25,207 nucleotides of DNA from an uncultured archaeon (GCA_964590575.1 CAZPWM010000011.1:1-25207), one strand, 5' to 3'; numbered from the stretch's first letter, positions 1 to 25,207 are shown. A program made the numbers and translations. Notes: a model not told the origin generated them from the letters alone.

Positions 1-110
1 ATACTGCTCAGATTTAGTATATATAGCGAAGCCACGTGTGAGGGTCACAGGAAGAAGTCACATATTGTTACCATCATGAGAGAGAGCTCTAAAAGCCAAA
101 TGGACTGGCT

Positions 111-1826
111 CTATTTCTTGAGGACCTTCATCAACTTGTTCAACGGATATGTATTGATTACATCATCAGGAGTCAACCATCCTCTCCGTGCCTGAAATAT
201 GCCAAATCGCATATTGTCAAGCTCTGAGATTCGATGTGCATCTGTATTGACTGCAATCTTTAGACCGCGCTTTGTTGCTGCTCTCAGGTTACCCGCATTG
301 AGATCCAGTCTCTGTGGATGAGCATTTAGTTCCATCACCACATTGTGCTTCTGTGCGGTCTCAAACACTTGCTCCAAGTCAATCTCAAATTCAGACCGCT
401 TACCAATCAAGCGGCCTGTTGGATGTCCTAGGATATGAATATACTTGTTCTCAAGAGCGTGACAGACTCGCTCCGTCATGACCTCTTTTTTGTCCTTCAT
501 CCTGCTGTGTATAGACCCCGTAACAATATCGAGCTGTGATAGAACAGTATCTTCAATATCAAGTCCACCATCAGCCAGAATGTCCACCTCTGCCCCCTTC
601 AGTATCTTCATCTTCCACCGACCTGATGCATTGAGCTTGTCAATCTCTTCAATCCGCTTCAGGAGACGGGTTTCATCCATACCATTAGCAATGGTCAAGC
701 TCTGGGTGTGGTCGGAAACACAGTAATACTTGTACCCAATCGCTTGGGCTGCGTCAAGCATCTCTTCAATCGTGTTCTTACCGTCAGACTGGTCTGTGTG
801 GCTATGCAGATCCCCACGAATGTCATTCAATGTCACTAATTTAGGAAGCACACCTTTTTGAGCTGCCTCTATCTCTCCCGTGTCTTCTCTCAACTCTGGA
901 GGCACCCATTGAAGCCCTAGTGCTTTGTAGATTCCCTCTTCATCCTCGCCAGCAACTTTCTGCTTGTCTTTATACAGACCATACTCGTTTAGACGGAATC
1001 CCATCTTTTGGGCAATCGAGCGTAACTTGACATTATGGTCCACACTCCCTGTGAAATACTGGAAACCTGCACCAAAGCTTTCACTTGGGAGAACTCTAAG
1101 GTCCACCTGAAGGCCAGTGTCAAGTCGTATTGACGACTTTGTTGGTCCTTGAGCAAGGATTGTTGCAACCCCTTCTAAATGGACAAAAGTGTCCATTACG
1201 GTTTCAGGATTGCTAGCATCCACCAAAAAATCAAGGTCACCAATAGTTTCTCTTCGGCGACGCGTGGACCCAGCAGTGATGAACTGCTTTATATTATTCA
1301 GTTTACGAAGTTCGTTCTCAATCTTCTCAGCAGTAAAGATTGCATCTGCAAGGAGAGTTCTCTCTAGTCCAGCACGTACAACTTGAATCCCCTCAATGAT
1401 TTGAACCTGGGTTTTTTCACCAAGACCCTGTAGACTTGAGAGCTTTCCCCCATTGGCAGCCTTCTCGAGAGACTCAAGATCTGTCACACCCAATTTTTCG
1501 TACACGAGTTTGATAGTCTTGGGACCCACTCCGGAAATAGCGTCGAGCTCCAGAGCTTTCACTGGAACACGTGTTCTCAGTTCTGTGAGAAGCTCTACCT
1601 CGCCAGTTTCAAGATAACTTGTAATGACCTCTGAGAGGCCCTTTCCAATACCGGGGATATCTGTGAGAGCATCTCGTTTTGCTATGGATTCAATGTCTTC
1701 TCCTAGAGATGTTATTGACCTCATACCACGATAATATGCAAGAGGTTTGAAACGGTCCTTACCTTCAATCTCTAGAAGTAGGCCTATCTCCTTGAGAACA
1801 CGAACCACTTCAGCATTCTTGGTCAT
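111..1826 (-). CDS. polX: DNA polymerase X family / PHP 3'-5' exonuclease fusion (PolX-PHP)
   Basis: HhH motifs (IPGIGKG, ISGVGPK, LQGLGEK); GSTRR..ETIGDLD and DLR catalytic aspartates; YFTGS; LNEYG; C-terminal PHP motifs HSH, SDH, HPTGR, NTDAH. Confidence 0.95.
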   Translation of the reverse strand: MTKNAEVVRVLKEIGLLLEIEGKDRFKPLAYYRGMRSITSLGEDIESIAKRDALTDIPGIGKGLSEVITSYLETGEVELLTELRTRVPVKALELDAISGVGPKTIKLVYEKLGVTDLESLEKAANGGKLSSLQGLGEKTQVQIIEGIQVVRAGLERTLLADAIFTAEKIENELRKLNNIKQFITAGSTRRRRETIGDLDFLVDASNPETVMDTFVHLEGVATILAQGPTKSSIRLDTGLQVDLRVLPSESFGAGFQYFTGSVDHNVKLRSIAQKMGFRLNEYGLYKDKQKVAGEDEEGIYKALGLQWVPPELREDTGEIEAAQKGVLPKLVTLNDIRGDLHSHTDQSDGKNTIEEMLDAAQAIGYKYYCVSDHTQSLTIANGMDETRLLKRIEEIDKLNASGRWKMKILKGAEVDILADGGLDIEDTVLSQLDIVTGSIHSRMKDKKEVMTERVCHALENKYIHILGHPTGRLIGKRSEFEIDLEQVFETAQKHNVVMELNAHPQRLDLNAGNLRAATKRGLKIAVNTDAHRISELDNMRFGIFQARRGWLTPDDVINTYPLNKLMKVLKK

Positions 1827-1837
1827 TGGTTGTCCTC

Positions 1838-2851
1838 CTACTCATAGTCATATGGGTTGAGTGCGCGAACAGCATCCTTTACTGCTACTATGTTCTCTTG
1901 TGGAGTGTCAACTGTTATGACACATCCTGGAGCAATGATCAGACGCTCTGGACCTGATTCATCTATCGCACTAAGAACCTGTTTCTGAGCCTCTTCTGGA
2001 CTTTCGGTCCTAAAGACTCCATTATGATCAATTCCACCAAGAGCAGCTCCTCTGAATCGCTTCTTTCCTTGTTTCAATGAGAGCGCAGAAGTTTGGTCCT
2101 CCCAATTGACACCATCCACTCCAGGCGTCCTCGCTATCTTATCAAACCTGATTTCTTCATTCTCCTCACGTGCGTGTAAATGGAGGATAATGAACTTCGC
2201 TTTCCCTCTGATTCGAGAGATGAACTTGAGGTCATACGGATACACGAACTCTTTGTATTGTTTATCCGTCACAGAGGATGTAGTAGAGTGCTGGGATGCC
2301 AAGAAGATTCCATCCGCTCCAGCGTCAATGGTTGCCCTCGCAAAATCAATCATGACATTTGTGATGATATCCAGCGCACCTTTCAATATCTCAGGGTTCT
2401 CATCTGCATATTTGTTGAAATTCTTATCAGAGATTTTGTCCGCAACCATTGAAGGGTCGAAAACTGTCGCCATTGTTGGTACTACGCCATCTGCGTATTC
2501 TTGAATTAGCTTCACCGCACGAATCTGATTTCCAAGCTCACCCGCATTCACATCAACTGGTTCTAGAGTTTCCCAGTCACTAACATCATTAATTGCCGCA
2601 TTGGTAAGAGTTGTCGAGCCGCTTGTAGCACCATCATAGACAGCAGTACAGCCAAAATCTATGCAAGGAAAATGCCCAAAGAAGGATATCTTCAGCAAAT
2701 CATGATCCAGTAGTTTGTGAAAGGCAATCTCAGCTTTTGCAAGATCTTCTGGAGTTCGGTCTAATTCAGGATGATGTTTCCACAAAGAAATTGGAATCTG
2801 GTCACCCAAATTGCCAAGAAAAGTTTCTTTGAGCAAATTATATTTCGACAT
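1838..2851 (-). CDS. Uroporphyrinogen decarboxylase (URO-D/MtaA-CmuA superfamily)-like TIM-barrel protein
   Basis: AGADGIF, LGGID, IIAPGC motifs; lacks the HemE WxMRQAGR motif. Start moved to ATG 2851 (MSKYNLL) because the longer ORF overlaps the divergent gene. Stop lies 11 bp upstream of the polX start. Confidence 0.75.
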   Translation of the reverse strand: MSKYNLLKETFLGNLGDQIPISLWKHHPELDRTPEDLAKAEIAFHKLLDHDLLKISFFGHFPCIDFGCTAVYDGATSGSTTLTNAAINDVSDWETLEPVDVNAGELGNQIRAVKLIQEYADGVVPTMATVFDPSMVADKISDKNFNKYADENPEILKGALDIITNVMIDFARATIDAGADGIFLASQHSTTSSVTDKQYKEFVYPYDLKFISRIRGKAKFIILHLHAREENEEIRFDKIARTPGVDGVNWEDQTSALSLKQGKKRFRGAALGGIDHNGVFRTESPEEAQKQVLSAIDESGPERLIIAPGCVITVDTPQENIVAVKDAVRALNPYDYE

Positions 2852-2979
2852 GGCATATCTACAAGCATATTTGGGAATAATGAGGCTTTCGAAGCAACTA
2901 ACTAAGTTCGTCGCCATCAAACATAAGAGCAGAATAGAACCAAACTTCCGAGTCCGATTCAAAATCTGGAGGATATCCG

Positions 2980-4173
2980 TTGTCAGAATTGACTGCCCTG
3001 TTCGACCCCGAAGCAATCCTTAAGCTAGATGGGATTGATGAGTTAGACAGAATGAGGGCAGAACCTAATCCATACTGGAATCGGGCACGATTGGAGGTCA
3101 CTTGGAACCTTCCGGTGATGTCAGGATTACTCAATAGTCCTCGAATATCAGTCCAACCTATGCGTCTTGCTACACGCGAAGAACTTCTCTTGTTCCATGA
3201 CCCATCATATATAGAAACACTGGAACTCTTTGGAAATATGGGTAGCGCATTCGCGTCTCGTTTTGGATTGGACACTAATGAATGCCCGATTTTCCCAGGT
3301 GTGGACAAATATGCCAGCTATATTGTTGGTGGCACCATAGATGCGGTAATGGGAGTGGCTGATGGTACGTTCGAAGATGCCGTATCGTTCTTTGGAGGGC
3401 TCCATCATGCACTTGAGAGTCAGGCTGCAGGATTCTGTTATTACAATGATTGTGTAGTCGCGATAAAGAAGTTCCAACAGAAATATCCGGGAAAGAAAGT
3501 TCTCTATCTCGATACCGATGCCCATCACGGCGATGGTGTTCAACATGCTTTCTATGACGATCCCAGTGTCCTGACGATTTCACTTCACGAGCTGAGCATG
3601 GGGTTCTTCCCCGGAACAGGTAGAGTGGAAGAGGTCGGGATTGGTGAAGGAAAAGGCTACTCAGTCAATATTCCTCTACCCCCTCTCACAGATGATGTTG
3701 AATGGTGGAGAGCCTTTGAGGATGTGGTGGTGCCAATCTGGTTGGCCTACAAACCAGATTTCGTGTTTTGGGAGGTCGGAGCAGATGGCTACATGAATGA
3801 CCCACTGACCGATTTGATGTTGACGTATGACACCTATCAGCGAATTTCGAAGACCGTTCGTCAACTTGTTCACCTTGGAACCAGAAAACTCGTTGTGACT
3901 GGAGGCGGTGGGTACAACGCCGTAGCTGCTGCAAAGATCTGGACCATCCTACTAGCAGACATCGCAGATATTGCATTACCACCGACTATCCCTGCCGAAT
4001 GGATAGAATTATGTCACAAACACGGATTTCAGGTGAAGAGAGGCGGATGGACAAGCAGACCATTCAGGATGCCTAGTGATCAGTATCCAAAGATTCGTCG
4101 AGCTGTGGATGACACTATTGAGAAAGTGAAGAGCCTTATTTTTCCAACCTTTGGATTGGAGGATCAGATTTAG
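2980..4173 (+). CDS. acuC: Zn-dependent histone deacetylase family protein, class I / AcuC-like
   Basis: GGLHHA, GFCYYND, DTDAHHGDG, SLHE, FFPGTG, NIPL, GADG..DPL and GGGGY motifs all intact; TTG start preceded by GGAGGA. Confidence 0.9.
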   Translation: MSELTALFDPEAILKLDGIDELDRMRAEPNPYWNRARLEVTWNLPVMSGLLNSPRISVQPMRLATREELLLFHDPSYIETLELFGNMGSAFASRFGLDTNECPIFPGVDKYASYIVGGTIDAVMGVADGTFEDAVSFFGGLHHALESQAAGFCYYNDCVVAIKKFQQKYPGKKVLYLDTDAHHGDGVQHAFYDDPSVLTISLHELSMGFFPGTGRVEEVGIGEGKGYSVNIPLPPLTDDVEWWRAFEDVVVPIWLAYKPDFVFWEVGADGYMNDPLTDLMLTYDTYQRISKTVRQLVHLGTRKLVVTGGGGYNAVAAAKIWTILLADIADIALPPTIPAEWIELCHKHGFQVKRGGWTSRPFRMPSDQYPKIRRAVDDTIEKVKSLIFPTFGLEDQI

Positions 4174-4300
4174 TTGGAACGTAGTTCAGCGATTACACAC
4201 CACTGGTTTTGCTCAATAGTAATATGTGATATGGATTGCGACTCACTAGTCGGTTGAAATAAAAGACCGGATTTATCGCAACTAAGTTTACGTATGCAAG

Positions 4301-6031
4301 GTGGACGTAGACTTGAACTTTAGGCGCAGATACTTAGTACTTGTTCTTGGCATCGTTATCATGTTGTCAGGGACAGCAATAGCTGCAAGTGTGCAGAGTG
4401 GATTCGGTTCTATTGCTGTTACAGAAGTTGATTTTCTAGCAGCTGACGGATCTATGATTCATAGTACACTTCAGAAACCCAACTATGCAACAGATACGAG
4501 TCCATTACCAGGAGTCGTAGTGATCCATGGTTCACAACAGAACAAGGAGTGGGTAATGGCTTTTGGAATAGAACTAGCTAGAAGAGGATTTGTAGTTCTG
4601 ACAATTGATGCTAATGGTCACGGAAACTCAGAAAACGGAACAGGTAGTGGAACAGCTGCATTGGACTATATCGCCGCACTAGATTATGTTGATAGCACTC
4701 AGGTTGGCTTAATCGGTCACAGCATGGGAGGAGGAATCGCATGGGCCGCTTTGAATGAATCTAGTGTCTATGTGCGAGCCCTAGTTCTAGTCGGTTCTGG
4801 TTTTCGAGATAATATGTCATATATCCCAAACACCCTCCTAGCTACCGGAAACTTCGATTCTCTATCTAGTTATCCTCACAATCTCGCCTTGCTAGATTCA
4901 TGGTTCAATGTGACGGGGGTAGCAGCGGAAACAACGTATGGTGATTTTGCTAACAACACTGCAAGACGGGCTGTGTTTCCATCAACAAATCATCTCTTTG
5001 AAACTATTGACCCAGTCATTGTAAGTGAAAGTGTAGAATGGATGAAGAACAGTCTGAAAGGAGGAATTGAGGACGAGCATTGGATAGTCAGTACGAGTCT
5101 TCTCTATCCTATGTGGTTAGTGGGTGGATTCTTTGGATTGATTGGTGCTTTACTTACGATATTTCCTCTAATGGCAATTCTACTTGACACTCCTCTCTTC
5201 TCAGACCTAAAAGGCATCCCAACCGATGAACCAGCCACCACTAAGTCATTCTATCGATATGGTGTTGTGTATGGATTGATTGGTGCAATCACCTTTTTCC
5301 CTTTCCTCTTTATTGGACTCTTGCTATCGTATAGAATCCCATTCCCAGCATTCTATGGAATACCCGTAATTTCATGGATGATTGGAAGTGGACTCGTTGC
5401 CTTAGTAGTTCTCTTTGTAATTCTACGCTTACGCGGCAAAAGTAGTTCATCAACTTCCTCATTGCGAGGATTACTTGGAGTAAATCATCAGAAACCAGTC
5501 GTAGGACTCTTGAAGACTCTGGTTTTGACCCTCATTGTGTTTGGCTGGCTTTATTTGCTAACGCTTTTTGTTGATTTTGGACTGGTATTGGATCTAAGAT
5601 GTTTCCTTCCGGGACTCCATGATCTCACATTTGCACAAGCAGGATTGGTTCCGTTCTACTTTGTTGCTTTCCTGTTTTACTACTTGATTGAAGGCGCTTG
5701 GCTGACAGGTATCATGTTGCCTGAAAGCTCAGGGACGTGGATAAGGGTTCAGTTGGATTGGACAGTGAAATCAGTGTTCATCAAGACTATCCCATATCTC
5801 ATCCTGATAATATTCGAGTTTGTGGGAGGTTTTCTAGTTGGTGCGCCTCTTGTTCCATCTACGATTGGATACTCTTGGTTGTTCTTCTATGCATTTGCAC
5901 CCTGGTTTGCTATTTGCACAGTGATAACCATGTTTGCATATCGTGTGACTGGCAATCGATGGCTTGGAGCTATGATCAATGCAATGTTATGTGCATGGCT
6001 TCTTGCAACAATACTGGGTATAAGCAGTTAG
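4301..6031 (+). CDS. Membrane-anchored alpha/beta hydrolase with a multi-TM C-terminal domain
   Basis: N-terminal TM/signal segment; HG oxyanion motif; GHSMGG nucleophile elbow; candidate Asp (GNFD) and His (TNH); about 8 hydrophobic helices in the C-terminal half. Confidence 0.8.
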   Translation: MDVDLNFRRRYLVLVLGIVIMLSGTAIAASVQSGFGSIAVTEVDFLAADGSMIHSTLQKPNYATDTSPLPGVVVIHGSQQNKEWVMAFGIELARRGFVVLTIDANGHGNSENGTGSGTAALDYIAALDYVDSTQVGLIGHSMGGGIAWAALNESSVYVRALVLVGSGFRDNMSYIPNTLLATGNFDSLSSYPHNLALLDSWFNVTGVAAETTYGDFANNTARRAVFPSTNHLFETIDPVIVSESVEWMKNSLKGGIEDEHWIVSTSLLYPMWLVGGFFGLIGALLTIFPLMAILLDTPLFSDLKGIPTDEPATTKSFYRYGVVYGLIGAITFFPFLFIGLLLSYRIPFPAFYGIPVISWMIGSGLVALVVLFVILRLRGKSSSSTSSLRGLLGVNHQKPVVGLLKTLVLTLIVFGWLYLLTLFVDFGLVLDLRCFLPGLHDLTFAQAGLVPFYFVAFLFYYLIEGAWLTGIMLPESSGTWIRVQLDWTVKSVFIKTIPYLILIIFEFVGGFLVGAPLVPSTIGYSWLFFYAFAPWFAICTVITMFAYRVTGNRWLGAMINAMLCAWLLATILGISS

Positions 6032-6043
6032 TTTACTTGGGCT

Positions 6044-6079
6044 GAAGGACCTTTCAAAGGTCCTTCTTTCATTCATTTT
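6044..6079 (+). terminator. Hairpin plus pyrimidine tract terminator
   Basis: Perfect inverted repeat GAAGGACCTTT-C-AAAGGTCCTTC (6044-6066) followed by TTTCATTCATTTT, just after the hydrolase stop codon. Confidence 0.65.
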
Positions 6080-6224
6080 GCTCAGTTCAACAATGAATGT
6101 GATATTTGAGAATCCTGAATTTATCTCAAATTACTAGGTAATGGGAAGACACTCTGTATCAAGAAGGCTTTTTTTTTCACGATGTTATAGAAATCAGGTT
6201 ACTTTCCTAGGTAGTGATTCTAGC

Positions 6225-8324
6225 ATGATTAGACTGATAGGTGTTCTGACTCAAGGTGGTGTGCCTATCAAGTTTAAGAGCTCAATAGAGGCCGAGGGAG
6301 AACTCGTACTTGGACCATTGATTGAAGCCACAAAAGCACTGAGTGATATAATGGGTGGTGGTGAAGTCAAACGACTGGCGTTTAAGGACAATACTTTGAT
6401 TGTCACAGAAACCAACAAGGGATACACAGTTGTTGCCCTAGTGAGCAAGGCAGAGGACTACATGGATAGTCTCCTTCGTGTGATTGCAGAGAAAATAGAT
6501 GAATCGGAGATTCAGTTTGCAGATGGTATTGTCAATGATGCGCAAATAAGAGTCATTGAGCGGATTCTTGTCCCATATGTCAGAGCCCACATTGAAACCT
6601 CATTTCCTGAAGCCCTCTCTAACATATGGGACCCGATTCATGAAGTATTAAAAAATGATAATCGATTTGTCAAGGTGATTCAGGAAGTCGATGACCTCTT
6701 AGCCAAGACTGAGTCAGAGAAGAGATGGAATCTTTTCAAGGAAGAATCCGAAGGTTCATTGAGTGATGCATTGACGCATGCAATGAGAGGTGAGTTCGAT
6801 AAAGCCTGTGCAATTGCTATGTGTAATGAGGGAGCGGTAGCGGGAATATTCAGTATCAAGATGGGCGCTCTAACTCACTCTATGACAAAGGCAATTTCCC
6901 CAACTCTGACTGAATTAAGAATAATTGCCTCAAAGCTCCCTGAAGATCATCCATTCACTAGTTTTGCCAAGATACTAGTAGGATCTATAGCAGGAGAGGT
7001 CATCCCTGCAGATTATGCTCGTGTCTTTAGGGAATCAATGAGCAATTTTGAGTTCATCGAAGATGAGGAGCATCTCATGCTCGGTTTTCTTTTCTTGGAT
7101 GCTCGAGTGGTCGACTACTCTGAGTTTTCTGAAAACTTGATAAAACTCTACAAGGGAAAATCAGAAGTATATTGTTCATTCATTGAGGCTATTCAAGAAC
7201 GAAACAACATTTTCAATAAATTGTACTCCATTACAAGCTATGATGGTTTCAAAGACGAACTCGGCTTGTACAAGACTCAGATATCTAGCATTCTTGGAAG
7301 TATCACCTGGGTCACAAATGAAGAACTGATGTGGGAGTTACAGAAAGAAGGAAAGGGAATTGAGATTGGAATCACAGCTTCACTGAAATTGCAGAACTAT
7401 ATTGCAGTACTGACAGCCTTGACCGAGTCACCAGTGTTGTCGATTGGTGAACGCAAAGGCTTCCTCGAAGAAGTTCTCATGCTCTATCGCGATTATTTCA
7501 GGGGTCTAATGATGGCAGAAATCCCCCTTTTCGCTTACACATTAGATAGTGTTTTTCAAAGCGTTGGTGTCGCTCATGCAGAGTATTATTTCCTATCAAC
7601 TGGTGATGCTAGAGACCATCATGTGCAGCGGACAATAGAGTTCCTGGGTGATATTTACGAAACCATGGTAGAAGAGTGGCCAAAGGCACGCGTTAGATTC
7701 TCACTCTTTGTTGTGACAAATTCAATCTCTCCCGTTCTATCAAGAGCTGGGGAGATGCCCGAGGTGGAGATTCGAATTCTATACGCAGCTATGCAACTTC
7801 TTGACATTAACACCATTGACGCTACACAAATTACACGGCCAACTACTTATGCCACATACCTGTGCAACACAAACACATCACTCACAGCTCTTGCATCTAG
7901 ACTGCTACAAGACGATATTCGTGCCAAGGTTCTCAGAGAAGGTGTAAACATTGCACTCGATGTGCAGGAGTGGTTCTTGTCTTTTGGTGAGGTGATTCGG
8001 GATGATGCGATGTCTGCGAGTTATCACGCATCTCTAATCGCAGGAACTCTAGATGAAGATGATTTGAAGAGGACTGTTGACAGGGTTGTTGACTTGAACA
8101 GAATTATAGTGCAGAACCCTAGTAAATTCGACTATGAGCTTGCTATGATGTCGGTTCCTCTTATGGACCTGTTATCGAACGCTTGGAAAAGATTAGCAGA
8201 TGAGAAGTATCTCAAAATGTCTAAGGATACATATCGAGCGGCCATGGCAGCCTGGAAGAAATATGGATTTTATGAGAAGGCGGAGAATTTCAAGAAATCG
8301 TTCGGTCAGGGCTTAGAGTTTTAG
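6225..8324 (+). CDS. Hypothetical protein with an N-terminal longin-like domain and a long alpha-helical (solenoid-like) body
   Basis: Likely start ATG 6225 (MIRLIGVLTQGGVPI). The first ~115 aa follow the beta-beta-alpha-beta-beta-beta-alpha longin pattern; the rest is amphipathic helical with a TPR-like C-terminus. Confidence 0.6.
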   Translation: MIRLIGVLTQGGVPIKFKSSIEAEGELVLGPLIEATKALSDIMGGGEVKRLAFKDNTLIVTETNKGYTVVALVSKAEDYMDSLLRVIAEKIDESEIQFADGIVNDAQIRVIERILVPYVRAHIETSFPEALSNIWDPIHEVLKNDNRFVKVIQEVDDLLAKTESEKRWNLFKEESEGSLSDALTHAMRGEFDKACAIAMCNEGAVAGIFSIKMGALTHSMTKAISPTLTELRIIASKLPEDHPFTSFAKILVGSIAGEVIPADYARVFRESMSNFEFIEDEEHLMLGFLFLDARVVDYSEFSENLIKLYKGKSEVYCSFIEAIQERNNIFNKLYSITSYDGFKDELGLYKTQISSILGSITWVTNEELMWELQKEGKGIEIGITASLKLQNYIAVLTALTESPVLSIGERKGFLEEVLMLYRDYFRGLMMAEIPLFAYTLDSVFQSVGVAHAEYYFLSTGDARDHHVQRTIEFLGDIYETMVEEWPKARVRFSLFVVTNSISPVLSRAGEMPEVEIRILYAAMQLLDINTIDATQITRPTTYATYLCNTNTSLTALASRLLQDDIRAKVLREGVNIALDVQEWFLSFGEVIRDDAMSASYHASLIAGTLDEDDLKRTVDRVVDLNRIIVQNPSKFDYELAMMSVPLMDLLSNAWKRLADEKYLKMSKDTYRAAMAAWKKYGFYEKAENFKKSFGQGLEF

Positions 8325-9152
8325 TAGAGTTATTGTAGCATCCCAGAGTTGTTTCTGAAGTTCAGCATCATTTGAGATTTCTGAAGTTTCAGTTTCTGCT
8401 TTCTTCTCAAAACACTTACCAGTCACACCTTCAACATCAGCTGAAGATGCTACATAGATGGATGTTTCAGCACCTTCCTTTGGACTTAGCTGGAAAGGTT
8501 TCATCATTCCAAACATGATTCTAGACACCATACTACCAGAATTGCGTCCTAGATTGGTGGCAACAAAACCAGGAAGAACAACATTAACTGAGACACCTGT
8601 GTCTTTCAACCGTCGAGCCATCTCATACGTATACATGATGACCATGAGTTTCGCACTGCTATAGACTGTCCTAGATTTGTAAGATGACTCACTTTGTAGA
8701 TCATCCAGATTCAACTTCGCAGATTTGTGCAGGCCGGATGAGAGGTTGACAACTCTGGCTGGAGCACTTTCTTTCAGCAATGACAATAGTTCATGTGTGA
8801 GGAGGAAAGGTGCAAGATAATTCACTGCTAAGGTTACTTCAAACCCTTCATCTGTTACCTGTCTCTTATTGAGGACAGCTCCCGCATTGTTAACGAGAAC
8901 GTCTAACCGATTGTACTTATTCTTGAATTCTTTAGCAAAACCCCTTATTGATTCCATTGACGACAGATCGCAAATCATCAAATCTACAGCTGTATTCCCA
9001 CTCTCTTTGATGATATCTGAACGGGCAACTTCGCCCTTTTCTTTGTCACGGACAACCATGACAATAGTTGCACCCATTTCTGCAAGAGATATTGCGGTTT
9101 CCTTTCCTATGCCTGAGTTACTACCTGTGACGATACATACTTTATCCTTCAA
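8313..9152 (-). CDS. Short-chain dehydrogenase/reductase, retinol dehydrogenase/WWOX-like
   Basis: TGSNSGIG, CDLSS, NNAG, YSSAK catalytic motif, PGFVAT; TTG start. Confidence 0.9.
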   Translation of the reverse strand: MKDKVCIVTGSNSGIGKETAISLAEMGATIVMVVRDKEKGEVARSDIIKESGNTAVDLMICDLSSMESIRGFAKEFKNKYNRLDVLVNNAGAVLNKRQVTDEGFEVTLAVNYLAPFLLTHELLSLLKESAPARVVNLSSGLHKSAKLNLDDLQSESSYKSRTVYSSAKLMVIMYTYEMARRLKDTGVSVNVVLPGFVATNLGRNSGSMVSRIMFGMMKPFQLSPKEGAETSIYVASSADVEGVTGKCFEKKAETETSEISNDAELQKQLWDATITLLKL

Positions 9153-9240
9153 AGCAATCTCTCCAACTTCAAGGAAGGCAACTTATACAAATCTCGGTAG
9201 GTAGTTACCTACTTTAAGATGTAGGTCTAGCTTCCATTAT

Positions 9241-9705
9241 ATGATTCTGCTTGAGAGAATGGCTAGATACTTGGAATGGGCTAACGCCTCAATATGGAAG
9301 ATTGTTGACACTCTCAGTGATGAGGAGTTCAGTCAGTCTCTAGCTGATGGAGTAGGTAGTATTCATGGAAGGTATATCCACCTAGCTGAGGACGCCTGGG
9401 AATGGTTTCATGATTGGCATAGCGAAGAACCGCAAGAACCTGATTTCCAGGGTATGACACGGAATGAGCTCAACCAATTCATAATAGACTATCTGAAGAA
9501 GTGGCAGATTTTAATCGAAGAAAGAACTGTTGACAAGTTTACGGATGAGAGAGCTGGGAAGAGAGTTGTATTAGAGTTTGACGAGATGTTCTTTCATATG
9601 GTGAATCATTTCACGTATCATAGAGGTCAGATTGTGATGGGCTTGAAGATGCTTGGAAAAGAGGTTCCTATGACTGATTACGTCCCGTATAGGTTCTCTA
9701 CCTAG
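9241..9705 (+). CDS. DinB/YfiT-like four-helix-bundle protein
   Basis: WAN, GSI..H, H..NH.TYHRGQ metal-binding signature. Confidence 0.88.
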   Translation: MILLERMARYLEWANASIWKIVDTLSDEEFSQSLADGVGSIHGRYIHLAEDAWEWFHDWHSEEPQEPDFQGMTRNELNQFIIDYLKKWQILIEERTVDKFTDERAGKRVVLEFDEMFFHMVNHFTYHRGQIVMGLKMLGKEVPMTDYVPYRFST

Positions 9706-10015
9706 TAGAAATCAGGTTTTGGTGGCCTAAATAAAGGAAAAATCGGTATATATGTCCGAGGCCACAACTCATGAGAATTCGTTAGTCTACACATGAACCG
9801 CGGTTGTATCAATATGTAACGCCATGTTCTACATAATATTTCATCCGGAGTGGCACGTACAAGGGTGTTCTATGAGAAATGGAAATACGAATCGCGCTTT
9901 ACCCACTTTAATTCAAAGCTCCTTGTCATCTATGCCAAGTGATACAACTTGTTGGTATTTAGACAATAGTATGACAAAGAGGTTTAAATCGCGCCGTGTA
10001 AAATGACGCAGAACT

Positions 10016-10768
10016 ATGGCGCTTCCATTAGGTTCGAACCCAAGTAGGACAGTAGCATTTGTGGCTATCTTCGCGGCCATGACGACGGTTTTAGACATCA
10101 TTCCAGCTTTTGGATTCACCTCAGGAGTTTGGGACAGTTGGGCGTTTCTTCTGAGCCCTATTGTTGGGATTTTATTGGGGCCTTACTTGGGAGCAATATC
10201 TGTTGGGTTAGGAAGTTTTCTTGGACATGCAATCATCCCCCGGGATTCTATTGAGTTTCTATTCATGATTGGTTTGTCATTTGGTGCCGCGGTAGCAGGG
10301 TTTGTATACCAACGTAGGTGGAAACCAGTTTTCGGGATTTATACAGCTTTGCTCTTTGGATATTTCATATATCCGGTTTCTTGGGGGCTTCCACTGTGGG
10401 GAATTTGGGACATTCTCGTTGCATACGGGTTCATACTTGTTTACTCCATAGTAACATCCCGGGGTATTTGGTCAAATACAAGTGAACAATACAAATTACT
10501 CATGCTCGTTTTCTGTGGTGTAATCGCCTTAGAAACGGATATCCTGTTTCGTGTCTTTGTTCTTGTACCAGGACAGATGTGGTGGTTTTATTATGCAATG
10601 ACCCCTGCAGATCTAGCCTTGTTATGGATTGGTGCAGGATTCATTACACCAATTAAGGTAGTAACGGCAACAATTGTTGTCATGACACTTGGTCGCCAAT
10701 TGTTACGTACTCTCGAACAACAAGGTGATTCCGTTGCTATGGGCGATAGTGATTTGCTACCTAGCTAG
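10016..10768 (+). CDS. Integral membrane protein, ECF transporter S-component-like
   Basis: VA..AIFAA N-terminal helix, GILLGP..G motif, 6-7 TM helices; TTTAAA box about 30 bp upstream. Confidence 0.6.
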   Translation: MALPLGSNPSRTVAFVAIFAAMTTVLDIIPAFGFTSGVWDSWAFLLSPIVGILLGPYLGAISVGLGSFLGHAIIPRDSIEFLFMIGLSFGAAVAGFVYQRRWKPVFGIYTALLFGYFIYPVSWGLPLWGIWDILVAYGFILVYSIVTSRGIWSNTSEQYKLLMLVFCGVIALETDILFRVFVLVPGQMWWFYYAMTPADLALLWIGAGFITPIKVVTATIVVMTLGRQLLRTLEQQGDSVAMGDSDLLPS

Positions 10769-10890
10769 ACTCTAATGATTCTTCTGCGATTCTCAGTATC
10801 CTGTTTCATTATTCTTTGAACTGGTCGCATCGCAAACCAGATATCAGAAAGTAGTAACTATTCATCAATTCTTTCTAGGAGGTTGAAAAT

Positions 10891-11166
10891 GTGCCAATTC
10901 GATTCATTGCAAGAGCTTCCGAGTATGATAAAAAGCATCTTGGATTCTATGTCCCCAAATACGTAACGGATTTCTATTCCCTCAAACCGGGACGCTACAA
11001 AGGTGGTATCAGTCTGTCGCATGGAGATGTAACGAGCTGTGGAATTAATCTCATTAAATACAAGCATACTCTTAGGGGCAGACTACCACCCGATGTTGGG
11101 AAAAAGAATGCGATATCTGAGGTGTGGATTTATCGCGATACTTGGGTAGCCCCTAAGGAAAAATGA
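10891..11166 (+). CDS. Small basic hypothetical protein, possible AbrB/DUF1905-like swapped-hairpin fold
   Basis: GTG start with GGAGGT Shine-Dalgarno; GFYVPK......LKPG motif. Confidence 0.55.
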   Translation: MPIRFIARASEYDKKHLGFYVPKYVTDFYSLKPGRYKGGISLSHGDVTSCGINLIKYKHTLRGRLPPDVGKKNAISEVWIYRDTWVAPKEK

Positions 11167-11185
11167 CACTATTTTTTGATTCGCT

Positions 11186-11223
11186 AAAAACAAGAAGAGA
11201 GAGGCCCTATCGGGCACTCTCTT
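11186..11223 (-). terminator. Hairpin terminator of acs, possibly bidirectional
   Basis: AGAGAGGCCC-TATC-GGGC(A)CTCTCT stem; on the minus strand followed by CTTCTTGTTTTT; lies between convergent genes. Confidence 0.6.
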
Positions 11224-11236
11224 TAGATGATAACTA

Positions 11237-13240
11237 CTAGAGGCGCTCTCTGACCAGAGTCTCAACGACTGTTGGGTCTGCTAAGGTCGTGACATCTCCA
11301 AGGTCGTCGATCTGACCAGCAGCAATACGCTTCAGGATTCGGCGCATGATCTTGCCTGAGCGGGTCTTTGGTAATGCATCTGCCCACTGAATCTTCTCAG
11401 GAGTGGCGATTGGACCTACATCTGTACGTACGTGGTTCTTCAGCTCGAGCTTGAGTGCATCAGACTTCTCCACACCCATCTTTAGAGTGACAAAAACGTA
11501 GATCGATTCGCCCTTAATGTCATGGGGGAATCCAACGACTGCACACTCGGCGACAGCAGGATGCTTAACCAGAGAGGACTCGATCTCAGCAGTACCGAGC
11601 CTGTGACCTGACACCTTCAGGACATCATCCAAGCGGCCCATCACGAAGAAGTAACCATCTTCGTTGAAGCGGGAACCATCACCAGTGTAGTACATTGGCT
11701 CACCGGTGTCAGGGTTCTTGAACTGGACCCAGTAAGTGTCAACCCAGCGTTTGTGGTCACCATAGACTGTCCTCATGAGGCCAGGCCAGGGCTTCTTGAA
11801 GCACAGATAACCACCCTCGTTTGCACCAACAGGAACACCGTCTTCAGCAACGATAATTGGTTCTAAACCAAAGTATGGGAAGGTTGTGCTTCCCGGGATT
11901 GTAGCATTTGCACCAGGTAGGGGTGTGAGAATAACACCTCCTGTTTCCGTCTGCCAATATGTGTCTACAATCGGGCATTTCTCCTTACCAACAACTCTGT
12001 GATACCACATCCAAGCTTCTGGGTTGATAGGCTCACCCACAGTGCCGAGTAAATTCAGACTGGACAGGTCATATTTCTTGACTGGATCGTCACCAAATCT
12101 CATGATTGCTCTGATTGCAGTGGGAGCGGTGTAGAACTGGTTGACTTTCCACCTCTGAACTTCAAGCCAAAAGCGCTCCATATTTTCAACCTCTGATTGT
12201 GGCGTTCCCTCAAACATCAGGGTTGTGGCACCAGCTGAAAGGGGGCCGTATACAATGTAAGAATGGCCAGTTATCCATCCAATGTCAGCTGTGCACCAAT
12301 AGATATCACCAGGGTGATAGTCAAAGATGTACTTGAAGGTGTGTGTCGTATAGACCATGTATCCACCAGTTGTGTGAAGAACGCCCTTTGGTTTGCCTGT
12401 TGAACCGGAGGTATAGAGAATGAACAATGGGTCCTCTGCATTTACCCACTCGGGCTCGCATTTGTCATCGACTTTCTCATATTCCTCATGGTACCAGAAG
12501 TCTCGACCCTCGGTCCATGGAACATCGATTCCCACTCTCTTGACAACAAGAACCTTCTCGACTATTGGAAGATCTGCGACAGCAGTATCTGCACCAGCTT
12601 TCTGAGGGATGACCTTGCCAGAGCGGTAGTAACCGTCAGCTGTAACAAGCACTTTACCCTCACAGTCAATGATTCTGTCCTTCACCGAGTCAGCACTGAA
12701 ACCACCGAAAACAATGCTGTGTACTGCACCAATCCTGACACATGCAAGCATAATGATTGCAAGCTCGGGAATCATGGGGAGGTACATAGTAATCCTATCG
12801 CCCTTCTTGACACCGAGGTTCTTCAGGACATTTGCTGCTTTGTTGACCTCACTGAGGAGCTCACTAAAGGTGTAAGTCTTTGACTCTTCAAGGGGTTCGC
12901 CTTGCCAGATCAAAGCGATCTGGTTACCTTTGCCTGCCTCGATGTGCTTGTCAAGACAGTTGTAAGCCATATTGGTCACACCGTCTTTGAACCAAGAATA
13001 TCGAATATTCTTGATGTCTTCCCACTCAAATCCTTTAGTTGGTTCTTTCTTCCAGTAACAAAGTTCCTTAGCTGCTTTGAGCCAGAATCCGTCAGGGTTT
13101 TCGACTGACTCCTTCCAGATCTTCATTCGCTCCTTGTGACTCTTTACATAAGCCTTCTCGACGAAGCTCTTTGGGGGTTCGAAACGCCTTTCTTCTTGGC
13201 TATAAACTGTAATCTTCTTTTCTTCTGACAAGTACGTCAC
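11237..13240 (-). CDS. acs: Acetyl-CoA synthetase (AMP-forming)
   Basis: YTSGSTGKPKG, TADIGWITGHSY, GEPINPEAW, DTYWQTETG, GRLDD, SGHRLGTAEIES, PKTRSGKIMRR. Confidence 0.97.
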   Translation of the reverse strand: MTYLSEEKKITVYSQEERRFEPPKSFVEKAYVKSHKERMKIWKESVENPDGFWLKAAKELCYWKKEPTKGFEWEDIKNIRYSWFKDGVTNMAYNCLDKHIEAGKGNQIALIWQGEPLEESKTYTFSELLSEVNKAANVLKNLGVKKGDRITMYLPMIPELAIIMLACVRIGAVHSIVFGGFSADSVKDRIIDCEGKVLVTADGYYRSGKVIPQKAGADTAVADLPIVEKVLVVKRVGIDVPWTEGRDFWYHEEYEKVDDKCEPEWVNAEDPLFILYTSGSTGKPKGVLHTTGGYMVYTTHTFKYIFDYHPGDIYWCTADIGWITGHSYIVYGPLSAGATTLMFEGTPQSEVENMERFWLEVQRWKVNQFYTAPTAIRAIMRFGDDPVKKYDLSSLNLLGTVGEPINPEAWMWYHRVVGKEKCPIVDTYWQTETGGVILTPLPGANATIPGSTTFPYFGLEPIIVAEDGVPVGANEGGYLCFKKPWPGLMRTVYGDHKRWVDTYWVQFKNPDTGEPMYYTGDGSRFNEDGYFFVMGRLDDVLKVSGHRLGTAEIESSLVKHPAVAECAVVGFPHDIKGESIYVFVTLKMGVEKSDALKLELKNHVRTDVGPIATPEKIQWADALPKTRSGKIMRRILKRIAAGQIDDLGDVTTLADPTVVETLVRERL

Positions 13241-13364
13241 CTAATATCGCCAATTCGATGGCCGACTTGCAAAATATGGACTATATGAAGCTTGTCCAAT
13301 ATCACATAATTTTATGGAAAAATCACTCATTATCGAAGATGTTTGGATTAACCAGGTATCTGAG

Positions 13365-13405
13365 GAAAAAGAGGGAAATGAGGTCGAGAAATGATTCTCA
13401 ACCTC
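13365..13405 (-). terminator. Hairpin plus U-rich terminator downstream of the MFS gene
   Basis: Minus strand GAGGTTGAGAA-TCAT-TTCTCGACCTC (11 bp, one G-U pair) followed by ATTTCCCTCTTTTT. Confidence 0.65.
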
Positions 13406-13413
13406 GAAATAGA

Positions 13414-14691
13414 TTATGCACTACGCTTGGATCTCAAGATTAGCGTGAATAGAACTGCGATAATTGCCAGAATTCCAGTGATGATGAATGCCCAAAAGTA
13501 TGAACCAAAGAAGTCAACAATTGGACCAGCTACAAACGCACCAGTGATTCCAGCGATACCATATGCTGTGAACATCACACCATAGTTCTTGCCAACGTTC
13601 TTACTTCCAAAGAAGTCTGCGGTCGCTGAGGGGAACAGTGCAAAGTTGCCACCGAAGCAGAAACCAATCAGGGATGCAATACCCATCACTGCAAGCCAGC
13701 TGATGCTGATTGTAGACATCCAAGCAAAGGCAAACATACCGAGTGCAAGGATTATGAACATCAGAATCATGGTGTTCTCTCGACCCAATTTATCAGAAGT
13801 TGCGCCCCAGACAATTCGTCCAGCAGCATTGAGTAAGCTCATGACGCCAACTATTACAACAGCATCTGCTGTGGCATCAATTGCTAGAGCTGCAGTCTTG
13901 ACATTGCCCAGTGTCATCAGGCCAGCAGTAGCGGCAAACACAAACATCAGCCAGAGAAGCCAGAATGTTGATGTTCTAATCATTTGACCAGGCATCACAC
14001 CCGTACCCGCACCATCAGCGATTGTTGAAGGGGGCGTGTAACCAGCTGGGAGCCAACCCTCGGGAGGATTTGTGAGGAGTTGTGACCCAAAGACAACAAG
14101 TATCAGATAGACAACACCAAGGATTAGCATTGGCAGTCCAATATTAGCTGTGGATGGAACGCTATAGAGGTTAAGCAAGAATTGCTCAACATATCCAAAG
14201 ACCAAGGCACCAGCACCAAAGCCAGCTACTGCGATGCCTGTGATTGTACCCTTCTTATCAGGGAACCACTTTACAAGAGCAGCAATTGGACAGACATAGG
14301 CAAAACCAATTCCAGCACCACCGATAATACCATAGGTGATGACAAGGTAGATTGTACCTAGGAGTGCATCAGATCCTGCAACTTGATCGACAAAGAATGC
14401 GAGAATATAGCCTGCACCCAAAAGGATACCACCAACAGTAGCAACCTTTCTAGGGCCAATACGATCCTGCCATCTTCCTGCAAATATCATGAATAAGGCG
14501 AACGAAGCCAGACCGGCTGCAAAAGGTAACTGTGAGTATAGAGAGGGCCAGAGATATACCCCAACAGGGGGACTGCCTCCATTCAGAGCAGTCTGAAAGA
14601 AGGACCATGCATATATCGAACCCAGACACAGCTGTACAATAAGCGCACCGAGAATGACAAGGTTCCTATTACCAATTTTTTCGTTAGACAT
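13414..14691 (-). CDS. MFS transporter, oxalate/formate antiporter (OFA) family
   Basis: GSIYAWS, GRWQDRIGPR, KWFPDKKG, NAAGRIVWG..SD, FGSKNVGKNYG; 12 TM helices; probable start ATG 14691 with GGTGA upstream (alternative GTG 14703). Confidence 0.9.
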   Translation of the reverse strand: MSNEKIGNRNLVILGALIVQLCLGSIYAWSFFQTALNGGSPPVGVYLWPSLYSQLPFAAGLASFALFMIFAGRWQDRIGPRKVATVGGILLGAGYILAFFVDQVAGSDALLGTIYLVITYGIIGGAGIGFAYVCPIAALVKWFPDKKGTITGIAVAGFGAGALVFGYVEQFLLNLYSVPSTANIGLPMLILGVVYLILVVFGSQLLTNPPEGWLPAGYTPPSTIADGAGTGVMPGQMIRTSTFWLLWLMFVFAATAGLMTLGNVKTAALAIDATADAVVIVGVMSLLNAAGRIVWGATSDKLGRENTMILMFIILALGMFAFAWMSTISISWLAVMGIASLIGFCFGGNFALFPSATADFFGSKNVGKNYGVMFTAYGIAGITGAFVAGPIVDFFGSYFWAFIITGILAIIAVLFTLILRSKRSA

Positions 14692-14845
14692 GATGAAATT
14701 CACCTGTCACAATTATCAGGTATTAAGCGGCCAGCGGAACCCACCCCACTAAAAGCCTTCCGTCTTGTCCTAAATAAATAGACTACTTGCAAATGCCTAA
14801 ATACAACTTATTCCGGGAAGGCATGTTAGTAAGGGGTAATTTACA

Positions 14846-16732
14846 ATGAGCAAGACAGAATGGACCCAGAAATACAAAGGTAAAGTTGTCGATGCATCAC
14901 AGGCAATCAAGAAGATTAAACGCGGAGCGAGAATCTTCCTAGGAACAGGTTGTGGTGTACCGTATCATCTTGTCCAGGAACTTGCAAAGCATGCTGGACA
15001 AATGGCTGACAACGAGATCGTACATCTCCTTACCCTCGGAGACACACCATCCGCAGACCCAAAATTCCAGAATCAGTTTCGACACAACACATTCTTTGTG
15101 AGTTCAAATATACGTGAGGCGGTTTCTGAAGGACGAGCAGATTATACCCCGATAATGCTCTCTGATATTCCGAATCTTTTCAGACACAGGATCATGCCTC
15201 TTGATGTTGCAATGATTCAAATTAGCACTCCGGACCGCAATGGGTACAGTTCATTGGGCATATCTGTGGATATCACAAAGTCTGCAGCGGAAAGCGCAGA
15301 TGTTGTCATTGCACAAGTGAACGAGAGGATGCCAGTCACTCATGGTGACTCATTCATAGATGTTCGTGATATTGATTATTTGGTTCCCTATAATGAGCCA
15401 TTGAGAGAACTTGAGCCAGCAGAGATAGATGATACAATCGATAAGATTGGTCGTTATGTAGCAAGACTTGTTGAGAACGAATCGACCCTCGAGCTTGGTA
15501 TAGGAGCTCTCCCTCAATCTGTCTGCAATAACCTGCTAGAAACAGGGGTGCAAGACCTTGGTATCCATACCGAGATGTTCAGCGATAGCCTCATTCCACT
15601 TATTGAGAAAGGGGTTGTCACTAATAAGAAGAAGACGCTCCACCGTGGCAAGGTGATTGCTAGTTTTGCCATGGGTTCTGAGAAACTCTATGACTATATT
15701 GATGATAATCCCATGTTCCATTTTCATGATACAGCTTATGTGAATGACCCGTATGTCATCGGACAGAACAACAAGATGATAGCGATTAATTCAGCCCTTG
15801 AAGTGGATCTCACTGGACAAGTATGTGCTGACTCTATAGGGCACAGCTTTTACAGTGGTATAGGGGGACAGGTTGACTTCATTCGTGGTGCAAAAAGATC
15901 TGAGGGAGGCAAGGCGGTAATCTGCCTGCTCTCCACCGCTATGGATGGCACGGTTTCCCGAATTGTACCACGTCTCAGCGAAGGTGCAGGAGTAGTGACC
16001 ACTCGCGGGGACGTAGATGTCGTCATCACAGAGTATGGACTCGCAATACTCCATGGAAAGACAATCAGAGAACGCGTACTCTCACTCATCGCTATTGCTC
16101 ATCCTAAATTTAGAAATGATTTACTCGAGGCTGCAAAGAAGATGCACTACGTCTTCGAGGACCAAGTCCCATTCCTTGTTCAAGGTACGTACTTTGCCTC
16201 CGAGTACGAGATGCAGGAAACCTTCAAGACTGCAGAGGGGCCAATCGAAGTCCAGTTTAGACTAATCAGACCAGATGACAGTGATAGAATAAAGGAACTA
16301 TTCTACGATTTGAGTGAAGAGAGCATCTACTTCCGTTTCCTTACTCCACTAAAATCACTACGTAGACAGACACTACAAGATTTCTACAATGTTGACCAAT
16401 CAAGTGACATCAGTGTAGTAGCAGTGGTGAAGTCTGGGGTAGAGGGAGAAACTGAGAGAATAATTGGTGCTGGTAGGTATCTTCTGAACAGGAGCACAAA
16501 CGAGGCTGAATTCGCTCTGCTTGTGCAGGATGAGTATCAGGGCAAAGGTATTGGTACATTCATCCTCAATCATCTCATGAGGATTGCAAAGAGCAAGGGT
16601 GTTGAGGCCTTTATTGCTTATGTACATCCTCAAAACCAACCAATGATTCGGTTCATCCATAAAACTGGAAAGGTAGTCGAGAGCAAACTTTCGATACAGG
16701 ATGAAGAGTATCTCTTCCGCCTCAAGCTGTGA
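14846..16732 (+). CDS. Acetyl-CoA hydrolase / 4-hydroxybutyrate CoA-transferase family protein fused to a C-terminal GNAT acetyltransferase
   Basis: LGIG, GIHTEM (catalytic Glu), INSALEVDLTGQV, SGIGGQVDF, TEYG; GNAT part RLIRPDD..LSEESIYFRF and EFALLVQDEYQGKGIG. Confidence 0.92.
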   Translation: MSKTEWTQKYKGKVVDASQAIKKIKRGARIFLGTGCGVPYHLVQELAKHAGQMADNEIVHLLTLGDTPSADPKFQNQFRHNTFFVSSNIREAVSEGRADYTPIMLSDIPNLFRHRIMPLDVAMIQISTPDRNGYSSLGISVDITKSAAESADVVIAQVNERMPVTHGDSFIDVRDIDYLVPYNEPLRELEPAEIDDTIDKIGRYVARLVENESTLELGIGALPQSVCNNLLETGVQDLGIHTEMFSDSLIPLIEKGVVTNKKKTLHRGKVIASFAMGSEKLYDYIDDNPMFHFHDTAYVNDPYVIGQNNKMIAINSALEVDLTGQVCADSIGHSFYSGIGGQVDFIRGAKRSEGGKAVICLLSTAMDGTVSRIVPRLSEGAGVVTTRGDVDVVITEYGLAILHGKTIRERVLSLIAIAHPKFRNDLLEAAKKMHYVFEDQVPFLVQGTYFASEYEMQETFKTAEGPIEVQFRLIRPDDSDRIKELFYDLSEESIYFRFLTPLKSLRRQTLQDFYNVDQSSDISVVAVVKSGVEGETERIIGAGRYLLNRSTNEAEFALLVQDEYQGKGIGTFILNHLMRIAKSKGVEAFIAYVHPQNQPMIRFIHKTGKVVESKLSIQDEEYLFRLKL

Positions 16733-16794
16733 TGATTGCACAGCCCACTACACTCAAAGGCGGGTTTGTCTAGATAAGGAGTGGAGAGCAAAGT

Positions 16795-18000
16795 ATGAGC
16801 AATCTTCTACTCAAGGCTGGAACACTGATTGTCGGTAATGGAGAAACACTCGAGAATGTGTCGATATTAATCAAAGACGACAAAATATCTGAGGTTGGAC
16901 CGAATGTAAATGCATCTCCAGACACCGAAGTTCTAGACTTCTCAGACCGTGTTGTGATGCCCGGTATAATCGATCCCCATGTCCATGTGTGCTTTGACGG
17001 ATCTACTGACCCCGCAGAAGTCAGGAAGTTCTCTGATGAACTACTAGCAATTCGTGGAGCACGGCTTGTGGAGAAGTTGCTTGAATATGGTGTCACCACT
17101 GCGGGTGATGCAGCAGGTAGAGGAAATGTTCCATTTGCTGTGAAAGAGGCAGTTGAGAAAGGACTTGTGAATGGTCCACGCGTTCTTCCTTGTGGGAGAA
17201 TGATAACAATCAGTGGTGGAAGAGACTCCCTTGGAGGCGCAAATGAGGCAGACGGTCCCGATAATGTTCGTCGGGCTGTACGAGAAGAGATTGGTCGTGG
17301 TGCGCGCTACATCAAACTTGCTGCAACCGGCGCAATATCATCTGAGCATACGGAGAGCTTCAATTCACAGTTTGATTTGGATGAACTTCAAGCGGCTGCA
17401 AATGAAGCACGTAAAGTTCACTTGAAGTCGCATGCACATGCCTATGGTGAGGAGGGAATCAGAAATACAATTCTGGCGGGAGTTGACGTCCTTGTACATG
17501 GACATCCACTGAGTAAGGAGAACCTCGAGTTAATGAAGAAGCATAACACCATGTACATGCCCACGATTGTGACCTATTACGAGTCACAACTCCATCATGA
17601 TGATGGTGATCTTCCTGAGTACATGGTGCGTAAGGAGAAAGAGATATTCCCGCTCATCGAAGAAGGCGTTAGAAATGCAGTCAAGGCAGGGATAGAACTA
17701 GTCGTTGGGACTGATTCGGGGATGCCTTACACACTTTATGGAAAGTCAACTGCTGAAGAGATGGAACTGATGGTTAAATTGGGAGGAGCATCTGAGATGA
17801 CTGCTATCATTGCTGGAACAAAGAATGCTGCAATTTCGATGAATATCGATTCTACAATAGGGACTATTGAAGTTGGTAAATCCGCAGATCTGCTTGTTCT
17901 TGCTCCAGGAAAGGACCCACTCAAGGATATTACGGTCCTCCAGGACAAGGGGTCCATCTCAAGAGTTATTCTCATGGGCAAGACAGTGATTGAGCGTTAG
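16795..18000 (+). CDS. Amidohydrolase superfamily protein (Xaa-Pro dipeptidase / HutI-like subgroup)
   Basis: PGIIDPHVH, IKL (carboxylated Lys), HAHAYG, HG, GTDSG, GTIEVGKSADL. Confidence 0.88.
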   Translation: MSNLLLKAGTLIVGNGETLENVSILIKDDKISEVGPNVNASPDTEVLDFSDRVVMPGIIDPHVHVCFDGSTDPAEVRKFSDELLAIRGARLVEKLLEYGVTTAGDAAGRGNVPFAVKEAVEKGLVNGPRVLPCGRMITISGGRDSLGGANEADGPDNVRRAVREEIGRGARYIKLAATGAISSEHTESFNSQFDLDELQAAANEARKVHLKSHAHAYGEEGIRNTILAGVDVLVHGHPLSKENLELMKKHNTMYMPTIVTYYESQLHHDDGDLPEYMVRKEKEIFPLIEEGVRNAVKAGIELVVGTDSGMPYTLYGKSTAEEMELMVKLGGASEMTAIIAGTKNAAISMNIDSTIGTIEVGKSADLLVLAPGKDPLKDITVLQDKGSISRVILMGKTVIER

Positions 18001-18818
18001 ATGTATGTGTGACGAATCTGCGCTGGACGTCCCTTAACATGGATTGTTTCAAGGAAAGTTGACATTGAATCATTTGGAAACTCATAACCTTGGTCGAGAA
18101 TTTCCTGTTTTAGATTCTTGAATATCTCAAGTACAGTTTCGAATTTCGGATCATCTAGAGCATCACAGAACAGTTTGTAGGTCCCTTCAGACATACCCAT
18201 TTGTTTCACATGAGGCGTCCACCACTTCAAAGGAGGGGTCCATGACTTCTGCATCGTGAACCATAGATTGACTGCCGCTACAACTGAGCGGAATGCATTC
18301 AATTTGGAATCATATGTGAAACCGCGTCGCTGATTGATATCGGTATATCCTAGAGCTCCAAGTAGCGTGCAGTACTTGTTTTTGAGACGGTCAAAGTGCT
18401 CCTCATCGGGATATCTAGCGAGTTTCCTTCTCCATTCCTCTAATTTTCCCGTGGAATCATGAATCACAACGCCCTCAGCGTACGGAAAATGGTCCATGTC
18501 CAAAGGTGAATCTATCTGTTGTCTGAACCAAGCATCGGATATTGGAGAGAAGTCGATCACTAATTTTCGAGGTTCAACTGACTCGTCGAACTCCAGCCAG
18601 ATTGTATCTTTCAATTCTAGACTATCATAATACTTCTCTGTGACGTAAATAAGAGCATCCCAGTCAGTGGTCGGTGCACCAAATCCTGTGGCCCTACTTC
18701 CCCATAGCATCACTCCTAGCACATGGGGTTCTTTGACAAGTCCGTCAAGACGCTCGCGGGCCATCTTGTCCTCTATCTCTTCTATGCTTCTCACAATTGG
18801 AATCTGATTCTTGCTCAC
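17997..18818 (-). CDS. Pol-beta superfamily nucleotidyltransferase with a C-terminal helical substrate-binding-like domain
   Basis: hGS-x-A-x-G...DWD motif (WGSRATG..TTDWD), third acidic residue (VID), helical C-terminus with PPLKW; probable GTG start at 18818 after GAGGCGA. Confidence 0.75.
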   Translation of the reverse strand: MSKNQIPIVRSIEEIEDKMARERLDGLVKEPHVLGVMLWGSRATGFGAPTTDWDALIYVTEKYYDSLELKDTIWLEFDESVEPRKLVIDFSPISDAWFRQQIDSPLDMDHFPYAEGVVIHDSTGKLEEWRRKLARYPDEEHFDRLKNKYCTLLGALGYTDINQRRGFTYDSKLNAFRSVVAAVNLWFTMQKSWTPPLKWWTPHVKQMGMSEGTYKLFCDALDDPKFETVLEIFKNLKQEILDQGYEFPNDSMSTFLETIHVKGRPAQIRHTYI

Positions 18819-18884
18819 CAGATGTCGCCTCAATCAGTTTCTGCAAGTATCCAGCATTAAAGAGTAATTGTCTACGCGAGAAAG

Positions 18885-18962
18885 AGTGAAGGCGCCACAC
18901 CGCCGGGAAGCGATAACGACAGACACTAGAAGTCGTGAATTGGGACCGTGGCGCTCTACACT
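18885..18962 (-). ncRNA. Candidate structured small RNA (three-way junction, tRNA-like top half)
   Basis: GC-rich intergenic element with three nested stems (18892-18898/18948-18954, 18899-18903/18910-18914, 18916-18920/18932-18936). The minus strand is favoured by a G-U pair, an upstream TTATTA box and a downstream pyrimidine tract. Confidence 0.5.
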
Positions 18963-19036
18963 TGTAAGTACTGTTCAACTCTAATAAGCACCTAGAATTT
19001 TGGTGAGGTTAAATTCATTCCATCCGACAGCATACC

Positions 19037-19228
19037 ATGACAGACACTGCATTATTGTCCTTTGTGAGAAAATTCACGAAAGAGCAGCTCCAAGCAATAG
19101 ATTCAGTCCTCCGTATTCTTGACCCAGAGGAGTATCGTGACTATCACGACCAATTTGGCGTTTGTAATGCACCTGACCGTATTGAGCTACTGAGAAAAGA
19201 AATACGGACTGCTTTGGGCAAGATGTGA
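19037..19228 (+). CDS. Small helical hypothetical protein
   Basis: 63-aa ORF filling an intergenic gap; TTAAAT box about 27 bp upstream (leaderless-type); amphipathic helices. Confidence 0.5.
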   Translation: MTDTALLSFVRKFTKEQLQAIDSVLRILDPEEYRDYHDQFGVCNAPDRIELLRKEIRTALGKM

Positions 19229-19229
19229 A

Positions 19230-19481
19230 TTATACTATCACAAATCCTGGAGGAAACAATACAAAATACTCAATCACAATGGAGAGGAGAATTCCTCCTA
19301 AAATCAATCCTTTGCCCCTCTTTGGATTGACGTCAGTGAACCAGAGTATAGCACCGACGAGTACTACAATGACCCCTGAAATCTGACCGATAAATATCAG
19401 AAAGTCCCATATCTCAGCAAGGTAGGCTCCTATCATCTGCGCAAAGTTTTGAAGTGGAGACTGTAGTAGTACTAGATTCAT
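19230..19481 (-). CDS. Small two-TM membrane protein (VirB2/TrbC/CedA1 pilin-like topology)
   Basis: Start moved to ATG 19481 because the longer ORF runs through the tRNA; amphipathic helix plus two hydrophobic helices separated by NPKRGK. Confidence 0.65.
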   Translation of the reverse strand: MNLVLLQSPLQNFAQMIGAYLAEIWDFLIFIGQISGVIVVLVGAILWFTDVNPKRGKGLILGGILLSIVIEYFVLFPPGFVIV

Positions 19482-19543
19482 ACTCTCAACCCATGACTGA
19501 GTGAGTGTTTCTAGATTTAAGGTCCTAGAGATATCAGAAGTAG

Positions 19544-19621
19544 TGGTGGGCCCGGCGTGATTTGAACACGCGACATCCGCCTTATCAGAGCGGCGCAATA
19601 ACCAGTCTATGCCACGGGCCC
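19544..19621 (-). tRNA. tRNA-Ile(GAT), intronless, CCA encoded
   Basis: GGGCCCG/CGGGCCC acceptor stem; anticodon arm CCGCT-CTGATAA-GGCGG; T arm GCGTG-TTCAAAT-CACGC; ends ACCA; TTTTTAT box about 30 bp upstream. Confidence 0.96.
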
Positions 19622-19711
19622 TGCGCGTTAGTTTGCACTTGCGGTCTGGATAAAAACGTTATGACTGGGTGTTAGTTTTTGCATACTTTTGTAAGGTCTA
19701 AGGCGTCAGGA

Positions 19712-20608
19712 TCAGAGCGCTTCAGGAACAACCTTCCTGACAAGATCTAGAGACTCTCTCGCTTCATCCTTGGTCAACTCGAATATGATTGGTCCGTGAA
19801 ACTTGTCTTTGATGAGTGCCGTAAGAAACTCTCGAAGGACTGTATCACCCATTATTCCGTGACCTAAAGCAATATGGTCCTCACGTGCAACTGCAGCTTC
19901 ATATTCCTTGTAAGTGGCATCCTGTAGGTGAACCTCTGTGATTCGATCTTTGTGGGCCTTATAGAAATCCATGACTGACTCTGTGCCGGACATTCTCGAC
20001 AGGAGATGTGCAGTATCAAAACAGACACTCGTGTCTAAGTCGTCAATTACATCCCTCATGATATCAAAGGGAAACTCCACATTTTCTATTGCTAATTCTC
20101 TAGGGTTAATCTCAGTCCTACTGATTATATCTTCAACACTGGCCGCAGCGTATCCAGCCAACAGCGTACTAATCAGGCCAACTAGATTACCACCGTAATT
20201 CAAACTTGAGAAATCAGCAGCAAGGTCGCCTGTTGTGTGCAAGACATAAGCCTCGGGTTCAAGAGGTTTGGAAATCTCAATAGCCTCAATCGTGCTGTCA
20301 ACGCTACCCATTCTCACATGTTCATTGAAAGTAGCTAGTTCTATTGACCAAAAAGGAAGATGCACAGTGTAGGAGTGACCTAGCTCTTCCTTCAGGTCCA
20401 CTAAACGACTGACTGTTTCTGGTGTGAATGAGCCTGGGACGACGTGTTTTACATCCATTGATAGCTCTAGGACTGAATAATCATCAGAAACAGCATCTCG
20501 AATTATGTCAACAACATCTAATCGTGAGAAGTCAGGAATTCCATCAATGACAACTTTTCCGGCTACTTCCTTAAACTCAAGAGCTGTTATTCCGAATCTC
20601 AGGGGCAT
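19712..20608 (-). CDS. AP endonuclease 2 / xylose isomerase-like TIM barrel, possibly CbiR-like phosphodiesterase
   Basis: TVHLP, VLH, AIENV, CFDTAH, VHLQD, DH..LG and IIFE metal-binding motifs. Confidence 0.75.
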   Translation of the reverse strand: MPLRFGITALEFKEVAGKVVIDGIPDFSRLDVVDIIRDAVSDDYSVLELSMDVKHVVPGSFTPETVSRLVDLKEELGHSYTVHLPFWSIELATFNEHVRMGSVDSTIEAIEISKPLEPEAYVLHTTGDLAADFSSLNYGGNLVGLISTLLAGYAAASVEDIISRTEINPRELAIENVEFPFDIMRDVIDDLDTSVCFDTAHLLSRMSGTESVMDFYKAHKDRITEVHLQDATYKEYEAAVAREDHIALGHGIMGDTVLREFLTALIKDKFHGPIIFELTKDEARESLDLVRKVVPEAL

Positions 20609-20702
20609 TGAATAATCCTCTCCATTTTTTTAAACAAGTCTTCCCGATAAACTGTTTCATCGTATGAAAGACATATACGCAGGTTCGTCATCCAGAAAGT
20701 AG

Positions 20703-21389
20703 GTGACAATATTGGGAATTACGATTCGATACTTAGCACACGCGAGTTTCCAGATTAAGACTGCAGATCAGAATATCTACATTGATCCGTCAACAAAAGG
20801 CACTGGTCTAAAGAAGGACCATTTCCAGCCTGCAGACCTTATTCTTGTGACTCATGGCCATGATGACCATTGTGACAAAGATTTGCTTAAGAAAATCCGC
20901 AAATTAGGAAGTCCTATTATTGCTCCTGAGAATCTTAAGAAGGAGCTAAAGGGAATGGTAGTGTGGGACCTGAGTCCAGGACAATTCATGAAGATGGTGA
21001 CTAGCGAAGGTACAATCTGGGCAACAGAAGCATATAACGTGAAACGCTTCCGATCTCCTGGAAAACCATTTCACCCTAAAGGATTTGGTGTGGGGTATAT
21101 TCTAAAGATTGGGGATAAGAAAATTTACCATGCTGGGGACACCGATTTGATTCCAGAGATGGAAAAACTTGCTGAAGCTGATATAGACGTGGCGCTGGTG
21201 CCGAGTGGAGACACTTACACCATGGATGTCAATGAGGCTGCTGAGGCGGTATTGTTAATCAAACCAAAGATTGCCATCCCAATGCACCTAAAAGGGGCCG
21301 ACCCAACAGTTTTCAAGGAAAAAGTGGAGTCTCAATCGGACATCAAAGTAGTCATTCTTGGGGAAGGAGAAGAATATACTCTAGAATAG
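20703..21389 (+). CDS. MBL-fold metallo-hydrolase (UPF0173/UlaG-like)
   Basis: HASF, IDP, THGHDDH, YHAGDT, YTM, IPMH. Confidence 0.9.
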   Translation: MTILGITIRYLAHASFQIKTADQNIYIDPSTKGTGLKKDHFQPADLILVTHGHDDHCDKDLLKKIRKLGSPIIAPENLKKELKGMVVWDLSPGQFMKMVTSEGTIWATEAYNVKRFRSPGKPFHPKGFGVGYILKIGDKKIYHAGDTDLIPEMEKLAEADIDVALVPSGDTYTMDVNEAAEAVLLIKPKIAIPMHLKGADPTVFKEKVESQSDIKVVILGEGEEYTLE

Positions 21390-21398
21390 AGATGGCTA

Positions 21399-21429
21399 AA
21401 AGAACAGGCAGCTGAGCTGCTTGTTCTTT
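21399..21429. terminator. Bidirectional hairpin terminator
   Basis: AAAGAACAGGCAGC-TGA-GCTGCTTGTTCTTT 14-bp stem (one G-T pair) between convergent genes. Confidence 0.7.
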
Positions 21430-21447
21430 CCATGTGTGTGTTCTAGT

Positions 21448-21924
21448 CTACATTTTCCGAAGCACGTTGGCTTCTATAACAGGATCCACTTCTAAGACCT
21501 CAACTTTAAGCATCCTGTCACCTTGACGAATGCTCTTTACTACATCCATACCTTCGATGGTCTGTCCGAATACTGTATGTTTACCATCAAGGTGTTTGGT
21601 CTGTTCTCTAGTCAAAACAATGAAGAACTGACTACCTCCAGTATCTCTACCAGCGTGCGCCATCGAAAAGGAACCAGGTTCGTGTTTCTGCCTTGATCCA
21701 CTGGTTTCACAGGGTATTCTGTAGCCGGGGCCACCTGTACCTGTCCCCTGAGGGCAACCTCCTTGAATAACGAAATCGGGTAAGACTCTGTGAAAGGTCA
21801 GACCGTCGTAGTATCCACTCTGTGCGAGTGTCACGAAATTCTTGACCGTGTTGATAGCGTCATCATTCCAGAATTCTCCAATGATGTCGCCCTTGTTTGT
21901 CTGTATCTTGATCTTTGTTGGCAA
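21448..21924 (-). CDS. Cyclophilin-type peptidyl-prolyl cis-trans isomerase
   Basis: [47 protein letters not shown]. Confidence 0.95.
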
Positions 21925-22044
21925 AATTCAATCGCCTCTATGTTTCGCACGACTTAACCTTCTTAGCAGTTCCGGAATGTGCGATATTCTTCGTGGTTAA
22001 GCCTATCTGCTTATTAGCGATTCTGAAGTTTTTTGCATGAGCAA

Positions 22045-23250
22045 ATGACTGTCGAGAAAGAGTACACAGAAGGCAGGACAACATTCCTGAGCGCAGATGT
22101 AGACCACTACAGTGGGGATAAGAAACAACCAACCACAAGCTTGCCTGTATTTTACAACCCAAGAATGCAACTTAACAGAGACCTCTCAATACTCTTTTTG
22201 ACGGCCTACATGGAGAAACATTCAGTTGACCTGATGTGTGAACCATTGACAGGCTCGGGGGTACGGACACTGAGGTATCTCAATGAGGCGCCGGGTGACT
22301 TCTATGCTAAAATGTGTGATGCTAACCCATTAGCTGTGGAAATGGCGCAGCGGAACATCGAAACTCTTGGTTTTAGTGATCGAGCAGAAGTGATTCATGG
22401 TGATGCCAAGGTATTACTGTTGACAGAGTCTAGAGAGAAGCGGTTCGATTTTGTGGATATTGACCCATTTGGGACCCCAGCCCGATATCTCTCTTCTGCC
22501 ATACAGTCAATCAACCCCAAAGGAGGTCTTCTCGCAGTGACAGCTACCGATATGCCAGTTCTCTGTGGAGTCTATCCCAAAATTGCATTGCGGAGATATG
22601 GGGGTTTCTCAGCTCGATCTCCTTTTACGCATGAGATTGCTATTCGGCTGCTCAATGGATTCATCTATAGTGTGGCAGGTTCTAACGAATGTTCGATGGA
22701 ACCACTAGCAGTATTGAGCTCAGACCATTATGTCAGAACATGGGTTAGAATAGAAACAAATCGATCAGAATCAAACCGTCAATCAAGCAATCTTGGGATT
22801 ATCAGACATTGTACAGGATGTATGCATTCGGATGTTGTGCCCCTCTCGCCTAAGGTTCAAAGTGAAGATTTTGATCATAAAATGGACGGATGTGCAGGAC
22901 CTATACGAGTGGCTGGACCCCTTTGGATCGGAGATTTGTTCAAAGAGTCATATCTTACTGATGCCATCAGTGTACTAAAAAGTGGGGAGGCAGAAAACTT
23001 CCATCGAAAAGTTCCGGATGTGCTTGAGAAGATGCAGGATGAGTCTGGTTTCACCAATAGACCCTATATCGATATTCATGCATTGTGTGATCTCCACAAT
23101 CTTGTACCTCCAAAAAATCAGATCATTATTGAGAAACTAAAAGAACAAGGTTTTGAGGTTGCGCAAACTCATTTCAAACCCACAGCAATAAGGACAACCG
23201 CTTCTGTGGAAGAGGTAACGAGAATAATAACCAACTACAATGCGAGGTGA
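22045..23250 (+). CDS. trm1: tRNA (guanine-26-N2)-dimethyltransferase Trm1
   Basis: VFYNPRM..NRD, GSGVR..RY, DIDPFGTP, VTATD...LCG, HE...R, GPLW.G, THF....IRT; probable start ATG 22045. Confidence 0.95.
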   Translation: MTVEKEYTEGRTTFLSADVDHYSGDKKQPTTSLPVFYNPRMQLNRDLSILFLTAYMEKHSVDLMCEPLTGSGVRTLRYLNEAPGDFYAKMCDANPLAVEMAQRNIETLGFSDRAEVIHGDAKVLLLTESREKRFDFVDIDPFGTPARYLSSAIQSINPKGGLLAVTATDMPVLCGVYPKIALRRYGGFSARSPFTHEIAIRLLNGFIYSVAGSNECSMEPLAVLSSDHYVRTWVRIETNRSESNRQSSNLGIIRHCTGCMHSDVVPLSPKVQSEDFDHKMDGCAGPIRVAGPLWIGDLFKESYLTDAISVLKSGEAENFHRKVPDVLEKMQDESGFTNRPYIDIHALCDLHNLVPPKNQIIIEKLKEQGFEVAQTHFKPTAIRTTASVEEVTRIITNYNAR

Positions 23251-23257
23251 TAATGCG

Positions 23258-23884
23258 ATGGGACGACCAAGAGGAGGAGAGAAACAGAGAAAGAAGGAGC
23301 ATTATTATCAAGCTGCAAAAAGACATGGGTATCGAAGCAGGTCTGCGTATAAATTAAGACAAATCGCAAAGGAGCAAAAGCTCCTTCTAGGTGTTGATCG
23401 TGTAGTTGAACTCTGTTGCAGCCCAGGGGGATGGACTCAGGTCTTAAAGGAGCTCGATAGTAGTCTACAGATTGTAGCAATCGACTTGGAAGTAATGACT
23501 CCACTAGAGGGGGTCAAATTCATCCAAGGGGATATTCTTGATGAGAAAATAATAGAGAGGATTGAATCTCTCACGGGAGGCACTGTAGATTTGGTTATTT
23601 CAGATTGTTCCCCTAAGGTGTCTGGACAATGGGATCTGGATGTAGTAAGACAATTATCTCTTGCGGAGGGAACAATCACCATTGCACATAGATTGCTTGG
23701 AAACAAAGGAAAAGTCCTTGCTAAAGTGTTTCAGGGTGCGGGATTCTCAGAGTTCCTGCAATCAGCCAGAAAGAAATTCAACTCTGTTAAATTGATCAAA
23801 CCTGATGCGTCACGAAAAACCAGTGCCGAAATCTATCTTCTCGCAATAGGGCCTCGTGGAAGAAGCCCGTCCGATGTGTCTTAG
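23258..23884 (+). CDS. rlmE: RlmE/FtsJ family rRNA 2'-O-ribose methyltransferase
   Basis: GYRSRSAYKL, PGGWTQ, IQGDI, ISD.SP, KVFQG, KP.ASR..SAEIY (K-D-K-E tetrad); ATG 23258 preceded by GAGGTGA. Confidence 0.93.
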   Translation: MGRPRGGEKQRKKEHYYQAAKRHGYRSRSAYKLRQIAKEQKLLLGVDRVVELCCSPGGWTQVLKELDSSLQIVAIDLEVMTPLEGVKFIQGDILDEKIIERIESLTGGTVDLVISDCSPKVSGQWDLDVVRQLSLAEGTITIAHRLLGNKGKVLAKVFQGAGFSEFLQSARKKFNSVKLIKPDASRKTSAEIYLLAIGPRGRSPSDVS

Positions 23885-24240
23885 ATAGTAGCGGAACCTA
23901 CGTCAGCGCCTAGCCATTCCTCAATCTCTCTACATGTGACGGGAGAGTCTGGCTGTCTGACTCCGCATCTGCCGATCTTCAGGCAATGGAAACACGGGCA
24001 ACCGTTCATATCGGTTAGGCCACCGGGTTCGACATCGTCAACGACTGGAGTTTTCATCATGTACCTTTCTTCTTCGAGTTCTTGTTTCTGCATTATTCGT
24101 CCCTCAGACATCAATGTGGTAATTGTTTCTGTTATTCTTTGAGAGTCGATACCCAGCCTATCCACGAGTTCCCCGATGAGTAGACCATTCTCGCCCGCAT
24201 CACGCAGTGCAGTCAATATTTGGTCGCTATCATCATTCAT
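23881..24240 (-). CDS. tfeB: TFE beta subunit / RPC34-like protein (winged helix plus C-terminal Fe-S cluster domain)
   Basis: N-terminal winged helix (DAGENGL..EL...LGI); C-terminal PCFHC-x5-C-x10-C-x5-W cysteine motif; located downstream of gar1 and next to trm1. Confidence 0.8.
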   Translation of the reverse strand: MNDDSDQILTALRDAGENGLLIGELVDRLGIDSQRITETITTLMSEGRIMQKQELEEERYMMKTPVVDDVEPGGLTDMNGCPCFHCLKIGRCGVRQPDSPVTCREIEEWLGADVGSATI

Positions 24241-24370
24241 TGAAATGACCTTGAATAGACACGTGGCAACATCACACGAAGTACGCGAGATGATATTTAA
24301 CTATCGGAAGCTGCTAGTCATATTCGGCAAATGTCGTATTGATACGGACATAGATGTACATTTGTGTACA

Positions 24371-24607
24371 TCATTTTGTCTTAAGATAAAGCATCTGTCC
24401 AACTAGGTTTGATGTATCAAAATCTCCCTTTGGCCGCACAGCCACATATGGTTCTTTCACAGGTCCAAAAACATCGATGATAATTCCAACTTCTCGTGCT
24501 TTCTTATCCAAAACGATTGAGCGAGATCCCATGGGTGGTGTTTTGTCTGTTCGCAAAATGATTGCTCCACGCTTTGAAATATGGAGAACTTGTCCCAAAC
24601 GCCTCAA
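24371..24607 (-). CDS. gar1: H/ACA RNP subunit Gar1/Naf1
   Basis: LG.VLH, VG.I.DVFGPV..PYV.V motif; probable TTG start at 24607. Confidence 0.92.
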   Translation of the reverse strand: MRRLGQVLHISKRGAIILRTDKTPPMGSRSIVLDKKAREVGIIIDVFGPVKEPYVAVRPKGDFDTSNLVGQMLYLKTK

Positions 24608-24629
24608 TATATCACACTCATACAATCAG

Positions 24630-24983
24630 TCACTTACGACGCTTCTTCTTGCCTTTCTTCTTTTCAACTTCCAATCGAGCTGATTCTCGTTGAGCTACAG
24701 CTCTTCGAACTCCTTTTGCAAGCATAAGTAACACTCGTTTCTTTTTGTGATTTTCAGGATTAGCAACTAGTAGGTAGCCATTCTTGTCAGAAAATCCCCG
24801 AGGGTATTGTTTACTTGACTCGCTCTCAAATTCAAAGCCGGATGATTCAGCAGCCATCTCTAAAATCTTTAAGGTCACATTTGATGCTGCCAAATTGCTG
24901 GGAATCTTACGGCCTTGCATCCTAGAGAAGTCCTTTTCGAAATATGCAGGCCAAACAATAAGCATTCCATCGTGTTTTCTCAT
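24630..24983 (-). CDS. srp19: Signal recognition particle 19 kDa protein
   Basis: IVWPAYF....SR..GRKIP, K.YPR, G...V, K..L...A; start moved to ATG 24983. Confidence 0.92.
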   Translation of the reverse strand: MRKHDGMLIVWPAYFEKDFSRMQGRKIPSNLAASNVTLKILEMAAESSGFEFESESSKQYPRGFSDKNGYLLVANPENHKKKRVLLMLAKGVRRAVAQRESARLEVEKKKGKKKRRK

Positions 24984-25123
24984 TGTAACCTTCTTCCAAG
25001 TTATGTACATTCTCTCCAGTTTTGTTGCACTTTTTATCTTTCGCTTCTGTAGAAAATGAACGATGAACTTCATAAGCGTGTAAGTTAGCCATCTGACAAC
25101 GCAACTAGAGGCTGAACTATATC

Positions 25124-25207
25124 TTGACCAGAAAGAGCAAGGAAATCTATTTTGCAGAGATTGCAGACCTGGTGTCTTCGCGAAGCACATGCTTGAGGAA
25201 CCAAGTA
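25124..25207 (+). CDS. dCMP deaminase / ComEB family protein, N-terminus only (truncated by the window end)
   Basis: Not in the ORF track. TTG at 25124 translates MTRKSKEIYFAEIADLVSSRSTCLRNQV, matching the family's YF..IA.LV..RSTC.R.QV start; GAGG upstream. Confidence 0.8.
   Translation, partial: MTRKSKEIYFAEIADLVSSRSTCLRNQV

Follow-up and report, generated by a model that had tools for sequence, protein, structure and literature searches.

The window, i.e. the whole stretch of DNA that was analysed, comprises 25,207 nt from an uncultured archaeon (GCA_964590575.1, CAZPWM010000011.1:1-25207) and contains a predicted small RNA of approximately 75-80 nt on its minus strand (18878..18957). Two genes flank this element. 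Downstream lies a nucleotidyltransferase gene (17997..18833, minus strand) outside the RNA, whose product carries a DUF4037 domain (Pfam, 30.6 bits, above the cut-off); the Pfam matches of this gene to Polbeta and NTP_transf_2 are below their cut-offs. On the other side, a divergent ORF of 63 aa is found (19037..19228, plus strand). All 27 further genomes of the genus have it, and wherever the element occurs this ORF lies 5' of it; a search with the ORF as query gave no match in 58 genomes of other genera, and none was obtained in Pfam, NCBIfam or the Atlas.

Read 5' to 3' on the minus strand, the element begins with the 5' strand of a closing helix, P1, of the sequence (A)GCGCCAC (18948..18955). 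This strand pairs with GUGGCGCC (18891..18898), the 3' strand, as indicated by the P1 fold and by pair changes between copies. The 11-nt single-stranded segment GGUCCCAAUUC (18937..18947) is delineated by the alignments, in which its GGUCCC is largely conserved. It holds the second of the two UCCC motifs of the element, the other being part of UUCCCGG. A variable segment including ACGAC (18928..18936) differs in sequence and length between species without compensation, and is followed by the conserved block AGUGUCUGUCGU (18916..18927), of which UGUCU and UC are invariant in 27/27 copies. The hairpin P3, UCGC-UUCCCG-GCGG with a linker U (18899..18913), contains UCCCGGCGG, which is likewise invariant in 27/27 copies. 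The pyrimidine-rich tail UUCACUCUUUCUC (18878..18890) is the putative termination region; in most copies UUCAC precedes a T-rich tract, which reaches T5 in some of them and is weak in the genome of origin.

Much of what a first-pass annotation had read from this region is indeed in place on the minus strand. This applies to a closing stem GCGCCAC (18954-18948)/GUGGCGC (18898-18892), a second stem AUCGC (18914-18910)/GCGGU (18903-18899) around the loop UUCCCG (18909-18904), the 11-nt single strand at 18947-18937, an outer stem extension AGUG (18962-18959)/CACU (18888-18885), and the sequence CUCUUUCUC after the stem (18886-18878). The upstream TTATTA box exists as well (18987-18982), but its distance from the stem is 27-32 nt and not 20-25 nt. 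A third stem, ACGAC (18936-18932)/GUCGU (18920-18916) around UUCUAGUGUCU, can be formed by the sequence of the genome of origin but is not conserved: it occurs in the MFE fold of only 10-11 of the 27 copies and its middle pair is broken in 8/24. Its 3' half falls into the invariant block and its 5' half into the variable segment, and its level of pairing is reached by 98/500 shuffles.

The same annotation had proposed a tRNA mimic, Y-RNA-like or similar, and had assigned the RNA to no known family. The last statement holds, as a comparison with Rfam gave no match to the element at the gathering score or at E-values up to 10. Across the window, tRNA-Ile (19544-19621) is the sole Rfam match at the gathering score (63.4 bits, the positive control) and the only tRNA reported by ARAGORN, which finds nothing at the element with introns allowed or not. 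The tRNA mimicry itself is not supported. Neither a T-loop nor a conserved anticodon arm is present, the loop UUCCCG has 6 nt as opposed to the 7-nt T-loop UUCRANY, and the 11-nt strand replaces the D arm. The 7+5 acceptor/T-arm geometry is found in the genome of origin and in copies with an A...U flank, but other copies have 8+4 pairs separated by 0 or 1 nt; neither the fifth pair of the small hairpin nor the zero-nucleotide junction is kept. The triplet CUA, suggested to occupy a 7-nt loop of the refolded third stem, is absent from five copies, and tRNA-Pyl was ruled out since CUA is not conserved. A Y-RNA-like identity is not supported either: no TROVE/Ro60 protein (PF05731) was found in the genome of origin (91% complete) by a search with positive controls in Deinococcus and Bacteroides genomes, and no Y RNA of Rfam matches. 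Box C/D guide RNAs are marked by C/D boxes with a K-turn (RUGAUGA/CUGA), and H/ACA guide RNAs by an ACA box 3' of the lower stem (ANA). Rfam gave no match to either type, and inspection of the element revealed no RUGAUGA/CUGA pair and UUCAC, not ANA, after the helix.

The element is single-copy in the genome of origin. BLAST against the 86 genomes of the family yielded strong single matches in 23 other genomes of the same genus, and a covariance model was built from 23 copies. This model matches positions 18878-18958 of the window with 98.7 bits and identifies exactly one copy in 26 of the 27 other genomes of the genus. Run against the remaining 15 genera, the model gave nothing convincing, with one match of E = 0.74 (per genome) in genus g9. 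The sole genus member lacking the element is G034, where the two flanking genes are directly adjacent. In syntenic genomes, the element is 90-95% identical, compared with 71-86% for the surrounding 451 nt, which include parts of the two genes. In four genomes (G038, G039, G042, and G053), 23 or 63 nt are inserted between GGCGCCACG and ACGGUCCC, just 5' of the GGUCCCAAUUC block, and P1 still closes around the insertion. A bulge-helix-bulge intron was considered for these insertions and rejected, as they contain no such motif; the insertion forms a hairpin of its own with a conserved ACGG. An apparent partial copy of the element turned out to be one of these insertion variants, and BLAST of a unit termed "RNA-2" gave no further copy in the genus. 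An att site of a mobile element beside tRNA-Ile was also dismissed, since the element lacks similarity to the 3' end of tRNA-Ile.

Folding of the 86-nt stretch on the minus strand gives an MFE of -29.1 kcal/mol (z = -2.98), which none of 200 shuffles equalled. The plus strand folds equally well (z = -3.27), so that folding alone cannot choose the strand. Only two structures are kept in all copies, and both appear in the MFE fold of 27/27: the closing helix P1, with 8 bp (7 bp if its first base is A), and the CCGC/GCGG hairpin P3. Together they amount to 12 kept pairs, with a linker of 0 nt in seven genomes and 1 nt in the others. Across the copies, P1 changes from C-G to U-A, from C-G to U.G, and from G-C to G.U. 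In P1 and P3 combined, one double change (C-G to U-A) and five pairing-preserving single changes stand beside one mismatch, a level matched by 23/500 column shuffles; the five single changes include the three wobble changes used for the strand argument. The covariation is weak because the helices are almost invariant within the genus. Hence, covariation in relatives is seen as one compensatory change in P1/P3, but it is thin, and the P1/P3 structure is compatible with the data without being proven by covariation. The three independent wobble changes pair on the minus strand only (U.G in G039, G.U in G038, and U.G in P3 of the genome of origin), although a change in one lineage, in which an A faces a C at the base of P1, would speak for the plus strand instead. 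The minus strand is favoured on account of the wobble changes, the fixed promoter spacing, and the orientation of two related RNAs, X and Z.

The putative promoter is a TATA-like box, TTATTAG in the genome of origin (18981..18987, minus strand) and TTAT(T/C)A(G/A) throughout, which ends exactly 25 nt before (A/G)GCGCC in 27/27 copies, with a spacer that varies in sequence. Such a spacing fits an archaeal TATA box with a transcription start 1-3 nt before the closing helix. The pyrimidine/T-rich tract after the helix provides a putative terminator, so that the element has a predicted promoter and terminator of its own, both deduced from sequence only. An independent transcript of about 80 nt, as the first-pass annotation had suggested, is supported in this way at a predicted length of 75-80 nt. 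None of the 24 sequencing data sets listed as containing the region is recorded as RNA.

The alternative in the same annotation, a cis-regulatory leader, has to be weighed at this point. A 5' leader or riboswitch of the nucleotidyltransferase gene would account for the orientation of the element, which is that of the gene, and for its position upstream of the gene in most genomes. However, the gene has a promoter-like box of its own, CTCTTTAATG (18855..18864, minus strand), which is conserved as GCGCAGACAATCATGCTTTAATG and lies outside the RNA, between the element and the gene. This box stays with the gene despite a further unit inserted between element and gene in three genomes (L004, L017, and L023), and it is also found in G034, where the gene is in place and the element is missing. 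In another three genomes (L015, L016, and L018), a different gene on the other strand follows the element. The linkage is thus broken in 6/27 genomes, the constant association within one transcript that characterises a cis-leader or riboswitch is absent, and no riboswitch of Rfam matches. A leader on the plus strand, belonging to the 63-aa ORF, would draw on the good folding of that strand and would carry the leader-like CCGCCGGGAAG, but would place the conserved TATA-like box on the downstream side of the element and turn three wobble changes into A.C mismatches. Cis-regulation on either strand is accordingly regarded as very improbable, the least credible of the readings discussed here.

The signature GUCUG(U)CGU...UCCCGGCGG connects the element to two other RNAs. 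RNA X is the sole other locus type with this signature, and RNA Z carries a close variant of it. As a pattern, GTCTG(N)CGT(2-9 nt)TCCCGGCGG is found in 54 out of the 400 Asgard genomes, each of them from family f1 (53/85 and the genome of origin); 314 genomes outside this family gave no match, and neither did the reversed control pattern in the 400 genomes. Each match is either X-type or element-type, and 14 genomes of the genus, the genome of origin included, have both. X was reached from the weak model match in g9 and then by BLAST; the covariance model of the element thus extends to X weakly (E = 0.74 per genome). It is a conserved RNA of about 105 nt, found in 44/86 genomes and 8/16 genera of the family and, within the genus of the element, at loci other than that of the element. 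A TATA box of its own lies about 21 nt upstream, it is preceded by tRNA-Gln and followed by genes for a SAM methyltransferase and an aEF2-like protein, and 7 of 15 RNAalifold pairs show compensatory change. One copy of X, in G015 (L057/L087), is truncated and rearranged, and its likeness to the 3' tail of the element was kept out of the evidence.

Z has a length of about 62 nt, lies on contig C15 of the genome of origin (G000:C15), and was found in 36/86 genomes from six genera. Its two helices vary by many exchanges of G.U/A-U and G-C pairs, and 2 of 18 predicted pairs show compensatory change; G.U pairs are frequent in the covarying helices of both X and Z. X contains GUCCCUCCCGG and Z contains AGUGUCGUCCUCCCGGCGGC. 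X- or Z-like copies were also detected in g4, g6, and g15, three genera not reached by BLAST, and Rfam has no family at either locus. The element shares the features of this core family, namely a length within about 60-105 nt, a promoter-like box, and a closing helix around (A)GU(G)UC..CGU..YUCCCGGCGG. It is probably best described as a genus-specific sibling of the more widespread Thorarchaeaceae RNAs X and Z, related to them either by homology or by convergence on one target. The element itself is most likely a genuine gene for a small RNA, belonging to a single genus of Thorarchaeota.

The cores of all three RNAs align with the leader of a gene encoding a protein of 89 aa (G000:C14:41594-41860, minus strand), which is the candidate target. 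The 11-mer CCGCCGGGAGG occurs four times in the genome of origin: three of these sites are antisense to X, Z, and a tRNA gene, respectively, and the fourth lies on the sense strand just before the start of the 89-aa gene. This gene is present in 66/86 genomes of the family and in all 16 genera, and its homologues are Thorarchaeota records, except for P0057, which is labelled Lokiarchaeota by its source. The protein has no match in Pfam or NCBIfam, and its AlphaFold2 model has a mean pLDDT of 64, too low for a fold search. Its leader consists of TTTATATT, about 21 nt of further sequence, and then GUCUA-CCGCCGGGAGGG-CUAAGACACU-AUG. Among 33 leaders from several genera, CCGCCGGGAGG is kept in 26 and GCCGGGA in 32, the last one having CACCGGGAGG. 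The leader is devoid of a stable fold (z = -0.33).

Two blocks of the element are predicted to pair with this leader. Block 1, CUUCCCGGCGGU, lies within the P3 hairpin region (18899..18913) and is antisense to ACCGCCGGGAGG of the leader, with 12 pairs including one G.U. Block 2 is the conserved AGUGUCUGUCGU, from which AGUGUCU or UGUCGU(A) is antisense to AGACACU or (U)ACGACA of the leader, right up to the start codon. Pairing of both blocks needs an internal loop of 10 nt versus 4 nt and the opening of the P3 stem.

The strength of this complementarity was assessed by pairing each small RNA with the leader of its own genome and with 200 shuffled leaders per pair, the duplex energies here and in the ranking below leaving intramolecular structure aside. 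For the element, 24 cognate pairs gave dG values of -26.7 to -38.5 kcal/mol and z-scores of -2.6 to -5.8; in 15 of them none of the 200 shuffles was as good, and in the other nine 1-3 were. X reached -30.4 to -38.9 kcal/mol (z = -3.6 to -6.0) in 14 pairs and Z -28.7 to -41.5 kcal/mol (z = -4.6 to -8.1) in 19 pairs, with 0/200 shuffles as good in 14/14 and 19/19 pairs, respectively. In the genome of origin, internal regions of the small RNAs were also ranked against 9316 start regions (-36 to +3) of ORFs of at least 60 aa, a set from a crude ORF call that includes spurious ORFs; an earlier scan of full-length RNAs against 85-nt windows had given unrealistically long duplexes. The 89-aa leader takes rank 1 of 9316 for Z (-38.3 kcal/mol, z = -6.2) and for X (-37.8 kcal/mol, z = -4.9), and rank 5 of 9316 for the element (-34.8 kcal/mol, z = -4.5). 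The element therefore has conserved and better-than-chance complementarity to the Shine-Dalgarno and start region of a distant mRNA, as is typical of trans-acting small RNAs. The small RNAs and their leaders show no clean compensatory change, and the RNAs do not follow deviations of the leader at the distal CC. A possible covariation at the base before GUGUC in Z was set aside, since only 8 of 15 pairs fit.

These observations make it probable, though not by a wide measure, that the element is an independently transcribed, trans-acting small RNA which masks the ribosome-binding site of the 89-aa gene. Conservation, promoter spacing, family membership, and the complementarity with its own conservation and genome-wide rank are supported directly; that the RNA is made, that it meets the leader, and that the outcome is repression rather than activation is what we infer. 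According to the proposed mechanism, the 8-bp terminal helix would clamp a minus-strand RNA of about 75-80 nt, which would offer two conserved blocks: AGUGUCUGUCGU and, carried by the hairpin, CUUCCCGGCGG(U). Pairing would begin between UUCCCG, the C-rich loop of the hairpin, and GGGAGG of the leader. From there, pairing would extend into GCGG and then across the internal loop into AGUGUCU. The resulting duplex would hide the Shine-Dalgarno sequence together with what follows it as far as the start codon, thereby blocking translation initiation of the 89-aa gene. The element, X, and Z should all be able to cover the same leader through their near-identical core. Conservation of a leader that is complementary to the element could in principle have a different cause, given that the Shine-Dalgarno sequence lies within it.

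The match to the leader also admits an explanation at the level of DNA. The element might be the relic of an inverted duplication of the 89-aa leader, or a DNA-level site, and be kept by linkage or recent origin without any function as RNA. Its reverse complement does align with the leader as ACCGCCGGGA, a G, and then AGACACTA after a 6-nt gap, and its limitation to one genus and absence from G034 would suit a young relic. On the other hand, a relic would hardly be more conserved than the adjoining coding DNA, or keep the distance to a promoter-like box fixed in 27/27 copies and a closing helix intact around insertions of 23 and 63 nt. Furthermore, the wobble changes make sense at the RNA level only, and X and Z, which have the same core, possess covarying helices. 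A relic is for these reasons considered unlikely, and a small RNA acting on the 89-aa leader remains the preferred reading.

A connection to tRNA nevertheless exists at the level of short sequences. At least four tRNA genes of the genome of origin contain UCCCGGCGG where the 3' strand of the T-stem joins that of the acceptor stem. In X, 12 nt (CCCUCCCGGCGG), and in Z, 11 nt (CCUCCCGGCGG), are identical to the corresponding 3' strand of a tRNA gene on contig C10 (G000:C10). The acceptor 5' strand, both the D and the T arm, and the CCA of this gene are normal, but about 90 nt of extra sequence are present. When three putative introns are removed, tRNA-Asn(GUU) is the commonest outcome, with 3076 of 22429 boundary combinations, and the gene is most likely a three-intron tRNA-Asn(GUU). 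The core of X and Z, CCUCC-CGGCGG(C), equals its T-stem 3' and acceptor 3' strands, which would also form its predicted 18-nt last exon, and the leader motif GCCGCCG-GGAGG equals its acceptor 5' strand and T-stem 5' strand. By rough hand arithmetic, the chance of a 12-mer match of the core to any tRNA of this genome is about 0.002-0.01. The identity of core and leader motif with tRNA may reflect origin, mimicry, or chance.

One interpretation of these identities is that the element acts as a mimic of a tRNA minihelix, in which P1 (8 bp) stacked on P3 (4-5 bp) would form a 12-bp helix resembling the acceptor/T-arm and read by tRNA enzymes or by the neighbouring nucleotidyltransferase. The 12 stacked pairs with no linker in seven genomes and 1 nt elsewhere, the junction sequence UCCCGGCGG common to the tRNA genes mentioned above, and the pol-beta-type nucleotidyltransferase gene downstream in most genomes are in line with this idea. 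Yet ARAGORN, with and without introns, and the tRNA model of Rfam are negative, the 6-nt loop UUCCCG lacks the purine-A of a T-loop, and no NCCA follows the helix, although CCA is encoded in each of the four tRNA genes of the genome of origin that were read to their 3' end. Linkage of the element to the nucleotidyltransferase gene is moreover lacking, this gene being absent downstream in three genomes and separated by insertions in three, with G034 having the gene without the element, and the conservation of AGUGUCUGUCGU is left unexplained. Overall, a minihelix mimic appears quite improbable. Even less credence, although not none, is given to the proposal that a circuit is built around tRNA-Asn, with the element and its CUUCCCGGCGG as a diverged member of a tRNA-linked control. 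If such a circuit existed, a small RNA paired with the leader would reproduce the 12-bp acceptor/T minihelix of tRNA-Asn, and the mRNA might become a substrate of tRNA-processing enzymes in the manner of an external guide sequence. Alternatively, the leader might pair with a piece of tRNA-Asn itself, either its 3' exon or a 3' fragment in free form, and the small RNAs would be mimics or competitors of that piece.

Several known systems resemble parts of the preferred reading, in which the element is an antisense RNA of the 89-aa leader. The closest one is sRNA162 of Methanosarcina mazei, which acts in trans in this archaeon by masking a ribosome-binding site with its single-stranded linker, as tested experimentally (PMC3510493). 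Like sRNA162, the element is an intergenic archaeal RNA with a single-stranded or loop region complementary to the ribosome-binding site and start of a distant mRNA, and repression is predicted. The two RNAs are unrelated in sequence and structure, and the element differs by its terminal clamp helix, its two-block pairing site, its two siblings, and by being known from sequence alone. In Staphylococcus aureus, small RNAs with C-rich UCCC motifs in loops or unpaired regions, namely RsaE and, with its hairpin loops, RNAIII, bind Shine-Dalgarno sequences through these motifs and so keep the initiation complex from forming; several RNAs share the motif (PMC2790875). The two C-rich UCCC motifs of the element and GUCCCUCCCGG of X are reminiscent of it. 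In contrast to these bacterial RNAs, which are unrelated in sequence, the complementarity of the element spans 11-12 nt and 6-7 nt and singles out one leader, not many. The LhrC RNAs of Listeria illustrate sibling small RNAs, i.e. related genes in one genome with a common seed (PMC4132741), and the genome of origin similarly holds the element, X, and Z with a common core. The three archaeal RNAs, however, differ in all parts outside the core and have different phylogenetic ranges.

The likeness to tRNA (RF00005) is confined to a terminal GC-rich helix beside a small hairpin and to UCCCGGCGG, which is identical to tRNA strands of the genome of origin; unlike tRNA, the element has no cloverleaf, D arm, T-loop, conserved anticodon, or CCA, and no tRNA program detects it. 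A "tRNA-like" appearance can hence stem from a short tRNA-identical core instead of a tRNA fold. The element is probably a trans-encoded antisense small RNA of a family found in neither Rfam, which has no entry for the element, X, or Z, nor the literature searched, in which no paper on an Asgard regulatory small RNA with a predicted target was encountered. What comparative data by themselves provide is a set of three promoter-bearing small RNAs and a single, highly conserved leader that all three could cover. The hypothesis drawn from them bears on post-transcriptional control in the closest prokaryotic relatives of eukaryotes.

Further leaders were considered besides that of the 89-aa gene. 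The sequence CGCCGGGAGG at G000:C1:3778 was dropped as a target, as it sits between a TATA-like box and the likely transcription start. GCCGGGA is also kept, in 11/11 genomes, in a second leader, which precedes a 105-aa gene located upstream of hypD; this leader takes rank 3 for Z and rank 5 for X, and may be a further target.

RNA X, one of two sibling small RNAs whose core is almost that of the element, is encoded on the plus strand of G000, the window's own genome (G000:C30:about 3870-3990; locus L149), and in other genomes at loci L088-L145. It is about 105 nt long and has its own TATA box, with tRNA-Gln(CUG) flanking it on one side and a SAM methyltransferase gene and an aEF2-like gene on the other. 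Its helices covary, with 7 of the 15 pairs contributing. In G000 the RNA is reduced and two helices are missing, and the copy in the relative G015 is truncated and rearranged.

The second sibling, RNA Z (G000:C15:about 9680-9745, plus strand; loci L146 and L151), comprises about 62 nt with the layout GGCGUCC...GGACGCC-ACC. It is located between two opposite-strand genes, one for a Zn-ribbon/NYN-like protein and the other for an ArsB/NhaD-type permease. The core of Z is a near-perfect antisense match to the leader of the 89-aa gene, the predicted common target of the element and both siblings.

A 105-aa gene on the plus strand (G000:C17:19416-19733; L186:517-834) lies directly upstream of hypD, and its product gives a weak winged-helix match. 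Its leader consists of a 5' hairpin followed by (C)GCCGGGA(A), conserved in 11 of 11 genomes, and is a possible second target of the element, X and Z. In the duplex scan of G000, a 72-aa ORF (G000:C52:about 6426, minus strand) has a start region, CACCUCCGGGAGGUGAGAC..., that ranked second for Z and third for the element and shows a similar CCGGGAGG..GAC layout.

In six genomes of the element's genus, a second promoter-bearing unit, RNA-2, lies directly 3' of the element's tail (L004, L015, L017, L018, L022/L053 and L023; for example, L017:1575-1790). This unit of about 150-170 nt opens with TGGGCTTAAAT, and GGGGTGAG comes about 24 nt later. Conserved within it are GA(A)CCATTCTAA and CATTGCA..TGCAA, and a GC hairpin with T6-8 forms its end. 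RNA-2 is absent from the window; an Rfam search returned no matches, and BLAST revealed no further copy in the genus.

The window also encodes, on the minus strand, tRNA-Ile (19544-19621) and a small two-helix membrane protein (19230-19460) with a weak DUF6750 match, whose sequence includes ...VIEYFVLFPPGFVIV. The membrane protein gene comes after tRNA-Ile in all syntenic genomes and is tandemly duplicated in L015.

Near a contig end of G000 (G000:C137, minus strand), the 3' end of the 16S rRNA gene reads ...GCUGCGGAUGGA and then AGAGGAUGAGG, replacing the usual UCACCUCCU. Possible explanations are an intron, an anti-Shine-Dalgarno region of unusual sequence, or a break in the assembly.

Across the whole genome, ARAGORN called only 16 tRNA genes in its intron-free search and 33 once introns were permitted, none of them for Asn, Tyr or Ser; many G000 tRNA genes therefore probably carry non-canonical or multiple introns. 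One gene (G000:C10:about 25905-26067, plus strand; L148), missed by ARAGORN even with -i and by the Rfam tRNA model, contains about 90 nt of extra sequence split over three places, one within the T-loop, and is most likely a tRNA-Asn(GUU) with three introns. Four G000 tRNA genes were read at the 3' end, and all four encode CCA.
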